Part shown: positions 1 to 64,000 of the stretch, piece by piece | Numbering within the stretch: position 1 is the stretch's first letter | How the letters are laid out: each line of letters begins with the position of its first letter | Source of the DNA: Patescibacteria group bacterium | GTDB taxonomy: Bacteria; Patescibacteriota; Minisyncoccia; Phycocordibacterales; JBBTRF01 | Length of the DNA stretch: 64,000 nucleotides | Reading direction: 5' to 3' | NCBI GenBank assembly: GCA_038065315.1 | Contig: JBBTRF010000001.1 | Location: forward strand, 392,425 to 456,424 | Position numbers and translations under genes: made by a program | The notes under the pieces: generated by a model | The model's database searches: none | The model's input: only the letters and a program-made list of their open reading frames with translations | What the model was told of the DNA's origin: nothing

Positions 1-555
1 GTCGTTGATCTTTTTCAAAATTTGTACGATTTCGTAGGTGTTAATTGGGTCTAGATTGCCAGTCGGCTCATCGGCAATAATAATGTCGGGATTATTTACG
101 ATCGCTCGGGCGATAGCCACACGTTGTTTTTCCCCGCCGGATAGCTCGTGTGGAAAGTTGTGCATTTTGTCGGCCAAATCTACGAGGTTGAGCACGTGCG
201 GCACGTCCGCAGCGATATCTTCGTCGGTACGACCGGCCACCTCCATCGCAAAAGAGATATTTTCATAGGCAGTCTTCTGTGGGAGGAGACGGAAATCCTG
301 AAACACTGCGCCGATCTTTTGGCGAAATTTGGTGAGCTCTTTGCGGTTGAGCTTGTGAATATTGACCGACTCAAAAAAGACCTTCCCTCCAGAAGGTCGC
401 TCCTCAGCGAGAATCATCTTCAATAACGTGGTTTTTCCTGCACCAGAATGGCCCACAATTGACACAAACTCCTTTGGTTGGATGGAAAAAGACACATCGT
501 CCAGCGCGTGAGTCTGGTCGGCATACCGCTTAAACACCTTATCGAAATGAATCAT
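1..555 (-). CDS. ftsE: Cell-division ABC transporter ATP-binding protein FtsE (C-terminal part runs off window start)
   Basis: Manual minus-strand translation from ATG at 555 is continuous to position 1: [14 protein letters not shown]...[13 protein letters not shown] (Walker A)...[32 protein letters not shown] (ABC signature plus Walker B). Not in ORF track because it is partial. Confidence 0.85.
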
Positions 556-564
556 GTCCGCCTA

Positions 565-1515
565 TTATAGCATTTTCTCAGCTTCGATGAACTTCTCCAG
601 ATCGCCTTCGAGTACCGCATCGGGATTGCTCGATTCGATATCAGTTCGGTGATCCTTCACCATCTTGTATGGGTGGATGACGTACGAGCGAATTTGGTTG
701 CCCCATTCAATACTCGTTGTTTTGGAGATCGCCATGCCGCGCTCTTTCGCCTTGCGCTCTTCCTCCATACGTTTGTACAGCTTGCCTTTGAGGATCTCGA
801 GTGCTTTCTCTCGGTTTTGATGTTGCGAGCGCTCGCAGGAGATGTTTACTGAGAGGCCGGTCGGGATATGTACAATGCGTACTGCGGTTTCGCGGCGATT
901 GACATTCTGACCGCCCGCGCCTCCGGCGCGGGCGGTGGAGATATCCAAATCGCTTTCCGGAATATCGAGGCGCGCCGCCGAAGAGAGCGAAGCATCAAAT
1001 TTTGGCACCACTTCCACCATTGAAAAAGAGGTTTGGCGCAGCTGCTTTGAATTAAACGGTGACAGACGCACCAAGCGATGTACGCCCGACTCGTTTTTGA
1101 GCGTGCCATACACGCCATTGCTGCCGGTCGGCTTACCAGTGATCTCGAAGGTAATGTTGCGGTACCCGCCATGACTATTTTCATTGTCGTCCAGCACTCC
1201 AAGCGACCAACCTTTTGTCTCAACATATTTTCGATACATCCGGAACAACATCGCTGAAAAATCCTCCGCATCATCGCCGCCAGCACCTGAAAAAATCGTG
1301 ATCACGGCTTCGCCCTTGTCATATTTTCCACCTGGGCCGCCGCTTTTCAACTCGTCTTTCAGTTCACCCAATTCCTTCATCATCATCTGCGCCTTTGTCT
1401 TGTCAGCCCAAAAATCACCCTCGAGCATCGCGGCTTCGATCTCAGCGATTCGCGCTTCCACTTTGGCCTCTTGGGCATTTTGAGGCTTTGAGGCTTTTTG
1501 TTCAGACGCGTCCAT
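565..1515 (-). CDS. prfB: Peptide chain release factor 2 (no programmed frameshift visible)
   Basis: 316-aa ORF with SPF tripeptide (RF2-specific) and GGQ motif ([12 protein letters not shown]); contiguous single frame. Confidence 0.9.
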
Positions 1516-1971
1516 GCGTCACAGTATACCGATTCCAGGTCGATTGTACAAAAGAAAAAGCCGCCCAGAGAAAGGCTGCTTGGATCCATCTCGCGTCAGG
1601 AGGGACGAATTACAGAGCGAGACAACGCGGATACAAACAACCCTGCAAAGGGCGGCACAAAGACCGAGGAGGTGTGATACGTGCAGTGGAGCAGAGACGA
1701 ACACCGACGAAGGTTCGAAGGATGATGGTGCCACCCAGCGAGCGGTGCGGCCACTTGGAAGTGGGCGTTCTGCAGACGAAGTTCACTGCGCACTGCCAAA
1801 CAGGCAGAGGATCTCTATGAATTGAAACACTGTCCAGAGGATTACGCGCGGGTCTCCGGCCTGTTAAGACCGAAGCTCCTTGCGGGGGACATTCGAGACG
1901 CAAAGCGTATCACAACCTTACCAACACCGACACCGTCAGAAACTATATGACAATACGGTGAGAAATGCAAT

Positions 1972-2047
1972 TGGAGCCAAAGCCCGGGATCGAACCGGGG
2001 ACCCCTACTTTACGAAAGTAGTGCTCTACCAACTGAGCTACTTTGGC
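1972..2047 (-). tRNA. tRNA-Thr (anticodon CGU)
   Basis: Reverse complement folds as cloverleaf GCCAAAG/TA/GCTC-AGTTGGTA-GAGC/ACTAC-TTCGTAA-GTAG../T-arm GGTTCGATCC; anticodon loop TTCGTAA gives CGT; 3' CCA encoded. Confidence 0.85.
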
Positions 2048-2227
2048 GTGGGTGAATGGTAGCAAAAATGTGACGTCGAAACAACCACAGAGAAAAAGTT
2101 CTGTTGACATTCAAGTATTTTTACTTTAGTATCCACCCCAGTCCAAAGCTCGATTTAGGGAATAAAAAGACCCCTGATACCGAGTGCACACCGACATAAA
2201 CGCAAGCAAACACACCAGTCGAACCGT

Positions 2228-3142
2228 ATGAAATCAACCCTCCGTCTGCCGACCAAACTCTTTGGTCACTGCCTCGCCTTCCCATGCCTCAGCATCACGG
2301 AAGCCGAGCTCGTCAAGATGCTCCGCTACTGCCGCGATGAGTGCGGACTGCACGGCCTCGTGGTCGTCGCTGTCCTTGTGCACGAATCCCTCACACCGAA
2401 GCGGATGGCGCAGATCTTCAAGCGGGAGAAGATGCGCGGCTTGATTTGCGGCTTTCTCGGCAACACCGGCCCCGACCCGTTTATGGGAGGCGCCGACGCC
2501 TGCCTCCTCGAACTCGAGCGACAGGCTCAATACACACTCGCCTTGGTGAAGGCCAAAGTCGGCGATCCAATCCTCTGTGGCCCAGTGCACACGCGCCACA
2601 TGACGATGCGACCGAACTGGGGCACGGACAACCTGATCGAAACCGCCTTTCTTCCCTGGATGAAGAAGCTCGACGCTCTCGCGAAAAAGCTCGGCATCAA
2701 GATTCTTTGCGAAGCGCTCAACATGACCGAGGACGGAACTTGGTCGCCTTTTTCCGCCATCGCTTGGGCAATTAAGACTGGCAAGCTCGAAAATCTCGGC
2801 CTTCATCTCGATATCGGCCACTGGGCAATGCAAGGGATGAGCATGGACGCATTCGCCGATCTCTCTGCGCTAACCGGCTATTTCGAGTGGGCCAATATAG
2901 GCAGGCATCCGCTTCGCCTGAAAGAAGGCATCGACATGCGCCTCTGGGCACAGAACCTACACCTCCTGCCAAAGGGCTGCGTGATGGGCGTCGAGACCTT
3001 CCATGACCTCATCATCAAGACGTTCGGGCTCGGAACGATCTGCACCACCAAGACGGACGGCAAGAAGTGCCTCCGGATGGACGCGAAATTCCTTCGGATG
3101 CTCGGAGTGGCGCGGCACCGGAAGCTGACGGTGGCGAAGTAA
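2228..3142 (+). CDS. Xylose isomerase-like TIM-barrel (sugar phosphate isomerase/epimerase family) protein; start uncertain
   Basis: 304-aa ORF with the LGLHLDIGHW motif typical of the xylose-isomerase-like TIM barrel (metal-binding DxGH); followed by a rho-independent terminator on the same strand. Overlapping minus ORFs look compositionally spurious. Confidence 0.45.
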   Translation: MKSTLRLPTKLFGHCLAFPCLSITEAELVKMLRYCRDECGLHGLVVVAVLVHESLTPKRMAQIFKREKMRGLICGFLGNTGPDPFMGGADACLLELERQAQYTLALVKAKVGDPILCGPVHTRHMTMRPNWGTDNLIETAFLPWMKKLDALAKKLGIKILCEALNMTEDGTWSPFSAIAWAIKTGKLENLGLHLDIGHWAMQGMSMDAFADLSALTGYFEWANIGRHPLRLKEGIDMRLWAQNLHLLPKGCVMGVETFHDLIIKTFGLGTICTTKTDGKKCLRMDAKFLRMLGVARHRKLTVAK

Positions 3143-3166
3143 GTGTCGAATTTGCACAACGTCGAA

Positions 3167-3199
3167 CCGGCGGGACCCCAGGTCCCGCCGGTTTTTTCT
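3167..3199 (+). terminator. Rho-independent terminator
   Basis: ccggcgggacc-cca-ggtcccgccgg perfect 11-bp stem followed by TTTTTT. Confidence 0.55.
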
Positions 3200-3239
3200 T
3201 TTCTATTATTTCACCGAAGGCACTGGAGTCAAAAAAATG

Positions 3240-3507
3240 AGCCGTTGATCAGGATTGAACTGATGACCTCGTCATTCGTTTACACCTCATCTTGCGAGAG
3301 GACTAGACTGTATCTTTCTCCGCTTCCGCATTCCTGCCAGAAGTGGAGACCCTTGTCAGTCGTTCGGGCGTCGAACTGTTCGGCGCCACGGTCTTGTCCA
3401 GTATTTGGATATTAACCGTTATTCGGGATTCGCGACGGAATTGCTTCCATCGTGGGCAGGGGTGACGACCCACCAATGACGTGCTCTACCAACTGAGCTA
3501 CAACGGC
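3240..3507 (-). tRNA. tRNA-Thr (anticodon GGU) interrupted by a ~195-nt group I intron in the anticodon loop (after position 36)
   Basis: 5' exon GCCGTTGTAGCTCAGTTGGTAGAGCACGTCATTGGT (3472-3507) and 3' exon AATGACGAGGTCATCAGTTCAATCCTGATCAACGGCT (3240-3276) reconstitute a canonical cloverleaf with loop TTGGTAA. The intervening 195 nt (3277-3471) ends in G, the upstream exon ends in U, and the intron contains P7/S-like AAGATACAGTCTAGTCC and R-like GAACGACTGACAAGG elements. Confidence 0.6.
3277..3471 (-). other. Putative group I intron within tRNA-Thr(GGU)
   Basis: See tRNA feature: exon U / intron-terminal G, GACTG...CAGTC P7-like pairing, size similar to the Azoarcus tRNA intron (~200 nt). 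Confidence 0.5.
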
Positions 3508-3567
3508 AACTGAGCTACCAAGGTAGAGTAATATATTTACCTTCTTTAATCAACTATCACTTTCACC

Positions 3568-4329
3568 CTACCACTTCCTCTCCAAATACGCGGTCACCGT
3601 GCGGCGCTTGAAGGCACGACCATTCAAAATATGGCGATGAGATTTTTCGAGCTTCTTGATCTCAAATTGTTCACCAAAAAATGCATCAATCTCCTCCTCC
3701 GTCCACACATGCTCGGCCAAGCCAAATTTCGGATGAATATACGAGCCTGCTTCCCCTGCCGGATTGTCACGAAGTAAACGCTTGGTATGTAAATCACCAT
3801 CGGCACAAAAGGTCTTGAAAAAGAACCACCCGCCTGGCTTCAAAATCCGTGCGACCTCGTCTCGAAACACCACACGCTGGGCCTCATTCAAAAAGTGTGA
3901 AGACATCATGTCGAGCACCACATCCACCGACTCATCAGCGAGCTCTGGAAACGTGCCCTCAATCGAACGCGCCTCAAAAGTGAGGAGCGGGGCGATGGCA
4001 ACAGAAGCATTGCCATCTTCAGCTTTCGACTCAGCATCCACCTTCTCCGCCACCGATTTGGCCTGACGAATCGCCTCGCCGGAAATATCATAGCCAATCG
4101 CCCGACATCCAAATGTCTTCGCAAAATACACCATGTTGCGCCCGTTGCCACAGCCCATATCTACCACCAAGGAATTCGCATCGATGCCGAGGATCGCCTG
4201 CGGCTCCTTCTCCCAGGCACGCGCCACCCATCGAGCAAACTTCTCCAGGTCCTCCGAAGGCTGCTCCGAAAGCGCCAGATGCTTCGGGCTCTTGTATTCC
4301 TTATTCCAAAAATCTTGATGATGAGACAT
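3568..4329 (-). CDS. Class I SAM-dependent methyltransferase
   Basis: Motif VVDMGCGNGR (SAM-binding motif I) and acidic motif II; start chosen at internal MSHHQDFW so it does not overlap the tRNA-Asp gene. Confidence 0.7.
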   Translation of the reverse strand: MSHHQDFWNKEYKSPKHLALSEQPSEDLEKFARWVARAWEKEPQAILGIDANSLVVDMGCGNGRNMVYFAKTFGCRAIGYDISGEAIRQAKSVAEKVDAESKAEDGNASVAIAPLLTFEARSIEGTFPELADESVDVVLDMMSSHFLNEAQRVVFRDEVARILKPGGWFFFKTFCADGDLHTKRLLRDNPAGEAGSYIHPKFGLAEHVWTEEEIDAFFGEQFEIKKLEKSHRHILNGRAFKRRTVTAYLERKW

Positions 4330-4380
4330 GGGGGCTAAAATGGGCGCGGCGACCAGCGAATATTGACGAAAACCGATCTG

Positions 4381-4454
4381 CGCGGCCAACCGGACTCGAA
4401 CCGGCGGTCTCCTCCGTGACAGGGAGGCGCTTTATCCAGCTAAGCTATGGCCGC
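4381..4454 (-). tRNA. tRNA-Asp (anticodon GUC)
   Basis: Reverse complement GCGGCCATAGCTTAGCTGGATAAAGCGCCTCCCTGTCACGGAGGAGACCGCCGGTTCGAGTCCGGTTGGCCGCG; loop CTGTCAC gives GTC; discriminator G. Confidence 0.9.
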
Positions 4455-4571
4455 ATAGGAACCCATTATACATATTTGAGGCAATAAGAAAAGAGCGGCA
4501 CCGCAGTACCGCCCTCTCGAAAACTACCCAACGAGCCACGGAGTGTGCTCGACGCCGACACAGGTCAGACC

Positions 4572-5147
4572 TCATCGTATGGCGAATACGGTGCCTGAAG
4601 TCGAAGGATGGGATCGTCCCAACGGAATGTTCAAGGCGAGGCCGACGATGAGGTCCCCGCTCCGGAATCCCCGCGGCGCCGAACCTTCGGTGGGATAACG
4701 ATATTGAACGATGAGATCCGTGCCAAAAAGCGGCTTGCCGGATGCTCCGCGAAATTTCCAGAATGTCCACTGATAGGCATCGGCAGCCGAACGAGCAGTA
4801 GGTTCTTGGATGTGGATTAGGCTGCTCACGTTGGGCGGCGGGACGATCCGTTCGCCGAAGACCGTGATTACTTCGCCAAAGTGTTCGACGGCGGTTTGTG
4901 CGGTCGAAACCTTCGGCTGAGCCAAAGCCAACTTCACCGGATACGGCAACCGTTCTGGTGCATTTGCCGGCAAGCTGAACGGGCCAACCCGCACCGTCGG
5001 TTTGGTCGCGACGGGGTCGAGCTTGGCATACTGCACATAGCCTCCGAGAGTGCTGCCAGGCTTCTCCTCTGCCTGCACTCGCGCACCCGACACGCCGACC
5101 AGCCAAATGGCCGTCAGCCCGACAATGACCGACTCGAGTTTTTTCAT
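4572..5147 (-). CDS. Hypothetical secreted protein (signal peptide)
   Basis: Start at MKKLESVIVGLTAIWLVGVSGARVQA (signal-peptide-like) rather than the upstream MVHVV; no recognisable domain. Confidence 0.45.
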   Translation of the reverse strand: MKKLESVIVGLTAIWLVGVSGARVQAEEKPGSTLGGYVQYAKLDPVATKPTVRVGPFSLPANAPERLPYPVKLALAQPKVSTAQTAVEHFGEVITVFGERIVPPPNVSSLIHIQEPTARSAADAYQWTFWKFRGASGKPLFGTDLIVQYRYPTEGSAPRGFRSGDLIVGLALNIPLGRSHPSTSGTVFAIR

Positions 5148-5352
5148 AGGCGTTCCTCCGACGAGACAGACCACATGGACCATGCATTACCGACATTTCA
5201 GGGATCGAAACGAGCTACAACCGACCTCGTTTTTCCTAATGAATAAGTGTATACCTGCCGGCAAAATCTGCAATATCGGATGGTGCGCGAAAAGCAAAAA
5301 AGGCCTCGTTGAGGCGTATTTTTGACGTGTTGTAATGCTGCACCACTCTTTG

Positions 5353-5426
5353 TGCCGGAGACAGGACTCGAACCTGTGACCTTCTCTTTATGAGTGAGAT
5401 GCTCTAGCCACCTGAGCTACTCCGGC
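5353..5426 (-). tRNA. tRNA-Met/Ile2 (anticodon CAU), elongator type
   Basis: Reverse complement GCCGGAGTAGCTCAGGTGGCTAGAGCATCTCACTCATAAAGAGAAGGTCACAGGTTCGAGTCCTGTCTCCGGCA; loop CTCATAA gives CAT. It is not an initiator: 1-72 are paired and there are no 3 G-C pairs in the anticodon stem. An A31-A39 mismatch is present; Met versus lysidine-Ile cannot be decided from sequence. Confidence 0.8.
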
Positions 5427-5464
5427 ATCACTAAAGAATATAGCACAAATATCGTTTTGGACAA

Positions 5465-5821
5465 TTAAATCTTTTTTGTTCTTTTTACAGTCCTAATTCG
5501 GTGACAGTTAGCACAAACAAGCTCACATCTAGATATTTCGGTCTTTATTCTGTTCAAACTTGAGGTTTTCCGCTTAAAGTCTGCCAAATTAAAGCTTTTC
5601 TTCCCAACATGGTCAAATTCTAAAACCTGAGGGTATTCTCCTCCGCAGAAACCACAATCGATACAACTTCTCATTTTTTTATATTCACAAATATACTCGA
5701 GTATTTTCTGCTTCAACCTGTTTACATACGAAATGTGCTTTTTCTTATTTTTTGGATACCACACCTCTCTCATATATCTCTTGTGGTTTTGACGATGTTT
5801 TTCTGGATCACGATATGGCAT
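5465..5821 (-). CDS. Free-standing HNH endonuclease (homing-endonuclease-like), AT-rich
   Basis: About 117 aa starting MPYRDPEK; motifs CIDCG...EFDH...CANCH (HNH / zinc-finger nuclease). GC content drops sharply over 5440-5870 relative to flanks. Confidence 0.7.
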   Translation of the reverse strand: MPYRDPEKHRQNHKRYMREVWYPKNKKKHISYVNRLKQKILEYICEYKKMRSCIDCGFCGGEYPQVLEFDHVGKKSFNLADFKRKTSSLNRIKTEISRCELVCANCHRIRTVKRTKKI

Positions 5822-5921
5822 AGTCATCATATTATATATTATTTTTATGATGCCGTTAAGAAGAATGCTTTTGAAACGAAAAACAGGCGCCATTCCGAGC
5901 GTCTGTTTTTCGTTTTCCTTG

Positions 5922-6225
5922 TTGCGGGGCCGCGAATTGCACGCGGGCCTCAAGGTTATGCTTACCACTTCGGCTTTCGCCGCACCGACTTGGCTTCGTG
6001 GTCTGGACTATACCTTCTTCCGAAAGATACTCTTGTCTCGTTACGGAAGCCTGCCATCTAGTCTCTACACCTTCCGAGATTTTGCTCGGCTTGGCTCGGT
6101 ATTGCCACCCCTCCCCAAAGTTGAGAAGACGAGGTTTCACCGAATTTGACAAGTTATCAATACCGATTACTCGATAGTGAGCCCTAAAAATTGAGCCTTG
6201 CGAGTTACTGCTTCTCTACCCCGCG
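5922..6225 (-). tRNA. Initiator tRNA-fMet (anticodon CAU) interrupted by a ~233-nt group I intron between U33 and C34
   Basis: 5' exon CGCGGGGTAGAGAAGCAGTAACTCGCAAGGCT (6194-6225) plus 3' exon CATAACCTTGAGGCCCGCGTGCAATTCGCGGCCCCGCAA (5922-5960) give a cloverleaf with the C1:A72 mismatch typical of initiators, loop CTCATAA and a CCGCG/CGCGG T-stem. The intron (5961-6193) ends in G after an exon U and contains GGCAATACCGAGCCAAGC...GAAGGTGTAGAGACTAGATGG, near-identical to the Azoarcus tRNA-Ile group I intron (IC3) core. Confidence 0.7.
5961..6193 (-). other. Group I intron (IC3, Azoarcus-like) in tRNA-fMet
   Basis: Core block similarity to the Azoarcus intron (GGCAA.GCCGAGCCAAGC ... GGUGUAGAGACUAGA); 5' splice after U, 3' terminal G. 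Confidence 0.65.
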
Positions 6226-6263
6226 ATATGTATCCAAATCACTTCCGATGATTTTCTTTGGAC

Positions 6264-6299
6264 AAAAGATAGCATACCACGGAATGAAGGCGCAATCAA
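6264..6299 (-). promoter_or_regulatory. Putative sigma70-type promoter for the intron-containing tRNA-fMet
   Basis: Minus strand TTGATT - 17 nt - TATGCT, about 40 nt upstream of the tRNA 5' end. Confidence 0.35.
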
Positions 6300-6327
6300 G
6301 AAATGTCTAAGAAATTATGAAGAACCC

Positions 6328-7074
6328 CTAAAGAAACCGCCCCTCCTTCAACACCGTCTCAAACAGCCCGATAATTCTCCGTGCCTCATGCTGAGACAGT
6401 GCAAAATTTGCACCATCATGTGCGATCCTGTTGCGCACCAAATGCGCTTCCCACGCTTTCTGCACGCTCGGAATCGTGTGCTCATTCACCGACTTCAGAC
6501 GATCCGCCACAGTGTCACCAAACGTCCCCATCCCCTTTAGCATGTCATCCAAAATAATATCTGCCTCGAGGATCGCCAAGCGCCAATCGGATTCGCTTGC
6601 TGAACTGACGTTTTCCACGACGGCAGCCCAACGCTCGGCATTACGTGCCTTCTTTTCAATCTCGGCAGACTCGTCAAAGATCGGCAATCCAACGGGAACC
6701 CCGGTCGGCAAATTGGCCGGCCCGCCATGATTTGCACTCGCACCGTGCGCCGCAGCACCCTCGGCTGCCCCATGCTTCTTCCTCGGTGCAGCCCGATGAT
6801 GCCGGCGGATTTCAATCTGCTTCGCTTGCATTCTGGCATAGATGGTACCGACAATAAAGAGGAGGGACAGGAAGATGGAGAAAAACCGTGCCGCAAATAG
6901 TGCGGTCTCAAGCGTTTGTTGATAATCCGCACCGGCAATATCAAAAAAGAAATTGATGATCCAAATGAAGATATCTTCAAACGACAGAGACGGGAGTCTT
7001 GGGATTTGGTCTGTGCTGCTCGCAGTGTTCGCCGAGCTTGCCGCGGCTTGTAAAAAAGAAAACAGAGGGTTCAT
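6328..7074 (-). CDS. Hypothetical membrane-anchored protein
   Basis: 248-aa ORF with an N-terminal hydrophobic segment (IFIWIINFFFDIAG...FFSIFLSLLFIVG) and a Gly/Ala/His-rich linker; no assignable domain. Confidence 0.5.
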   Translation of the reverse strand: MNPLFSFLQAAASSANTASSTDQIPRLPSLSFEDIFIWIINFFFDIAGADYQQTLETALFAARFFSIFLSLLFIVGTIYARMQAKQIEIRRHHRAAPRKKHGAAEGAAAHGASANHGGPANLPTGVPVGLPIFDESAEIEKKARNAERWAAVVENVSSASESDWRLAILEADIILDDMLKGMGTFGDTVADRLKSVNEHTIPSVQKAWEAHLVRNRIAHDGANFALSQHEARRIIGLFETVLKEGRFL

Positions 7075-7095
7075 TTCCTCTCTATTGTATCAAAC

Positions 7096-8529
7096 CTAGG
7101 CGAGGAAATCTTTGGCGCAGTGGAAAAGTGTCGCGTCGGCTTTGTGCGGTGCCATGAGCTGGATGCCAAGTGGCAACTGCTTCTCCTCTTTCTCGACAAA
7201 GCCTGATGGAATCGAGATCGCTGGCACGCCCACGAGGTTAGCTGTGACGGTGAAAATGTCGGCTAGGTACATCTGTAGCGGGTCAGCCGACTTTTCGCCG
7301 ATTTTGAAAGCGGGTACAGGTGAAGTCGGCGTCAAAATAAAATCAACTTTTTTGAACGCTTCCGCAAAATCAACCCTGATCATATCGCGCACGAGATTGG
7401 CCTTCGCATAATACGCATCGTAGTAGCCGGAAGAGAGGATGTAGTTGCCCATCATGATGCGGCGACGTACCTCTTTGCCAAAGCCTTCCGTGCGAGTGCG
7501 AAGATAGTCAGCGAGCAGGTCGTTACCCTCTTTCAAAGCTCCGTACTTCATGCCATCGAAGCGTGAGAGGTTCGATGAGGCTTCGGCCGGCATGATCACG
7601 TAGTACACCGCAAGCGAATATTCAATATTTGGCAGTTCGATCTCGACGATCTCATATCCAAGCTTTTTGTATTGCGCAACCGCTGCCTCAAAATTCGCCA
7701 ACACCTCGGCGTCGATACCCTCCTTCATAAAATGTCGGGGAATCCCAATGCGTTTTTTCGCCGAAGAAACAGCGGTGCTTTTTATCCCATTGAACGCACT
7801 CTCAGGCAATGTCGTACTGTCATGCTCATCATGTCCTGCCATCGCATCAAAAAGGATTTGCGCATCGTCGGCATTTTTCGCGATAGTACCAATCTGATCG
7901 AGCGACGAACCCATCGCCATCAGACCATATCGAGAGATCGCACCGTAGGTCGGTTTGAAACCAACCACCCCGCAGAGGCTCGCCGGCTGGCGCACCGAAC
8001 CGCCGGTATCCGAACCCAAAGCGGCGAGCGCCCCGAACATCGCCACTGCCGCCGCTGAACCACCAGAAGAGCCGCCGGACACACGAGACTCATCGTGCGG
8101 ATTGTGCACCGGACCGTATGCCGAGTTTTCGTTGGAGCCGCCCATCGCGAATTCATCCATGTTGGTGCGGCCAATAAACACCACGCCTTCTTTTTTGAGA
8201 CGCGCGATTGCGGTCGCATCATACGGCGCGACATACCCCTCGAGAATCTTCGACGCTGCACCCGCACGTCGACCCTTGATCAAAATATTGTCCTTCACCG
8301 CGATCGGAATGCCGGTGAGCAAACTGCCCTTTCCTTCTTTGATCAGCACATCGGCCGCCTTGGCCTGATCGAGCACATCGCTGAATACTTCGAGGTACGC
8401 ATTGATTTTGGCGTTTTTCGCAGCGATTTCGTCGAGATACGCCTGCGCCAATTGCACAGCGGTAAAGTCACCTTTTACAAAAGCGTCGTGCGCACTGCGA
8501 ATCGTGATGGTTTTGAGATCGATCTTCAT
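7096..8529 (-). CDS. gatA: Glutamyl/aspartyl-tRNA amidotransferase subunit A
   Basis: 477 aa; amidase signature GGSSGGSAAAVA with the Ser-cisSer-Lys context; typical GatA length. Confidence 0.9.
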   Translation of the reverse strand: MKIDLKTITIRSAHDAFVKGDFTAVQLAQAYLDEIAAKNAKINAYLEVFSDVLDQAKAADVLIKEGKGSLLTGIPIAVKDNILIKGRRAGAASKILEGYVAPYDATAIARLKKEGVVFIGRTNMDEFAMGGSNENSAYGPVHNPHDESRVSGGSSGGSAAAVAMFGALAALGSDTGGSVRQPASLCGVVGFKPTYGAISRYGLMAMGSSLDQIGTIAKNADDAQILFDAMAGHDEHDSTTLPESAFNGIKSTAVSSAKKRIGIPRHFMKEGIDAEVLANFEAAVAQYKKLGYEIVEIELPNIEYSLAVYYVIMPAEASSNLSRFDGMKYGALKEGNDLLADYLRTRTEGFGKEVRRRIMMGNYILSSGYYDAYYAKANLVRDMIRVDFAEAFKKVDFILTPTSPVPAFKIGEKSADPLQMYLADIFTVTANLVGVPAISIPSGFVEKEEKQLPLGIQLMAPHKADATLFHCAKDFLA

Positions 8530-8535
8530 ACTCTT

Positions 8536-8841
8536 TTACGACAAAATTTTCTTCACTTTCACAAAACGACCATCGCGCTTCGGCGCATTCGTGAGCAATG
8601 CCTCGGAGTATTCGCCAGGGGTGTGCATGCGAACACCATCCTCGCGAAGCACATTTCGCACTTCGTCTTTCTTCTCACGCGAACGCTCCTCGGCTGTCTT
8701 CGGGGTACCGGAGACCTTCTGGATCTGAGCCACATAGCCCAAAATCGCCTCGATTTCTGTGCGCATTTGAGCCTTTTCCGCCTCCGTCAGCGAGATGCGC
8801 GAGAGCGCCGCCAACTTCTCGATATCCTTGATTTCCACCAT
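8536..8841 (-). CDS. gatC: Glutamyl/aspartyl-tRNA amidotransferase subunit C
   Basis: 101-aa ORF immediately upstream of gatA, MVEIKDIEKLAALSRISLTEAEKAQMRTEIEAIL (GatC N-terminal pattern). Confidence 0.85.
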   Translation of the reverse strand: MVEIKDIEKLAALSRISLTEAEKAQMRTEIEAILGYVAQIQKVSGTPKTAEERSREKKDEVRNVLREDGVRMHTPGEYSEALLTNAPKRDGRFVKVKKILS

Positions 8842-9013
8842 ATTCGGGTATCATAGCATATCTCTTTCGCCGACGCCCTAACTGGAGCCTCCATCCACAG
8901 GCGCCTCGACTTGCACTTTGTACATAAGTATTGTAGTATCCTACCCTAGTGCCATTGCACCGCTCCCGGCATAGTTTGCCGAGGGCAACTCGAAAATCCA
9001 TCGCGAAACACGC

Positions 9014-9250
9014 ATGAGCGCAAAAAAGCACATCGCACACGCCGACACCGCAGCAGCCAAAGGCCGGTTGACGACCCACCGTCGCCACTGGCGAATCGTC
9101 ACGGGCATCCTGGCCCTTACAGCAGAAGCTGCACCAGCCCGGTCCGTGGAAAAGAAGACCTCCCACCCTGACGAGCACCGTCACAAGGACCCCTTTTTCG
9201 GCGGTTTTGGTCAGGCCCTCAAGGCCTGTGCCCAGCTCGGCCTCGGCTAA
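9014..9250 (+). CDS. Small hypothetical protein (78 aa)
   Basis: ORF followed directly by a strong terminator (9275-9308); a TTGCAC-17-TAGTAT promoter-like element lies upstream at about 8884-8912. No homology recognised. Confidence 0.3.
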   Translation: MSAKKHIAHADTAAAKGRLTTHRRHWRIVTGILALTAEAAPARSVEKKTSHPDEHRHKDPFFGGFGQALKACAQLGLG

Positions 9251-9274
9251 GTCTCACACCGCAATTCTCTTACC

Positions 9275-9308
9275 GCGCCGCCTCCCCTGAGGCGGCGCTT
9301 CTTTATTT
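9275..9308 (+). terminator. Rho-independent terminator
   Basis: gcgccgcctc-ccctga-ggcggcgc stem followed by ttctttattt. Confidence 0.5.
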
Positions 9309-9328
9309 GCTCTCTTCCTTCGAGCAGA

Positions 9329-9356
9329 TTGACATCATCAGCCAGAAGCGTAGTAT
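9329..9356 (+). promoter_or_regulatory. Sigma70-like promoter (TTGACA-16-TAGTAT)
   Basis: Consensus -35 TTGACA at 9329-9334 and -10 TAGTAT at 9351-9356; implies the downstream CDS starts at the in-frame ATG at 9470, not at the TTG at 9329 given in the ORF track. Confidence 0.45.
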
Positions 9357-9469
9357 CCGAAGCAGAACGGTTCTTTAGTCTTTGCAATCTTTGGACAAAG
9401 GATACAACACAACAACTGGCGAACCGCTACGTTCAGCGGGGATCCAAGAAAGAAATCAGGTCTAATGCT

Positions 9470-10378
9470 ATGCGCAGGCAACCTCCAAATCAATCGGAAA
9501 CGGCCGACTGTCCGTTGAGCAATATCGGTGCAAACTACCTCCACCCGGCCATTCAACGGCTGAGTGATGACGGTGTAAACGTCGACCACTTCACCCGACT
9601 GGGTCGAGACCGACAATTCGCCCTACGGATGGCTCGAGCGTTTCGTTCAGGCGGATGGTCGTTGACACTCGGAGAAAGCGAGGCCTTCGACCTTCTCGGA
9701 GAAGACCGGATGTATCTGGCACCGGAAGTGATTCAGGTCTGGAATCGTAGCGGCGCGGCCATTCAAGAAGATGTTGTCTGGAAACATCGCGCCCTCTTCT
9801 ACTCAAGCCACATGCTTCGAGAGTCACACCCGACAAGGGAGCCTGGTGCCGACTGGAGACTGTTCTACATCCAAGGACTCTCGCCGTATGCAATGGAGGT
9901 GCGCCTCAATGACCTTGGCCGCTCGCCAGAAGGGCACCCTATGCGAAAGTTCTACCATTCACACATCGCTGGATGCTTTCGCTACTGGCAGAACATGCTC
10001 GTGGGAGGTTCTCCGAAGCCTGGTTACTATCTACTCAACCTGAACGCCACGGATCTGAGTCCTGAAGAGCATTGGGAGGTGCACCGGGAAGCGAAGGTTC
10101 GACATCATCCTGCCTCGGCAGCGATCTGGGTCGAAGCACTCATCACCGACCTTCTGATGAACGAGCGCAGCAGTTTCAAGCCCCAAGAATCAAGCGGAGC
10201 GATCGTTGGTGGGGCTTGGCATGAACCAAAGACACCAGAAGCAACGGGCGGAACACTCACTTTCACGCCCGTAGAAGATTCAAAATACCCACACAAGTTC
10301 ATATACAACTCAGCGAGAAAGGATGACACAAAGGGGACCATTGCGGTCTGGGACCACGACCTTGGCGGACTAACTTGA
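9470..10378 (+). CDS. Hypothetical protein (Trp/His-rich)
   Basis: Long ORF in frame with the 9329 track ORF; start set at MRRQPPNQ downstream of the promoter; followed by a terminator at about 10403-10436. Confidence 0.45.
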   Translation: MRRQPPNQSETADCPLSNIGANYLHPAIQRLSDDGVNVDHFTRLGRDRQFALRMARAFRSGGWSLTLGESEAFDLLGEDRMYLAPEVIQVWNRSGAAIQEDVVWKHRALFYSSHMLRESHPTREPGADWRLFYIQGLSPYAMEVRLNDLGRSPEGHPMRKFYHSHIAGCFRYWQNMLVGGSPKPGYYLLNLNATDLSPEEHWEVHREAKVRHHPASAAIWVEALITDLLMNERSSFKPQESSGAIVGGAWHEPKTPEATGGTLTFTPVEDSKYPHKFIYNSARKDDTKGTIAVWDHDLGGLT

Positions 10379-10402
10379 AATGAGCTGAACATCAGATACA
10401 AC

Positions 10403-10436
10403 CCCGGGCACGCGAGTGCTCGGGCTTTTTATTTCT
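10403..10436 (+). terminator. Rho-independent terminator
   Basis: cccgggcacgcgagtgctcggg hairpin followed by ctttttattt. Confidence 0.5.
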
Positions 10437-10449
10437 CTACTCCCCAATA

Positions 10450-12564
<2,115 letters not shown>

Positions 12565-13125
12565 CTAGTAGGTCGCGCGCAATCCTCGCTCGACACGCTT
12601 AGTAGAGGCGGTGGAATTGGTACAAATATTGTAGCCGCGAGAGTCGGTATTGGTGAAAATATCCCCGCTCCTGGTAGACTTGCTCACTGTCACGATCGCA
12701 CAAGGACCGTCAGTGTCCGCAACATTCGTCCCTGAGGCGCCGCTGCGAGCAGTGAGATACACGGTGAGTGTCGTGATTGCCGTGTCGCTCGAAGCATAGT
12801 ACAGAGGCGTCGCGACCGGCATCGTCGGAACGCCGCACGCGTACAAGAATTGCGGGCTGAGCGCGACCTGCGGATTCATCGTACTCGTCGCAAAGGCGAT
12901 GCTGCCGCCGCGGAATTTCAAATCATAATACAAGGCGCACTCCATGCCCGCGTCGGCAGCAAACAACGCGATTTGCGACTCCGCCGCAGACTGCGCCAAG
13001 GCAAAGTCGCGCAGTGCAATATCAAAAATACCGAGACTGATCGAGATGAGCAAGCTAATGATCAATAGCGAATACAGGATCGTGAAACCGCCGCGTGTAT
13101 TTTGTTTTCGGTTATTGCCAATCAT
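12565..13125 (-). CDS. Type IV pilus minor pilin / pseudopilin-like protein (start uncertain)
   Basis: N-terminus RGGFTILYSLLIISLLISISLGI resembles a prepilin leader plus hydrophobic helix (lacks E5); last gene of a 4-gene pseudopilin run. Confidence 0.55.
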   Translation of the reverse strand: MIGNNRKQNTRGGFTILYSLLIISLLISISLGIFDIALRDFALAQSAAESQIALFAADAGMECALYYDLKFRGGSIAFATSTMNPQVALSPQFLYACGVPTMPVATPLYYASSDTAITTLTVYLTARSGASGTNVADTDGPCAIVTVSKSTRSGDIFTNTDSRGYNICTNSTASTKRVERGLRATY

Positions 13126-13714
13126 ATACTTCATCATATAATGAAATTTTCTTTTCCCCACCGAGGATGCCCTCATACCAGATCACATCAACACGAATCA
13201 GCAATTCTCGGCTATCAGGCGATACATTTAACGGCGAAATGGTGATCTCTCGGCGAAATTGGCTTTCGATGATGCCGTCACTGATCGGAGCGTGTCCGAA
13301 ATAGCCACTAAAAGGCAGGAGGGGGGAAGAAAGAAAAGTGAGCGGATCGCAGTTCACAGAACACGGGAGTATTGTCACAGCTCGCGTCACGGTATTCGAG
13401 ATTGCCTCGCTCGGACTATATTGCGTATCAACATCGCACTTCCCGACAATACACAGAGCGTAGACGTTACCAAGCGTGTTCCAGGTCCCGCCCTGGAGTG
13501 AATTCGTATCGCGCACATTTCGCAAAAATTCCATGGCATCCTGGGCGAGATAGTACGCCGTGGTACGGTTCTTTGTGTACGTCGAAGTCTTCACACTTTT
13601 CTGCGCGATCGTAAGTGGGCCGACGATCGACAGCATGAGCAACGACACCGCGACGAGCGTCTCAAGTAGAGTGAATCCATTTTTGATCTGTGTCGATATC
13701 GGTTTCATACTCAT
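13112..13714 (-). CDS. Pseudopilin (type IV pilin-like, N-terminal methylation motif)
   Basis: KNGFTLLETLVAVSLLMLSIV prepilin peptidase cleavage/methylation motif. Confidence 0.7.
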   Translation of the reverse strand: MSMKPISTQIKNGFTLLETLVAVSLLMLSIVGPLTIAQKSVKTSTYTKNRTTAYYLAQDAMEFLRNVRDTNSLQGGTWNTLGNVYALCIVGKCDVDTQYSPSEAISNTVTRAVTILPCSVNCDPLTFLSSPLLPFSGYFGHAPISDGIIESQFRREITISPLNVSPDSRELLIRVDVIWYEGILGGEKKISLYDEVYDWQ

Positions 13715-14277
13715 CGATTTAATGTTCGCTGGCTGATAGTGGTGGAAATATTCACATTGCTACGATATTTTGTCTTGTCGCTTACATGCGCCTTCAGCAG
13801 CAAGTGCAGATATGGCTGTGCAGAGGGCTGGCCGAGCGCGGTCTGCGGATCAAGATAAAAATACAACTTGTCGACGATCAGCGCCGGATCGGTAAGCGTT
13901 TCGATTGGGCCGCTACCGACCTGCATCTTTATCTGCTTATTTTCAACAAAGTACGAGGTACTGTTGGCAGCCGTCTTGCCTTGAGGTACAAACGTGATCC
14001 TCGAATTATTATCAGCAAGTGGCGTCACGGCCCACGCCTTCCCCGTACGCAAGGAGCGCGACATGTCGTCGATCACGAAATTGAGATTATCGACGGCCGT
14101 GTTGGTGGCTTGGGATTTTCGATTAGCATCGATGATCGACAGCATTGAGCTCGCCGCTACCGTCATTACGGAGATGAAAAGTGATAGCGATACGATCATC
14201 TCGATGAGTGTGAAGCCGCGCGCGCTTCGCCGCGCGGCATTCATCTGGCTTGTTCGTTTTTTAAAAAAAAGTTTCAT
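13711..14277 (-). CDS. Pseudopilin (type IV pilin-like)
   Basis: ARGFTLIEMIVSLSLFISVM prepilin motif; 4-nt overlap with neighbours (operon). Confidence 0.7.
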   Translation of the reverse strand: MKLFFKKRTSQMNAARRSARGFTLIEMIVSLSLFISVMTVAASSMLSIIDANRKSQATNTAVDNLNFVIDDMSRSLRTGKAWAVTPLADNNSRITFVPQGKTAANSTSYFVENKQIKMQVGSGPIETLTDPALIVDKLYFYLDPQTALGQPSAQPYLHLLLKAHVSDKTKYRSNVNISTTISQRTLNR

Positions 14278-14289
14278 TCGATGTATTTG

Positions 14290-14997
14290 CTATGGGCACA
14301 CATTCGCAGCAACGACCGCGGCACCATACCCATCACCAGTATCTATCTTCGGATTTTCAACCACTCCGACCTGGCCAGCACTCGTCACCTTCACGGCCTT
14401 GCAGATACCTTGCACGTTCTTCACCACCACCACCGCAGAGGTCGCGAACAAAATACTTGAAGTTGGATCGGTCTGCGAAGAGTCACGAATCGCCGCACTC
14501 AGCTGTGGACGGAGAAAGCTCACGTCGAGCCACGTGAGCGGGCCAGTGCCGGAATTGCTGCACACCGGCGAGAGTCCCGAGCGGATCGTGCAGAACATCA
14601 CCACTTCGGTGCCGGAGCCGATCTGATACGTGCGGACCAACGCGTCGGCGGCGCTTGCGGGCGTGCTCGTAAATTGCCGATCGCCCACCGCCGCCGACCC
14701 ACCCGACGCCGGCGGATAGCTATCACCAAAGAGCAAGTACGAGGTCGGCGTCGCCGTATCAAAATGCACACCATACGGGGTGACGTAGATATACGCGCCC
14801 GATTGCGACGGATCCACACCACGCACATTCACGCCATACGCCTGTGCCTCGCGAAAAGTGAGGGCGAGCTGGTATGCCGTGTTGCCGATCACGACGTTGC
14901 CTTTGAATTGAGAATTCTTCACCAACAAGGTGGTGGTGAGAAGCATGAAAATGCCCAAAGACACGAGCATTTCAAAGAGGGTGAACCCGCGATTCAT
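14290..14997 (-). CDS. Pseudopilin (type IV pilin-like); true start internal to the track ORF
   Basis: The track ORF 14290..15381 has a compositionally implausible N-terminal 128 aa and overlaps pilD; the real start is MNRGFTLFEMLVSLGIFML (prepilin motif) at 14997. Confidence 0.7.
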   Translation of the reverse strand: MNRGFTLFEMLVSLGIFMLLTTTLLVKNSQFKGNVVIGNTAYQLALTFREAQAYGVNVRGVDPSQSGAYIYVTPYGVHFDTATPTSYLLFGDSYPPASGGSAAVGDRQFTSTPASAADALVRTYQIGSGTEVVMFCTIRSGLSPVCSNSGTGPLTWLDVSFLRPQLSAAIRDSSQTDPTSSILFATSAVVVVKNVQGICKAVKVTSAGQVGVVENPKIDTGDGYGAAVVAANVCP

Positions 14998-15011
14998 CCC
15001 TGTATTGTATG

Positions 15012-15905
15012 TCAAAAAAGGTTCTGAATGAAGAGGACAATGTCGGTCGGCATTACGCCCGTCGCATATACGAGCACCGTGCCGATGATGAGAAATGGTG
15101 CAAACGGGATCTCGCTTTTCATATGCAATCGAGCGCCGAGAGCTGGCCCCAAGAGTTGGCCAAAGCGCTGACCAAAACGTTGGACCGCAAGCATGACCAC
15201 GGCTACCAACGCCCCCAGCCAAAAGGCCAAAACGACGGCCGAAACGCCACCAGAAAGGCCGAGAAACCAGCCCATGCCCAAAGCCAGCTTTCCATCGCCA
15301 AGGCCAATCCAGCGGCCCCCAGACACCTTCCAGAGCAAATAGAATGGCAGGAACAGGAGCGGGCCAGCGGCGAGTAGCCAAGGAATGGCTTGAAATAACG
15401 TGTTGGTGTATTCGAGGCTGGAGGGAGCTGAGAAAAGACGACCCAGGCTGTACACCAGAGCGAATGCGGCGAAGGCGTACGCCAGAGCATCGGGAATGAT
15501 CTTGTGTCGCAGGTCATACACGCCGATCACCACGAGAAGCGAGAGAATGATGAGCGCGAGTAAAAGTCCAAAAGAATGCGCACCGACTGCTTCATGTAGA
15601 AATGCCACGACAAATAATAGGCCGGTGAGTAATTCGACGAGCGGGTACTGCCATGAAAGCCGGCACTTGCAGCCGCGGCATCGTCCGCCTTGAGCGAGAA
15701 AGCTCGCCACAGGGACCAACTCGTACCACGCGAGCGTTTTATCGCAAGAAAAACAATGCGACCGGCCGCCGCCAAAAAGCGCCTGACGGAGGCGGCCGGT
15801 GTTGTACCGCAGCACCACTACATTCAGAAAGCTCCCCACCAACATGCCGAGGACAAAGACAGCAACGATAAACGGAGTCGGAATCAAAAGCGCAGTCGCC
15901 AACAT
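15012..15905 (-). CDS. pilD: Prepilin peptidase (A24 family)
   Basis: Polytopic membrane protein with the CxxC...CxxC zinc motif (CFSCDKT...CRGCKC) and conserved Asp-containing loops typical of PilD. Confidence 0.85.
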   Translation of the reverse strand: MLATALLIPTPFIVAVFVLGMLVGSFLNVVVLRYNTGRLRQALFGGGRSHCFSCDKTLAWYELVPVASFLAQGGRCRGCKCRLSWQYPLVELLTGLLFVVAFLHEAVGAHSFGLLLALIILSLLVVIGVYDLRHKIIPDALAYAFAAFALVYSLGRLFSAPSSLEYTNTLFQAIPWLLAAGPLLFLPFYLLWKVSGGRWIGLGDGKLALGMGWFLGLSGGVSAVVLAFWLGALVAVVMLAVQRFGQRFGQLLGPALGARLHMKSEIPFAPFLIIGTVLVYATGVMPTDIVLFIQNLF

Positions 15906-15906
15906 G

Positions 15907-16440
15907 TTATTGATTTACGACGTCGAAGCAGCGATCGTTTGCATTGTCAGCGACGGCCGAGGCGGTAGTACACGCTGAGGAGAGGCCAGCAAAGTTGGTG
16001 CCGCCGCTAGGACAAACACCGGTGGTAGAAACACCATCGGCATCACCGGTCAAGGTCGGATTATTCTGCTCCAGGATCGCACCAAGATGATAGCCTGTGC
16101 AACTAGTAGCACCAAGTGCAGCATAGGCGTAGCTCGCCCCAGCACTTGGATCTGTTGGTAAAGTCGAAATATAGGTCGGCGCAACACAGCCAGTGCCAGT
16201 GCAGAGCGTGGTCGGGTACCTCCCCAAATTCTGGTCCGCATAGAGTTCGAGTGCCAATTGGATCTGCTTGATATCAGAGACACGTCGTGCATCTCTTCCC
16301 TTTGCACGGGCCGTATTCAAGCTGGCAAGTACTACCGAAGACAGAATGCCGATGATTGCAATGACCACCAACAATTCGATGAGGGTGAAGGCTTTCTGTC
16401 CTACGCTTTTCTGCTGATTTTTATGTTGAATAGAATTCAT
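15907..16440 (-). CDS. Type IV major pilin paralog 1
   Basis: Start at MNSIQHKNQQKSVGQKAFTLIELLVVIAIIGILSSVVLASLNTAR (class III signal, G-1/F+1/E+5); the upstream 62 codons of the track ORF rejected. Confidence 0.8.
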   Translation of the reverse strand: MNSIQHKNQQKSVGQKAFTLIELLVVIAIIGILSSVVLASLNTARAKGRDARRVSDIKQIQLALELYADQNLGRYPTTLCTGTGCVAPTYISTLPTDPSAGASYAYAALGATSCTGYHLGAILEQNNPTLTGDADGVSTTGVCPSGGTNFAGLSSACTTASAVADNANDRCFDVVNQ

Positions 16441-16442
16441 GA

Positions 16443-16910
16443 TTAGTTGCAACCAGCCACCACGCCACCGCCGGAATTGCTTCGAGCGCTGAATGGGCCT
16501 GCAGACAAAGTGCCGGCACCATTCTCCAAGTAGCTGCAGACCTGAAAGTTCTGAGCGGTTGCACCTGCAGTGCCATCTTCCTTTGAGATCGAATACTGAC
16601 AGCTTGCAGCGCTTGCGCCGGCACATGGAGTGGTTGCGCCCGACACATCATGATACAGAGAGAAGTTTGGCGTGGTACAGGTTGATGCATCAGCATATGC
16701 ACCTGTGCAGCCGGCAAGAACCGGAGCGGGGTCAATATCAATGACCTGAATTCCCTTCACCATCTGAGCAACCTCAGCGATACGTCGAGCATCTCGGGCC
16801 TTTGCTCGAGCACTGTTCAAGCTCGCCAATACGACTGAAGACAAGATACCGATGATTGCAATGACAACGAGGAGCTCGACGAGGGTGAAGCCTTTTCTTT
16901 GATGATTCAT
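16443..16910 (-). CDS. Type IV major pilin paralog 2
   Basis: MNHQRKGFTLVELLVVIAIIGILSSVVLASLNSAR; Cys pairs in the variable C-terminal domain. Confidence 0.8.
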   Translation of the reverse strand: MNHQRKGFTLVELLVVIAIIGILSSVVLASLNSARAKARDARRIAEVAQMVKGIQVIDIDPAPVLAGCTGAYADASTCTTPNFSLYHDVSGATTPCAGASAASCQYSISKEDGTAGATAQNFQVCSYLENGAGTLSAGPFSARSNSGGGVVAGCN

Positions 16911-16913
16911 GGA

Positions 16914-17384
16914 TTATTCAGTGACAGTACATGTTGTGGCCGCAATATCCAGCAAGGTGGTCGTTTTAGCAGATCGGCCAATTCCGTCGACACACCACAT
17001 CATCGGAGTCGAATCGGAAGATTCAGCCAGCGGAACTTCGACAGCCCATTCTTTTACACTATCGTGACAAGTCGCCTTATCCCAACTACCATTTGTTCCA
17101 TTATTCTGGATCGCGGAAATTTTATTGACTCGTGCGGTATTAGACAACTGAACACTTATTTTATCGTCCGTACAAATGCCTAAGTATGAATTGTCATTTG
17201 CGTAGAAAAAGATCTCTGCTTGTTTCTGCAACTCGGAAAGACCTCGCTTTACCCCAGTATCATTACCTTTCGTCCTACTCGAACGAATACTCACCGTCAC
17301 AACACTGACAAGTAGGCCTATTATTGCGATCACGACCATCAATTCCATCAAGGTAAAACCGTTCTTATTTATTATATGTTTCAT
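16914..17384 (-). CDS. Type IV major pilin paralog 3
   Basis: MKHIINKNGFTLMELMVVIAIIGLLVSVV prepilin motif. Confidence 0.8.
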   Translation of the reverse strand: MKHIINKNGFTLMELMVVIAIIGLLVSVVTVSIRSSRTKGNDTGVKRGLSELQKQAEIFFYANDNSYLGICTDDKISVQLSNTARVNKISAIQNNGTNGSWDKATCHDSVKEWAVEVPLAESSDSTPMMWCVDGIGRSAKTTTLLDIAATTCTVTE

Positions 17385-17444
17385 CTAAAAAAATACTAAT
17401 GTGATATGAAGACATTATACACCCTTGGTTTAATAAAACCATAG

Positions 17445-17472
17445 CAAAAAATCCCCTCGTGGGGATTTTTTG
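17445..17472 (-). terminator. Bidirectional rho-independent terminator between pilin genes
   Basis: aaaaaa-tcccctcgtgggga-tttttt (A-run, 6-bp GC stem, T-run). Confidence 0.55.
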
Positions 17473-17491
17473 TAAATCGGCAAAAACCGAA

Positions 17492-17920
17492 TTAGTTACA
17501 CTTTCCGTTTGTAAGATTGGCGGTAGTACTCGTTGCGCTACCTGTGTAGTCAACACACCAGTTGCCACTACTCTTGAGAGCCGCAGACACCACATATCCG
17601 TACTGTCCACTTACACAGCTCAAGGCAACGCCAGTAGACTTGATAGATGCAATCATCTGACCGACAGTAGGATCAGCAAAGAGACCAGTTGCACAAGCAG
17701 TGGTGTCTGTAGTAGATCCAGACGACATACCATAGTGGTTGTTTGTATCGTAGTAGAGAGCGGCCTGGGTTCGAAGATTATTCAAGTTTGACTTGATATT
17801 TGCGTCCGCACCCTTGCTTCGAGCACTGTTCAAGCTCGCCAATACGACTGAAGACAAGATACCGATGATTGCGATGACCACCAACAATTCGATGAGTGTA
17901 AAACCTCGTGAATTCTTCAT
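17492..17920 (-). CDS. Type IV major pilin paralog 4 (followed by its own terminator, likely the expressed major pilin)
   Basis: MKNSRGFTLIELLVVIAIIGILSSVVLASLNSARSKG; N-terminal 30 codons nearly identical at DNA level to paralogs 1 and 2. Confidence 0.8.
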   Translation of the reverse strand: MKNSRGFTLIELLVVIAIIGILSSVVLASLNSARSKGADANIKSNLNNLRTQAALYYDTNNHYGMSSGSTTDTTACATGLFADPTVGQMIASIKSTGVALSCVSGQYGYVVSAALKSSGNWCVDYTGSATSTTANLTNGKCN

Positions 17921-18061
17921 ATTATAAATCGATTAATTTCTAATGTGTAATAATGTAATTGAATGAATATTTTCGGTTTTCCCCTCGACCGCCTTCGTTG
18001 CTGAAGGTCGTATACAAACCTTGCCCTTTATTATACTCCTGTTGATTGGCCATGGAAATGG

Positions 18062-18119
18062 GGCTGTGGATAACAAAAGACCCGCGCCGTACGGCGCGGG
18101 TCTTTTGTTATCCACAGCC
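18062..18119. repeat. 58-bp perfect palindrome (29-bp arms) containing two inverted consensus DnaA boxes and a GC hairpin plus T-tract
   Basis: ggctgtggataacaaaagacccgcgccg|ta|cggcgcgggtcttttgttatccacagcc; TGTGGATAA (18065-18073) and TTATCCACA (18108-18116) equal the DnaA-box consensus; inner part acts as a terminator for the 18123..19259 gene. Confidence 0.6.
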
Positions 18120-18122
18120 AGC

Positions 18123-19259
18123 TTATATGAAGTTGGGATAGTTCTCCCTATTCACCACCTGCACTTCTTTGCCATAAGTCGCTACAAATTGTGATGGTGT
18201 CTTTCCACCTCCCTTGCTCCATTTGCACTCAAAAGCCTCTATGCGGCCATCCACCACTTCAATCAGGTCGATCTCCGTACCGCCTCGGCTCCTCCAGAAG
18301 AACCTTTGTACGATCTCTCCCTTGTACTCACTCGCTTTCATCCGCTCCACCACCACGAAATTCTCCCACAATTGGCCGATATCAGGCCGCTCTGCTGCCG
18401 GCTGAAATTGCTCAATGAGGGCATTTCGTATTCCTAGATCGTAGAAGTAGTATTTCTTGCTCTGCGTGATCTCTTTCCGTGGATTGCGAGAAAAAGCATC
18501 CAAATGAAAGATCACAAAGCTCTTTTCCAACAGATCCAGATAGCGGGCCACCGTCTTTACGCTCACATTGAGTGAGTTGGCGATCTCATTCAACGACACC
18601 TCCTTGCCGATCTGAAACGCAATGAGCGTTGCAACTTTCCGAAATACATCTGGGTAGTCCAACCTTTCGAGCATGAGCACATCCTTGAAAAGATAGTCCT
18701 CAACAATCTGGGTGAGGTATCTTTTTTTCTCGTCGTGAGTCGCGAGGGCATACACATATGGATATCCACCGTACAAAAGCTGATTATCGAGCAGTCCGGA
18801 GATCTTGTACTCAGACAAGTCCTGCGCAAGTTCTCGCGTACTCAATGGGTACAGGGAAAAAGCATTGTTTCGTCCCGTAAGATGTTCCTTCGCCCCGCTG
18901 GAAAGCTGGAGAGATGAAGAGCCTGTCACAAAGATCCTCTTTTGGGGAAACAGATCAGTGACAATCTTCAGAGCCAACGTGACCCCCGGGATACGTTGCG
19001 CCTCATCGACGAAAATCACATCGTGATTCTTCACAAGCTGAGTAAGCGCCACTTCCGAGTTGGTCGAAAGGGCCTTCACGGACTCCTCGGTATCACCATT
19101 GAAATGGAGGATCTTTGCCTCTCCGTCTTCTTTCCGAAATGTCTCACGGATCTGTTGGAGCAGGATCGTTTTCCCCACTCGACGAGCGCCGTAGATCAAA
19201 GTAACGAAGCCCTCCCTTTGGCTTTTTACGATATTTTCTAGAAGCGTTCTTTTGTACAT
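18123..19259 (-). CDS. AAA+ superfamily ATPase (AAA_14 + DUF4143 architecture)
   Basis: Walker A GARRVGKT, Walker B VIFVDEAQ, C-terminal DUF4143-like region; 378 aa typical of this family. Confidence 0.75.
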   Translation of the reverse strand: MYKRTLLENIVKSQREGFVTLIYGARRVGKTILLQQIRETFRKEDGEAKILHFNGDTEESVKALSTNSEVALTQLVKNHDVIFVDEAQRIPGVTLALKIVTDLFPQKRIFVTGSSSLQLSSGAKEHLTGRNNAFSLYPLSTRELAQDLSEYKISGLLDNQLLYGGYPYVYALATHDEKKRYLTQIVEDYLFKDVLMLERLDYPDVFRKVATLIAFQIGKEVSLNEIANSLNVSVKTVARYLDLLEKSFVIFHLDAFSRNPRKEITQSKKYYFYDLGIRNALIEQFQPAAERPDIGQLWENFVVVERMKASEYKGEIVQRFFWRSRGGTEIDLIEVVDGRIEAFECKWSKGGGKTPSQFVATYGKEVQVVNRENYPNFI

Positions 19260-19362
19260 AGTCTCTAAATACTAGTGTATTTGTGGAGTATTGTCAACAA
19301 AAATAGCCTTATTTGTGGATAATTATCAAAAAATGGCTAAAAACAGCTGTTTCTAGGCATCT

Positions 19363-20565
19363 CTAAGCCCCTGCCGAGATGTTGTAGATCGGAATTAGCA
19401 CCGAAGCGAGCAACACTGCCACGCCCACACCCAGCGTAACAATCATCGCTGGCTCGATCAGGCCCACCAAGGTATCTACGGCATTCGTCACCTCGCGAGT
19501 GTAAAACTTCGAGAGATTCTGCAAAATATTGCCCAATTCACCGGTCTCCTCGCCCACCTTCACCATTTGCACCATGATCGTCGGGATCTCCGGGTAGCGG
19601 CCAAAGGCTTCAGCCAAAGAGCTGCCGGTCTTCACCTCTTCGAGGATCTTCCCAAGCACTTGCTGGTACACCGCACTACCCACCACCGAGCCGGTGACTT
19701 CCAGCGACTTTACAATCGGAATCGCGGACAGAAGCATCGTATTGAGGTTGTCGGAAATGCGCGAAAGATACAGCTTTTTGTACAACGTGCCGATATACGG
19801 CACCGAGAGCTGGAAGCGATTGAGCGTCATGCCACCGTCAGCCGTTCGAGCGAAACGATAGAAGAAAAAGCCGCCGACCACGAGGATGATGAAAGCGTAC
19901 AGGCCATAATTCACCGCAATATCGCTGATGCCCAGCACAATTTTGGTGTAGATCGGTACCTCCTGCCCAGAATCCTTCAAAATCGAGCTGATATTCGGGA
20001 TCACCATCGTGAGCATCAGGGTCATCACCACCACGAAGGTGGCGATCACGAATGCTGGATAGATGAGCGCGTTCTTCGCCTTTGAGGTCACTTCGAACGA
20101 ACGGTCGAGGTAGTCCGCGAGATAGAGCAGAATCTGGTCGAGCTTGCCAGACTCTTCACCGGAACGCACCATGTTGACATAAAAATCTGAAAAGACCTCG
20201 GGATGCTTCGAGAGCGCCTTGGAGATCTGTGTACCTCCTTGAAGATCATCTGCGACACTGTTGAGCACGGCTCGTAGCTGAGGCTTTTCCGTCTCGGAAC
20301 CCAACAGACGAAATACGCGGAGCGCCGAGATCTGCGCGGAAAACAACGTCGACATCTGGCGCGACAGGATCACCACGTCTTTGTTGGTGACACGGCCAAA
20401 GAATGTCAGCTTTTCGAGAGCCGACTCCTTCTGCTCTCCCTTGATCGTGACAATAGTGAGTCCGCGGCGCTGCAGCGAGCTGATCGCCACATCCACACTC
20501 ACGGCATCAATAGTGCCTTGTGCTTTGGTGCCTGCCGCGTCGATTGTGGTGTAGTTGAATATCAT
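19363..20565 (-). CDS. pilC: Type IV pilus assembly platform protein PilC (GspF family)
   Basis: 400 aa, duplicated GspF domains with three TM segments. Confidence 0.85.
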   Translation of the reverse strand: MIFNYTTIDAAGTKAQGTIDAVSVDVAISSLQRRGLTIVTIKGEQKESALEKLTFFGRVTNKDVVILSRQMSTLFSAQISALRVFRLLGSETEKPQLRAVLNSVADDLQGGTQISKALSKHPEVFSDFYVNMVRSGEESGKLDQILLYLADYLDRSFEVTSKAKNALIYPAFVIATFVVVMTLMLTMVIPNISSILKDSGQEVPIYTKIVLGISDIAVNYGLYAFIILVVGGFFFYRFARTADGGMTLNRFQLSVPYIGTLYKKLYLSRISDNLNTMLLSAIPIVKSLEVTGSVVGSAVYQQVLGKILEEVKTGSSLAEAFGRYPEIPTIMVQMVKVGEETGELGNILQNLSKFYTREVTNAVDTLVGLIEPAMIVTLGVGVAVLLASVLIPIYNISAGA

Positions 20566-20577
20566 AGCTGCAACGTA

Positions 20578-21645
20578 TTACAAAAGGCGCTCCAAGATCT
20601 TCGTGTTGGTCGAATGCAAATACGCGTTCTCCACCGTGATTTCGCCTGCCCGCACCAGCTCAGCGAGAGAACGATCCATGCTGATCATCCCCTGTTCGGA
20701 GCTGGTCTCGAGTACAGTGTTGATCTCATGCACACGCTTCTCGCGGATGAGATTGCCGACGGCGGTATTGTTGATGAGCAGTTCGTATGCCGGCACCAAG
20801 CCGCCAGACACTCGAGGAATGAGGCGCTGCGAAAAGATACCGGTGAGGCTAGCGGCGAGCTGCGAGCGGATCTGATCCTGCTGGCTCGCCGGGAAGCTAT
20901 CGATGATGCGGTTGATCGTCTGTGCAGCGTTGTTGGTATGCAAAGTCGACAACACCAAGTGTCCAGTCTCCGCGGCGGTCACGGCCGTAGAGATCGTATC
21001 AGCATCGCGCATTTCCCCTACGAGCGCAACATTGATGTCCTCGCGAAACATCGCTGCCAGCGCGCCGGCAAATGTCTTGGTATCCACCCCAACCTCCCGC
21101 TGATTAATAATCGAGCGCTTCGCTTCATAGATATACTCGATCGGATCCTCGATCGTCAGAATGTGCGCCGCGCGCTGGCGATTGATGTATTCGATCATGC
21201 CTGCCAACGTCGTCGATTTGCCCTGCCCGACCGGACCTACCACCAGAAAGAAGCCTTGCGGCTTTTCGGTAAAGGTATTCAAAATCGGCGGCAAACCAAG
21301 CTCTTCAATAGAGCGGATCTGATTTGGGATCAAGCGCAACGCGAATCCCATCTTCCCCTGCTGAAAAAAGCCGTTCACGCGGAAGCGCGCCTTACCTTGA
21401 AAGTCGTAGGCAAAATCCACTTCGTGATTGGCCAGGAAAAGCTGCTTGCGTTCCGGGGTCATGAACACCGAGGCAAAACCGCTGATCATCTCGGGGGTGA
21501 GTGACTCCGCTTTCACCATCGGGAGCAGTTGGCCGGCGATACGAATCACCGGATTGCGACCCTCCGACAAATGTAGGTCAGATGCGCTTTCGGCGAGGAC
21601 CGTGGCGAGCAGCGATTCGAGTTGTGCTTGATATTGGTTTTGCAT
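20578..21645 (-). CDS. pilT: Type IV pilus retraction ATPase PilT
   Basis: 355 aa; Walker A GPVGQGKSTT, Asp box, His box; PilT length (no N-terminal GSPII domain). Confidence 0.85.
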   Translation of the reverse strand: MQNQYQAQLESLLATVLAESASDLHLSEGRNPVIRIAGQLLPMVKAESLTPEMISGFASVFMTPERKQLFLANHEVDFAYDFQGKARFRVNGFFQQGKMGFALRLIPNQIRSIEELGLPPILNTFTEKPQGFFLVVGPVGQGKSTTLAGMIEYINRQRAAHILTIEDPIEYIYEAKRSIINQREVGVDTKTFAGALAAMFREDINVALVGEMRDADTISTAVTAAETGHLVLSTLHTNNAAQTINRIIDSFPASQQDQIRSQLAASLTGIFSQRLIPRVSGGLVPAYELLINNTAVGNLIREKRVHEINTVLETSSEQGMISMDRSLAELVRAGEITVENAYLHSTNTKILERLL

Positions 21646-21646
21646 C

Positions 21647-22042
21647 TTATTGCAACGACTCCTTTAAGATCTGCTGGATCTCGGACACCACTTCCGACGG
21701 GATGGTGGTGGCTTTCACGATGTAGCCACTGATACCCAGCGCCTTCGCCCGCTCGATATCCGACGGCTGGTTTTGGTTCGACAAAATAACCACCTTAGCC
21801 TTCGGTACGAGATTCTCCTTGCGGATGCGCGCGAGGATCTCCACACCATCCATTGACGGCATGATCATATCGAGCATCACCACGTCGGGCACCAGACCAT
21901 CTTTTAATTTATTGAGTGTTTCTTGCCCATCGAAAGCTGAACAGACATCAAAGCCAGCAGCCTTGAATTTGATCGAATACATGTTCACGAGGAACTTGTC
22001 GTCGTCTACGATGAGGATTTTCTTTTTGTTGGTGTTTTCCAT
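21647..22042 (-). CDS. Response regulator receiver domain protein (CheY-like, stand-alone)
   Basis: 131 aa; ILIVDDD...D at the phosphoacceptor position (DVVMLDMIMP), conserved K (VILS...K). Confidence 0.8.
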   Translation of the reverse strand: MENTNKKKILIVDDDKFLVNMYSIKFKAAGFDVCSAFDGQETLNKLKDGLVPDVVMLDMIMPSMDGVEILARIRKENLVPKAKVVILSNQNQPSDIERAKALGISGYIVKATTIPSEVVSEIQQILKESLQ

Positions 22043-22075
22043 ATTGGTGTTATTTACAAACGGCCGTCATCGCTG

Positions 22076-23803
22076 CTACAAACTCGTGACTTCCTCAAAA
22101 GGGATCTTCCGCTCGAATGCCTTAATAATAGCATCCTCTTTCATCGTGAGCATCCCCTTGGCGCGGGCCACTTTCATCAGGGCCAATTCGGTCGGGCTGT
22201 TGAGGATGACTTTTTCGATGTCTTTGTCGATCGTGAGCACCTCCATCACCGCCGCGCGACCCAATGTGCCTTTAGGGCAATCGTCGGTGACCATGGCTTC
22301 GTACACCATCTTGCCTTTCGGAATCTCCTTTTGAAATTCGGCTGGCAGATCTTTGAATTCGCCATCGATGAGGTCTTTAATATGGCCCTCCACCGGCACT
22401 TCCTTGCCACCGCCCTCGCAAAGGGTACGGACCAAGCGTTGCGCGATCGCGCAGATCAAGGTCGGGCCGATGAGGAATGGGTCGACACCCATGTCGATGA
22501 GGCGCGGGATCACGCCAGCTGCATTGTTGGTGTGAATGGTGGACAATACCAAGTGCCCTGTAAGTGCCGCCTGCACAGCCAATTGGGCCGTCTCTTTGTC
22601 GCGAATTTCTCCCACCATGATAATGTCTGGGTCTTGTCGCAACGTGGTGCGCAGACCAGTCGCAAAGGTGTAGCCAATTTCTGGACGGACCTGCGACTGG
22701 CTCATGCCAGGGATGTTGTACTCCACCGGATCTTCAAGTGAGAGTACATTGCGTGTCTCCTTGTCGAGCGAGTTGAGCATCGAATACAGAGTGGTCGACT
22801 TTCCGGAACCGGTCGGACCGGAAATGAGAATCAAACCATACGGGCGCTCAATCGCTTCACGGATCGTCTTGAGGTTGCGTTCACTGAGACCCATCTGGTC
22901 GAGCGGACGCACCCCTTTGGCCGAGTCGAGGATTCGCATCACCACCTTTTCGCCGTAATATGCGGGAAAAGTGGAAACACGGTAGTCAATCTTCTTGCCG
23001 TCGATCATCTGGCTGAAGCGACCGTCCTGCGGCTTGCGTTTTTCGTCGATCTTCATGTTGCAGAGGATCTTGATGCGAGCTACGAGTGCGGAATGCACCT
23101 TGCCAGGCAAAGTGAGACTGGTCACGAGCGAACCGTCCACACGGAAACGCACGCGCACCGCATCCTCCATCGCCTCGATATGAATATCGGAGGCATTCCC
23201 CTCGGTGGCGTAATGCAGAATCGTGGTGACGATTTTTGTCACCGGTGCATCTTCTTTTATATGTGTATCACCATCGAAGGCGCCGCCGCCGAGCGCACCT
23301 TCTTCGCTGTTCAAACTCAAGCTACTTGCCGAACCATTGTCCTCGGTTCCCAATTCAGTGAGCGCCTTCCCCACCTCGCCACCAATCCCTTTGTACGATT
23401 GCAAAATTGCATCAAAATCCTCCTGAGAGATGAGGAAAATCTTGTATGGGAGATTGGCTTTGGTGGAAATAAAGTTGAGAGCGTCTCGAGCCTCGATGTT
23501 GTCGGGGTTGAGCATACCCACTTCAAGCACACCGTCGGTGAGGCCGACTGGAACAAACTGATAATAGGTGGCGGATTCCTCGGGAATGTATTTGAGCACC
23601 TCAAACGGCACTTTGTTTTTGCCGAGCGTCTTGGTCGGCACATTGAAATACTCCGCCTTGCTTTTCAAGATTTCTTCTGGATCAATGCCGCGACGGCGCA
23701 GGACATCATTGATGTTCCCCACTTTTTTTACCTCACTACGAACAGCCTGAGCATCGTCAGGATGTACGATTTTTCTTTGTACCAAGAGGTCGATAATGTC
23801 CAT
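22076..23803 (-). CDS. pilB: Type IV pilus assembly ATPase PilB (GspE family)
   Basis: 575 aa; N-terminal GSPII domain, Walker A ISGPTGSGKSTT, tetracysteine zinc motif (CxxC...CxxC). Confidence 0.9.
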   Translation of the reverse strand: MDIIDLLVQRKIVHPDDAQAVRSEVKKVGNINDVLRRRGIDPEEILKSKAEYFNVPTKTLGKNKVPFEVLKYIPEESATYYQFVPVGLTDGVLEVGMLNPDNIEARDALNFISTKANLPYKIFLISQEDFDAILQSYKGIGGEVGKALTELGTEDNGSASSLSLNSEEGALGGGAFDGDTHIKEDAPVTKIVTTILHYATEGNASDIHIEAMEDAVRVRFRVDGSLVTSLTLPGKVHSALVARIKILCNMKIDEKRKPQDGRFSQMIDGKKIDYRVSTFPAYYGEKVVMRILDSAKGVRPLDQMGLSERNLKTIREAIERPYGLILISGPTGSGKSTTLYSMLNSLDKETRNVLSLEDPVEYNIPGMSQSQVRPEIGYTFATGLRTTLRQDPDIIMVGEIRDKETAQLAVQAALTGHLVLSTIHTNNAAGVIPRLIDMGVDPFLIGPTLICAIAQRLVRTLCEGGGKEVPVEGHIKDLIDGEFKDLPAEFQKEIPKGKMVYEAMVTDDCPKGTLGRAAVMEVLTIDKDIEKVILNSPTELALMKVARAKGMLTMKEDAIIKAFERKIPFEEVTSL

Positions 23804-23806
23804 AGG

Positions 23807-24610
23807 CTATTGACCGATCGGCGCAAATGGATTTGGTCGACCTTTTGGCTCCACGACCACCTCAACACCGAAATCCTGAAGTGTTTTGAACAGAGGACTG
23901 TCGAAGAAGGCCCGCTCGAGCTTGAGCGAAGAAAGTCGACTGAGCATCTCCACGACTTTCGCCTTCGGATCCTCTTTACCCACCTTCGCCGAAGTACGGC
24001 CCGTAGATTGATTCGCTGGTGTCAGCGCGGTATCCGAGACAAAGGCATACGTCCGCGCAGCTACAGAAAAATCATACTGACCGACAGCATTCGGTGTCAC
24101 GGAAATGGAAACTACGTCAATGATGCGGAGACTCTTCTCGAGGTCGACAAGAAAACGACTAAAGCTCTCATAGCTGGTAGTAAGGATGAAGGAGATCGGT
24201 AGAGCGCTGAAATTCTGAACCTTCTGAGCGGTAGCGAAGGGCGAGGCAGCGAGCAGTGGTGAATTAGCCTTTTTGTCTTCTGGCTTGGCGTCAATTCTCT
24301 TGATCAAGATACCGTATTTTGAGGCGATACTGGTAATATCTGTGGTCAATCGGACTGTGTCTACCGTGTCGGGCAGCATGCGGGTCAAGCGATCCTTCTC
24401 CAAGCTGGAAATATTACTCGCACTCGAAATAAGCTTCTCTCGCACTTCTCGCACTTTCTTTGCCTGATCGGCTGCGGTCTGGTACTGCGCCTTGCTTTCG
24501 GAAAGCACCTGATATTTTGCGTATTGTGGGTTAATCAGGCCAAACACCGCTCCGGCAGAGGCGATCAACAATATGAGAGCCGTGATGTTTGGTGACATGT
24601 TATTGTGCAA
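23807..24610 (-). CDS. PilO-like pilus assembly protein (membrane anchored, coiled coil)
   Basis: N-terminal TM (ITALILLIASAGAVFGL), coiled coil, position after pilN-like gene in the pilMNO run. Confidence 0.5.
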   Translation of the reverse strand: MHNNMSPNITALILLIASAGAVFGLINPQYAKYQVLSESKAQYQTAADQAKKVREVREKLISSASNISSLEKDRLTRMLPDTVDTVRLTTDITSIASKYGILIKRIDAKPEDKKANSPLLAASPFATAQKVQNFSALPISFILTTSYESFSRFLVDLEKSLRIIDVVSISVTPNAVGQYDFSVAARTYAFVSDTALTPANQSTGRTSAKVGKEDPKAKVVEMLSRLSSLKLERAFFDSPLFKTLQDFGVEVVVEPKGRPNPFAPIGQ

Positions 24611-25205
24611 GAAAAAGGTTTTTGTAAGAAGTGAGGGCAGGATCGACAGAAGCCTTCATTGAGAAAAGAATATTTCCCTTTTCGTCCAGGCGAATATCGG
24701 AAAACAGTGCATTATCTAGACTCTCGGAAGACTTCATGACATCCGATTGGTATGACACCGCGTTGTAGCTGCGACCCTCGCCGGAAAGCGAAAGGTCGAG
24801 ACTAGTCTTTTCTACACCGTCATCTTTGAGCGAGAAGTCAAAACGAGTGAACCGGATATTTTTTACGGTGAGCTCTTGCAAAAGGCGGAACAAGCTTGAA
24901 ACCGCATAGTGGCGCTGCAACACCTCGCTCGCGGCCTGAGTGCGTTTGTCGAGGGCGCTCCAAGCATTGACATCGGTGTCGGAAAAATCCTTCTTTTCCG
25001 AAGCGATCAGGCTGGCGGTAATAGTATCGATCTGCTTCTGCTGATTGGCGTTGTAGAAAAAGAGGAAACCGCCGATGGCGAGAGTGACAATGAGCACCAG
25101 TACAGAAATGAGGAAAAAGAGGTTGACCGTATTCGAGGAATGCACCCCGCGGTCGGTCGCAATCGGCGTTTTGGGAATGAAGGAGGACTGCATCTTCGGA
25201 TCCAT
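24600..25205 (-). CDS. PilN-like pilus assembly protein
   Basis: Single TM (VNLFFLISVLVLIVTLAIGGFLFFY) followed by periplasmic domain; immediately downstream of pilM. Confidence 0.5.
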   Translation of the reverse strand: MDPKMQSSFIPKTPIATDRGVHSSNTVNLFFLISVLVLIVTLAIGGFLFFYNANQQKQIDTITASLIASEKKDFSDTDVNAWSALDKRTQAASEVLQRHYAVSSLFRLLQELTVKNIRFTRFDFSLKDDGVEKTSLDLSLSGEGRSYNAVSYQSDVMKSSESLDNALFSDIRLDEKGNILFSMKASVDPALTSYKNLFLAQ

Positions 25206-25271
25206 TGCCCTATTATAGTACGAAATACGGCCCAGCGCTTGCCGCACACTGTGTATATCCGAAACGAACGA

Positions 25272-26360
25272 TTAGTCGAACTCCTGCAGCTTTCGCAAAG
25301 CGAGGCCAACAGCCACAGCGAATTCGGGCCCAGCGTCTTTCAACACCTTCTCAAGGAAAGCGGGTGATTGGATCTTGGTGAATGGGTCTGCGGAGACCAC
25401 GGAGGTCTGGAGTTCCTTCTGCGCGAGCTCGGCAAAGCCTTTCAACATCGCACCGCCGCCAGTGAGCACCACTTTGGCGACATTTTTATGGAATTTCTTC
25501 TGGTAGTTGAGGAGCACGCGATTGGCCTCAGAGAAGATCATGTTAATACTCGAGGTCATCACGCCAGCCAATTCGCTATTTTCAGCTCCTGCAAGCAGGC
25601 CCTTCTCGCGCTTCATCACCTCCGCCTCCTCGATGGTGATGCCTAGGGATTGTGAAAGTGCTATGGTGAAATCCTGAGAACCGCGAGTGACGATGTGTGA
25701 CACACGGAGAATGCCTCGGTCAACAATATATAGCTTGGTCGATCCCGCACCGAGGTCTACGATCATGGCCGGATCGGGTTCATGCTCAAGCACCGCACGG
25801 ATGGTGCTGAAGATCTCGATTTCAAAAAACGAGGTATCGAGAGCCGAGAGTTTTATGACATCGCGTGCTTGCTGCAAAGCGTCATTATGAATCACCACCA
25901 AAAGTACGTCGAGTTTCCCGTCTTTTTCCTGCGTCTCGTCCTTCGGGATCACCCACCAATCGAGCGAGACTTCACTGATCGAGATGGGGATATACTTTCG
26001 CGCCTCGATCGGAATCATCTGAGCGAGCTGCTTTTGATCCACCTCCGGGACCTGGATGACGTTTACCAAGCTCGAAGACATGGGAATGGAGAGGCCAGCA
26101 TTCTTCGTAGTGACGCTCGCCTCACGCAATAGGTCTAGCAGCGCTTCGGCGAGCTTCTGCGGCGGCAAGCGGGTCGCACGACCAACTTCAATCCCTGCAT
26201 ACGGTCCGAGTGCAAGTGCGCCGTATGTTTCGAGCACCGCTTTGCCATTCTGCTTTTTCAGCTGCACCACTTTGATCGACGACGGTCCAATATCCACGCC
26301 AATGACGCTCGATTCCCCTTTTTTGAAGAGACCGGCAAGTTTTTTAAACGGATTGTCCAT
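25272..26360 (-). CDS. pilM: Type IV pilus assembly protein PilM (actin-like ATPase)
   Basis: 362 aa; actin/HSP70 fold motifs (VIGVDIGPSSIKVV..., LVVDLGAGSTKL). Confidence 0.8.
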   Translation of the reverse strand: MDNPFKKLAGLFKKGESSVIGVDIGPSSIKVVQLKKQNGKAVLETYGALALGPYAGIEVGRATRLPPQKLAEALLDLLREASVTTKNAGLSIPMSSSLVNVIQVPEVDQKQLAQMIPIEARKYIPISISEVSLDWWVIPKDETQEKDGKLDVLLVVIHNDALQQARDVIKLSALDTSFFEIEIFSTIRAVLEHEPDPAMIVDLGAGSTKLYIVDRGILRVSHIVTRGSQDFTIALSQSLGITIEEAEVMKREKGLLAGAENSELAGVMTSSINMIFSEANRVLLNYQKKFHKNVAKVVLTGGGAMLKGFAELAQKELQTSVVSADPFTKIQSPAFLEKVLKDAGPEFAVAVGLALRKLQEFD

Positions 26361-26381
26361 GGAAAGCGATATAATTGTACC

Positions 26382-27065
26382 ATGAAACGTTTTGCGAAAT
26401 GGCTCGTGCGGGTGCAGATAAAATCATACCGGCTTTTAGACACTTTCCTCGACCTCTTGTTCCCAAAGAATTTGATGGTGCAGGAGCTCGAGAAGATGTC
26501 CGCTGTAGAATTTGCCAACGGCAGCGGTGGGCACGGGGTAGACCGCCTTTTTCACGGTCACTACCCACCCGAATGTGCGGAGTGGTGTCGTGCGATCCTC
26601 ACCTATCGCGACCGGTATGTCCGAACAGCAGTGTGGGAACTGAAATATCGGAAGAGTGCCAAAATAGCGAGCATTTTTGGTGAGCTACTAGTCCAAGAAT
26701 TGGCAAAGTATGCTGGGGATTCTCTTGTTATACCAATTCCTCTCTCAGAAAAGCGGCGACGCGAGCGCGGATACAACCAGATCGAATTGATTCTTGAGCA
26801 GCTACCTGCCGGCAATCGCTGGAACATCGAGTTGGATCTTTTGCACCGTAAACACCACACTGTTCCACAGACGAAACTCTCGAGAGCGGAGCGTTTGAAG
26901 AATTTGGATGATTGCTTCGAAGTCACGGATCCGCAAAGGGTGGTTGGCAAAAATGTTGTTATTGTCGACGACGTTATGACTACCGGTAGCACCCTTCGAC
27001 GGGCTCGTGAGGTACTTTTGAAAGCTGGTGCCAAAGAGGTACTGGGCCTTGCTCTAGCACACTAA
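26382..27065 (+). CDS. comFC: ComF family protein (ComFC, phosphoribosyltransferase domain)
   Basis: C-terminal PRTase motif VVIVDDVMTTGSTL; divergent from the pilus operon. Confidence 0.7.
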   Translation: MKRFAKWLVRVQIKSYRLLDTFLDLLFPKNLMVQELEKMSAVEFANGSGGHGVDRLFHGHYPPECAEWCRAILTYRDRYVRTAVWELKYRKSAKIASIFGELLVQELAKYAGDSLVIPIPLSEKRRRERGYNQIELILEQLPAGNRWNIELDLLHRKHHTVPQTKLSRAERLKNLDDCFEVTDPQRVVGKNVVIVDDVMTTGSTLRRAREVLLKAGAKEVLGLALAH

Positions 27066-27136
27066 ATCCCTCCGCCAGACAAACTGAAAGACTGGCGCAA
27101 ATGCCGAAAAATATGCTATCATCGCCGAGTATCCAC

Positions 27137-27228
27137 GGAGGGGTGTCAGAGCGGTCGAATGTACCTCTTTGCTAAAGAGGCAGGGTCTAAACAACCCTCG
27201 GGGGTTCGAATCCCCCCCCTTCCGCACC
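27137..27228 (+). tRNA. tRNA-Ser (anticodon GCU), class II
   Basis: Acceptor GGAGGGG/CCCTTCC, anticodon arm CCTCT-TTGCTAA-AGAGG, long variable arm CAGGGTCTAAACAACCCTCG, T-arm GGGGG-TTCGAAT-CCCCC. Confidence 0.75.
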
Positions 27229-27405
27229 GAAAAATCGCTTGCGATTTTGAGTAAGGAAGGGAGAAAAGTCCCTTCGGACTTTTCGTGGGGGATTCGAAAA
27301 GCTTGAGCCTGTCGCGCGGAGCGAAGCGAGCACGACGCGAAAGCTGTACAGGTCCCGTAGGGACCGAATCGTTTCGATGAAGGTGAGGGACCGAATCATA
27401 GAAAC

Positions 27406-27492
27406 GGAAAGATGGATGAGTGGTTTAAATCAACGGTTTACTAAACCGTCGTCCCGTTACACGGACCGTGGGTTCGAATCCCACTCTTTCCG
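27406..27492 (+). tRNA. Class II (Ser-type) tRNA with apparent anticodon ACU
   Basis: GGAAAGA acceptor, D GAT/ATC, anticodon arm ACGGT-TTACTAA-ACCGT (perfect 5-bp stem forces loop TTACTAA), long variable arm, T-arm GTGGG-TTCGAAT-CCCAC. Confidence 0.5.
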
Positions 27493-27557
27493 CAGTAAGA
27501 AAAATGTATCGGGAGACCCGAGTGCCCAAAAAGGTCATTTTAAGCTAAAATTAAAGC

Positions 27558-28016
27558 ATGTTTAATCTATTCAAAAAACAACAAGTTGAACTAGTCGAAC
27601 ATCAATATAAAAATTTGGTTATTCCACTTCCCGCAAATTGGAAATATGAACTCGAAAAAGGAGATCTGGAAGCTTGCTTTGATTTAAAATCCCAAAGCAC
27701 ATTGCGACTTCATGTGATGAAAGCTGTTCCTCCAAAAGATAAGACTTCGGAAGAAAATATAAAATCTCTAACTGGTAACCAGTCTTGCACGACTACGCTC
27801 AAAGGGTATCTCTTAACCAAGCCTACTTATAGCGATACCACTGAGAGTGGTATAAATATTACTCTCGTCACTTGGAAATTAATCAACCCGACTGGCGATG
27901 AAAAAATAATTGCCGCCGTGACTTATACGGTTTTATCAGAGGAAAAAGATTCAGAGCAAGAAAAAGGGATGATTGCCATGATTGAAAGTTCGCTTAACAA
28001 TTCTGAGCTGGGATAG
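27558..28016 (+). CDS. Hypothetical protein (AT-rich)
   Basis: 152-aa ORF directly downstream of the tRNA pair; low GC; no domain recognised. Confidence 0.4.
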   Translation: MFNLFKKQQVELVEHQYKNLVIPLPANWKYELEKGDLEACFDLKSQSTLRLHVMKAVPPKDKTSEENIKSLTGNQSCTTTLKGYLLTKPTYSDTTESGINITLVTWKLINPTGDEKIIAAVTYTVLSEEKDSEQEKGMIAMIESSLNNSELG

Positions 28017-28135
28017 TGCATATTTAAAATATCTACCCGACCCACAAGCATCGGCTTAACCTCTGAGATTATCCTAAACGGCCATTATGGTGTCTCGATG
28101 TCTTGGTACTAGACCCGAGTGGCCCGCTCTAAAAA

Positions 28136-28972
28136 CTAGCAACCAAGTCGTCCCGGATCTTTCCCACTACCCTTCCCCCAAAAATTCTGCTTCGAGACAA
28201 CACTCTTTCCGATCTCTTTTTCTGTTTGCTTCCGCGCATTCCCCGCAACCCTACCGCCGCGCCTAGCCACATGCCGATTTTTATCAAACGTTTCCGGCTT
28301 CTCAATCTCAGAGATCTCAGTTGTCACCCGCTCGCCAAGCATCGTGAAGATGAGCTCCATGTCCGTCATGTGATCGCGCAAATTTTCCTTCCCCAGCCGT
28401 TTGAAATCCCTATATTCGGCCGGCGTCATACCAAATGTCGCCGTAGATATTTCCGCAGTCAGAATAGCGAAATCCCTTTCACTAGAAACACCTCGATCTT
28501 TCCATTCATCGGTCAGATTCTGACGAATCGCTATTCCCCGGATGCGTTTATCGATCCACCCTTTTGGATATCCTTTCTTTTCATACAAAATTTTCATTCT
28601 ATCTTGTGCCAATTCAGGATTTTCAATCTCCTGAATTCGCTCGTACCCAACACGCGCCAACCAGCGCTTAAACGGCTCAGCCTTGGGCGAGGGAATGGAT
28701 TGAACCAAGCGAAACACGCCTTCTGTGTTCGCACAATCAGTCTCATATTTTTTACCATCAGAAGACTCCAGTTTCAGTTGTTTACAAAATGTAAACAACT
28801 GAATTTTCTCATCTTTCTCGAGCCGCTCCTTCATAACGGCCCAATAGACACGCGGGTTACTCGAATCAGTCAAAGCCTCCACCACATCGACAACAGAAAA
28901 CCACCACTCATCGCCATGAATGACCCTTCGTACCTTTTTCCCTTCGAATAGTGATATTTTTGTCGACTCCAC
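28136..28972 (-). CDS. Bro-N domain protein (phage antirepressor / DinD-like)
   Basis: N-terminus ISLFEGKKVRRVIHGDEWWFSVVDVVEALTDSSNP matches the Bro-N / KilA-N DNA-binding pattern; AT-rich. Confidence 0.55.
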   Translation of the reverse strand: MESTKISLFEGKKVRRVIHGDEWWFSVVDVVEALTDSSNPRVYWAVMKERLEKDEKIQLFTFCKQLKLESSDGKKYETDCANTEGVFRLVQSIPSPKAEPFKRWLARVGYERIQEIENPELAQDRMKILYEKKGYPKGWIDKRIRGIAIRQNLTDEWKDRGVSSERDFAILTAEISTATFGMTPAEYRDFKRLGKENLRDHMTDMELIFTMLGERVTTEISEIEKPETFDKNRHVARRGGRVAGNARKQTEKEIGKSVVSKQNFWGKGSGKDPGRLGC

Positions 28973-29042
28973 TCCTAAATTATATCAAAATTCTCTGCCG
29001 TCCACTCACTATGCCACATTCGGCAACTTTCCGCCCCACTCA

Positions 29043-29630
29043 CTACGCAAACAACTTCATCACATACGACGGCAAAAATATCAGCACAGCCGAGTAGGCA
29101 CCTTGGCCGATCAAAGTTCCCAATATAAATCGATCCCTGTCCGTCTTCAATATTCCGCACACATAGGAGATAAGGTCAGCAGGAACAATCGCCAATATAT
29201 TCCACAAGATGACGATAAACAATTCGTTTTTGTCTACCGCCTGCTTGATCCTCTGGATACCTTTTTTGTGCCGCTGTTCGAAAAACGTGTACAGATGAAA
29301 CGAGTCCGAAAAATGATAGATGCACAGCGCAGAAAATAAGATACCCAACAGAGTGAGAATAAAAAGAGGGAGCGGTGGAAAAAAGAGCATGCCAGCGATG
29401 GTGAGGTAGGTGGCCGGGATCAATGTGAAGCCACGCAGGCAACAGAGGGTAAAGTAGCTCAGATAGCTCACAGCTCCAGCGGCAAGCACCGTCGCCAAAT
29501 GGTGCTGAAAGAAGTCCGGCTGGAAAAAATAGGTGTAGAGAATGGTAATCAACGCAGCCGACCAGACCGAGAAGAGCAGATTTCTTAGCACGTGTACATA
29601 AACATGCTTTTTTTGATTCATATTATGCAT
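29043..29630 (-). CDS. DedA/TVP38 family membrane protein
   Basis: Motif VPADLISYVCGILKT and multi-TM topology typical of SNARE-associated/DedA proteins. Confidence 0.65.
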   Translation of the reverse strand: MHNMNQKKHVYVHVLRNLLFSVWSAALITILYTYFFQPDFFQHHLATVLAAGAVSYLSYFTLCCLRGFTLIPATYLTIAGMLFFPPLPLFILTLLGILFSALCIYHFSDSFHLYTFFEQRHKKGIQRIKQAVDKNELFIVILWNILAIVPADLISYVCGILKTDRDRFILGTLIGQGAYSAVLIFLPSYVMKLFA

Positions 29631-30216
29631 AGATCATTAAAAGCGCATAGGTCGCAACCAGATGACTGATGACCAGCGGCCAGAGACTCTTCGACTCTTT
29701 TAACAGGAACCACTGTGCAAGTGCGAAAACAAACAATATCGGGAACATGAGAAATGGAAAACCACCCGGCCGCCAATGCATCGCAGTGAAGACGAGCGCG
29801 GCCAAGCACATGTTGGTTTTCTCGCTCAGACAAAGGCGGAAGAATAGTTCTTCAGAAAAAGCGATGATGATCGGGTACAGAGCGAGTGTCAACATGGATG
29901 GGCGGGCGATACTTCCTTGGATAAACCGCCCGAAAGCTTCGTGGCCCAAATAGGTATCCTTCAGCAAATAAATCACCGCAAAATACAGTACGGAAAAAAG
30001 CATTGTGAGCAAGAATGCTTTTTTGGTGAAATGAAAATAGTGAAAGACATTCTTCCCTATCAGATAGAGACTGATTGCCGAAAGGAGAATTTCTACAATA
30101 ATGACGAACATGGTCTGAGGAGTATAGTATATCCCTCGCGCGACAAATCGGCCAGGAGTATACTTAAACCCATACTCACTAGATAAACAATATGGACAAA
30201 AACCAATCGATCGCAC
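29623..30216 (-). CDS. CPBP (CAAX protease / Abi) family intramembrane metalloprotease; start uncertain
   Basis: Motifs EELFFR (EExxxR), FTAMHW (FxxxH), HLVATYALLM region; multi-TM. Confidence 0.6.
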   Translation of the reverse strand: MRSIGFCPYCLSSEYGFKYTPGRFVARGIYYTPQTMFVIIVEILLSAISLYLIGKNVFHYFHFTKKAFLLTMLFSVLYFAVIYLLKDTYLGHEAFGRFIQGSIARPSMLTLALYPIIIAFSEELFFRLCLSEKTNMCLAALVFTAMHWRPGGFPFLMFPILFVFALAQWFLLKESKSLWPLVISHLVATYALLMIYA

Positions 30217-30659
30217 TTGTCGCAGTCATCGTCGTGGTCGGCCTCTTCTTTTATTTCAATGACGCGCAGGCACCGACCCAGCAGAACACTCAGCAACAGT
30301 CTCAATCTGCCTACACTCCACCGACTGAATCCGCTCCTGCGACACCGACTTCGAAACCGGCTGCGAAGGCCGCAGTCCCAGTCGCGAAGAACACGGTCTC
30401 ATATGCAGGCGGAGCTTTTAGTCCGATGACCCTCAATATTAAAGCTGGCGAGTCGGTAAAGTTTGTCAACAATAGTACCCTCTCGATGTGGGTGATGTCG
30501 GGTCCGGACACTTACCACAGCGAATATCCGTCTTTCAATCAGGAGCGCACTGTCGGCAAGGGCGGCGTATACAACTTCACTTTTGTGACCCCAGGTACCT
30601 ACCAGTATTTCAACAAGAACAATCCTTCAGCAAAGGGGTTGATTGTCGTCACTAAATAA
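30192..30659 (+). CDS. Membrane-anchored cupredoxin-like (beta-sandwich) domain protein
   Basis: N-terminal TM, Pro/Thr-rich linker, then TLNIKAGESVKFVNNS...GTYQYF pattern reminiscent of the cupredoxin fold; copper ligands not evident. Confidence 0.4.
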   Translation: MDKNQSIALVAVIVVVGLFFYFNDAQAPTQQNTQQQSQSAYTPPTESAPATPTSKPAAKAAVPVAKNTVSYAGGAFSPMTLNIKAGESVKFVNNSTLSMWVMSGPDTYHSEYPSFNQERTVGKGGVYNFTFVTPGTYQYFNKNNPSAKGLIVVTK

Positions 30660-30660
30660 A

Positions 30661-30780
30661 CAAAAGGAAAACCGCTTCCGTCTCAGACACGCCGTAAATT
30701 TCTTCTGAAATTTCGGCTCCGCTCGCCGTCGACACGGCTGCGCGAGGTCTTCGCCGGCAAGCGGTTTTCCTTTTGTCCAC
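30661..30780. repeat. Long-range inverted repeat (~21-bp arms separated by ~75 nt) between convergent genes
   Basis: acaaaaggaaaaccgcttccg ... cggcaagcggttttccttttgt. Confidence 0.5.
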
Positions 30781-30781
30781 T

Positions 30782-31474
30782 CTAGCGCCAATCAATCTCC
30801 TTCAAGCCTCTTGACTTCAAGTACACATTAGCTTTGCTGAAGTGCTTGCAACCGAAGAAGCCATCGTACGCGGAAAATGGCGACGGATGTGCCGCTTCGA
30901 GTACTAAATGTTTCGAACGGTCGATTACCGCACCCTTTTTCTTGGCATAGTTGCCCCACAACATAAACACCAGACCTTCGCGTTCGCGCGATAGCGCCGC
31001 CACCGCAGCATCAGTGAATTCTTCCCAACCTTTTCCCTGATGCGAACCAGGAGTGTTGGCACGGACAGTGAGTGTCGCGTTGAGCAATAGCACGCCCTGC
31101 TTCGCCCAACGAGAAATATCACCGCAGGCACCCAGCTCCGGCGCGGTGGCAGCACCAAGATCGGCCAGGATCTCCTTGTATACATTTTTCAACGATGGCG
31201 GCACCACCACCCCTTTGTGCACAGCAAAACACAAGCCATTCGCCTGCCCCGCACCATGGTACGGATCCTGTCCGAGGATCACGACCTTCACTTGGCCGAA
31301 CGGACACAGGTCGAAAGCGCGGAACACATCTTTCGGTGGCGGAAAAATTGCGCCCTTTTTTTGCAAATATTCCTCTCGCACAAAATGCGAAAGCGTCTCG
31401 AAGTACGGCTTAGCGAATTCGCCTGCCAACACCCTCTTCCACGAAGGTTCTATCCGCACAACCGATGCTTCCAT
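30782..31474 (-). CDS. ung: Uracil-DNA glycosylase (family 1)
   Basis: GQDPYH water-activating motif, HPSPFS (HPSPLS-like) C-terminal motif; start at MEASVVRIEPSWKRVL. Confidence 0.85.
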   Translation of the reverse strand: MEASVVRIEPSWKRVLAGEFAKPYFETLSHFVREEYLQKKGAIFPPPKDVFRAFDLCPFGQVKVVILGQDPYHGAGQANGLCFAVHKGVVVPPSLKNVYKEILADLGAATAPELGACGDISRWAKQGVLLLNATLTVRANTPGSHQGKGWEEFTDAAVAALSREREGLVFMLWGNYAKKKGAVIDRSKHLVLEAAHPSPFSAYDGFFGCKHFSKANVYLKSRGLKEIDWR

Positions 31475-31560
31475 ATGGATAGTATAGCGTGTCACCAAAG
31501 AAAAAGCCGCCCGGCCTGTGAAGGCGCGGGCGGCGTGCGAAATCTGCTGAAAACCGGCAA

Positions 31561-32154
31561 TTAGTTGGCAGCGGACTGACGTCGCTGCAGTTCGTTGAGT
31601 TGTTTACGGCGATCCGGCCGCAACGACAGCGGGAGCATTGCCGGAAAACGGGTGGTCAACTCCGCAACAATGAATTCGACTTCCTTTTCGGCGCTGAGAT
31701 GGGTGCCATCGGCTCCGATCAGCGCATGATGTGCGGTGTCGAGTGCGTCGTTGACCATCTTGAGATTCAGCATGCCACCAGCGACCATTGACGGCAGGTC
31801 GATGAACCGGACACTACTGCTAGCGAAGTGGATCTGGAAGAGCGCTTTCGCAAGTGCGAATTTCCCGAGATCCACCACGACGCAGGTGGGGCTTTGCGTG
31901 TGGCGAGACAGCCACTCCAAAAGCATCTTGCTCACCTCCTCAGCCGAGCCGCTGTCGTTGGTCGTGTAGTGATAGAACAGAGCGGAGTCGGGGCGTGATT
32001 TCGGACACAGCACTTCGGCCGCGACCACCGCGACGGCGGTATTGTCAATCGCAAGCAGTTCTTGGCTGGCCGGCTGGATCGTGAGCGCGATGAGCAGCGG
32101 CTTCTGGTGCGTGTAGGAACGGCGCCGCTTGTGAGCGGATAGGTTTTTTGACAT
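31561..32154 (-). CDS. Hypothetical protein (possibly RNase H-like fold)
   Basis: 197-aa ORF, PLLIALTIQPASQELLAIDNTAVAVV resembles the first strand/Asp of RNase H-like resolvases but is not diagnostic. Confidence 0.35.
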   Translation of the reverse strand: MSKNLSAHKRRRSYTHQKPLLIALTIQPASQELLAIDNTAVAVVAAEVLCPKSRPDSALFYHYTTNDSGSAEEVSKMLLEWLSRHTQSPTCVVVDLGKFALAKALFQIHFASSSVRFIDLPSMVAGGMLNLKMVNDALDTAHHALIGADGTHLSAEKEVEFIVAELTTRFPAMLPLSLRPDRRKQLNELQRRQSAAN

Positions 32155-32277
32155 ATGGAGTTTTGACTTTTGTGCAAGATGCCCTGAAATAGATCAGAGC
32201 GAAACGGCCCATATCCTAGCATATTTTGGGTAAAAAGTCAATCAGCGGCCGGCAGCGGAGTCGGATACAATACAGGG

Positions 32278-34560
32278 ATGTTTTTGCAGACCCCTATCAA
32301 CGAATTCCAGCGCCTACTAGAGCCGCAAAGGCGCGCGCTCGCGAAGCTTGGCCTCCGCACCGCCGAAGACCTCCTCTACCACTTCCCCGCACGGTACGGC
32401 GACGTGTCCGAGATGCGCCCGATCGCCAATCTTGCCAAAGGTGAGACTGCGGTGATCTTCGGCCGCATCACCGGACTCAAAACGAGCAAAGGATTTCACA
32501 GTCACATCGCCATGGCCGAAGGGATGATCGAGGACGACACCGGCCGCATCAAAGCCGTATGGTTTAACCAGCCATATCTCGCAAAGATGACTGCCGAAGG
32601 TGCTTTTGTGCGCGTCGAGGGAAAGGTGAGCGAGCGGCGCGAAAGTCTCTATCTCAGCAATCCCAAAATTGAGGTGGTCGCGAAAGTCCCTATCGCGGTC
32701 GGCGATTCCCTTTTTGGATCCGACGGTGAGGCGCACACTTTGTATCCGGTATATCCCGAATCGCGCGGTATCACATCCAATTGGATGTATCATGCGATCC
32801 AACGCATTTTCAAATCCGGCATTTTGGAAACGCTCATCGACCCGCTGCCGACAGTCATCCTCGAAAAATATAATCTGCCCTCGCTCCGCACCGCGCTCAT
32901 CTGGATCCACGCGCCACAGAAAGAGAGCGACGCGCTTGCTGCGCGCAAACGTTTCGCGTTTGAAGAGATCTTTTTCATCCAACTCCAAAAGCAGCGTGAC
33001 CGCAAGCAGTATCAGAAGCTCAACGGTTTTGTCATCGAAAAAACCGAGGCTGAACTCGCCGACTTCATCGGCCGCTTCCCTTTCAAAGCCACCGAGGCGC
33101 AGCACGGCGCGATCCAGACCATCCTCACCGATTTCAAAAGCGGCAAACCCATGTCGCGGCTGTTGGAGGGCGATGTGGGTTCCGGCAAAACCGCCGTGGC
33201 AGCCGCGACCGCCTACGCCATCGTCACCTCCCGCCCCAGCATGCTGAAAGGCGGCAAACGCATCCTGCAAACGTTCGGCAATCTCCAGGTCGCCTACATG
33301 TGCCCCACTGAAATCCTCGCCACACAACACTTCGAGTCGTTCATCAACTATTTCACCCACCTCGGCCTGCAAGTCGGCCTCATCACTGGCTCGGGTTGTC
33401 GAAAATTTCCATCGAAGGTCGCTTCGAACTCGCGCCTCGCCGAGGCCAAGGGCCGACAAAACTGGACTGACATTTCCCGCACCCAACTCCTGAAATGGGT
33501 CGAGAGCGGTGAGATCCCAATCCTCATCGGCACACACGCACTCATTCAAAAGGCGGTGAAGTTCAAACATTTGGCGTACGTCATCATCGACGAACAGCAT
33601 CGCTTCGGCACCTCTCAGCGACAAAAATTGGCGCTGAAAAATGACGCTGCGGTGACGGCGCCGGCCAAAGTCAGCAAGATTGGCGCGCTGACAGCACCGG
33701 CCGCGGCCATCGCTCCACATCTTCTCTCGATGACCGCGACGCCAATCCCTCGAACGCTCGCCCTCACTTTGTATGGCGACCTCGACCTCACCCTGCTCGA
33801 CCAAATGCCAATGGGCCGCAAGCCGATCATCACTGAAATCGTATTGCCGAATGGCCGCGCGGCCGTGTACGAAAAAATCCGCACCGATCTGCAAGCTGGC
33901 CGGCAAGCATATGTGATCTGCCCACGTATCAACGAACCCGATCCCGACAAAGAAGCTGCGGTGAATGCCAAATCCGTGACAGAGGAAGCCAGGCGATTGA
34001 AAGAAAAAGTGTTCCGCGAATACACGCTCGGCATTTTGCACAGCAAGATGACACCGAAAGCGAAAGACGAAGTGATGCTCGATTTCAAAGCGCAGAGGAT
34101 CGACATTCTCTGCGCCACTTCGGTGGTGGAAGTCGGTGTGAATGTGCCAAATGCGACGTCAATCATCATTGAAGGCGGCGAGCGCTTTGGCCTAGCACAA
34201 CTCCACCAGCTACGCGGCCGCGTCATCCGCAGCAATCATCAGGCGTACTGTTATGTATTCGCTGAAAGCAAATCGGAGAAAACCGTGGATCGCCTCAATG
34301 CACTGAAAACCGCCAAGAACGGTTTTGAATTGGCCGAATACGATCTGAAGTTTCGCGGTTCGGGCCAACTGTACGGACATCGCCAATGGGGCATCACCGA
34401 TGTCGCCATGGAAGCATTGCAAAATCTCAAGATGGTCGAAGCCGCGCGCGCCGAGGCCGCGCGGCTCATCGACACCGACGACTCCCTCGCCAACTTCCCC
34501 CTCCTCCGCTCGCAGCTTGCCAAACGCGCTACGGCGGGAGAGAAGATTCACTTTGAGTAG
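32278..34560 (+). CDS. recG: ATP-dependent DNA helicase RecG
   Basis: 760 aa; wedge domain, helicase motifs GDVGSGKT (I), DEQHRFG (II), TATPIPRT, HQLRGRVIR (VI); ends in a strong promoter-proximal gap. Confidence 0.9.
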   Translation: MFLQTPINEFQRLLEPQRRALAKLGLRTAEDLLYHFPARYGDVSEMRPIANLAKGETAVIFGRITGLKTSKGFHSHIAMAEGMIEDDTGRIKAVWFNQPYLAKMTAEGAFVRVEGKVSERRESLYLSNPKIEVVAKVPIAVGDSLFGSDGEAHTLYPVYPESRGITSNWMYHAIQRIFKSGILETLIDPLPTVILEKYNLPSLRTALIWIHAPQKESDALAARKRFAFEEIFFIQLQKQRDRKQYQKLNGFVIEKTEAELADFIGRFPFKATEAQHGAIQTILTDFKSGKPMSRLLEGDVGSGKTAVAAATAYAIVTSRPSMLKGGKRILQTFGNLQVAYMCPTEILATQHFESFINYFTHLGLQVGLITGSGCRKFPSKVASNSRLAEAKGRQNWTDISRTQLLKWVESGEIPILIGTHALIQKAVKFKHLAYVIIDEQHRFGTSQRQKLALKNDAAVTAPAKVSKIGALTAPAAAIAPHLLSMTATPIPRTLALTLYGDLDLTLLDQMPMGRKPIITEIVLPNGRAAVYEKIRTDLQAGRQAYVICPRINEPDPDKEAAVNAKSVTEEARRLKEKVFREYTLGILHSKMTPKAKDEVMLDFKAQRIDILCATSVVEVGVNVPNATSIIIEGGERFGLAQLHQLRGRVIRSNHQAYCYVFAESKSEKTVDRLNALKTAKNGFELAEYDLKFRGSGQLYGHRQWGITDVAMEALQNLKMVEAARAEAARLIDTDDSLANFPLLRSQLAKRATAGEKIHFE

Positions 34561-34568
34561 CCACAAAG

Positions 34569-34598
34569 TTGACAAACGAAACAGTTTCGCCATATACT
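34569..34598 (+). promoter_or_regulatory. Sigma70-like promoter TTGACA-18-TATACT
   Basis: Consensus hexamers at 34569-34574 and 34593-34598, about 190 nt upstream of the 34792 CDS. Confidence 0.4.
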
Positions 34599-34791
34599 AT
34601 CCAACGTGATACTTACATTCACATCAAAGCATCTCTGGAAGCGATATACCCAGGCTCATTCGAGAGCTGCTTTGTGTGTTGGATCAAGTATGAACTCCTA
34701 GTCTCCCCCATCGGTTTCCAAAATACACAGCAGCCTTCGAGTGAAGGCTGCTTTTGTTCTTTAAAAACCCTCTACACGAAAGGAAATCAGT

Positions 34792-36039
34792 ATGTTCGAA
34801 CATCTGTCTGTTGTCCCCTGCGAAAATATCACCGTCCGGGAACTCGTCGCCCTTGAGCAGGCCGGCCACTGCGTGCGACGTTCCTCCCATGCCGGCAACT
34901 GGAGCCTTTACAAGCTCCTGATGTCTCAAGTCGGATTGCCTGACTGCATCTGGGATGTCACCTGCGTTCACCGCGATGTGAACAATCAGCCTCAGCACCG
35001 CCTGTTGGGTGGAGAAAAGTGGCCGCTTCTTCCACAACTGGGCCCGCTGCGTGCCGAAGACACGACCAAATACCTGACACCGTATCATTGGACCGGCGAG
35101 AATGGCGAGAGGCAAACCCTCTCGCAGTTCCACGTCGCTCCGCTGAAGAAGTTGTATGGCGATCTTGTCACCACTCAATCCCGAGCCTTGCTCGAGCACA
35201 GCGACAAGTTGGCACGAGTCTTCGAGATTGTGCAAACGCATCGTCCAGAACTCCTCGGTCGCTATGTCCTGCCCTGCGGATGCATGGTGAAGCTGGAAAA
35301 CCACGGCGCATTCTTCACCGCAAAATGTGCTCACAATGAAGCACGGGTGAATCGGAAGGAGCTCGCCGCTTCGGCAATGGGCACTCTGGCTGAGCTCGAA
35401 AAGCTCGTTTGGGATTCGCACGGATACGAGCCGAAAGGCGGCACGCTCTACACCTTCGAGTTGGTGGTGGCGAGCTTCTATCTTTGGGCTCACTGGCAGT
35501 TTGGCGACAAGACCATCTACGAACTCTCCGGTCCCGACATGATCGGATACGCCACGAAGCCACCCTTCATCCAGAGCATTCAGAAAGTGCTGGAGCTGAT
35601 CGGAAAGCATGCACCCGACTTGGTCCCCAAAAGGATCGAGGCAAAAATCGTGCCGGTGACACTCTTCCGTTTCGGATACCCGCAACAATGCGAAATATCC
35701 AGGGCGGTGATGTCCGCGCACGAAGCGATTCGTGACATACAGGCAGTGAAAAGAAAGAGTCTTGGGACACAAGACATTCATGATGCCTGCGACGCGGCGA
35801 TTCGAGGCATCTTGCCAATCGTCCGAGAGCACGGAAAAAAGTGGGACCTGTTCCACGATCCGAGCAAGGACGCCTTCTTCTCCCAACATGACCTCGCGGC
35901 CATGGGCGGAGAGATGCAGATCTGCGACGGGTATCTCGACGTGCCGTTTAGCACGATGAGAACGCTCTTGGCGACCATGCCGGAGAAGGAGCGCCAGCTC
36001 TATCGGAAATTGTTCGAACAGAAGCAGAGGACACCTTGA
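34792..36039 (+). CDS. Hypothetical protein (415 aa)
   Basis: Plus-strand ORF with AGGAAA RBS 8 nt upstream and protein-like composition; the overlapping minus ORF 34684..35889 is Cys/Trp/His-rich noise. Confidence 0.45.
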   Translation: MFEHLSVVPCENITVRELVALEQAGHCVRRSSHAGNWSLYKLLMSQVGLPDCIWDVTCVHRDVNNQPQHRLLGGEKWPLLPQLGPLRAEDTTKYLTPYHWTGENGERQTLSQFHVAPLKKLYGDLVTTQSRALLEHSDKLARVFEIVQTHRPELLGRYVLPCGCMVKLENHGAFFTAKCAHNEARVNRKELAASAMGTLAELEKLVWDSHGYEPKGGTLYTFELVVASFYLWAHWQFGDKTIYELSGPDMIGYATKPPFIQSIQKVLELIGKHAPDLVPKRIEAKIVPVTLFRFGYPQQCEISRAVMSAHEAIRDIQAVKRKSLGTQDIHDACDAAIRGILPIVREHGKKWDLFHDPSKDAFFSQHDLAAMGGEMQICDGYLDVPFSTMRTLLATMPEKERQLYRKLFEQKQRTP

Positions 36040-36140
36040 TCCTTTCGGTGTAGCAAGGGTGCGGCGAGCTCACACTCGCCGTCATTTTCCTGGATTTGAC
36101 TGAAGATATCCAATCGAATCCGGAAAGATGACGAAGTGAT

Positions 36141-37097
36141 ATGATAAAAAAACAAATGAAAATAATCGACATGCACCAGGACCTGATGCTGTATGTTTCT
36201 CGTCCTGAACTATACAAAGACAAGCACAAACAAACCAGCTTCGAGCAGATCAAGAAAAACGGTCTCAAGGTAGTGGTCGCTTCGGTATTTGTCGTGCCCA
36301 AAAAGGAAAATTATCTCGATCCTTCAGCAAACACGCTTATGGAGAAAAGTTTGCAGGCTTATGCGGCCTATTGCGCGGAACATCCTGAATTTATAATCAT
36401 CAAAGATCGAAAAGATTTGAAAAAAGTTCTGGCAACCTATGGACTGTACGGCCTCGTCCTTCATATAGAAGGCCTCAACGTATTCGATGCGAAGAACGGT
36501 TGGAAAATGCTCGAGCACTTCTACGCCCTCGGCCTCCGCTCCATCGGCCCGATGTGGAATATCAACAATCCCTTTGGCGGCGGCACTCTCGACCGAGAAA
36601 GAGGGCTCACGGCGCTTGGCAAGAAACTCATCGCTTGGTGCGAAAAAAGAGGAGTCATTTTCGACTGTGCCCATATGAACGAAAAGACCTTCTGGGATGC
36701 GGTGAAAATAACCACGAAGCCCATCATGGTGAGCCACGGCAACTCCCGAGCGGTGCTCGATCATGTTCGAAATTATAGCGACCGACAACTTGAGCATATC
36801 GCCAAGACCAATGGGGTGATCGGTATCTTTTTCTCAAAGAAATTTCTGTCCGGTGAAAAGCGAGCGACGATGAAGACCGTTGGAGCACACATTGATCACT
36901 TCGTGCACATTGCCGGAGAAAATTCGATCGCGATTGGTTCAGATTTCGGCGGTATCATTTCTGGTTTTCCAGATGGACTTTATTCCGTCGATGATCTGCC
37001 TACGTTTCTAGAAAAAATAAGTAACTCATCAAAAACCCTAGGCGATAAAATGGCATGGAAAAATGCCTTGCGAGTAATACACTCTCACCTATTCTGA
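36141..37097 (+). CDS. Membrane dipeptidase (peptidase family M19)
   Basis: 318 aa; M19 renal-dipeptidase-like motifs (DMHQDL..., HIEG, FDCAHM, SHGNSRAV, GSDFGG). Confidence 0.8.
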   Translation: MIKKQMKIIDMHQDLMLYVSRPELYKDKHKQTSFEQIKKNGLKVVVASVFVVPKKENYLDPSANTLMEKSLQAYAAYCAEHPEFIIIKDRKDLKKVLATYGLYGLVLHIEGLNVFDAKNGWKMLEHFYALGLRSIGPMWNINNPFGGGTLDRERGLTALGKKLIAWCEKRGVIFDCAHMNEKTFWDAVKITTKPIMVSHGNSRAVLDHVRNYSDRQLEHIAKTNGVIGIFFSKKFLSGEKRATMKTVGAHIDHFVHIAGENSIAIGSDFGGIISGFPDGLYSVDDLPTFLEKISNSSKTLGDKMAWKNALRVIHSHLF

Positions 37098-37110
37098 AAT
37101 GATGCTGATG

Positions 37111-37183
37111 TGCGCCCGGAGGGAGTCGAACCCCCGGCCAGGTGTGTATAAGACACCTGCTCTACCAACTGAGCTACGGGCGC
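37111..37183 (-). tRNA. tRNA-Ile (anticodon UAU)
   Basis: Reverse complement GCGCCCGTAGCTCAGTTGGTAGAGCAGGTGTCTTATACACACCTGGCCGGGGGTTCGACTCCCTCCGGGCGCA; anticodon arm GGTGT-CTTATAC-ACACC gives TAT. Confidence 0.8.
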
Positions 37184-37399
37184 AAGTGAGAAGAAAAGAT
37201 CGAGCTCGCTCGAGCTTTCGCTTCGAGTGCAGCGTCCGTATAGTATACGGGCGCAAGTGAGAAATAACGAACGAGTCTACTAGACGTATCATAAAGGAAC
37301 GCGGGACTATCCGCAAACCATCATGAACAAAAGAAAAAACCGCGCCGTCTTGCAACGGCGGGTTTTGAGCGAAGACATGTCGGACAGCAACCTTAGCTG

Positions 37400-37609
37400 C
37401 TACCGATGGGCAACCGCGGTTTCCGCTGAAGCTTGCAGGATCTCTTCCAGACGCTGATTCAAACCCTTGAGCTGGATGGTGCGCCGCTGCTTGGCGCCTG
37501 CCGACCAGGCTTTGAGCAGCTTCGGCGGAACATTCAATCGGCCGATCTCATCACGGACTCGCGCCTCAGGCCAATCAAAATATGGATTCGTTCTCGGAAG
37601 AAAACTCAT
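37400..37609 (-). CDS. Small hypothetical ORF (69 aa) at the distal end of the TA operon
   Basis: 4-nt overlap with the upstream 37606..37962 ORF; no homology; could be spurious in GC-rich DNA. Confidence 0.2.
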   Translation of the reverse strand: MSFLPRTNPYFDWPEARVRDEIGRLNVPPKLLKAWSAGAKQRRTIQLKGLNQRLEEILQASAETAVAHR

Positions 37610-37962
37610 GCCCGCCTCCCTTCGAGTTCGGGCGTCGGCTCCATTCCAGCTCGCATCGGATTGGATCTGGCGGCCAAAGACGAACTCCGCCTGAAACGCG
37701 CATCTTCAGGCAGTTCAGACCTGCGATCGGCAAGCAACCGAAGGCGATAAGTCTGCTGCCAGCGTTCAGCCCGGCTTTTAGGAGTCTGGCGCGTCAGACG
37801 TTCCACCTCATCCATCACTTGATCGGTTCCCCACGCTCCGTAGGGGTTCTTCCTCGGCGGTCTCCTCGTCTTCTTCGTCTTCATATGATTGTGGTGCTGT
37901 GCCCGCCAACAGAGGCAGGTCTTTGCTCCGAACTTTATACAACAAAAACACCCACAAAGCAA

Positions 37963-38229
37963 TTATTTCGAGACGTGTCGATAGGCATCCTTCCGATGAG
38001 TAATCGTGACGATATAGACCATGCGCTTCTTTTGGTCTACCTCGTACACGACACGAAACGGCCAGGCACGGATGGTCCAACAGCCCAGCAGCGGACCTTT
38101 CAGTGCTTTTCCCTGAAACGGATCAGTCTGAAGAAGCTCAAGTACCTTGAGCACCTTTAGTCGCACTGACACGGACAAACTATCGAACTCCCGCTCGGAT
38201 CTTCGTACGAGCAGCACTTGATATGCCAT
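37963..38229 (-). CDS. relE: RelE/ParE-family type II toxin
   Basis: 88 aa; ...RAWPFRVVYEVDQKKRMVYIVTITHRKDAY matches the RelE/StbE C-terminal pattern; downstream of the antitoxin. Confidence 0.7.
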   Translation of the reverse strand: MAYQVLLVRRSEREFDSLSVSVRLKVLKVLELLQTDPFQGKALKGPLLGCWTIRAWPFRVVYEVDQKKRMVYIVTITHRKDAYRHVSK

Positions 38230-38497
38230 GCTTTTTCTTTAGTGAATCGAGAGATACGACCCGGCCGCGCTTTGCCTGGGCGCGTGCCATATATACTTTC
38301 TTCTCGATGTTCGGATCTTCGGAGAGCACGTTGAGCGTCTCGGCCCACGACTCAAACTCATCAGCAGACATGACCACCGCTCGGGCCCGACCATTCTCGG
38401 TCAAGGTAAAATGAACGCCGGGTGTCTGCGTCTTTTCAGCAATAGCAAAAATGTTCTTGCGAGCCTCGGTGATCGAAATGATGCGCGGAATATTCAT
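38180..38497 (-). CDS. yefM: Phd/YefM-family antitoxin
   Basis: MNIPRIISITEARKNIFAIAE...VHFTLTENGRARAVVMSADEFESWAETLNVL (YefM fold signature); 50-nt overlap with the toxin ORF suggests an alternative toxin start. Confidence 0.7.
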   Translation of the reverse strand: MNIPRIISITEARKNIFAIAEKTQTPGVHFTLTENGRARAVVMSADEFESWAETLNVLSEDPNIEKKVYMARAQAKRGRVVSLDSLKKKHGISSAARTKIRAGVR

Positions 38498-38552
38498 ATG
38501 TACATTATAGCGTACATACTCAAACAAAACAAGGCAGCGTCACGACCACAAG

Positions 38553-40550
38553 CTACGCTGTCGGCGTAATGATATCTTTTTTCTTCGCTACGATCCCGAA
38601 TGCCAACACGAGCTTCTCATACTCCTCTCGTTCGATTGTCTCCACTTCCACAAGTCGCGCCGCGATCGCGTCAAGAGCAGCACGATACTTCGTCACCACT
38701 TCCTCCGCCTTTGCTCGAGCCTCGCTCATGATGCGTGCCACCTCAGCATCAATCTCGGCGCTCACTCGTTCGGAATATTCCTTGTCCTCTACTCCACGAC
38801 CAAACAACGCACGGCCGCCGCTGCCTTCGAGAGCGATCGGACCAAGCTTGTCGGACATGCCGTACTTTGTCACCATATCGCGCGCCAAAGCGGTCGAGAC
38901 CTGCAGGTCATTGGACGGGCCAGTGGTAATATCGCCGAACACCATCTTCTCCACTACGTAGCCGCCGAGCGACACCGCAATATCATCCAAAAATTCTTTC
39001 TTCGATTGCATCTTGCGATCTTCGAGCGGCAAATGCAGGGTGTATCCCGCCGCGCGACCACGAGAGATGATCGAGATCTTGTGCACCGGATCGGCATGCG
39101 GCAGGATTGACGAAATGAGCGCGTGTCCCGCCTCGTGATACGCCGTCACCTCCTTTTCTTTCTTCGACAGCAAATGGCTGCGGCGCTCCGGACCAAGCAT
39201 CACCTTTTCGATCGCGCGGATCAAGTCGAATTGCGCCACTTTCTTACGCTCTTCGCGAGCGGCCAAAATCGCACCTTCATTCATGAGTGAATACAGGTCG
39301 GCACCCGAAAAGCCTGGGGTACGTTCCGCGATCACCTTCAAATTCACATCTTCCGCAAACGGCTTTTTCACCGAATGGATCTTCAAAATCTCTTCGCGGT
39401 CGCCACGGTCTGGCAAGTCGATAGTCACTCGTCGGTCAAATCGGCCTGGTCGAAGCAATGCGGGGTCGAGGACATCTGGACGATTGGTGGCCGCCATGAC
39501 AATCACCTTTTCTGTTGGCTCGAAGCCGTCCATCTCCACAAGGATCTGGTTCAGGGTCTGCTCACGCTCATCGTTGCCGCCGCCCACACCGGTGCCTCGG
39601 ACACGGCCGACAGCGTCAATCTCATCCACGAAAATGATCGACGGAGAAGCGTCCTTCGCCACCTTGAAGAGGTCGCGCACACGAGATGCACCAACACCGA
39701 CGAACATTTCGACAAATTCCGATCCGGAGATCGAGAAAAAAGCGACGCCAGCTTCCCCCGCGACTGCACGGGCAAGCATCGTTTTCCCGGTGCCCGGGGC
39801 CCCCATCAGCATGATACCCTTTGGAATCACGGCGCCGATCTCAAAAAATTTCTTTGGGTTTTTCAAAAAGTCCACAATCTCGGCAAGCTCCTGCTTCGCC
39901 TCTTTTGCACCCGCCACGTCCTTGAACTTCACGCGCTGCTTCTCATCGGTCGGCAAAATCATACGCGCCTTCGATTGACCGAAAGACATCGCCTGCATGC
40001 CTGCACCGCGCATCTGTCGTGACAAGAACCAGATAATGATGAGCAAGCCAAGTAACGGAATGATCACTGGCAACAACTTCCCCATCCAATACAGGGCGCC
40101 ACTCGGGTCTTTGATCTCAATTTTCACCACCTTCAATTTTTCTGCCGTCGCACCGTATCGTGCGAGAGTGTCGGTGAGTGAAGAGTCGGTTTCTTTTTTC
40201 GATTTCTTTACAACGGCAGCAACCTCCTCAGTCGATGTCGCGCCTGGAGCCGGCTTTAACTTTTGGTATTCAATCGTCAAATCGCTGCCACTCACGCTAA
40301 TACTCGCCACTTTCTGATTGTTCACATCTTGCGCCAATTCGGAAAGTGCAATCGTCTCGCTTTTCACACCCGAAGATACCAGTCCGGAAAACAGGCCGGT
40401 GAGCAAGAACAGCACCACGAGCACCGTGAGAAGGTTCGACAGGAAGCTATTTGGCTCTTTTGCGCCTTTTGGCATCTTTAGCTTGGGCACCTTAGGAGTT
40501 TTCACCGGCTTCATGGCCTCTTTTTGGTCATTGGATGGAATCTGATTCAT
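38553..40550 (-). CDS. ftsH: ATP-dependent zinc metalloprotease FtsH
   Basis: 665 aa; N-terminal TMs, AAA Walker [17 protein letters not shown] zinc site. Confidence 0.92.
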
Positions 40551-40658
40551 GCGCTGATTATACAGATTTTCGAGGAGAAAGGAAGAAAAAACGCGGCCCC
40601 GTACAATGACGGAGACGCGTTCGCGAGAGATTGATGGCGGGGCAATGAAGTCTCGGGC

Positions 40659-41222
40659 CTACGCTCTGGCAGTGACCGAGCGAAGTGGCAAGGTGGGGAC
40701 GGGCACAAGCGACTTCCCTTCTCGAGCTCGCTGGCGCCGCTCGAGAAGTTCGATCACCTTTCGGCTATGCGCCGCAATCGCCGGGTCCGGCCTCAATCCA
40801 CCGAGAAGCACGGTTCCTGGCTGTCCACTCGTGAGCACGATGACTTCGAGCAGTTGTGCCACTCGCATCGTCTCTTCTGCGCGGACCAAGAGTTCAAAAT
40901 CTGGCCAGAAAGCATCCTTCTCGAATTGGTGCTTCCATTGCCGTGTGAACCAATTGAAGTATTTCTGCTCGTCTTTGACGAGGTGGACCGTGCCCGTGGT
41001 GGGACAGACGGTGAGCACGAGCGCGAGCCATTTCACTCCCTCGTTCAAGTTGCCGGTTCCCTTGTTGGGATCCGCGAGGCCCCAGACCTGACCGATACGC
41101 TGCGGGCTTTGACCACAACACTTGCAGAGGCGAATCCTGCGCTTGTGCAAGCGATAGAGGATCGTGCCAACGAGGGTGGCGACGAGGAAAATGACTGACG
41201 CGGAGGCGAGGAACAGTTTCAT
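40659..41222 (-). CDS. Hypothetical membrane-anchored protein
   Basis: N-terminal TM (IFLVATLVGTILY) and CCGQ motif; no domain assigned. Confidence 0.4.
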   Translation of the reverse strand: MKLFLASASVIFLVATLVGTILYRLHKRRIRLCKCCGQSPQRIGQVWGLADPNKGTGNLNEGVKWLALVLTVCPTTGTVHLVKDEQKYFNWFTRQWKHQFEKDAFWPDFELLVRAEETMRVAQLLEVIVLTSGQPGTVLLGGLRPDPAIAAHSRKVIELLERRQRAREGKSLVPVPTLPLRSVTARA

Positions 41223-41339
41223 GGGTTTCCCTTTCTTTTTCCTTGTTTATTTATTGAGTTTTTATCTATTACTGAGCGAACTACACTGTACCATTTTTGG
41301 GTAAAAAGTAAAGCGGGTTCGACCACATTCCCCCATGCT

Positions 41340-41795
41340 ATGATGATACCCATGGCGCTATTGCAGCACAAAAAAATCGGTCTCGACTACGAAATCCTCG
41401 AGAAGTACGAGGCTGGCGTTGAGCTACTCGGCACCGAGGTGAAGTCGGTCCGCGCCAAGCTCGGCAAGCTCGAGGGCGGCTACGTCACCATCCGCGGCGG
41501 CGAGGCTTTCCTCATGAACACCGAGATCCCGCCTTTCCAGCCCCTCAACGCGCCAAAAGACTTCGACCAGGCTCGTATTCGCAAGCTCCTGTTGAGTAAA
41601 AAAGAGCTTCAGGAATTGGCCAATCTCGAGGCGAAACAAGGTTTGACAATAGTACCTGTTTCGGTGTATAATAAGGGCCGAAAGTTGAAGGTGGAGATCG
41701 CAGTCGTAAAAGGCAAAAAGAAGCACGACAAGCGCGAATCCATGAAAAAGAAGCAGTCCGCGCGCGACGTCGCTCGCGAGTACCGAGATCGTTGA
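41340..41795 (+). CDS. smpB: SsrA-binding protein SmpB
   Basis: 151 aa; KKIGLDYEILEKYEAGVELLGTEVKSVRA...GGYVTIRGGEAFL...KKHD typical of SmpB; immediately upstream of tmRNA. Confidence 0.9.
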   Translation: MMIPMALLQHKKIGLDYEILEKYEAGVELLGTEVKSVRAKLGKLEGGYVTIRGGEAFLMNTEIPPFQPLNAPKDFDQARIRKLLLSKKELQELANLEAKQGLTIVPVSVYNKGRKLKVEIAVVKGKKKHDKRESMKKKQSARDVAREYRDR

Positions 41796-41822
41796 CAATT
41801 GAGCACGCAAGATTTTTTATAC

Positions 41823-42209
41823 GGGGATGCCAGGCATCGACGGAAGAATATCTCTTGAATGTGCGAAGGAGAGCTTCAGTAACTCTTAAAAAGGCTGAAA
41901 ATTCTAAGTGCAAAACTTGGATCTGTAAAGTCTCCGTACTTCGGTGCGGCTGACCTTGCATTCGCTTACGCTAAAGCCTAAGCGACGCCAGCCGGATGGT
42001 TTCCACACCGTTCGGTCCTGACGCTATATTTGTGGAATAGGATCAGCGGAGTCCCGCCGCCGATTCGAGATCATGGGAATAGTGCGTACCGCTTTTCGGT
42101 CGTTTCATAACGGCACGCGCGAATTGCCGCAAGGCATAGAAGCGCCCTACCCTTCGTAGACCCATTCACTAGACTCTTCTGCACGGGGGTTCAATTCCTC
42201 CCATCTCCA
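41823..42209 (+). ncRNA. ssrA: tmRNA (ssrA)
   Basis: 5' GGGGATGCCAGGCATCGACGG... and 3' tRNA-like end GGGGGTTCAATTCCTCCCATCTCCA (T-arm plus acceptor pairing with the 5' GGGGATG); located directly after smpB. Confidence 0.8.
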
Positions 42210-43770
42210 CATCCATAGAGTTTGAAGCCACAAAGTCCTCAAAAAGCCTTACGGCTGCTGGTATTTTATCGGTTCGATAACCGGTGTTTTTGTCGTAATG
42301 CAATTTCTCATTGAAAATGAAGAAGAACGTCTCCTGTTTTTCTCGCGCATCCAAGGAAGTCCATATCTTGTATGGGCTTTTAAGCAGTGTGGATACTTTA
42401 TCCAGAGCGGTTCGATAAGGAATTGTCAGATCGATCTCGCCTACTGAACCCGACCCGAGATTCTCAAGCTCCGTTGAAAGAATTTCAATTTGATCCTCAT
42501 AAGCTCTCTTAGCGGCTTCTACACCTGTCTTCGACGAAGAAATTGCTAGTTTTCCAATGTCCTCCTCTATCGACTTTTTCTTGGTGTTTCGCTCAGCTTC
42601 CTCTTTCTTGAGTTTACCGACTTCGTCTTGCCACACCCCATCAAACACAACCTTTAATAATGCGTCGACTTCTTTCTTAAGAACGCACTTTTTAAGAAGA
42701 ATCTTGAAACGATCTTCAACATCCTTCTTTTTTAGAGATTTTCTGTAAAAGGAACAATCTTTCTTTTGACAAAGATAGTAAGGATGCTTCTTGTTTCGCC
42801 CTTTCGACCAACCGGAAGTAAGATGACTTCCGCATTCATTACACAAAAGAAGACCCCTTAGCGGAAAGTCGTCTCTTACGTCCAATCGCACGCGAATACC
42901 CGAATCTTCCTTGCGCAATCTTTTCTGAATTAGTTCAAAGGTCTCGATTGATATTATCCCCTCGTGTTTACCGAGCCTTCTTTCAACTCCCCGCTTCGGA
43001 TATTCAATATAGCCTGCATAAAACGGATCCTTCATTACAGCACTGATACGGCTTATATACTTATCAGGATTACTACCTTTCCAAAATCCCTTTTTAAGCA
43101 AAAACCGACATACATCGACCCTACTCCTCAAGAAGCCTTTAGCGAACTGCTCGCGTGCCGGCTTGAGCAGTTCCAAGCCGTCTTTTGTGGGCAGAGACAA
43201 CATTCCGTGCGCATGATCCTTAGTCATTTTATAGCCCCTCTTGCTACCATAGGCCCAGTAACCCAATTCCAATCTCGCTCGTTGCTTTTGAGTAACCTGC
43301 CTGTGATTTTGGTGCCTCTCAAGTTCTGCTTGTCCCGCCATAATTAATTCTGAGAAGCGTCCCTCTGGACTTTCATCAAAATTATAGTTCAAACACCTTA
43401 ATACGATATTACGTACCTTGAAAGCAGCTCTTAATTTCAAATGAAATTCCACGTCGCGAGCAAAACGCTTGAGATCGTCGAACACAACAACATATCTCTT
43501 GTCGGGATTTGCGTCTATGTAAGCAAGGAGCTTTCGCATAGCCGGACGATTCATAAAATCACCTCCGCCTGTATAACTATCGGGAAAAGTCTTTGTGTGT
43601 GGAATACCTAATGTCGATAGTTCTTTTACACATCTCCCCTCCTGACTTACTAAGCCTGTCCCCTCAATCTCCTGTCTCTTACTTGAGACGCGTGCGTAAA
43701 CGAGACCCTCCCTGTCCTCGTAAACACTTTTTTGTTGTTGTATCTTTTTGTTTTTTAACATTTTTTTCAA
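42169..43770 (-). CDS. Large serine recombinase (integrase)
   Basis: 533 aa; N-terminal resolvase catalytic domain (YARVSSKRQ ... VVFDDLKRFARD), recombinase domain and Cys-rich zinc ribbon (CNECGSHL...YYLC); C-terminus overlaps the tmRNA 3' end. Confidence 0.85.
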   Translation of the reverse strand: MKKMLKNKKIQQQKSVYEDREGLVYARVSSKRQEIEGTGLVSQEGRCVKELSTLGIPHTKTFPDSYTGGGDFMNRPAMRKLLAYIDANPDKRYVVVFDDLKRFARDVEFHLKLRAAFKVRNIVLRCLNYNFDESPEGRFSELIMAGQAELERHQNHRQVTQKQRARLELGYWAYGSKRGYKMTKDHAHGMLSLPTKDGLELLKPAREQFAKGFLRSRVDVCRFLLKKGFWKGSNPDKYISRISAVMKDPFYAGYIEYPKRGVERRLGKHEGIISIETFELIQKRLRKEDSGIRVRLDVRDDFPLRGLLLCNECGSHLTSGWSKGRNKKHPYYLCQKKDCSFYRKSLKKKDVEDRFKILLKKCVLKKEVDALLKVVFDGVWQDEVGKLKKEEAERNTKKKSIEEDIGKLAISSSKTGVEAAKRAYEDQIEILSTELENLGSGSVGEIDLTIPYRTALDKVSTLLKSPYKIWTSLDAREKQETFFFIFNEKLHYDKNTGYRTDKIPAAVRLFEDFVASNSMDVEMGGIEPPCRRV

Positions 43771-43993
43771 TCTCCTCTCGCACGGCCTTTCGACAAAGCA
43801 TCTCGAGATACCGCAACCTCTTCAATATCTTGTCGTCAGAAATTACCCAATCACCAAGAAGGTCGCGGTAGACATGGGTGGAGACCGTAGTCTCCTTATT
43901 ATCATAGCACCTGTTTTCTTGGCTCATAAAAATAACCTGAGGGTTAGGCCCTTAGGTTATTCGATGACCGATTTAGATTGACTTAAGACGAAT

Positions 43994-44731
43994 CTAAGAC
44001 AAAAGCTTTTTAGGAATTCTCACTGACTGTCTAGTGGTAATAAATGCCCAATCTAGGCTATATTTGAGCAACTTTATCTTAATTTGATAAATCGCGTTGT
44101 AACACCTCTTTTCATCTTGTTTTCCACCACCAAGTCGCTCAGCGATCTCTGAGAAAAACCATTCTTCACCAACCTCTTTCGTATCCTCAAAGATAACCCT
44201 TAGAACATGATACTGATTGGAAAACTTGCGAATTTTAATTGTGTTCCCTTTTATATACAAGAGTGATTTTTCTGGGTCGAAAAAGATGCCATTTGGAGCG
44301 ATTCCAGTATCGCAAGAGTCGCGCTCCACGATCTTCTTCCTCACCGACCTAAGAACCTTTAGCTTTGCTCTGGTCTCCTTGTTGATATTAAAAAGCTCCT
44401 TATCCCCCTCCAAGTTAGGGAAATTTGGTTCTTCGTAGGTGAGTGGGAATGAGCAAACCGAATCCGTCTCGGAAAATATCTCTCTTTCATCCTCAAAAGC
44501 CTCCTTGTCCCTATCAAGAAATTTTCTAACAGCTGCCTTCCATCGAAGATACATTTTCCTAACATCGTGGTAATAGAAGGGGTTGTTCTTCCCATGAGAC
44601 ATGGCAACACCTTGGTTGGTATGGGCAGTTATTGTAATCCCCCGTTCGAACAACTTACCAATCCCCTCTGACAGGTCAGCATCTAAAATACTGGGGATGA
44701 GATCTGGTAATTTTAGCCTTCGTGGGTCCAT
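43994..44731 (-). CDS. Hypothetical protein (island cargo)
   Basis: 245-aa AT-rich ORF, no recognisable domain. Confidence 0.4.
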   Translation of the reverse strand: MDPRRLKLPDLIPSILDADLSEGIGKLFERGITITAHTNQGVAMSHGKNNPFYYHDVRKMYLRWKAAVRKFLDRDKEAFEDEREIFSETDSVCSFPLTYEEPNFPNLEGDKELFNINKETRAKLKVLRSVRKKIVERDSCDTGIAPNGIFFDPEKSLLYIKGNTIKIRKFSNQYHVLRVIFEDTKEVGEEWFFSEIAERLGGGKQDEKRCYNAIYQIKIKLLKYSLDWAFITTRQSVRIPKKLLS

Positions 44732-44972
44732 CAGTAGAAAGAAAGTGATTATATGCTAGTATATAAGCACAATTGAATTGTTTTGAGTAGCCTAAACCAC
44801 ACAAGCAATTGTTGGCATGGCGAAAAGCCCAGTAACGACCAAAAAACCCATCATATGGGGTTGTCGTTACTGGCCGTACAGGGAAACTTGTATGGAGGGC
44901 GTAAGCTCTCACCCATGTGGTGGGCTTTTTGCTACCCAACACTTGGTTAGAAGTTAGACCAGTAACATCTCA

Positions 44973-45305
44973 ATGACCAAAACCGGACTCCGCTATCATT
45001 TATTTTTGGCAGTACACCTAATTGGTATAGTGCTTATTATTTCGGGAATAGCTTTCATATTTCTGAACATGCTCATCATTACGAGTGATGGCGTAAGTCA
45101 TTTTGACTTACTCGGACTACCTATACCCACACCGCCGATTTGGTTTTCCTACATACCCTACTATGGATCCTTACTGGGCCAATTTTACGAAATGTTCTCG
45201 TGGCACGGCCTTGTTGAAATTGTCATAACAGCAACCTTAATTTTCCTGGGTGTTGGCCTAAACAATCTAAAGGTAACTGGGATCGCTCACCGACCGAAAA
45301 AATGA
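44973..45305 (+). CDS. Small integral membrane protein (3 TM; island cargo)
   Basis: 110 aa, three hydrophobic helices; 4-nt overlap with the next ORF. Confidence 0.4.
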   Translation: MTKTGLRYHLFLAVHLIGIVLIISGIAFIFLNMLIITSDGVSHFDLLGLPIPTPPIWFSYIPYYGSLLGQFYEMFSWHGLVEIVITATLIFLGVGLNNLKVTGIAHRPKK

Positions 45306-46087
45306 ATCTTAAAACAACATCAAAAGAGAAACTTCAAGAGCTACTCATTGCTGCCATGAGAGAGGAATTAGAGGACCAAAAAGCTGCCAAAAAAGATCGG
45401 TTTATAAGGGCGGCCAATTTAGCAATGGCGGAGGCCGATGAAAGAAATGCTGAATATGAACGCAACCTAAGAAAGGTCCTGAGTGAGGCAAAAGATAACA
45501 TGCCACGAATGAGTAACAACGGGGCTACAGTGGAGATAAAATTCATTGATTATCCCAATGGGTATATTCGGTATTCCTTATCGTTCCTCCACAGCAAGAA
45601 ATCCTTTCTAAATCCAGAATCACTTACCGAAAACCCCGTCACTTTCTATGAAGAAGGCAAAGAGTCTTTGATCCCCTTCTTTGAAAGCTTCTTGGAAGAC
45701 GAAGTGCAGTCGAGATACGAACCGCTAGAGCCTGATGTAAGGATTGAGGGCAAGAAATTACCGCACCAGTTTTTTAGGTTTACCTTCCTTATCAACGAAA
45801 GTAAGATCAAGCAACCTGAAGAAAATGATGTCGCCTACGGTGGCTTTATTCCCGCCCTGACACTAGAGGTTTCAAGAGTAGAGCTTTGGAAGTTTGTCTC
45901 GGAACTCCGCAAAGATTACGACGACTGGGCACTCAGAAATAACGGTCCGAAGATAAAGCGACAAAGCATAGTGAAATACGTGAAGTTAAGAAAGGTTGCT
46001 GAGGGTGTCATCGTGGCTCTAATCTGGATCCTCATCATCTTCATCTGGAATCAATTCGAACAACTTTGGAGAATATTGCTCTCGTAG
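45302..46087 (+). CDS. Hypothetical protein with C-terminal TM anchor (island cargo)
   Basis: 261 aa; coiled-coil N-terminus, C-terminal VIVALIWILIIFIW helix; co-transcribed with the preceding membrane ORF. Confidence 0.4.
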   Translation: MNLKTTSKEKLQELLIAAMREELEDQKAAKKDRFIRAANLAMAEADERNAEYERNLRKVLSEAKDNMPRMSNNGATVEIKFIDYPNGYIRYSLSFLHSKKSFLNPESLTENPVTFYEEGKESLIPFFESFLEDEVQSRYEPLEPDVRIEGKKLPHQFFRFTFLINESKIKQPEENDVAYGGFIPALTLEVSRVELWKFVSELRKDYDDWALRNNGPKIKRQSIVKYVKLRKVAEGVIVALIWILIIFIWNQFEQLWRILLS

Positions 46088-46158
46088 TTTAACGGAAAAA
46101 CAAGGCCGTTCTAACGCCAAGATGCGGGTTCAATTCCTGCCGAGAGTACTTGGAATTA
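46088..46158 (+). tRNA. tRNA-like element / degenerate tRNA (possible att-site remnant), anticodon region reads UCU if folded
   Basis: GCTCTCG acceptor, D arm GTTT/AAAC, T-arm GCGGG-TTCAATT-CCTGC and 3' CGAGAGT pair correctly, but the anticodon stem has only 3 bp. T-loop core GGGTTCAATTCCT is identical to that of the tmRNA 3' end. Confidence 0.35.
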
Positions 46159-46545
46159 AACAGACTGATTCTTTAGCCTAGCAAGGGTTTCATTGAGATT
46201 CCTGATTGTCTCATCATGGCGGCTATCTCGTTCCGTATCACCTCCATTAAGGAGTTGGATATTTTTCGTGAGCTTATCCAAAGCATCTACAAGATCGCGA
46301 TATTTAGCCTTCCTGACGGTCTTAGTCATATGTTTGATGGCAAGAGTACGTTGTATCTCCAACTCCTCAACAAGGGGCCTTATTGCCTCTTTGTAGGCCT
46401 TTGTACCGGTGACAATCTTCGGTGTTTTAGACACAGACTCAGAATATCCGTGCTTTTTGAGGATTTTGCCCATATTCAATTTCCGACCTTTTCCGAGGTT
46501 TTCCATCACTTCTCCTGCTACGCTTTTGGCGTTTATGCTGGTCAT
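46156..46545 (-). CDS. Hypothetical protein (island cargo)
   Basis: 129-aa AT-rich ORF. Confidence 0.35.
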   Translation of the reverse strand: MTSINAKSVAGEVMENLGKGRKLNMGKILKKHGYSESVSKTPKIVTGTKAYKEAIRPLVEELEIQRTLAIKHMTKTVRKAKYRDLVDALDKLTKNIQLLNGGDTERDSRHDETIRNLNETLARLKNQSV

Positions 46546-46697
46546 CTTAAAATTAATTACTTTGATAAAACGGACTTCAAGCCAACCTCACGAGAAACAT
46601 CAATTAGTGCAATTATAACACTGGAAGTGCCTGATTTTCAGCCACGCCTCCCCGCATTGCAATAACTACCCGAAATCTGTAGGCTGGGTCTAATGTT

Positions 46698-47471
46698 ATG
46701 AAGAAAGGGATCTGCAAAATGTGTCTTAAAAACAAGGACCTCCTCAAGGAATCGCATATTATTCCTAAATCTTTGTATAAGCTCCTAGCCGGGAAAAATG
46801 GCCTTTTGGTCTTCCTGAACTCCAAGCGACCTGAGCTTAAATACAACAGTGCTTACGATAAATATATTTTATGCGCAGACTGTGATGGTGGAATCATTGG
46901 GAAACTGGATGACTACGGGGCAAAATTCTTACACGCTAAATTTCCCAACAAGAGTACACCGCAGACAAGGTATGTAGACGGAGAAAAATGCCTCGTTTTC
47001 GAAGACGACCCAAACTATGACTACACCAAATTTAAGCTGTTCTTACTTTCGATTCTGTGGCGCAGCAGCGTATCTTCCCACCCCTTCTTTAGGGCAGTGA
47101 AACTATCGCCTGACACTAAAGAAATCTTAAGACTAATGATCAAGGATGGCGATGCGGGCAAACCGGACGAATACCCCTGCTTTATACACTTACCGCCAGT
47201 AACGGAAAGCTCTGAGGGACATCATGGCTTTAACATAGCCCACTTGCCTACGATGTCACCAGTCTGCGTCGAAACAGACGGAATAAAAATCTGCAAATTT
47301 ATCATTACGGGTTGCCACTACTATTTTATAATCGACAGGCCCAAAAACATCAGAGTGATACCGAGCATGGAAAAAGATAGGCTTACTATTAGATTCAGCA
47401 CAAGGATGGAGCAAGACATGCTGATCCAACAAATATTCGAAATAATCCGTGATCAAAAAGATACTCAGTAG
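46698..47471 (+). CDS. HNH-like nuclease motif protein (island cargo)
   Basis: N-terminus CKMCLKNKDLLKESHIIPKS...LCADCDG fits the CxxC...H-(I/V)IP...CxxC HNH pattern; remainder unassigned. Confidence 0.45.
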   Translation: MKKGICKMCLKNKDLLKESHIIPKSLYKLLAGKNGLLVFLNSKRPELKYNSAYDKYILCADCDGGIIGKLDDYGAKFLHAKFPNKSTPQTRYVDGEKCLVFEDDPNYDYTKFKLFLLSILWRSSVSSHPFFRAVKLSPDTKEILRLMIKDGDAGKPDEYPCFIHLPPVTESSEGHHGFNIAHLPTMSPVCVETDGIKICKFIITGCHYYFIIDRPKNIRVIPSMEKDRLTIRFSTRMEQDMLIQQIFEIIRDQKDTQ

Positions 47472-48136
47472 TAAAGACCATAGCGCTTGATCAGAGCGAC
47501 AAAATCCTTGTAAGTACTAGAGTGGCGAATGGCTTTTTCTTCGTTAAAATGGCTTCCTACAGATTGTGAGATGTCTTTTGCACCAACCGTCTTATTTAGG
47601 TCAACAAAAGAATTAAATTTCTCTTTACAGTGACAACTCGATGTAGTACTAGACAACAGTCTATTCAGCTCACTATCATGTTGATCTTTAAAATCTGGAA
47701 AGTTCGATTCTAATCCAGCAAAATACCAACTTTCAATCTCCACCTCAACTGGACAAATAAGGACCTCCTTGAATGATACGGAGGAACTGGCCACGGCCTC
47801 CTCAATTAACTTTTTCCTGACGCCACTCTGACTCTGGTCAATATCAAAAAGGACAACTAGATAGAGTTCAAAATCATTACCAAAAAGATAGGTGTGATTC
47901 TTGATGAAAAGAGAAGCAATTTGATATGTATCGGGCTTCTTTAATCTTTCCTTTCCAGCAACCTTACTACCAAGCTGGGGCGGGAAAGGAAAAAACCAAA
48001 AGACTTCATCCTTACTGTATATCGAAGAATTGCCATCCTTAAGGAGCTTTGATTCAAAAGACCTTCTTTCCAACAATCTCGGCAAAAAGTATCTTTCACT
48101 ATCCCCCTCTCCGATTAGCAAGCAGACCTTTTTCAT
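47465..48136 (-). CDS. Toprim-like (DUF4276/RloB-like) protein, partner of the AAA ATPase
   Basis: Start MKKVCLLIGEGDSERYF (conserved Glu), later LVVLFDIDQ (DxD) - Toprim catalytic signature; ATG overlaps the ATPase stop as ATGA (48133-48136). Confidence 0.55.
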   Translation of the reverse strand: MKKVCLLIGEGDSERYFLPRLLERRSFESKLLKDGNSSIYSKDEVFWFFPFPPQLGSKVAGKERLKKPDTYQIASLFIKNHTYLFGNDFELYLVVLFDIDQSQSGVRKKLIEEAVASSSVSFKEVLICPVEVEIESWYFAGLESNFPDFKDQHDSELNRLLSSTTSSCHCKEKFNSFVDLNKTVGAKDISQSVGSHFNEEKAIRHSSTYKDFVALIKRYGLYY

Positions 48137-49509
48137 ACTTCTTTTACTGGAAAAATTCCTTCGATTGTCCCCTGGCAAAATAATTCCGAATTTTTCTTAT
48201 CGGAAATGTACTTCTGCTCCTTCGGTGACAAATTTTCGATGATTGTCTTGTAATTATAAATATTACATCTATTTGCACCCTCTACCACAACGTCTCCGGC
48301 AATAGAAGCCGCGTCCTTTATATAGAATATCTCCTCGGTAGAAAAACCATCCAAAAAATAAGGGGAGTGTGTTGTTATGAAGATTTGAACCCTTCTCGAC
48401 AATGCTCTTAAAACCTCAATAAACTCTATGAGAATAGTCGGATGAACGATCGAATCAGTCTCGTCCAGGAGAAGGACGTGAGGTAATTGATAGCTCCTTT
48501 CCAAGGATCTCAGATTAATCCAGTTAAGTAAGGTAATAAAAAACACCAAAACGGATGTTCCGTTGGAGATTGTCCATATACCATCAGGACCGTTTGGCGA
48601 CGAGACAGACAAAGACCCCTTTGAATTAATCGACACTCCTCGAACTATTCCCTTGGTGTAAAGGTTCAGATCATTAGCAAATTTTTCTTTTATTATTTTA
48701 TTTTTTTCTATATCGCTTATCAAGAAAATAAACTCAGAGTTTTCAAGGCTGGTTTTGTTAGAAGGAACACCTCCATCCTTGAGTCGTCTCAAAGCTTCCT
48801 GATAAATCTGCTCATTCCCTTTGTCCGTTACATATTTATGAAGTGACAAAGCGGTCGTTATGTTACCCATATCGACACTAAGAAACTTCGGTCTAAACTG
48901 GGAAACAACGCTGTTTTGTAAATGTTCAAATATGGCAAAATAATTGTCGCCCTGCGGGTTTTTTATCGGATTCGACTGGATGATATTAGTATCACCTATG
49001 TTTTCTGTCTTCGAAAAATTCTTTTCGTAAACAAGGGTATCCTTCATCGTTACTGCACCTTTTTCAAAAAGAGAGTTATCTTTTGCAAAGGCTGACCATT
49101 TTATCTCACGATCCCTATTTACGTATTGCTTACCAGTAAAAAAGAGTTTGTGTAAGGTCGAGAAGCTATTTTTATCTAAAACTTTTTCGAATATCATCGC
49201 CTCGGTCTCGACACAAAAAAAATCAGTCTGTTCGTCCACCTGATTTCCGCCAACAAAACAAGTTCTTGCACTCTTATTCTCTATTGAGGTCTTCAACGAA
49301 GTAGTTCGAAGCCCTTGACCGATAGTAACATTATTGCCGCCAAACTCTTGAGTGTAGTCAGTTTTAATTTTCAGTGCAGAACTAATTGCCAACAGAAAAT
49401 TGGATTTACCACTTGAATTTCTGCCCGTAAAAACATTAAGATCGCCGAAGGAGATATCGGCCTTACTAATATTCCTAAAGTTCTTAATCTCAATATTTCT
49501 AATTTTCAT
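48133..49509 (-). CDS. AAA family ATPase (AAA_15/AAA_21, OLD/ABC-like) of a two-gene defense-type module
   Basis: 458 aa; Walker A VFTGRNSSGKSNFLLAI at N-terminus, Walker B/D-loop LLLDETDSIVHP and H-loop ITTHSPYF at C-terminus, long coiled middle. Confidence 0.75.
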   Translation of the reverse strand: MKIRNIEIKNFRNISKADISFGDLNVFTGRNSSGKSNFLLAISSALKIKTDYTQEFGGNNVTIGQGLRTTSLKTSIENKSARTCFVGGNQVDEQTDFFCVETEAMIFEKVLDKNSFSTLHKLFFTGKQYVNRDREIKWSAFAKDNSLFEKGAVTMKDTLVYEKNFSKTENIGDTNIIQSNPIKNPQGDNYFAIFEHLQNSVVSQFRPKFLSVDMGNITTALSLHKYVTDKGNEQIYQEALRRLKDGGVPSNKTSLENSEFIFLISDIEKNKIIKEKFANDLNLYTKGIVRGVSINSKGSLSVSSPNGPDGIWTISNGTSVLVFFITLLNWINLRSLERSYQLPHVLLLDETDSIVHPTILIEFIEVLRALSRRVQIFITTHSPYFLDGFSTEEIFYIKDAASIAGDVVVEGANRCNIYNYKTIIENLSPKEQKYISDKKNSELFCQGTIEGIFPVKEV

Positions 49510-49808
49510 GACGATAAGTCTATCACAAAATGAGGCGAAATGCGATAATATTTAGTATTTCAAACCCTAAATTTACGGAAATAGCCTTATTTATCAACGA
49601 ATATCAATTCTGAAATACTCCCACAGAGGTATTTCGAGTGGGTCACTATTCAAACAAAGGATGCAATACGTCACTTGTGTCCCCTCTCCGACTATAAGAT
49701 CAAGCATTCTCAAGGGCATTTTGCAGTGTTAGGCTTGAATTGTAATAGCTCCAAAACCGAGAAAGGTAGGATTTTACTCGGTTCAATGTCTTTCGTGACA
49801 TCTCCACA

Positions 49809-49851
49809 ACAAAAGAAAAATGCCAACACATTGTTGGCATTTTTCTTTTGT
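49809..49851. terminator. Bidirectional hairpin terminator (20-bp perfect stem, 3-nt loop) at island edge
   Basis: acaaaagaaaaatgccaaca-cat-tgttggcatttttcttttgt. Confidence 0.6.
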
Positions 49852-50066
49852 CTATCGGAAGAGATGGGAGGAATTGAAAGCCGGAGCGGATGTGAGGCCA
49901 GCAGGCCGAACCGCGAGGCGGGGTCGCAGAAATTTCCGAGCGTCGGCGAGGAAATTATCAGTGACCAATTCCTCATCGAACATTGACATAGCAGTTTAAT
50001 CATGCTAGCGTAATTTCAGCTCCAAAACGTTGGATCGCTTCCAACATCACACACATCAGTCAAACT

Positions 50067-50441
50067 ATGCAACTCACAACCGAACTCCTCACTCCGTTCA
50101 TCGGCGGCCAACTGGAAGTCCAGAACACTAACGAACGTTACATCTACCGTGGTGAAATCAAAAAACTAACGGTGGTGCACAACGAACTCGTCGTGGAATT
50201 CAACTGGATGGCCAAAGGCGAGGGCTTCCCGCCGATCCCAAAGAAATGGGTTCTCGACGAACAAAGAACCTACGCGCTCAGTCTCGACATCAGCTCGGTG
50301 AGTGACATCGGTCCGAGTGAAGGCGAAGTCGGCGGAGGCAGTCGCCTCTGCATTCAGTGCTCTATGATCGGCGAAACAGTAATTCTCTTCCCCGCCGACG
50401 GAAGCAAGCTCGAACGCACCCAGGTCGAAGGGCTGGTGTAA
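50067..50441 (+). CDS. Hypothetical protein
   Basis: 124-aa ORF with host-like GC; terminator-like hairpin plus T-tract at about 50466-50500. Confidence 0.4.
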   Translation: MQLTTELLTPFIGGQLEVQNTNERYIYRGEIKKLTVVHNELVVEFNWMAKGEGFPPIPKKWVLDEQRTYALSLDISSVSDIGPSEGEVGGGSRLCIQCSMIGETVILFPADGSKLERTQVEGLV

Positions 50442-50593
50442 CCAAAGCCCGAACGAAACAGTCTCCATGCCCCCGACCTCACCGTCGGCGGGTTTTTTAT
50501 TTTCCACATCAATTGACTCTCTCCCATTTAAAATGTACCTTGAATACAGCGGCTCGAAACGCGAGCCTCACCCTCCACAAAAAGCTCTTTCTT

Positions 50594-51040
50594 ATGCAAA
50601 TCACCTACTCCTTCATCGAAACATTCAGCGAGCTCCAGGAGGACGACACGGGGCAAATAGCCTCATTACTCTCCCAGCTCTCACCCCAAAGGCAATTTTC
50701 GCCGAGCCAGCTTCGTCGAGCCATGATGTTCGGCTCGCTTTGCGTCGCTCGCGACACAGACAGCTCGGGCAAGATCGTCGGCATGGCATTGCTTGTGTAT
50801 CGACACACCGCGCTGTATAGCTCTGGCACGATCGAAAGCGTGGTCGTCGACGATGCATATCGCGGACAAAAGATCGGAAAAGAATTGATGAATCATCTGA
50901 TCGAAAAAGCCCGACGCTATCCTGGCTCGTTGGCACATCTCGACCTCACCTCGAATCCAGCTCGCGTCGCGGCGAACGCTCTCTACAAAAAATTGGGCTT
51001 CACGCTCCGCGAGACAAACAGTTATCGGATGATCCTCTGA
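50594..51040 (+). CDS. GNAT family N-acetyltransferase
   Basis: Start at MQITYSF (internal to the track ORF); acetyl-CoA binding motif VVDDAYRGQKIGKELMNHL (Q/RxxGxG/A). Confidence 0.75.
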   Translation: MQITYSFIETFSELQEDDTGQIASLLSQLSPQRQFSPSQLRRAMMFGSLCVARDTDSSGKIVGMALLVYRHTALYSSGTIESVVVDDAYRGQKIGKELMNHLIEKARRYPGSLAHLDLTSNPARVAANALYKKLGFTLRETNSYRMIL

Positions 51041-51078
51041 AGACCGAACCTGGTTCAACCCCACAAGAAAGGCTACTC

Positions 51079-51261
51079 ATGCACCCAGAAGAGTGTCGAC
51101 CGTGTAAGGAAGGAAATCATGCCCATTGTGAAGGGGGAGATGGGGTCTCAGGCTGTTCGTGCATTTCGTGCCGAACAAGCAAGCATCTTCTGCTGGAAGC
51201 TGCGCGAGACCAAACCCTTCCCAGGCGACCCCATCGAAAACCCCGCCGGAAAAGGCGCTGA
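51079..51261 (+). CDS. Cys-rich micro-ORF (60 aa), doubtful
   Basis: CxxC...HxHC...CxC...C pattern then an Arg/Lys-rich tail; followed by a terminator; could be noise. Confidence 0.2.
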   Translation: MHPEECRPCKEGNHAHCEGGDGVSGCSCISCRTSKHLLLEAARDQTLPRRPHRKPRRKRR

Positions 51262-51278
51262 ATAAGCGCCGACGAACG

Positions 51279-51323
51279 GCAGCCCCACAACACATCGTGG
51301 CTGGCTGCTGTTTTTTATTTTCC
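51279..51323 (+). terminator. Rho-independent terminator (plus-strand genes)
   Basis: gcagcc...ggctgc stem followed by tgttttttatttt. Confidence 0.45.
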
Positions 51324-51341
51324 TTCTTTTGATCGCCCAAT

Positions 51342-51373
51342 AAAAAACCCGGCTCCCTGCAAAAGGAGCCGGG
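51342..51373 (-). terminator. Rho-independent terminator for the minus-strand Ubl operon
   Basis: cccggctcc-ctgcaaaa-ggagccggg with the A-run on the plus strand (T-run on the minus strand) 50 nt after the operon's last stop codon. Confidence 0.55.
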
Positions 51374-51424
51374 TCGCGTTTTCGAATCTGCATTCGTCTG
51401 CATCACGGAACTTGGGCGAACGAG

Positions 51425-51703
51425 TCAACCCTTCGTCCCGGACTGCTTGATGAACTGGAGCGTCTCGCCGGTCTTGAGGACGCGTTCGTCGTCCACCGTT
51501 TCATCGCCGATCACGGCGAGCATGGTTGGGGCGATATTGAGCACGTCGCTGAGGCGATTGCGCACATTCCCCACCGTCAGGGTCTCGCCATCGCCGAGGT
51601 TGATGCTCTGGCTGTTGGCACCGCACTGGATCTGCACCGCAGGGGCGCTCGGGATCACAGGTGGTTCTGCTGTTGCAGTTGCTGTTGTCGAGTCGTCTGT
51701 CAT
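51425..51703 (-). CDS. ThiS/MoaD-like beta-grasp (ubiquitin-like) protein
   Basis: About 92 aa from MTDDSTTA; C-terminal half ...GETLTVGNVRNRLSDVLNIAPTMLAVIGDETVDDERVLKTGETLQFIKQSGTKG parallels ThiS/MoaD (..G.TV..LL..L......VAV.N.E.V......L.DGDEV.I...V.GG) but ends SGTKG rather than GG; ATG overlaps E1 stop (ATGA). Confidence 0.55.
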   Translation of the reverse strand: MTDDSTTATATAEPPVIPSAPAVQIQCGANSQSINLGDGETLTVGNVRNRLSDVLNIAPTMLAVIGDETVDDERVLKTGETLQFIKQSGTKG

Positions 51704-52410
51704 GTTGCCTTTCTTTGGTTGCCCTCCGGCTTGCGCAGGAAGGCTTGGGTGTTGCCGGTTCTCACATCGAAGAACTGCTCGGAGTATACCAACTTTTGCT
51801 TTCCTGCCAAGACCGCGGAGACCATCCAAAATGCGGAGAGCATATGAACGGCCGCGGCCAGGTTGGTAAAGATCAGTTGAGGCACTCCGCTCGCAGCGAG
51901 CTCTTCGCAGCTCATTTCCGCCGGATTCCGATCCTGCGGCTGCGCGATCTCGGGGTGGAGATGCGTGATCGGCGGCGTCAGATCCTTTCCTCCGTTACGG
52001 AGATAGATCTGAACATTTCCGTCGGTCAGCTCATTTCCACCCGAGATCAGTGTGACCTCCTCCAATTCCCGACAGCGGTCGGACACCAGTTTGCGGGTGG
52101 CATGGTTATCCACCCCCAGGAACACGGTGTCGCCGTTGTTGATCATGAAGAAGATATTTTCTTCGGTCACGTATTCCGATTTTGCTTCGATAGCGAGGCC
52201 GGGGAAATCCCGCCTCATTCTCGCGGCCGTGACCTCTGCTTTGTTTCCGACATCCAAGAATTCTTGGCGGTCGGCGTTTCTGGCTTCGTAAGAGTCGCCG
52301 TCAATGACGACGACCTGGATGTTGCGGTCAGCGAGCGAATCGAGATACCGGCACAAGGGTGATATCAGGTTGCTACCAATACCGCCGAGTCCGATCACTT
52401 TCATGGTCAT
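51700..52410 (-). CDS. E1-like adenylyltransferase (ThiF/MoeB family, minimal)
   Basis: MTMKVIGLGGIGSNL (Rossmann GxGxxG) and VVIDGDSYEARNADRQ (D.D.V..SNLnRQ-like) motifs; about 236 aa; ATGA overlap with JAB gene stop. Confidence 0.75.
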   Translation of the reverse strand: MTMKVIGLGGIGSNLISPLCRYLDSLADRNIQVVVIDGDSYEARNADRQEFLDVGNKAEVTAARMRRDFPGLAIEAKSEYVTEENIFFMINNGDTVFLGVDNHATRKLVSDRCRELEEVTLISGGNELTDGNVQIYLRNGGKDLTPPITHLHPEIAQPQDRNPAEMSCEELAASGVPQLIFTNLAAAVHMLSAFWMVSAVLAGKQKLVYSEQFFDVRTGNTQAFLRKPEGNQRKAT

Positions 52411-53081
52411 AGGAATCCCTTTCTGTGTTTGACGAGGTCGAGCCACTCTTTGGGAACCTCCCAACTATCAATGTCCGGCCAAGCGATCCGATACAAACCT
52501 TCTCGTTCTGGGGTAACACCCTCGAACCAGCCGGTCTCTACGGGAAACCTGTTTCCATTGATCGCTAATTCCGCCGACAGAGAAAACTTTGGATACCGGT
52601 CCACGTTACCAAGGGTAATATGGACCCCATCCGCAGTGTCTTCGTCAGTGTGGTCAGTTTCAGAATGGAAGGCGTGAAGCCGGCCGTGCGAATGAATCGT
52701 TCCGATACAAAGCGCTCCAGGGAGCCGTCCGGAGGCGTCGTAGTCAGCCGTCACTAGGGTCACTTGTTGTTCAGGGACCGTGAGCTGGTAGCCTGTTTTT
52801 TCTCCGTGATGCAGGAGCAGACAAACCTCGCTTTCGGAGACATCGTAGACGGCTTTCGCCAGCTTTAGAGCTTTCGCAATGATCTCCCCAGGCAGCTTCG
52901 GCAAGAGTAATTTTGCTGAAGGGTATTGCACCCTGAGCGCGCACGCTTCGGCCACAGGCACCGTTGCATCTACCCACCCCATCTTCTTACTAACGAAGAG
53001 GCCATTTCTGGCCACGACGTAGTGGGTCGTCTCAGGCGCCGCTGCGGCACCTTTCACTTTCTTGAGATGGATCGGTATCAT
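52407..53081 (-). CDS. JAB/MPN (JAMM) metalloprotease, deubiquitinase-like
   Basis: Start MIPIHLKKVKG; JAMM motif HSHGRLHAFHSETD (H-x-H-x7-S-x2-D) with upstream Glu (ESEVCLLLHHGE); ATGA overlap with upstream gene stop. Confidence 0.75.
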   Translation of the reverse strand: MIPIHLKKVKGAAAAPETTHYVVARNGLFVSKKMGWVDATVPVAEACALRVQYPSAKLLLPKLPGEIIAKALKLAKAVYDVSESEVCLLLHHGEKTGYQLTVPEQQVTLVTADYDASGRLPGALCIGTIHSHGRLHAFHSETDHTDEDTADGVHITLGNVDRYPKFSLSAELAINGNRFPVETGWFEGVTPEREGLYRIAWPDIDSWEVPKEWLDLVKHRKGFL

Positions 53082-54568
53082 TTTGCCTCCTCTGGCTTGA
53101 GGGTTGCGACGAAAGCTTCGTGAGCGGCCGCTATCGACCTCTCCGCATCTGCTTTCATCGAAACCATTGTCTGTTGCACTGCCGCTTCGAGAGCTTTTTG
53201 CAAAGCCTCGTCCGATAACACTTCGTCGATCTGGTCGCCGAGCTGGGTTTTTGCAAAGCCGCACAATTCGCCGACAGCTCGCTTGAATTCCGTGGCAATC
53301 TGAGCCAGGAGTGCCGGTTCAACTTGCCAGGTAGGCACGAGCTTGAAGCAAGCTTCTTTCATCTCATTCTCGACCCTTGCTGCCAATTGAGCAACAGCGG
53401 TATCGAGCGCTGACATGACATCCTTGCCAGTCCGTTCCCTTCTCTGTCCAGCCGTATCAGCAGCGAAATCAGCGCTGATCTTTTTCAGCATGCTCGCGAC
53501 GGTTTGTTTGGCCGGAATCCAAGGGTAGGACAAGCCGAATAGTGAGTCCTTTCTCGAAGCGCCCGCCCAAGCATCGATACTAAGCTGACGATGTGCTTCC
53601 GTGACTAGCTCGGTTTCGATGAATCTGCCGCCCCAAAAACTGGCGATCGATTCTTCCGCCATCACGGCCAAGGATTCCTTAGCCGCCGACGGCGCGAAAC
53701 AGACCTTGAAGTCTCCAAATGTGTTCGGAAGAGCCGGACAGAACAGTTCGTCGTTCAGATCTCGCAATGGAGCCTTCCGAAACAGCACGTATGCCCCATC
53801 GGACTTGCGCCCGCGCAACACGATGAAGAACACGACGTAAGGCAAAGCCAACTGAAACATGTTTGACCGGTCTCCGCCTTGATACATAATCTTCAGTGTG
53901 CGTTTTTGTGGCGGCTGTTCGATGACGAATGTCGTCATCTTGCCTTTCCTAACGACGAAACGCGTGCCCGTAGGCAGCGCAAGCGAATTCACGCCATTAT
54001 CAGCTGAATCCGACGGATCGTCCTGGACAGCCTCTTGCCGAATTCGCAAGACGAGCTCGACAAGGTGCTTTTTTACGGCAACAGCAAAGATCTGCGATGC
54101 TTGCTTGCCGAGCTCCTCCAAGAGCTTCTGACGGAAACCATTCCGATCGGCTTTTACCATTCCGGAAAGGTGCTGCTCATCGAATTTCCGCATGAGTCTT
54201 TCTGCTTCCGTATTTACTTTAGCTTGTGCTTGGCCGATCGGTTTTTCGGCATCGGTTTTGAGTCCCCGGCCTGCTAATATGCAGACGTTTTTAGGGGCTT
54301 GTTTCAATTCGCGCCCGAATGCTTCAAGGGCCGTTCGAATAGGAGCCTTGATCGCATCGGAAAACGAGATCGAGCCGACTTGCCGGAATCCGAACACAGG
54401 CAAGATGCCCATGAAGCGGCCCGGCTTCACTTCTAGGACCAGCTTTTTCAGCATCGGCCCTTGTTTCTGATCTGCAGTGCACACAAGGAAACCCTCCTTC
54501 AGCGACTGCAGACCCTGGCCGAGCGACTGCTCAAACCAATTCCGAATCCGCGTGAGGATACTGAGCAT
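53078..54568 (-). CDS. Large uncharacterised protein with candidate E2 (UBC)-like core, first gene of the E2?-JAB-E1-Ubl operon
   Basis: 496 aa; region ...LALPYVVFFIVL...YVLFRKAPLRDLNDELFCPALPNTFGDFKVCFAPS has the E2 spacing (H/L)PN-x7-C with a central Gly (HPN-like LPN then Cys 8 residues later); helical N- and C-terminal extensions; no other domain recognised. Confidence 0.4.
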   Translation of the reverse strand: MLSILTRIRNWFEQSLGQGLQSLKEGFLVCTADQKQGPMLKKLVLEVKPGRFMGILPVFGFRQVGSISFSDAIKAPIRTALEAFGRELKQAPKNVCILAGRGLKTDAEKPIGQAQAKVNTEAERLMRKFDEQHLSGMVKADRNGFRQKLLEELGKQASQIFAVAVKKHLVELVLRIRQEAVQDDPSDSADNGVNSLALPTGTRFVVRKGKMTTFVIEQPPQKRTLKIMYQGGDRSNMFQLALPYVVFFIVLRGRKSDGAYVLFRKAPLRDLNDELFCPALPNTFGDFKVCFAPSAAKESLAVMAEESIASFWGGRFIETELVTEAHRQLSIDAWAGASRKDSLFGLSYPWIPAKQTVASMLKKISADFAADTAGQRRERTGKDVMSALDTAVAQLAARVENEMKEACFKLVPTWQVEPALLAQIATEFKRAVGELCGFAKTQLGDQIDEVLSDEALQKALEAAVQQTMVSMKADAERSIAAAHEAFVATLKPEEAK

Positions 54569-54597
54569 GGGATGTCCTTTCGATTTGAATTGTTAAA

Positions 54598-55749
54598 GTG
54601 CACACGATCAATGCAGGTGCACCGATCTATGACTCTGTATTACCATATTATTGGAGCATAAGTCAATGGTTGCGACTTGCCGATGTTCCCCATGCTATCA
54701 TTCTCCCCATGGACCCGCTCTACGTCCCCCCTCGCACCTTCGACACCCAAGGCTTCGCCTTCACTCTCAAATGGGGCGGCCTCCTTTTGATCACCATTCT
54801 CATCGGCCGCTCCACCTACGCGCATTTCTCGCCGAGCACCGATTCACGAAATGCTCGAAACGCGCAGACGGCCGAAGAAACCAAAAATATCCGCGACCGC
54901 CTCGCGAGTGGACGCGCCGGCAACACCTCCCGCACCCCCCTCTCCGTCATCGACTCCGCCGCTAAACCCAAGCTCGCCTGGCTCGAAAAGCCGACGATCA
55001 GGCTCAGCGCCAAAATCGCCCGTCCACAAAACATCTCCGCCACCGCCTTCCTCATCGCCGATGCCGACACCGGCCAAGTGCTGATCAGTCGCCAACCCGC
55101 CCTCTCCCTCCCCATCGCCTCGCTCACCAAGCTCGTGACCGCGCTCACTGCACATCGGTATGGTGCACCATCACCCGTGCAAGAGCTCTTCTATCCACTC
55201 CTCATGGAGTCGAGCAACGTCGCAGCCGACCAAATCGCTGGCGTCTACGACGGCCTCGGCAATGTTGGCTACTTTGTCTCGCAAATGAATCGCCAGGCCG
55301 CCCTCCTCGACATGACCCACACGTACTTCGCCGACCCTTCCGGCCTATCCGCAGAAAATCAATCCACCGCATACGACCTCCTGCTCCTCGCCAAAAGCAT
55401 CAAAGACCTCGCGCCAGACATTCTCGCCATCACCAAAACGCACGAGAAGACTGTGATGTTGGATAGCGAACGAAGCGACCCATACCGCAACCAAGCCGCC
55501 TCCGTCTATACCGCGATAGATGCCCCCACCTACCGCGACCTCCAAAACATCAACCTCTTCGCCAATGACCCACGCTTCCTCGGCGGCAAGACCGGCTTCA
55601 CCCCTGCGGCAGGCGAAACGCTCATTTCACTGTTCCAACTCCCTATCCAAAAAAGCTCCCGCAGCGTCGTCTTTATCCTCCTCGGCTCCGACAATCGCGA
55701 GAAGGACTTCGGCATCCTCATGAAATGGCTTGAATTGGCCACAAAGTAA
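54598..55749 (+). CDS. D-alanyl-D-alanine carboxypeptidase / serine-type PBP (peptidase S11-like); start uncertain
   Basis: SxxK (PIASLTKLVTA), SxN-like (MESSN) and KTG (GGKTGFT) motifs; N-terminal TM; may start at MDPLYVPP (54709). Confidence 0.7.
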   Translation: MHTINAGAPIYDSVLPYYWSISQWLRLADVPHAIILPMDPLYVPPRTFDTQGFAFTLKWGGLLLITILIGRSTYAHFSPSTDSRNARNAQTAEETKNIRDRLASGRAGNTSRTPLSVIDSAAKPKLAWLEKPTIRLSAKIARPQNISATAFLIADADTGQVLISRQPALSLPIASLTKLVTALTAHRYGAPSPVQELFYPLLMESSNVAADQIAGVYDGLGNVGYFVSQMNRQAALLDMTHTYFADPSGLSAENQSTAYDLLLLAKSIKDLAPDILAITKTHEKTVMLDSERSDPYRNQAASVYTAIDAPTYRDLQNINLFANDPRFLGGKTGFTPAAGETLISLFQLPIQKSSRSVVFILLGSDNREKDFGILMKWLELATK

Positions 55750-55782
55750 CGAAACGGCCCAAACATTGCACAAAAAGGCCTA

Positions 55783-56328
55783 TTGTGCTATAAATGCTGG
55801 GTTACTTCATACATCGTGAGCACCGTAAATCACAGGATAAATCATCAAATTCGAGTCGCGGAGCTTCGCGTCATCGGTCCTGTCGGGGAGAACTTCGGGG
55901 TCATTTCCCTCAAGGACGCCCTCGACAAAGCCCTGGCAGCGGGTCTTGATCTCATCGAAATCTCTCCGAACGCCGTCCCGCCGATCGCGAAGATCATGGA
56001 CTACGGAAAGTTTCAGTACGATCAGAACAAAAAGCTCAAGGCGGCCAAGGCGAAAGCCCACGTCATCGAAGTGAAGAATGTCCAAGTGAAGATCGGCACC
56101 GGCGAACACGATCTTGCATTGAAAGCGAAAAAGGCATCGGAATGGCTGAAGGAGGGACATCGAATCAAAATCGACCTCTTCCTCACCGGCCGCTCGAAGT
56201 ACATGGAGTTCAACTTCCTGAAAGAGCGACTCGAACGCATCCTCAAGCTCATCACCGAGGAGTACACGATCGCCGAAGCGCCGAAGAAGGCTCTGAAGGG
56301 CCTCACCGTTATCATCGAGAAGAAATAG
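55783..56328 (+). CDS. infC: Translation initiation factor IF-3 (true start probably a non-AUG codon downstream of 55783)
   Basis: INHQIRVAELRVIGPVGENFGVISLKDALDKALAAGLDLIEISPNAVPPIAKIMDYGKFQY... and C-terminal domain; classic infC-rpmI-rplT operon. Confidence 0.85.
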   Translation: MCYKCWVTSYIVSTVNHRINHQIRVAELRVIGPVGENFGVISLKDALDKALAAGLDLIEISPNAVPPIAKIMDYGKFQYDQNKKLKAAKAKAHVIEVKNVQVKIGTGEHDLALKAKKASEWLKEGHRIKIDLFLTGRSKYMEFNFLKERLERILKLITEEYTIAEAPKKALKGLTVIIEKK

Positions 56329-56386
56329 CAGACACGCCGAAATAAAAACAACGTAAACAATAACATCGAATTTTAATATCAATCCC

Positions 56387-56587
56387 ATGCGACCCAACAA
56401 GTCATACACCAAGCGCCTCAAAGTCACCAAGTCGGGCAAAGTGCTCGCTCGAGGCAAAGGCCACAACCACTTCAACGCCAAGGAGCGACGCCGCTCCCAG
56501 ATGAAGAAGAATCGCATGGGCGCCGTCATCATGACCAACAAGACCCGCGCGCGCTTCCTCGGAGGTAACGCCGCTCTCGGACGATAG
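56387..56587 (+). CDS. rpmI: 50S ribosomal protein L35
   Basis: 66-aa basic protein KRLKVTKSGKVLARGKGHNHFNAKERRR; operon position. Confidence 0.85.
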   Translation: MRPNKSYTKRLKVTKSGKVLARGKGHNHFNAKERRRSQMKKNRMGAVIMTNKTRARFLGGNAALGR

Positions 56588-56653
56588 CGAGCAAAGCGAG
56601 ATAAAGAAACGATCAACTTTTATTAAAATCCCCACAAGCATAACAACACCCCA

Positions 56654-56998
56654 ATGGTACGCGTAAAGAAAGCAACAAATGCCCTCAAGACCCGCAAAAA
56701 TGTCCTCAAGCAGGTCAAGGGTTATCGATTTGGCCGAAGCACCAAGGAGCGCATGGCATACGAGGCCATCTCTCACGCTGGTGCCTACGCCTTCGCTCAC
56801 CGACGCGACAAAAAGGGTGTAATGCGACGCTTGTGGATCGTGAAGATGAACGCCGCACTCGACCCTATGGGCCTTTCATACAGCAAGTTCATCGGCGCAA
56901 TGAAGAAGCAGAACATCGAAGTCGACCGAAAGATCATGGCGCACCTCGCGGAGTTCCATCCGGAGACTTTCAAGCGAGTAGTGGCGCAGGTTAAATAA
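56654..56998 (+). CDS. rplT: 50S ribosomal protein L20
   Basis: MVRVKKATNALKTRKNVLKQVKGYRFGRS...AYAFAHRRDKK...RRLWIVKMNAA - canonical L20. Confidence 0.9.
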   Translation: MVRVKKATNALKTRKNVLKQVKGYRFGRSTKERMAYEAISHAGAYAFAHRRDKKGVMRRLWIVKMNAALDPMGLSYSKFIGAMKKQNIEVDRKIMAHLAEFHPETFKRVVAQVK

Positions 56999-57011
56999 GG
57001 AAGACGAAAGA

Positions 57012-57046
57012 AACAAAAAAACCGCCTGATGGCGGTTTTTTTGTTT
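57012..57046 (+). terminator. Rho-independent terminator after rplT (bidirectional)
   Basis: aaaaaaa-ccgcc-tgat-ggcgg-tttttttgttt. Confidence 0.6.
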
Positions 57047-57048
57047 AC

Positions 57049-58467
57049 CTATTTAATCTCGTACGCCACCGCCCTCTCCGGCATCTCCGCATCAACCCCC
57101 ACATTATCCCGCAACTTCTGCACCAAAAAGAGTGACGCCTTCGGCTCCCCCATTGCCACAAACACCTTCTTTAGCGACGGCGCAGCTTCACCGACAAATT
57201 CCACCAAATGATCCGAATCCTTGTGTGACGAATAGCCGTAGATGGTTTCGATGTGCGCCTTCACGCGAATATCGCGTTCGTTGATCCGCACCGTCTTATG
57301 ACCATCGAGGAGCTGACGTCCGAGCGTGCCGATACTCTGATATCCGACCAGCAAAATCGTGTTCTTCTCGTCCGGCAAATATTCCGCCTCATGATGGATC
57401 ACGCGCCCGCCAGCCGACATCCCTGAACCGGCAATGATGATCTTCGGACCCGGCATATTTTCGATGGCGCGTGACCCTTCATTGGTCGGCACATATTTGA
57501 GGCGCGGAAAATTGAAGAGCTGATGATCCCCCTCCCCCGCATCGGACTGTGCGGCTTGGTTGAAAAAGCGCGTCGACTTTTTGTAAATATCGGTGACTTT
57601 TATCGCAAGGGGCGAATCGACATACACTGGCACCTGCGGGATCTGCCCACAATCCACCATGTTGTTGAGCTCATACAAGATCACCTGCGTACGCTCCACA
57701 GAAAACGCCGGAATCACTACCACGCCGCGGCGTGCGACGGTTTCGTTGATCACACGCTTCAACTTCTCTTTTCGCTCGCTCGTCGGCTCGTGGTTGCGGT
57801 CGCCATACACGCTTTCCATCACCATGTAGTCGGCGTCAGAACCCGCGATCGATTCAGTATCCTTCAGCAACGGCGTCGGCGAATTGCCAAGGTCGCCGGT
57901 GAAGAGGATTTTTCGTGGCTCGCCCGCCACACCCTTTCCGGTGCTTGCACTTTTGATCGTAAACTCAATCATTGCCGACCCCAAAATATGCCCGGCATCG
58001 CGCAGGTACACGGACACACCCTCGCAGACTTGAAATTGTGTGTGGTATTCGACTGTCTTCCACAAGCCGATCGCAGCGCCGACATCTTTCGCTTCATACA
58101 GCGGCAACACGCCATCACGCTGCGCTTCTCGAGCGAGCAGTCCAACCGCGTCTTCCATGATCAATTCTGCCAGTGCCTTAGTCTCCGGCGTCGAATAAAT
58201 GACGCCCTGGAAACCGTCTTTCACCAACTTACCAATACGACCAACATGATCGAGATGTGCGTGCGTGATAAAGAGGTAGTCGATGCCAGCCGGGTCATAT
58301 TCAAAAGCCTTGCGATTGCGGCGCGACGACTCCGGCGAGCCCTGCTCGAGGCCGCAATCCACGAGAATGCGCTTACTTTCCAACGTTTCGAGCAAAAAAT
58401 TCGCACCCGTCACCACCCCCACCCCGCCGTAAAATGTGAGGCGCGGCTTGTTCGCTTGGTCGTTCAT
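57049..58467 (-). CDS. MBL-fold beta-CASP ribonuclease (CPSF/RNase J-like)
   Basis: 472 aa; HxHxDH (ITHAHLDHVG), beta-CASP motifs and C-terminal RMMBL-like region. Confidence 0.8.
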   Translation of the reverse strand: MNDQANKPRLTFYGGVGVVTGANFLLETLESKRILVDCGLEQGSPESSRRNRKAFEYDPAGIDYLFITHAHLDHVGRIGKLVKDGFQGVIYSTPETKALAELIMEDAVGLLAREAQRDGVLPLYEAKDVGAAIGLWKTVEYHTQFQVCEGVSVYLRDAGHILGSAMIEFTIKSASTGKGVAGEPRKILFTGDLGNSPTPLLKDTESIAGSDADYMVMESVYGDRNHEPTSERKEKLKRVINETVARRGVVVIPAFSVERTQVILYELNNMVDCGQIPQVPVYVDSPLAIKVTDIYKKSTRFFNQAAQSDAGEGDHQLFNFPRLKYVPTNEGSRAIENMPGPKIIIAGSGMSAGGRVIHHEAEYLPDEKNTILLVGYQSIGTLGRQLLDGHKTVRINERDIRVKAHIETIYGYSSHKDSDHLVEFVGEAAPSLKKVFVAMGEPKASLFLVQKLRDNVGVDAEMPERAVAYEIK

Positions 58468-58600
58468 GGAGATAAGTATAGCAAACTTTTACAGAGGACT
58501 GTGGTCAGTATTGACCTTTTTCCCAGCGCTGATATGATTGTAAATGTCAGAAACTAGGAAAAAGCCCTTCGTGAGTACTGCGTGTCCACGCGGTGCTTTT

Positions 58601-59101
58601 TCATTTACGGGGAACTTGCGATATTTGAGTCCTCGCACTAGAGAGGTCGGTAATGCGGCCGGGTACCGACCGTTTCAGCAAGCTCGAGCATATCTGCATA
58701 TTTGGACAAAGGACGACCTCCAACTTCTCTTCCTGCAATAAGTGTTCAACGAGTGAGTAGAAATCTCCATCACCAGTCACAATGACTGCTTTTGTATAAT
58801 TTCCCTTCTCTAGGACAGTCTTCAGGACTAGGTCAGCATCAATATTTGCTTTCGGTTTCCCAAATTCATCAATAACGACTGGTTTGAAGCAAACATCGTA
58901 GCCTATCTTCTCTAGGAATGCGTAAGAGTTTGAAAACTTTTCAACGTAGCCAATGAACAAAAATGCCTTCGTTACTCGATATTTATCGGCAAGGTAGCGG
59001 TGCAACTTTTCAAAATCCACTAGCCAGCCAAGCCTCTCTACGCCACAAATGAGGTTCTGGGTATCTATAAAAGCGTAGTTATTTTCTCTTTGTGGTGGCA
59101 C
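58601..59101 (-). CDS. NYN domain (LabA/PIN-like) protein
   Basis: NYAFIDTQNL ... AVIVTGDGDF acidic motifs characteristic of NYN/YacP-like nucleases. Confidence 0.6.
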   Translation of the reverse strand: MPPQRENNYAFIDTQNLICGVERLGWLVDFEKLHRYLADKYRVTKAFLFIGYVEKFSNSYAFLEKIGYDVCFKPVVIDEFGKPKANIDADLVLKTVLEKGNYTKAVIVTGDGDFYSLVEHLLQEEKLEVVLCPNMQICSSLLKRSVPGRITDLSSARTQISQVPRK

Positions 59102-59186
59102 CTAACCACTCTAGCAAACCACTGATAGAGAAACCGCAAAGAAACCCTAAAGAATTCGTGAAGAAACGATAAACTTACGATGAATT

Positions 59187-59807
59187 TTACACCCCCTCCG
59201 CAAACACCACGAGCCGCTTCGTGAATTGTCCAGCCGAACGATCCCACTCACCCTCGCAGGTGATGAGGTTGAGAAAGACGCCATTTTTTCGTGACACAGC
59301 ACCGCGTCCGAACACTTCTTCCGTATTGTCTGTTGGCCCAAACACCTTGCTGCCACGCACAATGAACGTGCGCCAAATATTGTCCGCATCGGCCACTAAA
59401 ATCGTGTCGCCAACGCGGAGCTCGCTCAACCGATCAAACACGGCCATGCCATTTTTCCACCCACGATGTCCCGCCACCACGGCACGCCCGCGCTCACCTG
59501 GCCGTGGACCAAAGGCATACCATCCCACTCGCTCGGCTTGTTTAGGCACACCCATGCTACCGTCGGCCAATACTCCTACTGGCTCAAAGGGCGCATCCAC
59601 CTCGATCCTCGGGATTCGGAGCTGTAAAGGCATCCCTGAGTAGTCTACAGGCAACGTACCGGGGTTTTGGGTAACTAGCGCTGAAACATCATCTGGGCTA
59701 TTTTGCGGGGCCTCTAGGGGCAAAAATGGGTTTACCACAAACAAACTGAGGCCAATCGCCAATGGAATCAGGACACACAATAGGCTGTTTTGGACCGGCG
59801 TTTTCAC
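59187..59807 (-). CDS. Sortase family transpeptidase
   Basis: N-terminal TM, catalytic His (VVAGHRGW) and TLxTC (LNLITCEGEW) motif with downstream Arg. Confidence 0.7.
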   Translation of the reverse strand: MKTPVQNSLLCVLIPLAIGLSLFVVNPFLPLEAPQNSPDDVSALVTQNPGTLPVDYSGMPLQLRIPRIEVDAPFEPVGVLADGSMGVPKQAERVGWYAFGPRPGERGRAVVAGHRGWKNGMAVFDRLSELRVGDTILVADADNIWRTFIVRGSKVFGPTDNTEEVFGRGAVSRKNGVFLNLITCEGEWDRSAGQFTKRLVVFAEGV

Positions 59808-60401
59808 CCCGCTATCCTATCCCAAATAGCCATCCGGCGCCATTCTGGACATGAAAAATCCGTCTCTCGGCATCGTGCCAAGGACGGGTCCTTCATAGGG
59901 TTATTAGTCAGTATTTACCCAGCCTAAGCCAGGTGGGTGATCGCAGATGGAGCGGTCAGAACGCCGAAGCGCTCATCGAGGTCCAACAATTAAATCTCCC
60001 TTAATATGTGTTATAGAGTTAATACTGGAAATAACCCTACTGTAATTATATGCTTCCTATTTTTGAGCGCAATTGTGGAAAAACATTACGACACAGTATG
60101 AAAATTTTCCGGAAGAAAACCCCACTCATAACAGGGTTCTCTTCTAGACGGAGGATTATGATCGCTCACGATTTGCAAAAATAATGATCGGTGCCCGAGG
60201 GAGAGACTCGTCGGAACGCGTGTGAACGCACTCAACCGGAGTCTTCGCACATCGAGCTCCTTGTTTTGATTAGCAATGCGAGCTATAAACACAATCCTAT
60301 CTACCATAGTAGACCTATACACAGAAGCGTCAACAACAAAAGTGCCTGAAACGGGTACAAGCTGTGCACAAGGTGTGTGCAACCTGTGCGTAAGCTGTGA
60401 A

Positions 60402-61025
60402 CTAGTCGAAGATGCCGTCCAGATCGACGTTGTAGAGGATTTTTTCTTGCACCGTGTTGTAGCGAATGATCTCTTCCGGAGAGAACCAATGAGCGATCTC
60501 GTCTTCCGCCTCTTTCACCGAGCCGGACGAATGGACGAGGTTGCGTACCGCACGCGTGTCGTCGTCGGAAATTTTATACGAATCGAGCACGAAGTCGCCG
60601 CGGATCGTACCGACATCCGACATGAGCGGCTCAGTGCTACCCGTGAGCTTGCGCACCACCTGCACGGCGTGCGCACCCTGCCACACCATTGCAATCACCG
60701 GCCCACTCGACAAGTACTTCTTGAGCTTCTGGAGAATAATTTCCGTCACTTTCAACGGATCATCCTTGTGCGGATGCACTAACCCTTTCGCCTCGTATCC
60801 TTTAATATTCTTCTCTCCTGTCACACGGCGCCACTCAGGGTCGAGGGTGTAATGTTTCTCGATAAAATCTGGCTTCGGCACGAGCATCTTGAGGCCGATC
60901 ATTTTCAAACCGGTGCGCTCGTAGCGCTGAATAATCTCACCAATGAGGGCACGCTGGATACCGTCTGGCTTGATGACCACGAGCGTGCGTTCGTATTTGT
61001 ATTTCTGAATGTTGGTGTGTGGCAT
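60402..61025 (-). CDS. ndk: Nucleoside diphosphate kinase (long form with insertion)
   Basis: ERTLVVIKPDG ... NLVHSSGSVKEAEDEIAHWF (NxxHGSDS-like active-site His region). Confidence 0.8.
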   Translation of the reverse strand: MPHTNIQKYKYERTLVVIKPDGIQRALIGEIIQRYERTGLKMIGLKMLVPKPDFIEKHYTLDPEWRRVTGEKNIKGYEAKGLVHPHKDDPLKVTEIILQKLKKYLSSGPVIAMVWQGAHAVQVVRKLTGSTEPLMSDVGTIRGDFVLDSYKISDDDTRAVRNLVHSSGSVKEAEDEIAHWFSPEEIIRYNTVQEKILYNVDLDGIFD

Positions 61026-61063
61026 AGGTTGAGACTTCTGATTATCTGGATAAATTTTGTGTA

Positions 61064-63823
61064 CTATGCGTTCTTTTTCTGATACTTGAGCAAAATCTCC
61101 GCCTCGACGTCGGCCTTGTTGCGGCCGAATTTCATGTATGAAAGCTGCTTGAGGTTTTCGATCTGGTCCGGCCGGCCGGGTTCCGGCGGAGTGAGGCGCA
61201 TGCTGAACGGCTTCACCGGCCGGCCGCCAGCCAACAACTTCACGTACGCGTTGTAGTTGTCGACATTCATACTATCTTTCGCAGTGAAGACCGGCGCAAA
61301 CTGCTTCTCCAAATACTCCGCATCCTCCGCGCCGACACGAAACGCCGCAATCGAACCGACGTTGCCAAACACGGAATTCTTGATCCCCTCCTGGAGCTGC
61401 GCGATAAATTGGTGCGCGATATTCAGGCTAAGCTTGTACTTTCGAGCCTCGGACAAAATCACTGAGATAGAGTCCGTGGTTACGTTCTGGAACTCGTCGA
61501 TATACAAATAAAAAGGTGGCATCTGCGGCGCTCCAACCTGACCATTCAGCGAATCGGCGCGTGACAAAGCAGCCATCAGGATCTTCCCCACCAAGATAAG
61601 ACCAATCAAATTGGCATTGATATCGCCGAGGCGACCTTTCGACAAATTGACCAGCAAAATCTTCTTCGTATCCATGATCTCACGGAAATTGAAGGTCGAC
61701 TTTTCCTGTGCGATCACCGGCCGCATGATGTCGTTACTTAGGAATGTATCGAACTTGCTCACCACGTACGGCACAATGTTTGCCAATGACGACTCCCCGC
61801 CCGCCTTCTCCGCCACTTCTCTCCAGAATTGGGTCACCACCGGATTGGTGCATTTCAGCAATTTCTGTTCGCGGAAAATCTTCGAAGACAGCACACGCGA
61901 TACGTCGAGCAAGGTGCCACCAGAAGATGGATCGTCGATGGTCAAAAGTACCGCATTGCGGAAATACTGCTCGAACATCGGACCACCTGCTGTTTTCATA
62001 TCGAAAAGCTTGTTGAAGATAGACAGCATTTCGTTCACCACGAAGGTCTTCTGTTCCGGAAAGCGTGGGTCGTATTGGAGCATGTTCAAGCCCATCGGCC
62101 GCTCGGTGTATGCTGGATCGAAATAAATAACATCTTCGTAGCGCTCCTTCGGAATCTTCGCAAGAATATCCTGGATATCGCTACCGTGCGGGTCGATAAA
62201 GCAGACACCGTCGCCATTTTTGATATCCTGCACGATCATATTCTTCAGCAGGCTGGTCTTTCCGGTACCGGTCTGGCCAATCACATAGAAGTGTCGAAGG
62301 CGATCTTCCGGTGTCATGTGAATCTCCGTCTTCATGTTGCGGAATTCATTCACGCCGAGCAAGATGCCGTTGTGCGGCAAATCGAGCGGTGCTGGCGCAG
62401 TACCTGCCTTGGAAATTTTGAGCTGCGGTGCCGACTTTAGGACCGTCGCTGGCAGATGCATCACGGTGGTGAGCTCGCGCAGACTCAAGGCCAATTTTGC
62501 GTCTTCATCGTACAAGCGATACGCAAACGCATCAACAAACTTCTGCAACGCACCCTTCTTCTGTCGATCAAACACGAAACGATTACCCTGCGTGTTCTGG
62601 AATTGGTTGAATGCCGACTCCATATCGCTCAAAATGCGCTCTGCGGCGGTGTCATCGTGTGCCGAGACCATGAGACGGATGTTGGTGTAAATGATTGGGC
62701 TCTCGATCTTGCGTTGGATCTGTTCGATGGCCGCTTCGTCAATATGTGGTATAGAACGATCCTCACCGTCTTTTGGTTTCTTTGGCGCCTTGGCGGTCTT
62801 GAATACATTCGTAAAATGCTCGTAGAAGGTGTCAGGAAAATCAATTGCTTCGCTAGTTTTGACCCCCTTTCGAATGCGCTCGATCGCCTTCTGGTATCGC
62901 TTCAACTGTAGGTCGCTCTTCGCCGGCTGGCAGACGATCTGCAGCGCCGCACCCTCGCCATCGCGCTGGATCTTTGAAAACGTATTCAGAATGACGTTCA
63001 GCGGATCGTGGTCGAATTCATCATACAGCTTGATCGGCAAGGCCGACTTCTTCATCAGGCCAATTGAAGTACCAGCCACCACACCTTTCTCAGAGAAAAT
63101 GTTGTAGTCGTCGTTCTTTTCGGTGATGCGTGCGTTGTGGAAAATACCCAAAATCTGCTTCTCAAAAAGGTCGCGCTTGGTGTCTGGCACCGCCATATAA
63201 AATACAAATTCGTTGCTGTGGTTCGACACCGCGAGCTCAATCGTGAAATAGTGCGCAGAGGTGTCGTCGTCATCAGACACCGAGGACATGCCGGAGTAAA
63301 ATTGCTCCATTGAGGATACCAAATCCTTGAGTGACTTCTCCGGCGCCTCGCCGTCCCTCTCTGGCAACGCGATCTCGTACAGTGTCATCTTCAGCGCCTT
63401 GGAAATGGCCTCTTTTGGATTCATTTGGTCGACGCGATGGCCGGCCTTGAGGTATTGGATGACAAAACGATGAAAATCGTCCTCAAGGTGCGGGTTTTTG
63501 AGCTTTTCAACAACATCGAGTGCATTTTTCAAACCGTGCTTTTGGAGCACCGCGAGGAGCTCTGCCATCTTTTCGTCGTGCGCTTCTGGGGCAATGTTCA
63601 AGACGATCGCTTCGGAAGCCTGTGGCGACAAGCGATGGTCCGACGCCAGCACTTTTTCTGTCGGAAGCCCCTGATATTCGACCAACTTCTCCTTCATCAC
63701 CCGCTCTTGCAGGGGCTGCGCCTCCCCGCGCTCGCGAAGCTCGCGCTCCTTCTGCGACACCTGCTCACGCAAGAAAGCGAGTTCCTGCTCTGGGGTGTGC
63801 AAGACTTCTGGACCAGGATTCAT
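61064..63823 (-). CDS. Large P-loop ATPase, TraD/TraG/VirD4 (type IV coupling protein)-like, HerA-FtsK superfamily
   Basis: 919 aa; Walker A GQTGTGKTS, Walker B FYLYIDEFQN, C-terminal all-alpha domain; N-terminal about 450 aa unassigned. Confidence 0.55.
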   Translation of the reverse strand: MNPGPEVLHTPEQELAFLREQVSQKERELRERGEAQPLQERVMKEKLVEYQGLPTEKVLASDHRLSPQASEAIVLNIAPEAHDEKMAELLAVLQKHGLKNALDVVEKLKNPHLEDDFHRFVIQYLKAGHRVDQMNPKEAISKALKMTLYEIALPERDGEAPEKSLKDLVSSMEQFYSGMSSVSDDDDTSAHYFTIELAVSNHSNEFVFYMAVPDTKRDLFEKQILGIFHNARITEKNDDYNIFSEKGVVAGTSIGLMKKSALPIKLYDEFDHDPLNVILNTFSKIQRDGEGAALQIVCQPAKSDLQLKRYQKAIERIRKGVKTSEAIDFPDTFYEHFTNVFKTAKAPKKPKDGEDRSIPHIDEAAIEQIQRKIESPIIYTNIRLMVSAHDDTAAERILSDMESAFNQFQNTQGNRFVFDRQKKGALQKFVDAFAYRLYDEDAKLALSLRELTTVMHLPATVLKSAPQLKISKAGTAPAPLDLPHNGILLGVNEFRNMKTEIHMTPEDRLRHFYVIGQTGTGKTSLLKNMIVQDIKNGDGVCFIDPHGSDIQDILAKIPKERYEDVIYFDPAYTERPMGLNMLQYDPRFPEQKTFVVNEMLSIFNKLFDMKTAGGPMFEQYFRNAVLLTIDDPSSGGTLLDVSRVLSSKIFREQKLLKCTNPVVTQFWREVAEKAGGESSLANIVPYVVSKFDTFLSNDIMRPVIAQEKSTFNFREIMDTKKILLVNLSKGRLGDINANLIGLILVGKILMAALSRADSLNGQVGAPQMPPFYLYIDEFQNVTTDSISVILSEARKYKLSLNIAHQFIAQLQEGIKNSVFGNVGSIAAFRVGAEDAEYLEKQFAPVFTAKDSMNVDNYNAYVKLLAGGRPVKPFSMRLTPPEPGRPDQIENLKQLSYMKFGRNKADVEAEILLKYQKKNA

Positions 63824-63830
63824 TGCTGTA

Positions 63831-64000
63831 TTATAGCAGTTTTGCGCGCACCTTTGCTAAGGAAAGCTCTTCCGAGATGACCCTTTCCTCCTTCTTCAAC
63901 GCTTTCATGAAAGCCACGACATCTTCTAGCTCGGCGAGATAATGCTTGTTGAGCTCATTGGACACTTCGAGATACGTCGAGAGCATATCCATGTGGATCC
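63831..64000 (-). CDS. C-terminal fragment of an unidentified CDS running off the window end
   Basis: Minus-strand frame ...MDMLSTYLEVSNELNKHYLAELEDVVAFMKALKKEERVISEELSLAKVRAKLL-stop (TAA at 63831-63833); partial, not in ORF track. Confidence 0.3.
   Translation of the reverse strand, partial: IHMDMLSTYLEVSNELNKHYLAELEDVVAFMKALKKEERVISEELSLAKVRAKLL

Follow-up and report, generated by a model that had tools for sequence, protein, structure and literature searches.

The window, by which we mean the whole 64,000-nucleotide stretch of Patescibacteria DNA analyzed here, carries on its minus strand a tRNA-Thr(GGU) gene that is split in the anticodon loop by a 195-nt group I intron. An insert at 3277-3471 of a tRNA-Thr(GGU) had been claimed in the initial annotation, and ARAGORN run with introns allowed gave identical boundaries on the minus strand [tRNA-Thr(ggt) at c[3239,3507], with a 195-nt intron at 36-37]. 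CCA is not encoded in the gene (3240-3507), which consists of the following parts:

3240-3507, minus strand: tRNA-Thr(GGU) gene with intron, pre-tRNA of 268 nt (ARAGORN intron mode; cloverleaf covariation across 55 species)
3472-3507, minus strand: 5' exon GCCGTTGTAGCTCAGTTGGTAGAGCACGTCATTGGT, tRNA positions 1-36, with the anticodon G34 G35 U36 at its end (ARAGORN intron mode)
3277-3471, minus strand: group I intron, 195 nt, running from GGGTCG... to ...GTAAACG (fold, covariation, family HMM)
3240-3276, minus strand: 3' exon AATGACGAGGTCATCAGTTCAATCCTGATCAACGGCT, tRNA positions 37-73 (A37 A38 ... discriminator U73) (ARAGORN intron mode)

The arms listed at the outset (acceptor GCCGTTG/CAACGGC, D arm GCTC/GAGC, T arm ATCAG/CTGAT) are all present, and the anticodon stem is CGTCA/TGACG. 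Read on the minus strand, the 5' exon ends in U36 and the insert ends in G, again as first described; U36, which is U-1 of the 5' splice site, is invariant in the 55-sequence alignment presented below. Removal of 3277-3471 restores an exact 7-nt anticodon loop, UUGGUAA, and there is therefore no target-site duplication. The joined exons align end to end, over positions 1-72 and through the junction, with phage tRNA genes that have no interruption and are annotated as tRNA-Thr; with the spliced tRNA-Thr as query, E. coli genomes gave one weak tRNA-Thr match.

The gene is not called by default ARAGORN, nor by the Rfam tRNA or RF00028 models at their gathering scores, so that a standard scan misses this isoacceptor, as had been predicted. 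No intron-free tRNA-Thr(GGU) was found within the 64-kb window, where the only other Thr tRNA is tRNA-Thr(CGU) at 1972-2047. A consensus scan upstream of the split gene found no sigma-70-like promoter.

Directly upstream of the gene lies a 17-nt tandem near-copy (15/17) of tRNA positions 2-18 (3507-3523 compared with 3490-3506), which reads on the minus strand as CCTTGGTAGCTCAGTTG followed by CCGTTGTAGCTCAGTTG. A probe search found upstream copies of tRNA fragments in 5 of 88 loci including the window, with an equal count in the downstream control. In that search, four loci described below (L076, L097, L110 and L145) carry another degenerate 5' tRNA fragment, CCGNTGTAGCTGTTTT, 36-74 nt upstream, and one more (L132) has a similar tandem fragment, judged by eye.

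The insert folds into a complete group I core

Taken by itself, the insert has an MFE fold of group I type, comprising P2, P4, P5, P6, P7 around P8, and P9 (z=-2.9 relative to shuffles). The structure assembled from this fold and from the alignment of relatives comprises the elements below, given in the order of the transcript:

3469-3474, minus strand: P1 5' strand, exon G34 G35 U36 plus intron G1-G3 (pairs with 3455-3460)
3455-3460, minus strand: P1 3' strand, the internal guide CCUGCC, with the G at 3457 opposite U36 (covariation, RNAalifold)
3431-3454, minus strand: P2 hairpin with a GCAA (GNRA) tetraloop at 3441-3444 (MFE; 8/10 pairs with compensatory changes)
3425-3427, minus strand: P3 5' strand CCC, half of the P3/P7 pseudoknot (pairs with 3350-3352)
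3388-3419, minus strand: P4 (ACGGUU/GACCGU) around P5 (3397-3409, UCCA/UGGA) (MFE, RNAalifold)
3367-3387, minus strand: P6 hairpin (MFE, RNAalifold; compensatory changes GC to AU and GC to CG)
3357-3366, minus strand: J6/7 and P7 5' strand, CGAAC-GACUG, the R element (P7 pairs with 3306-3310)
3350-3352, minus strand: P3 3' strand GGG (alignment)
3317-3349, minus strand: P8 hairpin (MFE, RNAalifold; basal pairs covary, with double changes in 20-25 sequences)
3300-3316, minus strand: J8/7, P7 3' strand (3306-3310) and J7/9, the S element AAGAUACAGUCUAGUCC (17-mer identical in viral introns)
3285-3301, minus strand: P9 hairpin with a GCAA (GNRA) tetraloop at 3292-3295 (MFE, covariation, RNAalifold)
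3277, minus strand: ωG, the last intron base, with the 3' splice site between 3277 and 3276 (invariant alignment column)

The core helices follow one another in the order P3-P4-P5-P5'-P4'-P6-P6'-P7-P3'-P8-P8'-P7'-P9, with the P3/P7 pseudoknot. The initial annotation had made its reading depend on such a core, and a complete one could be built, with comparative data in support. The R-like GAACGACTGACAAGG and S-like AAGATACAGTCTAGTCC (3316-3300) that it had picked out were both located in the insert, and the GACTG/CAGTC pairing proposed between them is P7 of the MFE fold, around P8. Within P7, G3361-C3306 may be the guanosine-binding pair, to judge from its positional equivalence to the conserved G-C in the GACU/AGUC core.

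Positions 3472 and 3471 border the 5' splice site, where the U36·G wobble of P1 is kept in 54 of 55 sequences; beside it stand two exon G-C pairs that never change and three intron pairs that covary. P3 comprises just 3 bp, because RNAalifold gives the next base (3349) to P8. A fourth P3 pair (i44/i123) was considered and rejected: it is unpaired in 41 of 53 sequences, and RNAalifold pairs i123 with 155 in P8, with strong covariation. P7.1/P7.2 was not seen between P3' and P8 of the window intron, and a possible P10 pairing amounts to 1-2 bp at most. The 195-nt intron contains no ORF of endonuclease size; at this length it is too small for a homing endonuclease or a transposase.

The split gene recurs in other Patescibacteria

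We scanned 185,579 species-representative genomes with the pattern GACTG-N(25-55)-AAGATACAGTCTAGTCC, which gave rise to 90 loci, nearly all in Patescibacteria MAGs; since the homologues were found through an exact 22-base core pattern, divergent relatives are under-sampled and the 90 hits do not measure the spread of the family within the phylum. ARAGORN placed 81 of the 90 inside split tRNAs. The loci where it assigned the intron to tRNA-Pro(GGG) or to tRNA-Arg(GCG/ACG/UCG) turned out, when inspected, to be tRNA-Thr(GGU) with miscalled boundaries, and the nine loci that it left uncalled, most of them cut by the locus ends, are also tRNA-Thr(GGU). After correction of the Pro and Arg miscalls, all 90 loci are tRNA-Thr(GGU) split at 36/37, and in this sample the intron occurs in no other gene.

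Complete introns were available from 86 of the 90 loci and from the window. These 87 sequences are all unique and range from 176 to 266 nt, with a median of 194. Every one of them follows U36, ends in G directly before A37 A38, is bracketed by a perfectly complementary anticodon stem and carries the GCC guide motif near its 5' end. An HMM built from the introns of 54 other species matches the window at 3470-3277 (E=1.2e-42) and gives no further match in the 64 kb. Judged from these sequence comparisons, the window intron is a member of a Patescibacteria tRNA-Thr(GGU) 36/37 family.

Structured inserts of 60-80 nt occur in peripheral helices of a few relatives, in the P9 region of L080 and L130 and in the P6 region of L124; the resulting introns, 257-266 nt long, are still far below the size of an endonuclease gene. 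Thr-intron contigs were also found in MAGs labelled Gammaproteobacteria or Azotimanducaceae (L081, L092, L099), one of which (L092) bears Asp- and fMet-type split tRNAs as well. These are likely mis-binned CPR contigs rather than cases of horizontal transfer.

We aligned 55 pre-tRNAs, those of the window and of 54 species (alignment A1). In the proposed structure 95.2% of the cells are paired, a share that falls to 35-42% if the 3' partners are shifted by 1-3 columns. Compensatory (two-sided) changes occur in 38 of the 68 pairs, and none of 500 shuffles reached any of the observed measures. RNAalifold, blind to the proposed structure, arrived at the cloverleaf, at P1 with its U36·G, and at P2 and P4-P9, and counted 39 pairs as covarying.

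The acceptor, anticodon and T stems are 99.7-100% paired (the anticodon stem 100%), with many compensatory changes, indicating that the exons are under tRNA selection. Within the intron, many compensatory changes fall in P2, P5 (where 4/4 pairs covary), P6, P8, P9 and the intron half of P1. Variation in P3 is sparse, confined to a few sequences and including UA and UG variants; forms seen among relatives are CCU/AGG, CUC/GAG and UCC/GGA. P7 shows no variation at all, and P4 none beyond a single one-sided change in the last of its pairs; both being invariant, and P7 being set by the search pattern, neither adds covariation evidence. A GNRA loop occupies L2 in 54 of 55 sequences and L9 in every one of the 29 with a short P9; the other type has a longer, AU-rich P9. 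With the arrangement recurring in 90 other species, every intron unique and the helices covarying, the split of this gene is not a product of chance.

The family escapes RF00028 and shares core elements with viral introns

A search of the Thr intron with RF00028, put forward in the initial annotation as a check, gave no match even at E<=10 on either 221 or 801 bases, and the same holds for all other Rfam families; at the gathering score, RF00028 matched none of 11 relatives. A match to this model is an operational test of detection and lies outside the features that define group I introns. The miss is documented for the Thr family (Nakagawa et al., 2026) and so does not refute the group I reading.

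The exact 17-mer S element AAGATACAGTCTAGTCC is present in 58 IMG/VR contigs (L004-L061), many of them giant-virus MAGs. Of the 61 viral sites for which 90 nt upstream of the 17-mer are available, 60 contain an AACGAC[TC]G R element there, and the R element AACGACUG accompanies the 17-mer J8/7-P7 element in introns of giant viruses and phages. RF00028 matches four of the six viral introns that were tested, at 65-70 bits, over the 17-mer site. Many of the viral introns resemble the Thr intron in their P9 hairpin, whose loop is of GNRA type, and in the ...AACG terminus after it; they differ from it in being longer and, judged by their flanks, apparently within protein-coding genes. With ARAGORN in intron mode, no viral locus gave a split tRNA. 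Some viral contigs carry two 17-mer introns. Through the shared 17-mer, the tRNA-Thr family of CPR is linked to an intron lineage rich in viruses.

A second split tRNA and the surrounding genome

The window contains another split tRNA gene, tRNA-fMet(CAU) (5921-6225, minus strand), interrupted after U33 by a 233-nt group I intron at 5961-6193. Default tRNA scans miss this gene too; ARAGORN in intron mode calls it as tRNA-Met(cat) and places a 233-nt intron behind position 33, and RF00028 scores 51.9 bits at 5983-6203 (gathering score 50). The two introns reside in the same genome 2.5 kb apart, both in the anticodon loop, after a U and with a terminal G, whereas the fMet intron differs in being RF00028-positive, in its site (33/34) and in showing no significant sequence similarity to the Thr intron. 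Paralogy of the two had been raised as a question. A global alignment gave z=1.6 relative to shuffles and the Thr-family HMM misses the fMet intron, so that they are not recent or close paralogues.

An 8-kb locus of another genome (L066, MAG JBAXTI010000001.1) is syntenic with the window at 82-94% identity (94% for the pre-tRNA-Thr). The two split tRNAs are paired there as well, with fMet at the equal relative position. A 477-aa amidase (GatA-like) encoded at 7096-8529 of the window is residue-identical on Hainich groundwater contigs from the 0.1 µm filter fraction, where its neighbors include GatC, an NAD-dependent ligase (LigA), a prepilin peptidase and N-methyl (type IV) pilins. Taken with the Patescibacteria affiliation of nearly all carriers of the intron, these matches indicate that the window stems from a Patescibacteria (CPR) bacterium.

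The window holds many tRNAs, a tmRNA and a release factor, which had raised the possibility of a large phage; a comparison with the phage collection returned only tRNA-sized matches, and, given the gene neighborhood on the Hainich contigs, this origin was rejected. Among the tRNAs called by ARAGORN are a tRNA-Ser with anticodon ACU (27406-27493), beside tRNA-Ser(GCU) at 27137-27225, and a tRNA-Ile with anticodon UAU (37110-37183); both anticodons are unusual in bacteria. The 3' end of the tmRNA (41823-42212, 88.6 bits) is overlapped by an ORF for a 533-aa large serine recombinase (42169-43770, minus strand). The next ~8 kb are low in GC (39-44%, compared with ~52%) and hold a LOOT RNA (44789-44910, 85 bits), a tRNA-Arg(UCU) and an AAA_15/AAA_21 ATPase (48133-49509). 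The segment 41823-50000 looks like a genomic island integrated at ssrA.

Relation to described tRNA introns

The tRNA-Thr(GGU) 36/37 intron family of Patescibacteria has already been described. Nakagawa et al., 2026 (mSystems, PMC13011429), who searched 95 complete genomes of the phylum for tRNA introns, tabulate three tRNA-Thr(GGU) 36/37 introns, and likewise fMet 33/34 introns (their Table 1). The Thr(GGU) introns are missed by RF00028 and found by the gpI_bact_tRNA model of tFind, and ARAGORN in intron mode finds them with occasional Arg(GCG) miscalls (Nakagawa et al., 2026). The window intron agrees with these in tRNA, anticodon, site, phylum, RF00028 miss and ARAGORN behavior. What differs is the material at hand: three published examples with neither structure nor covariation, compared with 90 species and covariation-backed helices here. 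The name 'divergent group I introns' is credited there to Castelle et al., 2018 (Nat Rev Microbiol).

In the published intron phylogeny the Thr introns form long branches in the IA clade, beside other Patescibacteria tRNA introns, and subgroup typing places no Patescibacteria tRNA intron in IC (Nakagawa et al., 2026). Among these neighbors, the Asn and Asp introns share with the Thr family the phylum, the anticodon loop, a mostly ORF-less make-up and the IA clade, and Asp introns co-occur with Thr introns in three of our loci (L063, L068, L092). They depart from it in lying at 35/36, in being detectable by RF00028 and in having been shown to self-splice in vitro, the Asn and Asp 35/36 introns being the only ones assayed in that paper.

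The initial annotation had likened the insert to the Azoarcus tRNA-Ile intron. The likeness holds for the 36/37 position; it probably does not extend to the subgroup, given the published typing. Williams, 2020 (bioRxiv 10.1101/2020.01.27.920355) sets out the tFind approach and the classical cases at this position, Ile2.5Ug and Arg.5Ug, and 36/37 is also the site of the tRNA-Arg intron in Nakagawa et al., 2026. The IC3 introns of Azoarcus tRNA-Ile(CAU) and of Agrobacterium and cyanobacterial tRNA-Arg(CCU) resemble the Thr intron in insertion at 36/37 after U, in a length of ~200 nt, in GNRA-capped P2 and P9 and in the lack of an ORF. They differ in sequence: the 17-mer of the Thr S element is held in common with the viral introns instead.

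Discussion

We conclude with high confidence that the locus is a functional Patescibacteria tRNA-Thr(GGU) gene with a compact, ORF-less group I intron, of an RF00028-negative family, between U36 and A37. The group I reading at 36/37 of tRNA-Thr(GGU), first made from the window alone, is borne out by the core, the U·G pair, ωG and the covariation of 55 sequences.

The course of splicing proposed here is taken from standard group I chemistry and the conserved landmarks of the family. The pre-tRNA would be transcribed as a single RNA, in which the intron would fold into P1-P9, with CCUGCC pairing with G34-G35-U36 and the first intron bases so that the U36·G wobble comes to lie at the 5' splice site. 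The first attack, after U36, would be made by an exogenous guanosine in the P7 site, whereupon ωG (3277) would take the guanosine site and the 3'-OH of U36 would attack after ωG, ligating U36 to A37. The anticodon loop UUGGUAA would exist only after splicing, and modification of A37 and use of the tRNA would follow. By this analogy the intron is probably catalytic and independent of protein. Because the anticodon stem covaries across the intron, it can help to hold the exons together, as in the Anabaena pre-tRNA intron, where the stem assists in this (Zaug et al., 1993, as cited in Nakagawa et al., 2026).

We regard it as very unlikely that the insert is instead a group I-derived intron lacking autonomous catalysis, which would be removed with the aid of a host protein cofactor or through another RNA-processing route. 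Dependence on proteins is well known among mitochondrial group I introns (CYT-18, CBP2), and a minimal core of 195 nt with a 3-bp P3, divergent enough to evade RF00028, would suit such a dependence. Against this, the U·G pair, ωG, J6/7, P7 and J8/7 are strictly conserved in 87 unique sequences, the GNRA loops suited to tertiary docking are conserved, and the Azoarcus intron, at roughly 200 nt, is fully autonomous. The splicing assays of Nakagawa et al., 2026 cover only the Asn and Asp introns, but these related Patescibacteria introns do self-splice in vitro.

A dead tRNA gene broken by an unrelated insertion (an IS remnant or a decayed mobile element) and yielding no mature tRNA, an alternative named beforehand, would account for the silence of standard scanners on the tRNA and of RF00028 on the insert, and the 17-nt near-copy directly upstream hints at local rearrangement, but we consider it negligible, because the split gene is found in 90 species with cloverleaf pairing kept through many compensatory changes, the insert covaries helix by helix, 195 nt leave no space for a transposase, and no IS remnant, target-site duplication or pseudogene sign was found in a gene whose exons covary.

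For the functional split tRNA-Thr(GGU) gene that we favor, a further proposal is that the Thr intron is vertically inherited, endonuclease-free and fixed across broad Patescibacteria rather than a mobile parasite, perhaps serving as a splicing checkpoint or depending on a host factor. We think this proposal unlikely to be correct as a whole. If it were true, a checkpoint on tRNA-Thr maturation might sense guanosine nucleotides or Mg2+, the host-factor alternative being tied to the 3-bp P3; any such regulatory role is conjectural.

The value of the finding lies in annotation (a missing isoacceptor and a gap in Rfam, whose group I model does not cover the Thr intron family) rather than in new biology, since the family was known for the same tRNA, site, phylum and evasion of scanners, and on its own it opens no new biological question. 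Its additions to the published record are modest: the occurrence of the family in at least 90 species-level genomes, there exclusively at 36/37 of tRNA-Thr(GGU), and a P1-P9 structure backed by covariation, which could serve as the seed of a covariance model for the family. For the organism, the consequence is that without intron-aware tRNA finding the genome seems to lack tRNA-Thr(GGU), an apparent loss that affects completeness estimates and codon-usage inference for CPR genomes.

Follow-up and report, generated by a model that had tools for sequence, protein, structure and literature searches.

Within the window, the whole 64-kb stretch of a Patescibacteria genome that was analysed here, the minus strand carries in order a tRNA-fMet gene with an intron, a hairpin, a promoter-like site, a small HNH-type ORF and a tRNA-Met(CAU) gene. 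The 5′ exon of tRNA-fMet (6194..6225, minus strand; positions 1–33, the last base being U33) was recognised by sequence reading and by a regex match to the intron-less initiator tRNAs of relatives, and the 3′ exon (5922..5960, minus strand; C34 to A73) does not encode CCA. The spliced sequence forms a 72-nt tRNA-Met(CAU) cloverleaf in ARAGORN with the C1×A72 mismatch of initiators, and sequence reading also revealed A11:U24. [quoted passage not shown] Position 33/34 is the classical tRNA-fMet intron site (PMC13011429), and the intron is 89% identical to that of the closest relative (L006) and 57–71% identical to eight other 33/34 introns. The preliminary description spoke of tRNA introns in the plural; beyond the one in tRNA-fMet, no group I intron was detectable in the 64-kb window, and no second HNH copy was found there.

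Between tRNA-fMet and the HNH gene lies a hairpin with a U-rich 3′ arm that is terminator-like in both directions (5874..5915, minus strand) and folds at −21 kcal/mol (z = −3.8, with 0 of 200 shuffles as stable), while a simple terminator scan did not call it. The elongator tRNA-Met(CAU) (5352..5426, minus strand; ARAGORN, and Rfam tRNA at 66.9 bits) stands directly 3′ of the HNH gene and is followed by a terminator-like hairpin found on either strand by consensus scan (5303..5315). The HNH ORF is 38 nt from tRNA-Met(CAU), and 100 nt separate its start codon from the end of the tRNA-fMet 3′ exon (5922), in line with the roughly 40 and 100 bp first estimated. The left neighbour of the tRNA-fMet/HNH module is a host gene that is conserved across loci (gene X; 6328..7074, minus strand; 248 aa, without a Pfam match), and the next is gatA (7096–8529), the conserved host locus as a whole being ligA-gatC-gatA-X-tRNA-fMet-tRNA-Met-tRNA-Asp.

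The putative HNH-type endonuclease gene (5465..5821, minus strand) encodes 118 aa plus a stop, beginning MPYRD. Starting instead from the in-frame ATG at 5830 or 5827 would lengthen the product to 121 or 120 aa, but the MPY start is used by most homologues and an identical 118-aa protein is present in the database. The ORF of about 117 aa with a CxxC…EFDH…CxxCH signature that had been proposed here is real, at a length of 118 aa, as is the accompanying collapse in GC content at about 5440–5870: compositional analysis gave 0.35–0.37 over 5400–5900 and about 0.52–0.59 in the flanks, with the ORF itself at 0.35 vs 0.54. GC by codon position is 0.35/0.34/0.36, compared with GC3 of 0.58–0.66 in neighbouring genes, and this pattern, including the low GC3, means that amino-acid content alone does not explain the drop. 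GC of the HNH gene is below that of the host in all 48 loci compared. Recent acquisition from an AT-rich donor was rejected as the sole cause of the low GC, as the L006 orthologue is equally AT-rich at a dS of 0.94. Its 693 homologues at E ≤ 1e-3 and a dN/dS of 0.10 against L006 (range across 15 pairs 0.02–0.13) show that the ORF is a genuine gene held under purifying selection and not a chance reading frame.

By its motifs and profile matches, the protein is a divergent member of an HNH-type family. The motifs are C56xxC59, D73-H74 and C106xxC109-H110; the four Cys (C56, C59, C106 and C109) together with H74 and H110 are invariant in 41 homologues, and the D73-H74 pair is invariant or nearly so. 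The His of the DH pair (by sequence, the catalytic position), the predicted helix His and two CxxC pairs are thus found across the 41 sequences, while the middle Asn of H-N-H is not obvious and an invariant C102 lies near its position. The profile search suggested at the outset was positive for phage families, with E values of 2.3e-18 for PHROG 3106, 2.8e-18 for PHROG 2255 and 5e-8 for PHROG 4234, the first two both labelled ‘HNH endonuclease’ in names that are annotations and not tested functions. The Pfam HNH profile (PF01844) gave 16.7 bits, below its cut-off of 21.4 (E = 0.008), and matched 29 of 41 family members at E ≤ 0.1, the best at 3.9e-4. Neither the single protein nor a 41-sequence profile found anything beyond chance matches among PDB sequences (ferredoxin and cytochrome c, through CxxC motifs), Foldseek against the PDB yielded no match with E below 0.8, and NCBIfam returned spurious iron-sulfur matches only. 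The gene is free-standing, lying 100 nt past the 3′ exon and set off from it by the hairpin and the promoter-like site; with its place outside the intron, atypical GC and position in a tRNA cluster, it agrees with the initial picture of a free-standing HNH-type gene of homing-endonuclease size.

Upstream of the ORF, a consensus scan found a putative sigma-70-like promoter (5831..5859, minus strand; 10 of 12 matches), with a −35 box TTAACG at 5859–5854, a 17-nt spacer and a −10 box TATAAT at 5836–5831. The start codon follows about 10 nt past the −10 box, so any leader would be short or absent; a −10-like box immediately 5′ of the ATG is conserved in homologous loci, and the site presumably acts as the promoter of the gene. 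Overlapping the −10 box is a palindrome, TCATAA-N-TATGA (5827..5850, minus strand), which stands out by conservation and rarity and whose left half-site is a copy of the CAU anticodon loop, (c)TCATAA. The window has no other occurrence of it in its 64 kb (0.06 expected). Of 46 related loci, 38 have TCATA at positions −23 to −44, and in 30 of those 38 its inverted counterpart TATGA follows about 19 nt downstream; palindrome matches number 26 in HNH-bearing loci vs 3 in 295 kb of loci lacking the gene. In other subfamilies, a T followed by the cognate anticodon and a purine was found upstream in 11 of 17 loci (2.0 expected, z = 7.3), while an exact own-loop 6-mer test on 31 distant loci, including GC-rich non-Patescibacteria, was marginal at 6 observed vs 2.8 expected (P = 0.05). 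Full-length members, most of them from Patescibacteria, account for the signal. Because the palindrome overlaps the −10 box, it is unlikely to form an RNA hairpin in transcripts started at the proximal promoter, though it may do so in read-through transcripts. Local alignment against the neighbouring tRNA detected a clear pseudo-tRNA 5′ of HNH genes only in L072 and L076 (tRNA-Gln, p ≤ 0.003); with no such signal in the window's own family, the idea of a disrupted tRNA copy is not established for the window.

Among related Patescibacteria, the gene was found in 46 loci, always at the ligA-gatCA-X-tRNA-fMet/Met locus and in at least five arrangements around tRNA-fMet. When loci were sampled through host gene X, an anchor unbiased with respect to HNH, it was present in 1 of 80. 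Carriers and non-carriers interleave when compared by gatA plus X (L009/L151 at 75%, L013/L154 at 77%); at the filled site of L013, tRNA-fMet and tRNA-Met are separated by 402 bp containing HNH, and at the empty site of L154 by 48 bp, so that presence or absence of the gene is polymorphic at an otherwise conserved locus. This patchy distribution fits a free-standing element resembling a homing endonuclease, and the mobile or accessory character assigned to the gene at first is upheld by the 1 in 80 occurrence, the filled and empty sites and the varied arrangements. Host-like synteny in intron-less relatives, which the preliminary description had counted against its own proposal, is found in part, in that HNH and gatA diverge together (identities correlated at r = 0.84, slope 1.05) and the locus is kept, fixed across GC contents from 0.33 to 0.64. 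Synonymous divergence from L006 is also high (dS 0.94). Most of the history of the gene looks vertical on these comparisons, with no recent transfer visible. Local tree conflicts occur: the HNH of L007 is nearest that of L001 while its host is nearest L021, and hosts L045 and L046 are sisters while their HNHs are not. In the type-B clade, the HNH protein is more conserved than GatA (92% vs 73% identity), a pattern that is uncommon among purely selfish genes and would agree with a role in the host.

The wider family also resides beside tRNA genes, its more distant members in other phyla and in phages likewise lying directly 5′ of them. In 31 of 37 distant homologues from seven or more phyla plus one archaeon, a tRNA gene on one strand or the other is found no more than about 150 nt from the stop codon, and a same-strand tRNA lies at −40 to +100 nt of the stop in 23 of the 37. 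At least 524 relatives (identity 33–49%) occur in viral contigs, and of 80 viral loci, 24 lie no more than 200 nt from a tRNA, in many cases as part of a tRNA array; comparison with the seg genes of T4 tRNA clusters was therefore apt. There are 26 ORFs that read into the tRNA; in 13 the overlap is exactly 10 nt, so that the stop, usually TAG, falls at tRNA positions 8–10, and in relatives of the window the HNH ORF often extends into the first 10 nt of elongator tRNA-Met. Family members stand beside Gln, Arg, Pro, Lys, Glu and other tRNAs, and these partner tRNAs are intron-less. The slot occupied in the window is taken in other genomes by a LAGLIDADG-like gene unrelated to HNH and in L246 by a GIY-YIG-HNH fusion.

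We consider it probable that the gene encodes a small, divergent HNH endonuclease (ββα-metal, with a Cys4 zinc site) of a tRNA-adjacent, homing-like family, an old resident kept by selection beside an intron with an independent inheritance. The habitat of such a gene would be the DNA immediately beside tRNA genes, here the slot between tRNA-fMet and elongator tRNA-Met of a Paceibacteria-type genome. Its product may recognise the DNA of tRNA genes, with the region of the anticodon loop in tRNA-Met or tRNA-fMet as the likeliest target, and nick or cut alleles without the HNH gene, whereupon repair would copy the gene in beside the tRNA. The promoter palindrome could serve as an operator that holds expression low, comparable to that of I-TevI. 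In the present lineage, the gene would have been kept intact by selection for a long time and be no recent arrival, and the neighbouring 33/34 intron would have been inherited independently of it. Nuclease activity, target, homing and autoregulation are all properties that we infer for this protein. The elongator tRNA-Met also has an intact CTCATAA, and the anticodon arms of intron-less tRNA-fMet genes beside HNH are unchanged, so that a nuclease recognising the loop would need some other means of sparing its own genome.

A broader version of this reading is tentative: the protein may belong to a large undescribed class of endonucleases that ‘read’ tRNA genes, each subfamily lying immediately 5′ of one tRNA species, often lacking a stop codon of its own and ending in the first 10–15 nt of the tRNA (mostly at the TAG of positions 8–10), with a copy of the anticodon loop, about 30–45 nt before each start codon, that would act as both target mimic and operator. 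Introns in Patescibacteria would then persist at least in part by breaking the loop, with those at 33/34 and 36/37 shielding the essential single-copy tRNA-fMet from the nuclease.

The preliminary description had suggested that the HNH gene accounts for the presence or spread of the intron. In its fullest form, as collaborative homing, this means that the HNH protein would cut intron-less tRNA-fMet at or near the insertion site in the anticodon loop, the intron would protect its carrier and both would be co-converted into naive genomes. The HNH gene does adjoin a gene with an ORF-less 233-nt intron, and such pairs have precedents in F-CphI with the psbA intron and MobE with I-TevIII (PMC3984707, PMC2790892, PMC6083498). 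The unrelated 33/34 and 36/37 introns both split CTCATAA, the motif copied by the palindrome upstream of HNH, and a longer stretch is copied in the type-B clade, TCATAACCT(C), which is the uninterrupted 36/37 site. Introns are also commoner in HNH-bearing loci (25/39) than in those lacking HNH (6/48), figures drawn from loci that are not phylogenetically independent, and all 21 loci with the 36/37 intron carry HNH, while five intron-less alleles with the same anticodon arm, including L095 with exons 100% identical, are without it. However, the 36/37 loci belong to one clade and were found through HNH, so their co-occurrence may reflect a single event, and the L095 host is not nested within that clade. 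For the window's own type of intron, the two elements are not co-distributed: in 14 of the 39 HNH-bearing loci tRNA-fMet is intron-less, with an anticodon arm identical to the allele most common in genomes lacking HNH, and six loci lacking HNH have a 33/34 intron homologous to that of the window. Resistance substitutions were sought in the anticodon arm of the carriers' intron-less tRNA-fMet and none were found. The intron-less partners of family members beside other tRNAs argue in the same direction, as does the divergence of the window's intron and HNH from L006 at roughly the pace of the host. Across these relatives the link between HNH and the intron appears weak, with little support for HNH having brought the intron in, and we regard collaborative homing as doubtful and the idea that HNH explains the intron as poorly borne out.

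It is unlikely, though compatible with several observations, that the gene has been domesticated and no longer homes, acting instead as a DNA-binding regulator or nuclease on the tRNA-fMet/tRNA-Met operon or being hard to lose through the interlock of its promoter and reading frame with the downstream tRNA. Strong purifying selection, the one clade with conservation above that of GatA, co-divergence with the host at a locus fixed over the full GC range and the conserved operator-like palindrome over the gene's own promoter would all suit such a role, and where ORFs end inside a tRNA, precise deletion could harm tRNA expression; embedded promoters favouring retention have been described for T4 endonuclease genes (PMC2988022). 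Against this, the gene is dispensable, since it is absent from 79 of the 80 loci sampled through X, including near relatives of carriers. The His at the catalytic position and the zinc Cys residues are invariant, GC3 remains persistently atypical, and the slot is occupied elsewhere by a LAGLIDADG-fold gene or a GIY-YIG fusion, as is typical where selfish nucleases replace one another and not where one host function is served. That the gene is instead a remnant of a phage or mobile island, tied to tRNAs only through island integration at a tRNA gene, is most improbable and was rejected: its best profile matches are to phage protein families, viral contigs hold many relatives and GC is low, but the insert is a single gene (about 0.4 kb) with neither an integrase nor repeats nor any further island genes, both flanks keep host synteny, the viral relatives share at most 49% identity with it and the same single-gene insert recurs in dozens of genomes.

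A free-standing HNH gene that is merely one more of its kind would be of routine interest. A survey of Patescibacteria found tRNA introns mostly without homing endonuclease genes and concluded that horizontal transfer is limited; its scope was the inside of introns >500 bp, and the free-standing family was not considered (PMC13011429). Endonuclease genes do exist directly beside an intron-bearing initiator tRNA gene, outside the view of that survey, and one 50-bp slot is contested by no fewer than two unrelated nuclease folds, HNH and LAGLIDADG-like, as well as by a GIY-YIG fusion. If the anticodon-loop motif is the recognition element, cells and phages alike would offer selfish nucleases a general landing pad in their tRNA genes, and there would be a testable reason for the persistence of anticodon-loop introns in extremely reduced genomes. 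At about 118 aa, the proteins are very small for sequence-specific nucleases, which makes them attractive for biochemistry.

HNH nicking enzymes occur in the tRNA region of phage T5. One of the known systems closest to the present one is SegB, a free-standing and experimentally active GIY-YIG endonuclease in the T4 tRNA gene cluster (PMC2330249, PMC2988022): in both cases the endonuclease gene lies between tRNA genes with a promoter of its own, and SegB is thought or has been shown to drive inheritance of the tRNA region. Unlike the phage-borne SegB, the gene of the window is a predicted, divergent HNH on a bacterial chromosome, and SegB is not known to have an anticodon-like operator. HNH genes also lie inside the tRNA arrays of mycobacteria and their phages (PMC6582537, PMC5966550), and distant homologues of the window protein occur in phage tRNA arrays; those of mycobacteria and their phages are horizontally acquired multi-tRNA arrays, whereas the gene of the window accompanies a single-copy housekeeping pair of initiator and elongator tRNA-Met and co-diverges with its host. 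In the collaborative, or trans, homing of F-CphI with the psbA intron of cyanophage S-PM2 and of T4 MobE with I-TevIII (PMC3984707, PMC6083498, PMC2790892), a free-standing endonuclease gene likewise adjoins a gene with a group I intron whose ORF is absent or defunct, but there the target is the intron site and the elements co-occur, while here the 33/34 intron and HNH are separate in many genomes.

The intron itself shares its host gene, tRNA-fMet, and its 33/34 insertion site with the cyanobacterial introns that carry I-Ssp6803I, a PD-(D/E)XK endonuclease (cited in PMC13011429 and PMC3984707); I-Ssp6803I differs in being intron-encoded, in nuclease family and in phylum, the window's intron having no ORF. 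I-TevI offers a parallel to the palindrome, its operator overlapping its own promoter and resembling its homing site, with binding and repression shown (PMC2988022). The sequence that overlaps the promoter here similarly resembles the presumed target, the anticodon loop of the partner tRNA, although autoregulation is in this case suggested by conservation and by covariation with the partner tRNA's anticodon. Within the phylum itself, the introns at position 35/36 of Patescibacteria tRNA-Asn encode HNH endonucleases (PMC13011429) that are likewise tied to tRNA anticodon loops; those enzymes are intron-encoded and reach the Pfam HNH threshold, whereas the family represented in the window is free-standing.

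Re-annotation of the locus confirmed the coordinates, distances and motifs of the preliminary description. The relevant features are all located on the minus strand, so that the reading order runs from right to left: the 5′ exon of tRNA-fMet (6225–6194), which ends in U33, a 233-nt group I intron (6193–5961; Rfam score of 51.9 bits vs a gathering score of 50) whose last base is G, the 3′ exon (5960–5922), a strong hairpin (5915–5874), a promoter-like site (-35 at 5859–5854, -10 at 5836–5831), the HNH ORF (5821–5465) and, after a 38-nt spacer, tRNA-Met(CAU) (5426–5352), which is followed by a terminator-like hairpin (5315–5303). The joined exons form a tRNA recognised by ARAGORN and bearing C1xA72, the mismatch that characterises initiator tRNAs of bacteria. 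Its T arm (5931–5947) has the T-loop UGCAAUU, with G at the usual position of the near-universal U55; in relatives, this TGCAA T-loop is present again in tRNA-Met genes of both the initiator and the elongator kind, and the initiator tRNA anticodon stems contain two G-C pairs only (A29:U41). The tRNA introns described previously were reduced to one, as no group I intron beyond that of tRNA-fMet was found in the 64-kb window, where HNH was also found as a single copy, with no second. GC content over the HNH ORF is 0.35 vs 0.52–0.59 in the surroundings, and the low GC extends to all three codon positions (0.35/0.34/0.36; GC3 of neighbouring genes 0.58–0.66).

The HNH protein has 693 database homologues, with a dN/dS of 0.10 relative to the orthologue in the closest genome (locus L006, 81% identity) and a range of 0.02–0.13 over 15 HNH pairs. 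The Pfam HNH model scored 16.7 bits for the window protein, below the 21.4 cut-off, and touched 29/41 family members; two PHROG families annotated as HNH endonuclease matched the window protein (E 2e-18). No variation was seen at the four zinc cysteines, at the D-H pair or at the final His. The AlphaFold2 model is confident (pLDDT 91.8), with an N-terminal helix of 44 residues preceding a strand-strand-helix unit, and Foldseek and PDB sequence searches with the protein returned nothing informative. We take the product to be a divergent HNH protein with predicted nuclease activity.

The close family (47–81% identity, ~120 aa) was found in Patescibacteria MAGs only, mostly of Paceibacteria type, and every locus with sufficient flank presents one host neighbourhood: ligA, gatC, gatA, a conserved host gene X (200–250 aa) and then the tRNA-fMet, tRNA-Met and tRNA-Asp genes. 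The arrangement X> fMet> HNH> Met> (arrowheads give gene direction) is shared by the window and many other loci, X> HNH> fMet> Met> is found in L002, and X> <HNH fMet>, X> <fMet HNH> Met> and inverted modules also occur among close-family loci. Between tRNA-Met and tRNA-Asp, the window further encodes a 203-aa ORF (4572–5183, minus strand) with a signal-peptide-like N-terminus. Its identity to the L006 counterpart is only 47%, against 85–94% for the neighbouring genes; either this gene evolves fast or it has been replaced.

When the locus was sampled regardless of HNH by searching metagenomes for gene X (80 loci), HNH was present in one locus, which duplicates L034; an intron-less tRNA-fMet without HNH was found in 42 of the 80 and a type-A intron (at 33/34 of tRNA-fMet) without HNH in 6. 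Comparison of gatA and X grouped the carriers of the type-B intron (at 36/37) into one clade, and the remaining carriers interleave with non-carriers at 66–77% identity. In L013 the site is filled (tRNA-fMet, 402 bp including HNH, tRNA-Met) and in its nearest relative, L154, it is empty (tRNA-fMet, 48 bp, tRNA-Met). The X sampling, the interleaving carriers and this filled and empty pair indicate that HNH is dispensable and has been repeatedly gained or lost. Among carriers, HNH identity follows gatA identity (r = 0.84, slope ~1), synonymous divergence is large, and HNH similarity disagrees locally with that of the host in a few cases; in the type-B clade the HNH protein is more conserved than GatA. 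HNH GC is lower than host GC in 48/48 loci, yet climbs with it. HNH thus looks like a long-established gene under selection that has moved now and then, rather than a recent newcomer.

Distant homologues (32–45% identity; genome contigs L048–L085) from Actinomycetota, Acidobacteriota, Proteobacteria, other Patescibacteria and one archaeon sit directly 5′ of tRNA genes, with a tRNA on either strand within ~150 nt of the HNH stop codon in 31/37 loci and a same-strand tRNA at -40 to +100 nt of the stop in 23/37. The partner tRNA is subfamily-specific, including Gln(CTG), Arg(TCG), Pro(TGG), Gly(TCC), Lys(TTT), Glu(CTC), Met and others. At least 524 HNH relatives occur on viral contigs, and 24 of the 80 viral loci examined (L166–L245) have a tRNA <200 nt away, often within tRNA arrays. 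In 26 loci the HNH ORF, lacking a stop codon of its own, runs into the downstream tRNA (for example L001 4017–4026, L009, L013, L018, L025, L053, L064, L081 and L084); the overlap is exactly 10 nt in 13 of these, with the stop at tRNA positions 8–10, usually TAG, while five tRNA-Gln partners show a 15-nt overlap ending at TAA in the D-loop.

Upstream of the HNH start codon, TCATA occurs at -23 to -44 in 38/46 loci, 30 of which have an inverted partner, TATGA, ~19 nt downstream, overlapping a -10-like box. The window palindrome (5850–5827; TCATAA half 5845–5850) occurs just once in the 64 kb, with 0.06 occurrences expected, and the palindrome is specific to loci with HNH (26 hits vs 3 in 295 kb of loci without it). 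TCATAA equals the CAU anticodon loop minus its first base, and in the type-B clade the match is lengthened to TCATAACCT(C), the uninterrupted 36/37 site. Among full-length distant homologues, T + partner anticodon + purine was found at -70 to -10 in 11/17, with an expectation from non-cognate anticodons of only 2.0 (z = 7.3); a stricter motif test including GC-rich members was marginal only. Loop copies lie 30–45 nt upstream of the HNH starts, for example in L055, L064, L070 and L071 (TTCGAA), in L072, L076 and L083 (TCTGA/TCTGG) and in L061 and L081 (TGAGAATC). In L072, the 73 nt preceding HNH can be recognised as a partial copy (pseudo-tRNA-Gln, 5′ part) of the intact tRNA-Gln that lies downstream, and viral L168, beside tRNA-Lys(CTT), carries the exact loop CTCTTAA at -38. 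The upstream element is probably an operator mimicking the anticodon loop, much as the operator of I-TevI, situated over the promoter of that gene, is similar to the homing site (PMC2988022); no description of this anticodon-copy motif was found in the literature searched.

The earlier proposal that the HNH nuclease explains the intron is weakened by type-A introns without HNH and by intron-less carriers with an unchanged arm. At HNH loci, tRNA-fMet is intron-less in 14 and carries the type-B intron in 21 (L004, L015, L016, L020, L022, L024, L026–L032, L038–L044 and L046), this being a group I intron of 243–340 nt that differs from the 33/34 intron; in its clade the exons are nearly identical although GatA proteins are only 47–90% identical. 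The type-A intron, at the classical tRNA-fMet intron site (PMC13011429), accompanies HNH in the window, L006, L021 and L034; type-A introns are homologous to each other (57–89% identity) and found with and without HNH. The anticodon arm of intron-less tRNA-fMet beside HNH is exactly the commonest arm among HNH-less genomes; with the arm as sole target, these carriers would therefore cut themselves. The earlier proposal retains a low probability, in a weaker, immunity-based form: introns are more frequent beside HNH (25/39 vs 6/48 without it, a contrast qualified by shared ancestry among loci), the 36/37 intron was in this sample seen only together with HNH, and L095 provides an allele without intron or HNH whose exons are 100% identical. 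The other serious rival, a domesticated role for the HNH gene, appears somewhat less probable still. For type A, to which the window's intron belongs, the data do not support mobilisation by HNH.

Other nuclease-like genes occupy the same tRNA-fMet/tRNA-Met slot. LAGLIDADG-like ORFs (228–230 aa, N-terminal HTH and LAGLIDADG-like fold; at least 337 homologues in Paceibacteria), unrelated to the HNH ORFs and mutually exclusive with them, were found in L116 (3236–3922), L157 (874–1569), L124 (~3533–4198) and L153 (~3274–3939), with the 33/34 intron in 2/4 of these loci; they also end inside the downstream tRNA (L116 3913–3922, L157 1560–1569). Between tRNA-fMet and tRNA-Met, L246 (143–781) encodes 212 aa with an N-terminal GIY-YIG domain joined to a part from this HNH family (62% identity), representing either a fusion of two nucleases or two genes merged in the call. 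Elsewhere in the window, a tmRNA gene (41823–42212) precedes a 7.4-kb low-GC stretch (42400–49800; 0.36–0.45 vs ~0.53) containing a LOOT RNA (44789–44910, 85 bits) and tRNA-Arg(TCT) (46078–46149); the stretch resembles an island that has integrated at the tmRNA gene. Two tRNA-Ser genes are adjacent (27137–27225 and 27406–27493), one of them called by ARAGORN with the unusual anticodon ACT, and a tRNA-Ile(UAU) (37110–37183) suggests that AUA is decoded without lysidine.

Overall, we favour the interpretation that HNH belongs to a free-standing, homing-endonuclease-like, tRNA-associated family and is probably a long-resident, selected gene with a probable anticodon-loop-mimicking operator. A chromosomal tRNA-fMet-linked HNH family in Patescibacteria was not found in the literature searched; HNH genes in tRNA clusters had been noted earlier for T4-type as well as mycobacterial systems (PMC2330249, PMC6582537).

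Follow-up and report, generated by a model that had tools for sequence, protein, structure and literature searches.

A probable IC3-type group I intron in an initiator tRNA gene of Paceibacteria

We identified a split tRNA(CAU) gene at 6225..5922(-) of the window, meaning the whole 64,000-nucleotide stretch of DNA analyzed here. The reading that we favor, with a probability of roughly 90%, is that this is a Paceibacteria initiator tRNA gene (tRNA-fMet, CAU) split at U33/C34 by a compact, ORF-less IC3-type group I intron of the class termed fMet.2Ug. The same intron is present in some close relatives and absent from others, and a second, independent intron interrupts a nearby tRNA-Thr gene.

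Results

The gene is composed of a 32-nt 5′ exon, a 233-nt intron, and a 39-nt 3′ exon (Table 1). From both the excised fragment and the whole window, ARAGORN in intron mode reported tRNA-Met(CAT) at c[5921,6225] and placed a 233-nt intron at position 33; its default mode, run on the window, did not find the gene. CCA is absent from the gene, and the bases right after the 3′ exon are CAA. We then located syntenic loci via LigA homologues at 85–90% identity. An uninterrupted 72-nt gene occupies the same syntenic position in L127 (GCA_964602975.1), L128/L129 (two JGI metagenomes), and L133/L134 (two Logan assemblies), in each case 72/72 identical to the ligated exons of the window, an agreement far beyond chance. 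As CA begins both the intron and the 3′ exon, three junction registers are possible from the DNA alone. We placed the junction at U33|C34 because this register alone has U preceding the 5′ site and G as the last base of the intron (the U-1/omegaG rule). An exact protein match of the neighboring GatA led to groundwater assemblies named Hain_H52_01um, among which the identical precursor occurs in three independent assemblies, and three further intron variants were found, which argues against an assembly artifact. A preliminary description of this DNA had proposed the same exon and insert lengths, the same U33/C34 site, and an intron that follows an exon U and ends with G, all of which agree with ARAGORN and the intron-less alleles; the core strings it quoted are present in the sequence. 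Its coordinates (5922–6225) were also right, but it left unstated the strand, which is the minus strand.

Table 1. Features of the interrupted tRNA gene and its flanks, in window coordinates
Feature	Position	Strand	Description	Evidence
Promoter-like element	6271..6299	-	-35 TTGATT (6299..6294), 17-nt spacer, TG-extended -10 TATGCT (6276..6271)	
5′ exon	6194..6225	-	32 nt, CGCGGGGTAGAGAAGCAGTAACTCGCAAGGCT; tRNA positions 1-33; acceptor 5′ strand, D arm, anticodon stem 5′ half, C32, U33	ARAGORN; equals 5′ part of intron-less alleles
Group I intron (assigned to IC3 type)	5961..6193	-	233 nt, ORF-less	RF00028; ARAGORN; homology to published IC3 introns
Intron ends	6193..5961	-	Starts CAAUUU after U33; ends ..GGUAAG, omegaG at 5961	
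P1 hairpin	6180..6197	-	Exon G30 G31 C32 U33 and intron C+1 against internal guide 5′-GGGCU (6184..6180); L1 UUUU	
P2	6161..6176	-	6 bp, GUAA tetraloop	MFE fold; in L124 three pairs change on one side with pairing kept
P3, 5′ strand	6147..6153	-	CUUGUCA, partner 6056..6050	Rfam model, MFE fold, alignment
P4-P5-P5a-P6-P6a domain	6069..6143	-	P4 UCGGUG/UACCGA; J4/5 AAA; J5/4 CAA	
P5a, P6, P6a	within 6069..6143	-	P5a 7 bp; P6 GCC/GGU; P6a 5 bp	Rfam model, alignment, MFE fold
P7, 5′ strand	6059..6065	-	GAGACUA, A6064 bulged; partner 6010..6005 UAGUCC	
P3, 3′ strand	6050..6056	-	UGGCAGG	Alignment
P8 and P8a	6017..6049	-	P8 CUUCCG/CGGAAG; P8a, variable distal helix	Alignment, MFE fold
J8/7 and P7, 3′ strand	6005..6016	-	J8/7 AAGGUA; P7 UAGUCC	Block GAAGGUAUAGUCCAGACC kept in all IC3 comparators
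P9 region	5961..6001	-	Outer helix CCAC/GUGG, small variable hairpin, GGC-GAAA-GCC tetraloop hairpin, UAAG with omegaG	Alignment, MFE fold
3′ exon	5922..5960	-	39 nt, CATAACCTTGAGGCCCGCGTGCAATTCGCGGCCCCGCAA; C34 to discriminator A73	Sequence, ARAGORN, intron-less alleles
Intrinsic terminator	5877..5912	-	Hairpin and U tract directly 3′ of the tRNA	MFE -17.4 kcal/mol, z -4.15

The insert was next compared with the group I covariance model. Rfam RF00028 (Intron_gpI) matched 6203..5983(-) over model positions 1–253 of 253, with 51.9 bits (E 2.7e-10, whole window), a margin of just 1.9 bits over the gathering score of 50. The preliminary description had proposed a covariance search and a P1–P9 fold as checks on its group I reading; besides the Rfam match, such a fold can be drawn, including the P3/P7 core. 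To model it, we aligned four intron variants, those of the window (233 nt), L124/L125 (GCA_037130265.1, 234 nt), L130 (231 nt), and L132 (231 nt), the latter three each ~90% identical to the window intron. The resulting P1–P9 model with its P3/P7 pseudoknot has 70 pairs, and 98.9% of the 280 pair cells are standard across the four variants, versus 31–46% in a control in which partners were slid by one to three columns. P1, P3, P4, P6, P7, P8, and P9 are without variation in this alignment. The 44 variable columns all fall in P2, P5a, P8a, or loops and joints, and the paired ones still pair, with three exceptions. Covariation was not significant because the variants are so alike: a single double-sided change was counted (U:A to C:G, in P5a, which also holds several wobble transitions), and 219 of 500 shuffles equaled it. 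Support for the model thus comes mainly from homology and not from covariation. MFE folding alone gave P2, P3, P4–P5a, P6a, P8, and P9 (z −1.8). We also note that the sixth P8 pair, when read by eye, switches from G:C in the window to C:G in L130 and L132, a change that alignment gaps hide.

Several details of the model bear on catalysis. In P1, U33 (6194) pairs as a wobble with G6183 at the splice site; all six P1 pairs are standard in each of the four variants, and the Rfam alignment sets the consensus U-1 on the same U33. The P7 5′ strand, invariant in the four variants and in the IC3 comparators described below, is the presumed guanosine-binding site by analogy with the family. The intron 3′ end, GCGAAAGCCGAAGUGGUAAG, is common to IC3 introns of Acidobacteriota and Actinomycetota. 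P10 comprises essentially a single base pair. There is no homing endonuclease ORF in the intron, whose 233 nt are wholly taken up by ribozyme helices.

Three ORFs overlap the region: 5735..6061 and 5847..6149 on the plus strand, in different frames, and 5856..6152 on the minus strand. A public gene caller predicts an 88-aa ORF on the intron. The preliminary description had dismissed the overlapping frames as artifacts of a structured RNA, and we came to the same view, as none of them matches Pfam and they are impossible where the intron is absent, although what it gave as a single ORF, 5735..6149 plus, is in fact the first two. That the region codes for small proteins from these frames, with only an incidental likeness to RNA, could draw on the 88-aa product, but the frames are cleanly deleted in intron-less relatives and the DNA fits an RNA covariance model end to end; we regard this reading as practically out of the question.

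Having defined the exons, we examined the identity of the tRNA. Bacterial initiator tRNAs are marked by a mismatch at 1x72, an A11:U24 pair, and three G:C pairs at 29–31/39–41. ARAGORN folds the ligated exons into a 71-nt cloverleaf that has C1xA72, the anticodon loop CTCATAA, and the T stem CCGCG/CGCGG, three features that the preliminary description had given for its initiator tRNA, on what proves to be the minus strand. The spliced tRNA also has A11:U24. Two of the three G:C pairs are present in the anticodon stem (A29:U41, G30:C40, G31:C39), a departure on which the preliminary description was silent. The 7-nt D loop, AGCAGUA, is without G18G19, and the T loop, UGCAAUU, has G at position 55. 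The acceptor, CGCGGGG/CCCCGCA, is that of standard bacterial initiators (locus L063 and the hosts of Bacteroidota fMet introns). Not one exon base differs between genomes that are 10–15% apart in LigA, and L135 and L136, at ~69% LigA identity, have the same tRNA architecture with compensatory changes in the T and anticodon stems. The gene being identical across LigA-divergent genomes and its architecture being kept in L135/L136, we consider the unusual tRNA a lineage trait and not a product of decay.

An initiator-type identity is supported by C1xA72 and A11:U24, though one of the three G:C pairs is replaced. Alternatively, the interrupted gene could specify an elongator tRNA-Met or, with its CAU read as lysidine, a tRNA-Ile2, kinds of tRNA in which many CAU-tRNA 33/34 introns reside; the incomplete set of G:C pairs and the non-canonical D and T loops would fit such a tRNA, and published surveys label similar genes inconsistently as "Met" or "Ile2". 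Against this stand the two initiator hallmarks, the acceptor shared with L063 and Bacteroidota fMet, and a separate tRNA-Met(CAT) gene 500 bp downstream, which has G1:C72 and is for that reason of elongator or Ile2 type rather than an initiator. The chances of a non-initiator host are accordingly slim in our estimate.

We then looked for transcription signals around the initiator gene. The promoter-like block ..TTGAT..GTGGTATGCT.. is conserved in relatives with and without the intron; in a consensus promoter scan, the element at 6271..6299(-) scored below threshold. If the element acts as a promoter, it implies a 5′ leader of ~40 nt for removal by RNase P. On the other flank, numerous compensatory changes preserve the terminator stem, whether or not the relative has the intron.

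These signals also bear on whether the intron still splices. It might be real but have lost splicing, leaving the interrupted gene a dead copy with another initiator gene elsewhere in the genome. The marginal Rfam score and the weak P10 would be in keeping with such a loss, and our view is of a 64-kb window and of loci of ~20 kb. However, the exons are unchanged between genomes that differ by 10–15% in LigA, the core helices are all intact, peripheral substitutions keep pairing, the promoter-like block and terminator are conserved, and the only visible initiator of the intron-less relatives sits at this same locus. A dead copy is hence very improbable. The intron is almost certainly functional, and we infer that it is self-splicing.

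A second tRNA intron ~2.5 kb away had also been mentioned in the preliminary description, and we located it in tRNA-Thr(GGT) at 3507..3239(-). A 195-nt insert (3471..3277) follows U36 (site 36/37) and ends in G, and the ligated exons match an uninterrupted tRNA-Thr gene of L132 at 74/74 positions. RF00028 gave no match to the tRNA-Thr insert even at E ≤ 10. Four variants of the insert have a common fold, with a GACUG/CAGUC helix around a variable hairpin and then AAGAUACAGUC, which resembles J8/7-P7. Patescibacteria tRNA-Thr(GGU) 36/37 "divergent group I introns" detected only by the model of tFind are described in the literature, and the insert matches these. The fMet and Thr introns are distributed independently: both occur in the window and L124, only the fMet intron in L130 and L132, and only the Thr intron in L127 and L128.

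Finally, we examined the distribution of the fMet intron within the host lineage. The host is an ultra-small bacterium of the Patescibacteria (CPR), class Paceibacteria, and the source is a 0.1-µm groundwater fraction (assemblies named Hain_H52_01um). Named LigA homologues at 63–69% identity come from Paceibacterota, Parcubacteria, Pacebacteria, and Taylorbacteria, alongside generic "[bacterium]" labels and one Nanoarchaeia. The neighborhood contains a type IV pilus cluster, LigA, GatCA, and a release factor, and the gene context of the intron is chromosomal. The fMet intron is present in the window, L124, L130, and L132 and absent from L127, L128, L133, L135, and L136. In neighbor-joining trees of LigA and GatA, L135/L136 are outgroups and the earliest branches after them are the intron-less L127 and L128; the intron-less L133 is placed differently in the two trees. 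As the intron is absent from five relatives, including the outgroups, and present in part of the clade, this pattern suggests a recent gain within an inner sub-clade, perhaps with a single later loss (L133). The preliminary description had seen intron activity in the tRNA genes of this lineage, and the presence/absence polymorphism of both introns among close relatives bears this out. A metagenome scan anchored on the T arm and acceptor exon returned two contigs only.

Discussion

We propose that the gene forms a separate transcription unit running from the promoter-like element to the intrinsic terminator. In the precursor, G30–U33 would leave the anticodon stem and pair with the guide GGGCU to form P1, with U33 in a wobble with G. 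Free guanosine bound in P7 would attack the bond after U33; omegaG would then occupy the same site, and the 3′ OH of U33 would attack the bond after omegaG. This would ligate the exons into the 71-nt tRNA with the loop CUCAUAA. Because P10 is nearly absent, alignment of the 3′ exon probably occurs via exon-exon pairing in the anticodon stem, as in other tRNA introns. RNase P and CCA addition would complete the tRNA.

The intron has no homing endonuclease. Confined to some members of a shallow clade, it seems to behave as a recently acquired passenger that, we infer, is selectively near-neutral. A more far-reaching proposal is that the single-copy initiator gene was recently invaded, in one Paceibacteria sub-clade, by an IC3 intron lacking an endonuclease. 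The donor would lie outside the Patescibacteria intron lineages published so far, and entry could have been through reverse splicing or through recombination following DNA uptake. On this proposal, the intron was retained as a guanosine/GTP- and Mg-dependent gate on initiator tRNA supply, providing RNA-level growth control in a genome stripped of most regulators. We consider this unlikely.

The intron has consequences for annotation. The gene is missed by ARAGORN in default mode, relatives are labeled tRNA-Leu or tRNA-Ser in intron mode, and a spurious 88-aa ORF is called; because tRNA finders miss or mislabel the gene and gene callers place a spurious ORF on it, such genomes seem to lack an initiator tRNA. 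The intron is of a kind already known, and our understanding of how group I introns work is unchanged by it. What is new is confined to the host class, with a canonical IC3 fMet 33/34 intron in Paceibacteria and, via L096 (below), a Saccharimonadia host; to its compactness; and to the documented presence/absence polymorphism. Near-identical genomes with and without each intron, the two introns varying independently, show precise gain or loss of tRNA introns on short timescales. This bears on a suggestion by Nakagawa et al. 2026 (PMC13011429) that difficulty of loss accounts for the persistence of such introns.

To place the intron among known systems, the core pattern GAGCCAAG..GAAGGTGTAGAGACTAGAYGG was scanned for with one genome per species and was found in tRNA introns of at least 120 species. 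Among the matches listed, nearly all lie inside tRNA genes, mostly tRNA-Leu(UAA), in Pseudomonadota, Acidobacteriota, Chloroflexota, and others. No obvious donor was seen among the matches listed (at least 120 loci, in which the window's own genome is also absent), and sampled introns are ~76–84% identical over alignable positions. A phage collection gave just two short core matches, and a phage origin is unsupported.

The preliminary description had likened a stretch of the intron, almost base for base, to the core of the Azoarcus pre-tRNA-Ile (CAU) IC3 intron, which serves as the structural model ribozyme and is likewise small, ORF-less, and set in the anticodon loop of a CAU tRNA. The core strings presumably common to both are GUCAAAUUCGG.GAAACC, GGCAA..CCGAGCCAAGC, and GAAGGUGUAGAGACUAGA.GGCA, together with a GAAA tetraloop in P9. 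In P5, Azoarcus presumably has a CCUAAG/UAUGG tetraloop receptor, and the window intron has CCUCGU../..GGGGUGG, with GUAA in L2. The Azoarcus intron differs in site (Ile2 36/37, "Ile2.5Ug") and in host tRNA, and no Azoarcus record is among the matches listed (at least 120 loci) of the IC3-core scan.

The Azoarcus-like IC3 assignment, also made in the preliminary description, gained indirect support from the breadth of the core pattern and from a collinear alignment with six tRNA introns labeled IC3 in Table S5 of Nakagawa et al. 2026 (PMC13011429), to which the window intron is 76–83% identical over aligned positions. In that table, these comparators are from Bacillota_B (Ile2 33/34), Bacteroidota (fMet 33/34), Acidobacteriota and Cyanobacteriota (Leu 34/35), and Actinomycetota (Lys 34/35). 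The IC3 blocks CCGAGCCAAGC, GAAGGUGUAGAGACU, and AUAGUCCAGACC are present in the window intron. Together with the insertion site, these likenesses support its assignment as an IC3-type group I intron of class fMet.2Ug.

Williams 2020 (10.1101/2020.01.27.920355) counts fMet.2Ug (site 33/34, U-1, omegaG) among four classical classes of bacterial tRNA intron, each of them IC3, and fMet 33/34 introns are also catalogued in Nakagawa et al. 2026 (PMC13011429). The classical tRNA-fMet group I intron was first described in cyanobacteria, and some cyanobacterial fMet.2Ug members encode PD-(D/E)XK enzymes. The window intron is like the classical members in its host, an initiator-type tRNA with CAU, in the site U33|C34, in U-1 and omegaG, and in the IC3 core blocks; over aligned positions, it is 76–81% identical to the Bacteroidota fMet 33/34 introns of the Nakagawa et al. 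survey. It is far smaller, with 233 nt versus 303–305 nt in Bacteroidota and 639 nt in L063, lacks both an endonuclease ORF and any large elaboration of P1/P2, and has a simple 6-bp P2 capped by a GUAA loop. Its host also differs from the classical ones, being a Paceibacterium with a reduced, non-canonical initiator tRNA.

Within Patescibacteria, Tables 1 and S3 of Nakagawa et al. 2026 (PMC13011429) contain two Met(CAU) 33/34 group I introns, both from Microgenomatia (GCA_001029755.1 and GCA_013426185.1), and its survey of 95 complete Patescibacteria genomes assigned no tRNA intron to subgroup IC. These two introns share with the window intron the phylum, the site, and the kind of host tRNA (..GCGGGG/CCCCGCAA acceptor), and they share with that of L124 the ARAGORN mislabel "Leu(CAA) 36/37". 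Unlike the window intron, they are without the IC3 signature GAGCCAAG..GAAGGUGUAGAGACUAGA and the GCGAAAGC..GUGGUAAG 3′ end and carry CCGAGGGAAG / CUAGAGACUACACGCC. Identical positions cover 58–61% of the window intron for the Microgenomatia introns versus 65–71% for the IC3 comparators.

Another counterpart within the CPR came from the IC3-core scan, in L096, a Candidatus Saccharibacteria MAG (CAYITJ010000002.1, 5103..5394(-)), where an initiator-type tRNA(CAU) has a 218-nt intron at 33/34. ARAGORN labels this gene tRNA-Ser, and we know of no existing annotation of the intron. It shares with the window intron both the IC3 core and the junction ..GUAGUGGUAAG|CAUAACC and is 81% identical to it over aligned positions. 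It differs in belonging to another CPR class, in its UGAAC intron start, and in P2, P5a, and P8. Its host tRNA, unlike that of the window, encodes CCA and has both the canonical GG of the D loop and the T-loop sequence UUCGAUU.

A non-canonical initiator tRNA and mis-annotation of interrupted initiator genes

In this clade of Paceibacteria, the initiator tRNA departs from the canonical form at several positions. A29:U41 replaces the first of the three G:C pairs, the D loop has 7 nt and lacks G18G19, the T loop reads UGCRAUU with G55, and CCA is not encoded in the gene. These traits are kept over ~30% divergence in the neighbouring protein LigA, with compensatory changes in the stems, as seen in the window and in two distant intron-less relatives, L135 and L136.

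Interrupted initiator genes are systematically mis-annotated. ARAGORN labelled the fMet gene of the intron-bearing locus L124 as tRNA-Leu(CAA), and wrongly called the interrupted initiator-type gene of L096, a locus found by genome scan, tRNA-Ser(TGA). Public gene calls also place an 88-aa ORF on the fMet intron. We rejected protein-coding status for this ORF, as a Pfam search returned no match and it cannot occur in the intron-less relatives; it is therefore a spurious public-database protein entry.

Features of the window and of related loci
Feature	Position	Strand	Remarks
Class-I release factor	565..1515	-	316 aa
tRNA-Thr(GGT), interrupted	3239..3507	-	intron 3277..3471
88-aa ORF	5795..6061	+	public gene calls; antisense across fMet intron 3' half
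88-aa ORF, further copies	L121 10775..11041; L122 7237..7503; L123 2587..2853
Non-canonical initiator tRNA	5922..6225	-
Non-canonical initiator tRNA, relatives	L135 16483..16554; L136 14884..14955
Initiator-type tRNA(CAU)	L096 5103..5394	-	218-nt IC3 intron at 33/34; Candidatus Saccharibacteria MAG CAYITJ010000002.1
tRNA-Ser(GCT)	27137..27225		adjoins tRNA-Ser(ACT)
tRNA-Ser(ACT)	27406..27493	+	predicted anticodon, unusual
tRNA-Ile(TAT)	37110..37183	-	predicted anticodon
SmpB	41340..41795
tmRNA	41823..42212
Large serine recombinase	42169..43770	-	overlaps tmRNA 3' end
LOOT RNA	44789..44910		85 bits
tRNA-Arg(TCT)	46078..46149
AAA_15/AAA_21 ATPase	48133..49509

Other features of the window

Measured against typical RF1/RF2, the class-I release factor has a short N-terminal part, since its PCRF match begins at profile position 93 of 194; its length is similar in relatives (307-318 aa). 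One tRNA-Ser has an unusual predicted anticodon, ACT; a Ser tRNA with A34 is rare in bacteria. A tRNA-Ile has the predicted anticodon TAT. Within 41340..50000, SmpB, tmRNA and the serine recombinase are followed by ~8 kb with a GC content of 39-44% that contains LOOT RNA, tRNA-Arg(TCT) and the ATPase. This region resembles a genomic island that has inserted into the tmRNA locus; a search for its attachment-site repeat found no clear one.

A divergent insert in tRNA-Thr(GGT)

The tRNA-Thr(GGT) gene carries a 195-nt insert that lies directly 3' of U36 and ends in G. Once ligated, its exons are identical (74/74) to the intron-less allele of L132, a locus that carries the fMet intron, and among relatives the occurrence of the two introns is independent. 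Abutting the upstream side of the tRNA 5' end is a 12-nt direct repeat, GTAGCTCAGTTG (~3490..3520, minus strand), which copies tRNA positions 7-18; this duplication may be a recombination scar. The Rfam group I model RF00028 gave no match to the insert, even at E<=10. In the consensus fold of the insert, the helix GACUG/CAGUC resembles P7, a variable hairpin resembles P8, and AAGAUACAGUC resembles J8/7. The insert agrees with the Patescibacteria introns at Thr(GGU) 36/37 that have been published as "divergent".

Follow-up and report, generated by a model that had tools for sequence, protein, structure and literature searches.

Genomic islands at tRNA and tmRNA genes (Islander type) take the RNA 3' end as their target, keep the integrase gene beside att, leave a displaced copy of the RNA 3' end at the far boundary, and carry cargo of foreign composition; their integrase is usually a tyrosine recombinase. 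Large serine recombinases (LSRs), such as those of phages A118, phiC31, and Bxb1 and of SCCmec (CcrAB/CcrC), combine a three-domain architecture with short pseudo-palindromic att sites and an accessory directionality factor, and serine integrases are prized as genome-engineering tools. Two systems based on tyrosine recombinases have attP inside a gene. In the SSV1-type (fusellovirus) integrases of Sulfolobus, from archaeal viruses that target tRNA genes, attP lies in the integrase gene, which is split into two large parts on integration. In mycobacteriophages with integration-dependent immunity, attP reportedly lies in the coding sequence of the repressor, and integration is said to alter the C terminus and the properties of that protein. 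In the tiny genomes of Candidate Phyla Radiation bacteria, few mobile elements have been mapped precisely. Here, we report a 7,597-bp AT-rich island next to smpB-ssrA in a 64,000-nucleotide stretch of DNA (the window; Table 1), which is very probably an integrative element that entered as a small circle by means of its own LSR, which would have recombined an attP in the 3' end of the LSR gene with an attB in the tmRNA gene.

The locus has the target, gene order, displaced 3' copy, and foreign cargo of Islander-type islands, but its enzyme is an LSR, its identity block is only about 6 to 10 nt long and confined to the acceptor-stem end, and the element contributes A73 and the trailer rather than the segment from the T-loop to the 3' end. 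It shares domain architecture and, presumably, att type and an accessory directionality factor with A118, phiC31, Bxb1, and SCCmec; unlike them, it targets the end of an RNA gene (tmRNA or tRNA-Ala) and carries attP within the coding sequence of the recombinase, so that integration changes the recombinase protein. SSV1 likewise has attP in the integrase gene, whereas the bacterial serine recombinase here sheds only a C-terminal tail of about 32 aa. In contrast to mycobacteriophage integration-dependent immunity, the protein that receives a new tail is the recombinase itself.

Table 1. Features of the island and its immediate flanks (positions in the window)
Feature	Position	Strand	Evidence
smpB (host)	41340..41795	+	PF01668 SmpB on identical protein
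tmRNA gene (ssrA)	41823..42209	+	Rfam RF00023, 88.6 bits, E 5e-33, match 41823-42212
LSR, integrated truncated-tail form, 533 aa	42169..43770	-	PF00239, PF07508, PF13408; phrog_95 integrase
attL: B arm, core TCCACA, P' arm	42185..42236		Family comparison; end of L061 homology at 42210
Weak terminator-like hairpin within recombinase 3' coding region, tmRNA strand	42267..42286	+	Consensus scan only
orf82, small conserved ORF just upstream of and overlapping the recombinase start	43679..43927	-	tblastn matches in 9 family loci including Caulobacter L019
orf245, orphan	43994..44731	-	No family matches
LOOT sRNA gene (RF03000 at 44789-44910) with own conserved terminator	44789..44934	+	Rfam 85.2 bits
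orf110 (membrane protein) and overlapping orf261, orphan cargo	44973..46087	+	ORF list
Cargo tRNA-Arg(UCU)	46078..46149	+	ARAGORN; Rfam 52.1 bits
orf129 (-) and orf257 (+), cargo	46156..47471		orf257 = phrog_19960, E 3e-24
Two-gene defense-type module: ABC-type ATPase (458 aa) and 237-aa partner	47465..49509	-	AAA_15/AAA_21; PADLOC
Displaced 3' end of recombinase gene; codes attP-form tail SRKTLNRVKSYLSRFWSYYNSSLTLQNALENA (then stop), also serves as P arm	49700..49802	-	In-frame reconstruction in 9/9 elements; codon-position-3 bias; natural full-length P0110 and P0042
attR: P arm, core TCCACA	49751..49808		Kept in 9 elements
20-bp hairpin, host terminator-like (B' side of attB)	49809..49851		Perfect inverted repeat

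The host is a groundwater bacterium. Mean GC content was 0.41 in the island (range, 0.36 to 0.45), versus about 0.53 in the flanks (0.50 to 0.59); an initial annotation, which proposed such an island, had given a fall from 58% to the mid-30s, correct as to the fall but not as to the values. Codon usage, whose comparison it had suggested, differed likewise between island and host (GC3, 0.44 versus 0.62; AGA, 19 versus 3 per 1000 codons and 33% versus 5% of Arg codons).

Rfam called the tmRNA gene at full length, ending at attL, as it did the target RNA genes in at least 12 related loci; ARAGORN made no call at the tmRNA gene. The 3' strand of the acceptor (CATCTCC) is at 42202-42208, the discriminator A73 is at 42209, and the gene in its integrated state encodes no CCA. 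The LSR ORF overlaps the tmRNA 3' end by its last 41 nt (about 40 nt in the initial annotation), with its last 12 codons (EMGGIEPPCRRV, then stop) antisense to the tmRNA. The search for an att core proposed there yielded TCCACA at 42206-42211 in attL and at 49803-49808 in attR, as part of a direct repeat (CATCTCCACA, 42202-42211 and 49799-49808) that constitutes the displaced target 3' fragment at the far end. The B arm of attL is the T-arm and acceptor of the tmRNA and its P' arm is the last recombinase codons, while the P arm of attR reads CCAAAACCGAGAAAGGTA..GGTTCAAT.., with GGTTCAAT in part mimicking a T-loop. This hybrid make-up and the conserved arms were seen directly; the dyad center would lie at the central CC (42207-42208 in attL and 49804-49805 in attR), judging from site symmetry as in L005 (CCCCACGATGT-GG-ACACAGTGGG). 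The hairpin beyond attR, already described as having a 20-bp stem, proved to be a perfect inverted repeat, and terminator hairpins also stand 3' of the core in L006, L009, L015, L016, and L017. The weak hairpin within the recombinase gene is a candidate substitute terminator for ssrA.

The recombinase ORF, correctly annotated at first as a 533-aa LSR on the strand opposite smpB-ssrA, has Resolvase (PF00239; E value, 4.6e-16; motif YARVSS), Recombinase, and Zn_ribbon_recom domains (Pfam). Catalytic columns were invariant in an alignment of 50 sequences that included it (R30, V31, and S32, numbered as in homolog P0110), and the AlphaFold model of P0110 has long helices (residues 369-444) after the zinc-ribbon strands. 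Identity to phage integrases was below 30%, no close relatives of the recombinase were found in IMG/VR or among GenBank phages, and a PDB sequence search gave no match at an E value of 1e-5. It was the sole recombinase among the island ORFs, where Pfam, PHROGs, and NCBIfam detected no tyrosine integrase. The small orf82, which belongs to no Pfam family, could act as a regulator or as a directionality factor, the latter also being a candidate role for the MerR-like protein of sister elements; the analysis did not identify a recombination directionality factor.

More than 1,600 homologs make up the LSR family, mostly in Patescibacteria, and in over 90% of the 120 closest the C-terminal peptide is coded antisense to the T-arm of a tmRNA or tRNA. 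The recombinase 3' end overlaps that of the tmRNA in 7 GTDB loci and that of a tRNA in at least 5; tRNA-Ala accounts for 7/9 of the tRNAs targeted. In nine elements, the conserved P arm and the TCCAC core lie 3.5 to 7.6 kb away, usually followed by a terminator hairpin. When attL and attR were rejoined, the LSR frame stayed open in all nine and gained a conserved tail of 30 to 35 aa (..YLSRFW.YYQ.SP.LQ..), from which we infer that the LSR gene spans attP and that integration swaps its C terminus. Substitutions in the tail block numbered 188, 142, and 325 at codon positions 1, 2, and 3, and natural full-length proteins of the attP form exist (P0110 and P0042). One contig, L064 (cargo, a type IIG restriction-modification system), has a 25-nt terminal overlap with the ORF running unbroken across its ends and is therefore a circle of about 6.5 kb with an intact attP and a full-length enzyme. 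Comparison with relatives lacking the island, also suggested in the initial annotation, succeeded in part: in L061 (SmpB, 95% identical), which has no recombinase, homology to the window runs to 42210, the predicted junction, and gives way to its own CCA and its own terminator, whereas the search turned up no empty site that shares the right flank of the window element. The ORF downstream in L061 bears no similarity to a recombinase C terminus and was ruled out as another such end. The att architecture of the family, the in-frame attP, its circular form, and the L061 junction together uphold the claim that an LSR placed the island at the tmRNA 3' end. The family is apparently undescribed and comprises many small circular elements whose recombinase gene is re-tailed at each integration.

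The predicted attP junction (...GTCTTTCGTGACATCTCCACATCCATAGAGTTTGAAGCC...) would recombine with an attB right at the 3' terminus of the tmRNA gene (predicted junction, ...TTCAATTCCTCCCATCTCCACAACAAAAGAAAAATGCC...), and this recombinase clade would recognize the T-arm and the Ala-type acceptor end that tmRNA and tRNA-Ala have in common. Strand exchange would take place at the TCCAC(A) core, with C71-C72 of the acceptor stem probably as the central dinucleotide, as site symmetry suggests; given that crossover, the element contributes no more than A73 and the trailer. The earlier statement that the element restores the RNA 3' end thus holds only minimally. After integration, the tmRNA would be essentially host encoded, with its native terminator moved to attR. 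The recombinase ORF would be cut, from 555 aa in the attP form to 533 aa in the integrated form, leaving its conserved C-terminal tail of about 32 aa (the P arm) stranded 7.6 kb away at attR and replacing it with 12 residues antisense to the tmRNA. This swap, together with convergent ssrA transcription, may distinguish the free from the integrated enzyme and so contribute to control of integration and excision. AlphaFold modeled the tail with low confidence (pLDDT, 41 to 52), because few aligned sequences have it, and so gave no information on whether it docks on the enzyme. The backbone would consist of the recombinase, the small ORF upstream, and the LOOT sRNA gene; the rest would be exchangeable cargo, here an OLD/AbiL-type ATPase, a probable Toprim partner, several orphan genes, and a tRNA-Arg(UCU) suited to AGA-rich codons. 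With such a backbone and exchangeable defense-type cargo, the element would act as a portable mini defense island.

Neither an empty site with the same right flank nor an excised circle of the window element was found, and JGI metagenomes contained no exact match to the predicted junction of an empty attB. All of the approximately nine contigs of the host population bear the island, and exact look-ups of flank proteins gave island-bearing contigs only; the present-day mobility of this copy is therefore unproven. Its presence in every population contig that covers either flank, the missing attB and attP junctions, and the loss of the usual MerR-like backbone gene are what would be expected of an immobilized remnant, integrated by the route described and then fixed when excision was lost, with the truncated recombinase as a relic. 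A relic would decay, whereas here the recombinase ORF is intact with conserved catalytic residues, and both att arms and the displaced tail segment are likewise intact, the frame continuing for 33 codons free of stops and frameshifts; we consider such a remnant unlikely. Far less probable, and largely refuted already, is the proposal of the initial annotation that the mid-island tRNA marks an inner boundary between two tandem elements or between one element and an att-derived remnant. This tRNA gene has a T-loop string (GGTTCAATTCCT) in common with the tmRNA, GC content is slightly lower to its right, and tRNA 3' ends are indeed targeted by related recombinases; the string, however, is a generic T-loop, the tRNA 3' end (..GAGAGTAC) has no TCCAC core, neither a P or P' arm motif nor a second recombinase adjoins it, a single attL/attR pair brackets all 7.6 kb and rebuilds one ORF, and the tRNA suits the AGA-rich codon usage of the island.

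A further prospect, though a doubtful one, is that these elements are phage satellites or phage-inducible islands, transferred with the aid of a helper phage and using LOOT in the phage interaction. They are small (3.5 to 7.6 kb) and have no transfer or structural genes, they carry defense-type cargo, LOOT also occurs on a terminase-bearing phage contig, and orf257 matches phage protein families; however, the packaging, capsid-remodeling, and primase or replication genes typical of known satellites were not found, and searches of phage and viral collections gave no close relative of the recombinase. A satellite lifestyle would not conflict with LSR-mediated entry of a small circle at the tmRNA gene and would add to that explanation rather than replace it. 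A broader proposal, which we hold tentatively and at somewhat less than even odds, is that the LSR-borne island founds a very large and hitherto undescribed group of mini circular elements, which occur in Patescibacteria and in some further phyla, each with one defense system and LOOT and with an integrase for the Ala-type acceptor of tmRNA and tRNA-Ala. Because attP lies in the 3' coding end of the integrase itself, only the enzyme of the free element would have the conserved C-terminal helix, a self-reporting switch that may govern directionality or expression, either alongside a classical factor or in place of one. A clade with a conserved and universal RNA-gene target and a natural switch between free and integrated protein forms would offer a testable handle on directionality control. 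This LSR family exceeds 1,600 homologs, and of the nearest 120, over 90% were sequenced while integrated at tmRNA or tRNA ends; it would therefore be a major route of defense-system exchange for Candidate Phyla Radiation bacteria.

No capsid, tail, terminase, or portal genes were detected among the island ORFs (Pfam, PHROGs, and NCBIfam), and at 7.6 kb the island is too small for a prophage; with the ATPase here and defense cargo in sister elements (restriction-modification enzymes or other ATPases), this bears out its first description as a defense-type cargo island. The ATPase (48133-49509; AAA_15/AAA_21 by Pfam) had PADLOC matches to HEC-01A, AriA, PtuA, and AbiLi at 1e-16 to 1e-19, and its partner orf237 had matches to HEC-01B and AbiLii at about 1e-3 and a sub-threshold OLD-like_TOPRIM match (E value, 0.043) over a GEGDSE motif. 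Of the ATPase-Toprim pair originally named, the ATPase is confirmed and the Toprim partner weakly supported. By sequence, the two genes are defense-like: an AAA_15/AAA_21 ATPase with an adjacent, overlapping small partner gene is also the arrangement of PARIS AriAB, AbiL, Gabija, and the OLD family, although no single system's model stands out here. An HNH-like nuclease had also been named, but no HNH profile matched the orf129/orf257 region; orf257 matches phage families of unknown function. The small membrane protein coupled to a 261-aa protein was found as described (orf110 and orf261, overlapping by 4 nt), neither with a family match. The orphan orf245 sits where sister elements have their MerR-like backbone gene, to which it is unrelated; a divergent MerR-like protein was ruled out (hhalign probability, 0.1%).

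The tRNA-like element reported at 46088-46158 was present about 10 nt to the left of that position, shares 12 rather than 13 nt with the tmRNA, and is called as tRNA-Arg(UCU) by both ARAGORN and Rfam, though only 3/5 anticodon-stem pairs form. The LOOT match (model positions 1-121) scored well above the gathering threshold of 46.4 bits, and its -10-like box and terminator are conserved in eight elements. With these results, the orphan LOOT RNA acquires a genomic home, as an sRNA gene complete in itself that mobile elements and phages carry.

To the right of the 20-bp hairpin, the GC-rich stretch is a structured RNA module in its own right and previously undescribed, so that a further such RNA beside tRNA and tmRNA genes is brought to light. 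Within it, 18 nt (49861-49878) repeat the tmRNA 3' end exactly in inverted orientation; this copy is part of a module conserved next to island-free tRNA and tmRNA genes. The inverted copy was ruled out as attR, as an inversion site, and as a tmRNA pseudogene, there being no tmRNA-like body, and the module was ruled out as a group I intron with the copy as its internal guide sequence, there being no match to Intron_gpI or another relevant Rfam family. A similar motif beside the window's own group I intron was coincidental.

The tmRNA gene (ssrA) adjoining smpB and the opposite-strand large serine recombinase (LSR) gene overlapping its 3' end, both claimed in the initial annotation, are present as described (Rfam, domain matches, sequence). 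A gap of 28 nt separates smpB from the tmRNA gene, and the final 41 nt of the LSR open reading frame (ORF; matching PHROG integrase family phrog_95) match the tmRNA T-arm and acceptor strand in reverse complement. ARAGORN did not detect the window tmRNA despite its Rfam score (see table), and annotation pipelines reliant on that program would overlook the gene as well as the target of the island.

Nine elements share a far-side sequence, CCAAAA.CGAGAAAGGTA...GGTTCGAT...TG followed by TCCAC(A), at 3.5 to 7.6 kb from the recombinase, with a terminator hairpin next after the core in most of them. In the window, this attR (far end) pattern is directly followed by the 20-bp hairpin, a perfect inverted repeat, which is thus taken to be the host's displaced tmRNA terminator; the right boundary first drawn at this hairpin was essentially correct. 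The proposed search for attL (tmRNA end) and attR cores near 42.2 kb and 49.6 to 49.9 kb yielded matching copies, bounding an element of 7,597 bp. GC content does fall within it, but less steeply than claimed, from about 0.53 on both flanks to 0.41 (range, 0.36 to 0.45). Reconstructed and natural attP sites have dyad symmetry centered on the core CC (for example, CCCCACGATGT-GG-ACACAGTGGG on the recombinase strand of related element L005), which points to a crossover at C71-C72 of the acceptor stem, so that the element would give the tmRNA only A73 and the trailer. At the sequence level, these comparisons establish the element boundaries, hybrid att sites, and target class.

Table: Features of the window (positions in nucleotides)
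Feature	Position	Remarks
Group I intron	5983-6203 (-)	Rfam, 51.9 bits; region ~5925-6225
tRNA-Ser(ACU)	27406-27493	ARAGORN
tRNA-Ile(UAU)	37110-37183	ARAGORN
smpB	41340-41795	SmpB domain
tmRNA, full length	41823-42212	Rfam, 88.6 bits
LSR ORF, 533 aa	42169-43770	Convergent with tmRNA; Resolvase, Recombinase, and Zn_ribbon_recom domains; backbone gene common to relatives
10-nt direct repeat CATCTCCACA	42202-42211 and 49799-49808
attL core	42206-42211
Weak candidate substitute terminator	42267-42286
orf82	43679-43927	Directly upstream of LSR; conserved in nine loci, including a Caulobacter locus
LOOT sRNA	44789-44910	85 bits
tRNA-Arg(UCU)	46078-46149	ARAGORN and Rfam; weak anticodon stem
Stranded recombinase 3' part	49700-49802 (-)
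attR sequence	49751-49808	Conserved in nine elements; then 20-bp hairpin
attR core	49803-49808
Hairpin	49809-49851	20 bp
GC-rich RNA module, ~130 nt	49855-49990 (+)	Outside island
Inverted copy of tmRNA end	49861-49878	18 nt, exact
Four-gene operon	51425-54568 (-)	Right of island

When attL was joined to attR at the core (n = 9; the window and related loci L005, L006, L007, L009, L014, L015, L016, and L017), the LSR frame stayed open in all nine and gained 30 to 35 codons for a conserved peptide (consensus, N.LK.YLSRFW.YYQ(T/S)SP.LQ..L; in the window, ..DVEM followed by SRKTLNRVKSYLSRFWSYYNSSLTLQNALENA and a stop). Pairwise differences across a 16-codon block of this tail number 188 at the first codon position, 142 at the second, and 325 at the third, which indicates selection on protein; the P arm of the att site thus doubles as the terminal stretch of the recombinase gene. 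Two database homologs, P0110 and P0042, carry the attP-type tail; in the AlphaFold model of P0110, the enzyme body has a mean pLDDT of 81 and the tail is not confident. As read from these junctions, integration splits the recombinase ORF: its 3' part is stranded at the far end of the element, and 12 residues (EMGGIEPPCRRV, then a stop) from the tmRNA antisense strand take the place of the lost tail. The swap may alter recombinase activity, stability, or directionality, and displacement of the native terminator would expose the recombinase to convergent ssrA transcription, which the candidate substitute terminator may limit. SSV1-type split integrases and integration-dependent immunity come closest as analogies to such a re-tailed recombinase; both involve tyrosine recombinases. 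Islands at ssrA are already familiar, as are elements with serine integrases. The literature we could search held no description of an attP inside the recombinase's own coding sequence, a serine-integrase clade specialized for tmRNA/tRNA-Ala 3' ends, or Patescibacteria-abundant, 3.5- to 7.6-kb, single-cargo, LOOT-carrying defense elements.

Independent validation of the att reconstruction, and of the family's mobility, came from the P0110 contig (L064; 6,534 nt), whose 25-nt exact terminal overlap and ORF continuous across the joined ends indicate a circle of ~6.5 kb. This circle encodes a MerR-like protein, a small ORF, a full-length LSR, and a type IIG restriction-modification enzyme, and has a natural attP (P arm, TCCACA, P' arm); judged by its assembly, circular attP forms exist in the family. 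The island was present in every contig with identical flank proteins, and a search of JGI metagenomes for the predicted attB junction gave no match. The nearest relative available (L061; SmpB, 95% identical; smpB-ssrA, 84% nucleotide identity) lacks a family recombinase, and its tmRNA 3' end (..CATCTCCACCA) is followed by its own terminator. Its alignment with the window stops at position 42210, confirming the left junction. As the empty ssrA site sought in relatives, L061 is imperfect, its right flank being nonsyntenic with the window.

Databases contained 1,662 LSR homologs (E < 1e-10), the nearest (50 to 60% identity) nearly all from Patescibacteria. Among 24 GTDB loci examined, the related LSR 3' end overlaps a tmRNA 3' end in 7; in at least 5 close loci, and in another 4 that are more distant, it overlaps a tRNA 3' end. 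Seven of nine targeted tRNAs are tRNA-Ala, which has its acceptor end (G3-U70, A73) in common with tmRNA. Every one of the junctions carries a TCCAC(A) or TCCACCA core. The insertion target is readable from the predicted recombinase C-terminus, where '..VEM..IEP..' is a tmRNA end and '..VDP..FEP..' a tRNA-Ala end translated antisense; such peptides end >90% of the 120 closest homologs (about two thirds tmRNA-type). Close relatives were absent from IMG/VR and GenBank phages (best match, <30% identity), and a PDB sequence search returned no chain matching the LSR. The L014 element is integrated at tRNA-Ile(UAU). At L015 (~11540-11740), the recombinase adjoins a tRNA-Ala 3' fragment ~120 nt downstream of an intact tRNA-Ala, suggesting serial events at one site. 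Non-tRNA sequence adjoins the recombinase 3' end at L007, L019 (Caulobacter), L022, and L027; it retains ..GTTCGAA..(C/G)TCCACA- or GTGCAC-like motifs, and these could be pseudo-sites or attP-like arrangements.

A tRNA-like element mid-island had been thought to signal either tandem insertion or an att-derived remnant. This tRNA-Arg(UCU) has no TCCAC core at its 3' end, and neither an att arm nor a second recombinase was found near it. AGA accounts for 33% of the Arg codons of island ORFs versus 5% in host ORFs (19 versus 3 per 1,000 codons). The gene is most plausibly a cargo tRNA, one that would aid expression of the AT-rich element, and does not mark a tandem insertion.

The LSR, orf82, and LOOT belong to a backbone common to relatives, in which orf82 is a candidate directionality factor. 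Most relatives also have a ~270-aa MerR-HTH protein, absent from the window element; orf245 occupies the same position but is unrelated. LOOT was found in at least eight sampled islands, always with an upstream -10-like box and a conserved terminator directly 3', and so constitutes a self-contained sRNA gene. It also lies on phage contig L059 (2928-3050), alongside terminase large subunit and ParB-methylase genes. This and two further LOOT-bearing viral-collection contigs (L057, L053) lack the family recombinase, and LOOT thus appears to be an sRNA of mobile elements and phages generally in these bacteria. In L016, a SAM riboswitch match barely above threshold (6364-6471 [+]; 47.1 versus 44.4 bits) lies on the recombinase strand, between LOOT and the recombinase gene.

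Cargo sequences are modular and vary among elements: an OLD-like ATPase (L017), restriction-modification enzymes (L016 and L064), an AAA ATPase with a subtilase (L007), and a HATPase_c_3 protein (L006). In the supposed ATPase-Toprim pair of the window, the ATPase holds up (AAA_15/AAA_21; PADLOC matches to HEC-01A, AriA, PtuA, and AbiLi at 1e-16 to 1e-19), but its overlapping 237-aa partner is weakly Toprim-like. The supposed HNH-like nuclease (orf257) lacked profile support, matching phage families of unassigned function alone. Cargo is defense-like in all elements and probably serves defense.

The inverted copy of the tmRNA end begins a GC-rich module also present in 16 metagenomic loci (L036 to L051), L009 (5050-5170 [-]), and L015, 36 to 86 nt downstream of tRNA/tmRNA genes whose orientation it shares. 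Most of these loci have no island; in L049, for example, tmRNA, hairpin, and module form one unbroken run. The module has a segment complementary to the neighboring RNA's own 3' end, followed by an invariant core, GAAA-GCC-GGA-GCGG-[hairpin]-YCGC-GA-GGC-GG-GGUCG-[hairpin]-UGACC (abbreviated, GAAAGCCGGAGCGG..CGCGAGGCRGGGUCG..UGACC), and often by a second, direct copy of the RNA 3' end, which alone encodes CCA in L042 and L048. Covariation evidence is strong: 93.5% of cells are paired versus 32 to 49% with partners slid, 0 of 500 shuffles reached the observed score, and 11 pairs have both-sided changes. Several G-U pairs, one invariant, are standard only on the tRNA-sense strand. No Rfam family matched this undescribed structured RNA module, which could be a small T-loop insertion or a cis-acting 3'-end element.

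Elsewhere in the window, the group I intron match lies in the anticodon loop of a tRNA gene (5' end, GCGGGGTAGAG..; 3' end, ..GCGGCCCCGCA) unreported by ARAGORN, and two tRNAs have unusual anticodons (see table). The products of the operon to the right of the island, with Pfam matches taken from identical contigs, are a 496-aa protein, a Prok-JAB peptidase, a ThiF/E1-like protein, and a 92-aa protein. This gene set resembles ubiquitin-like conjugation systems, a group with some members active in phage defense.
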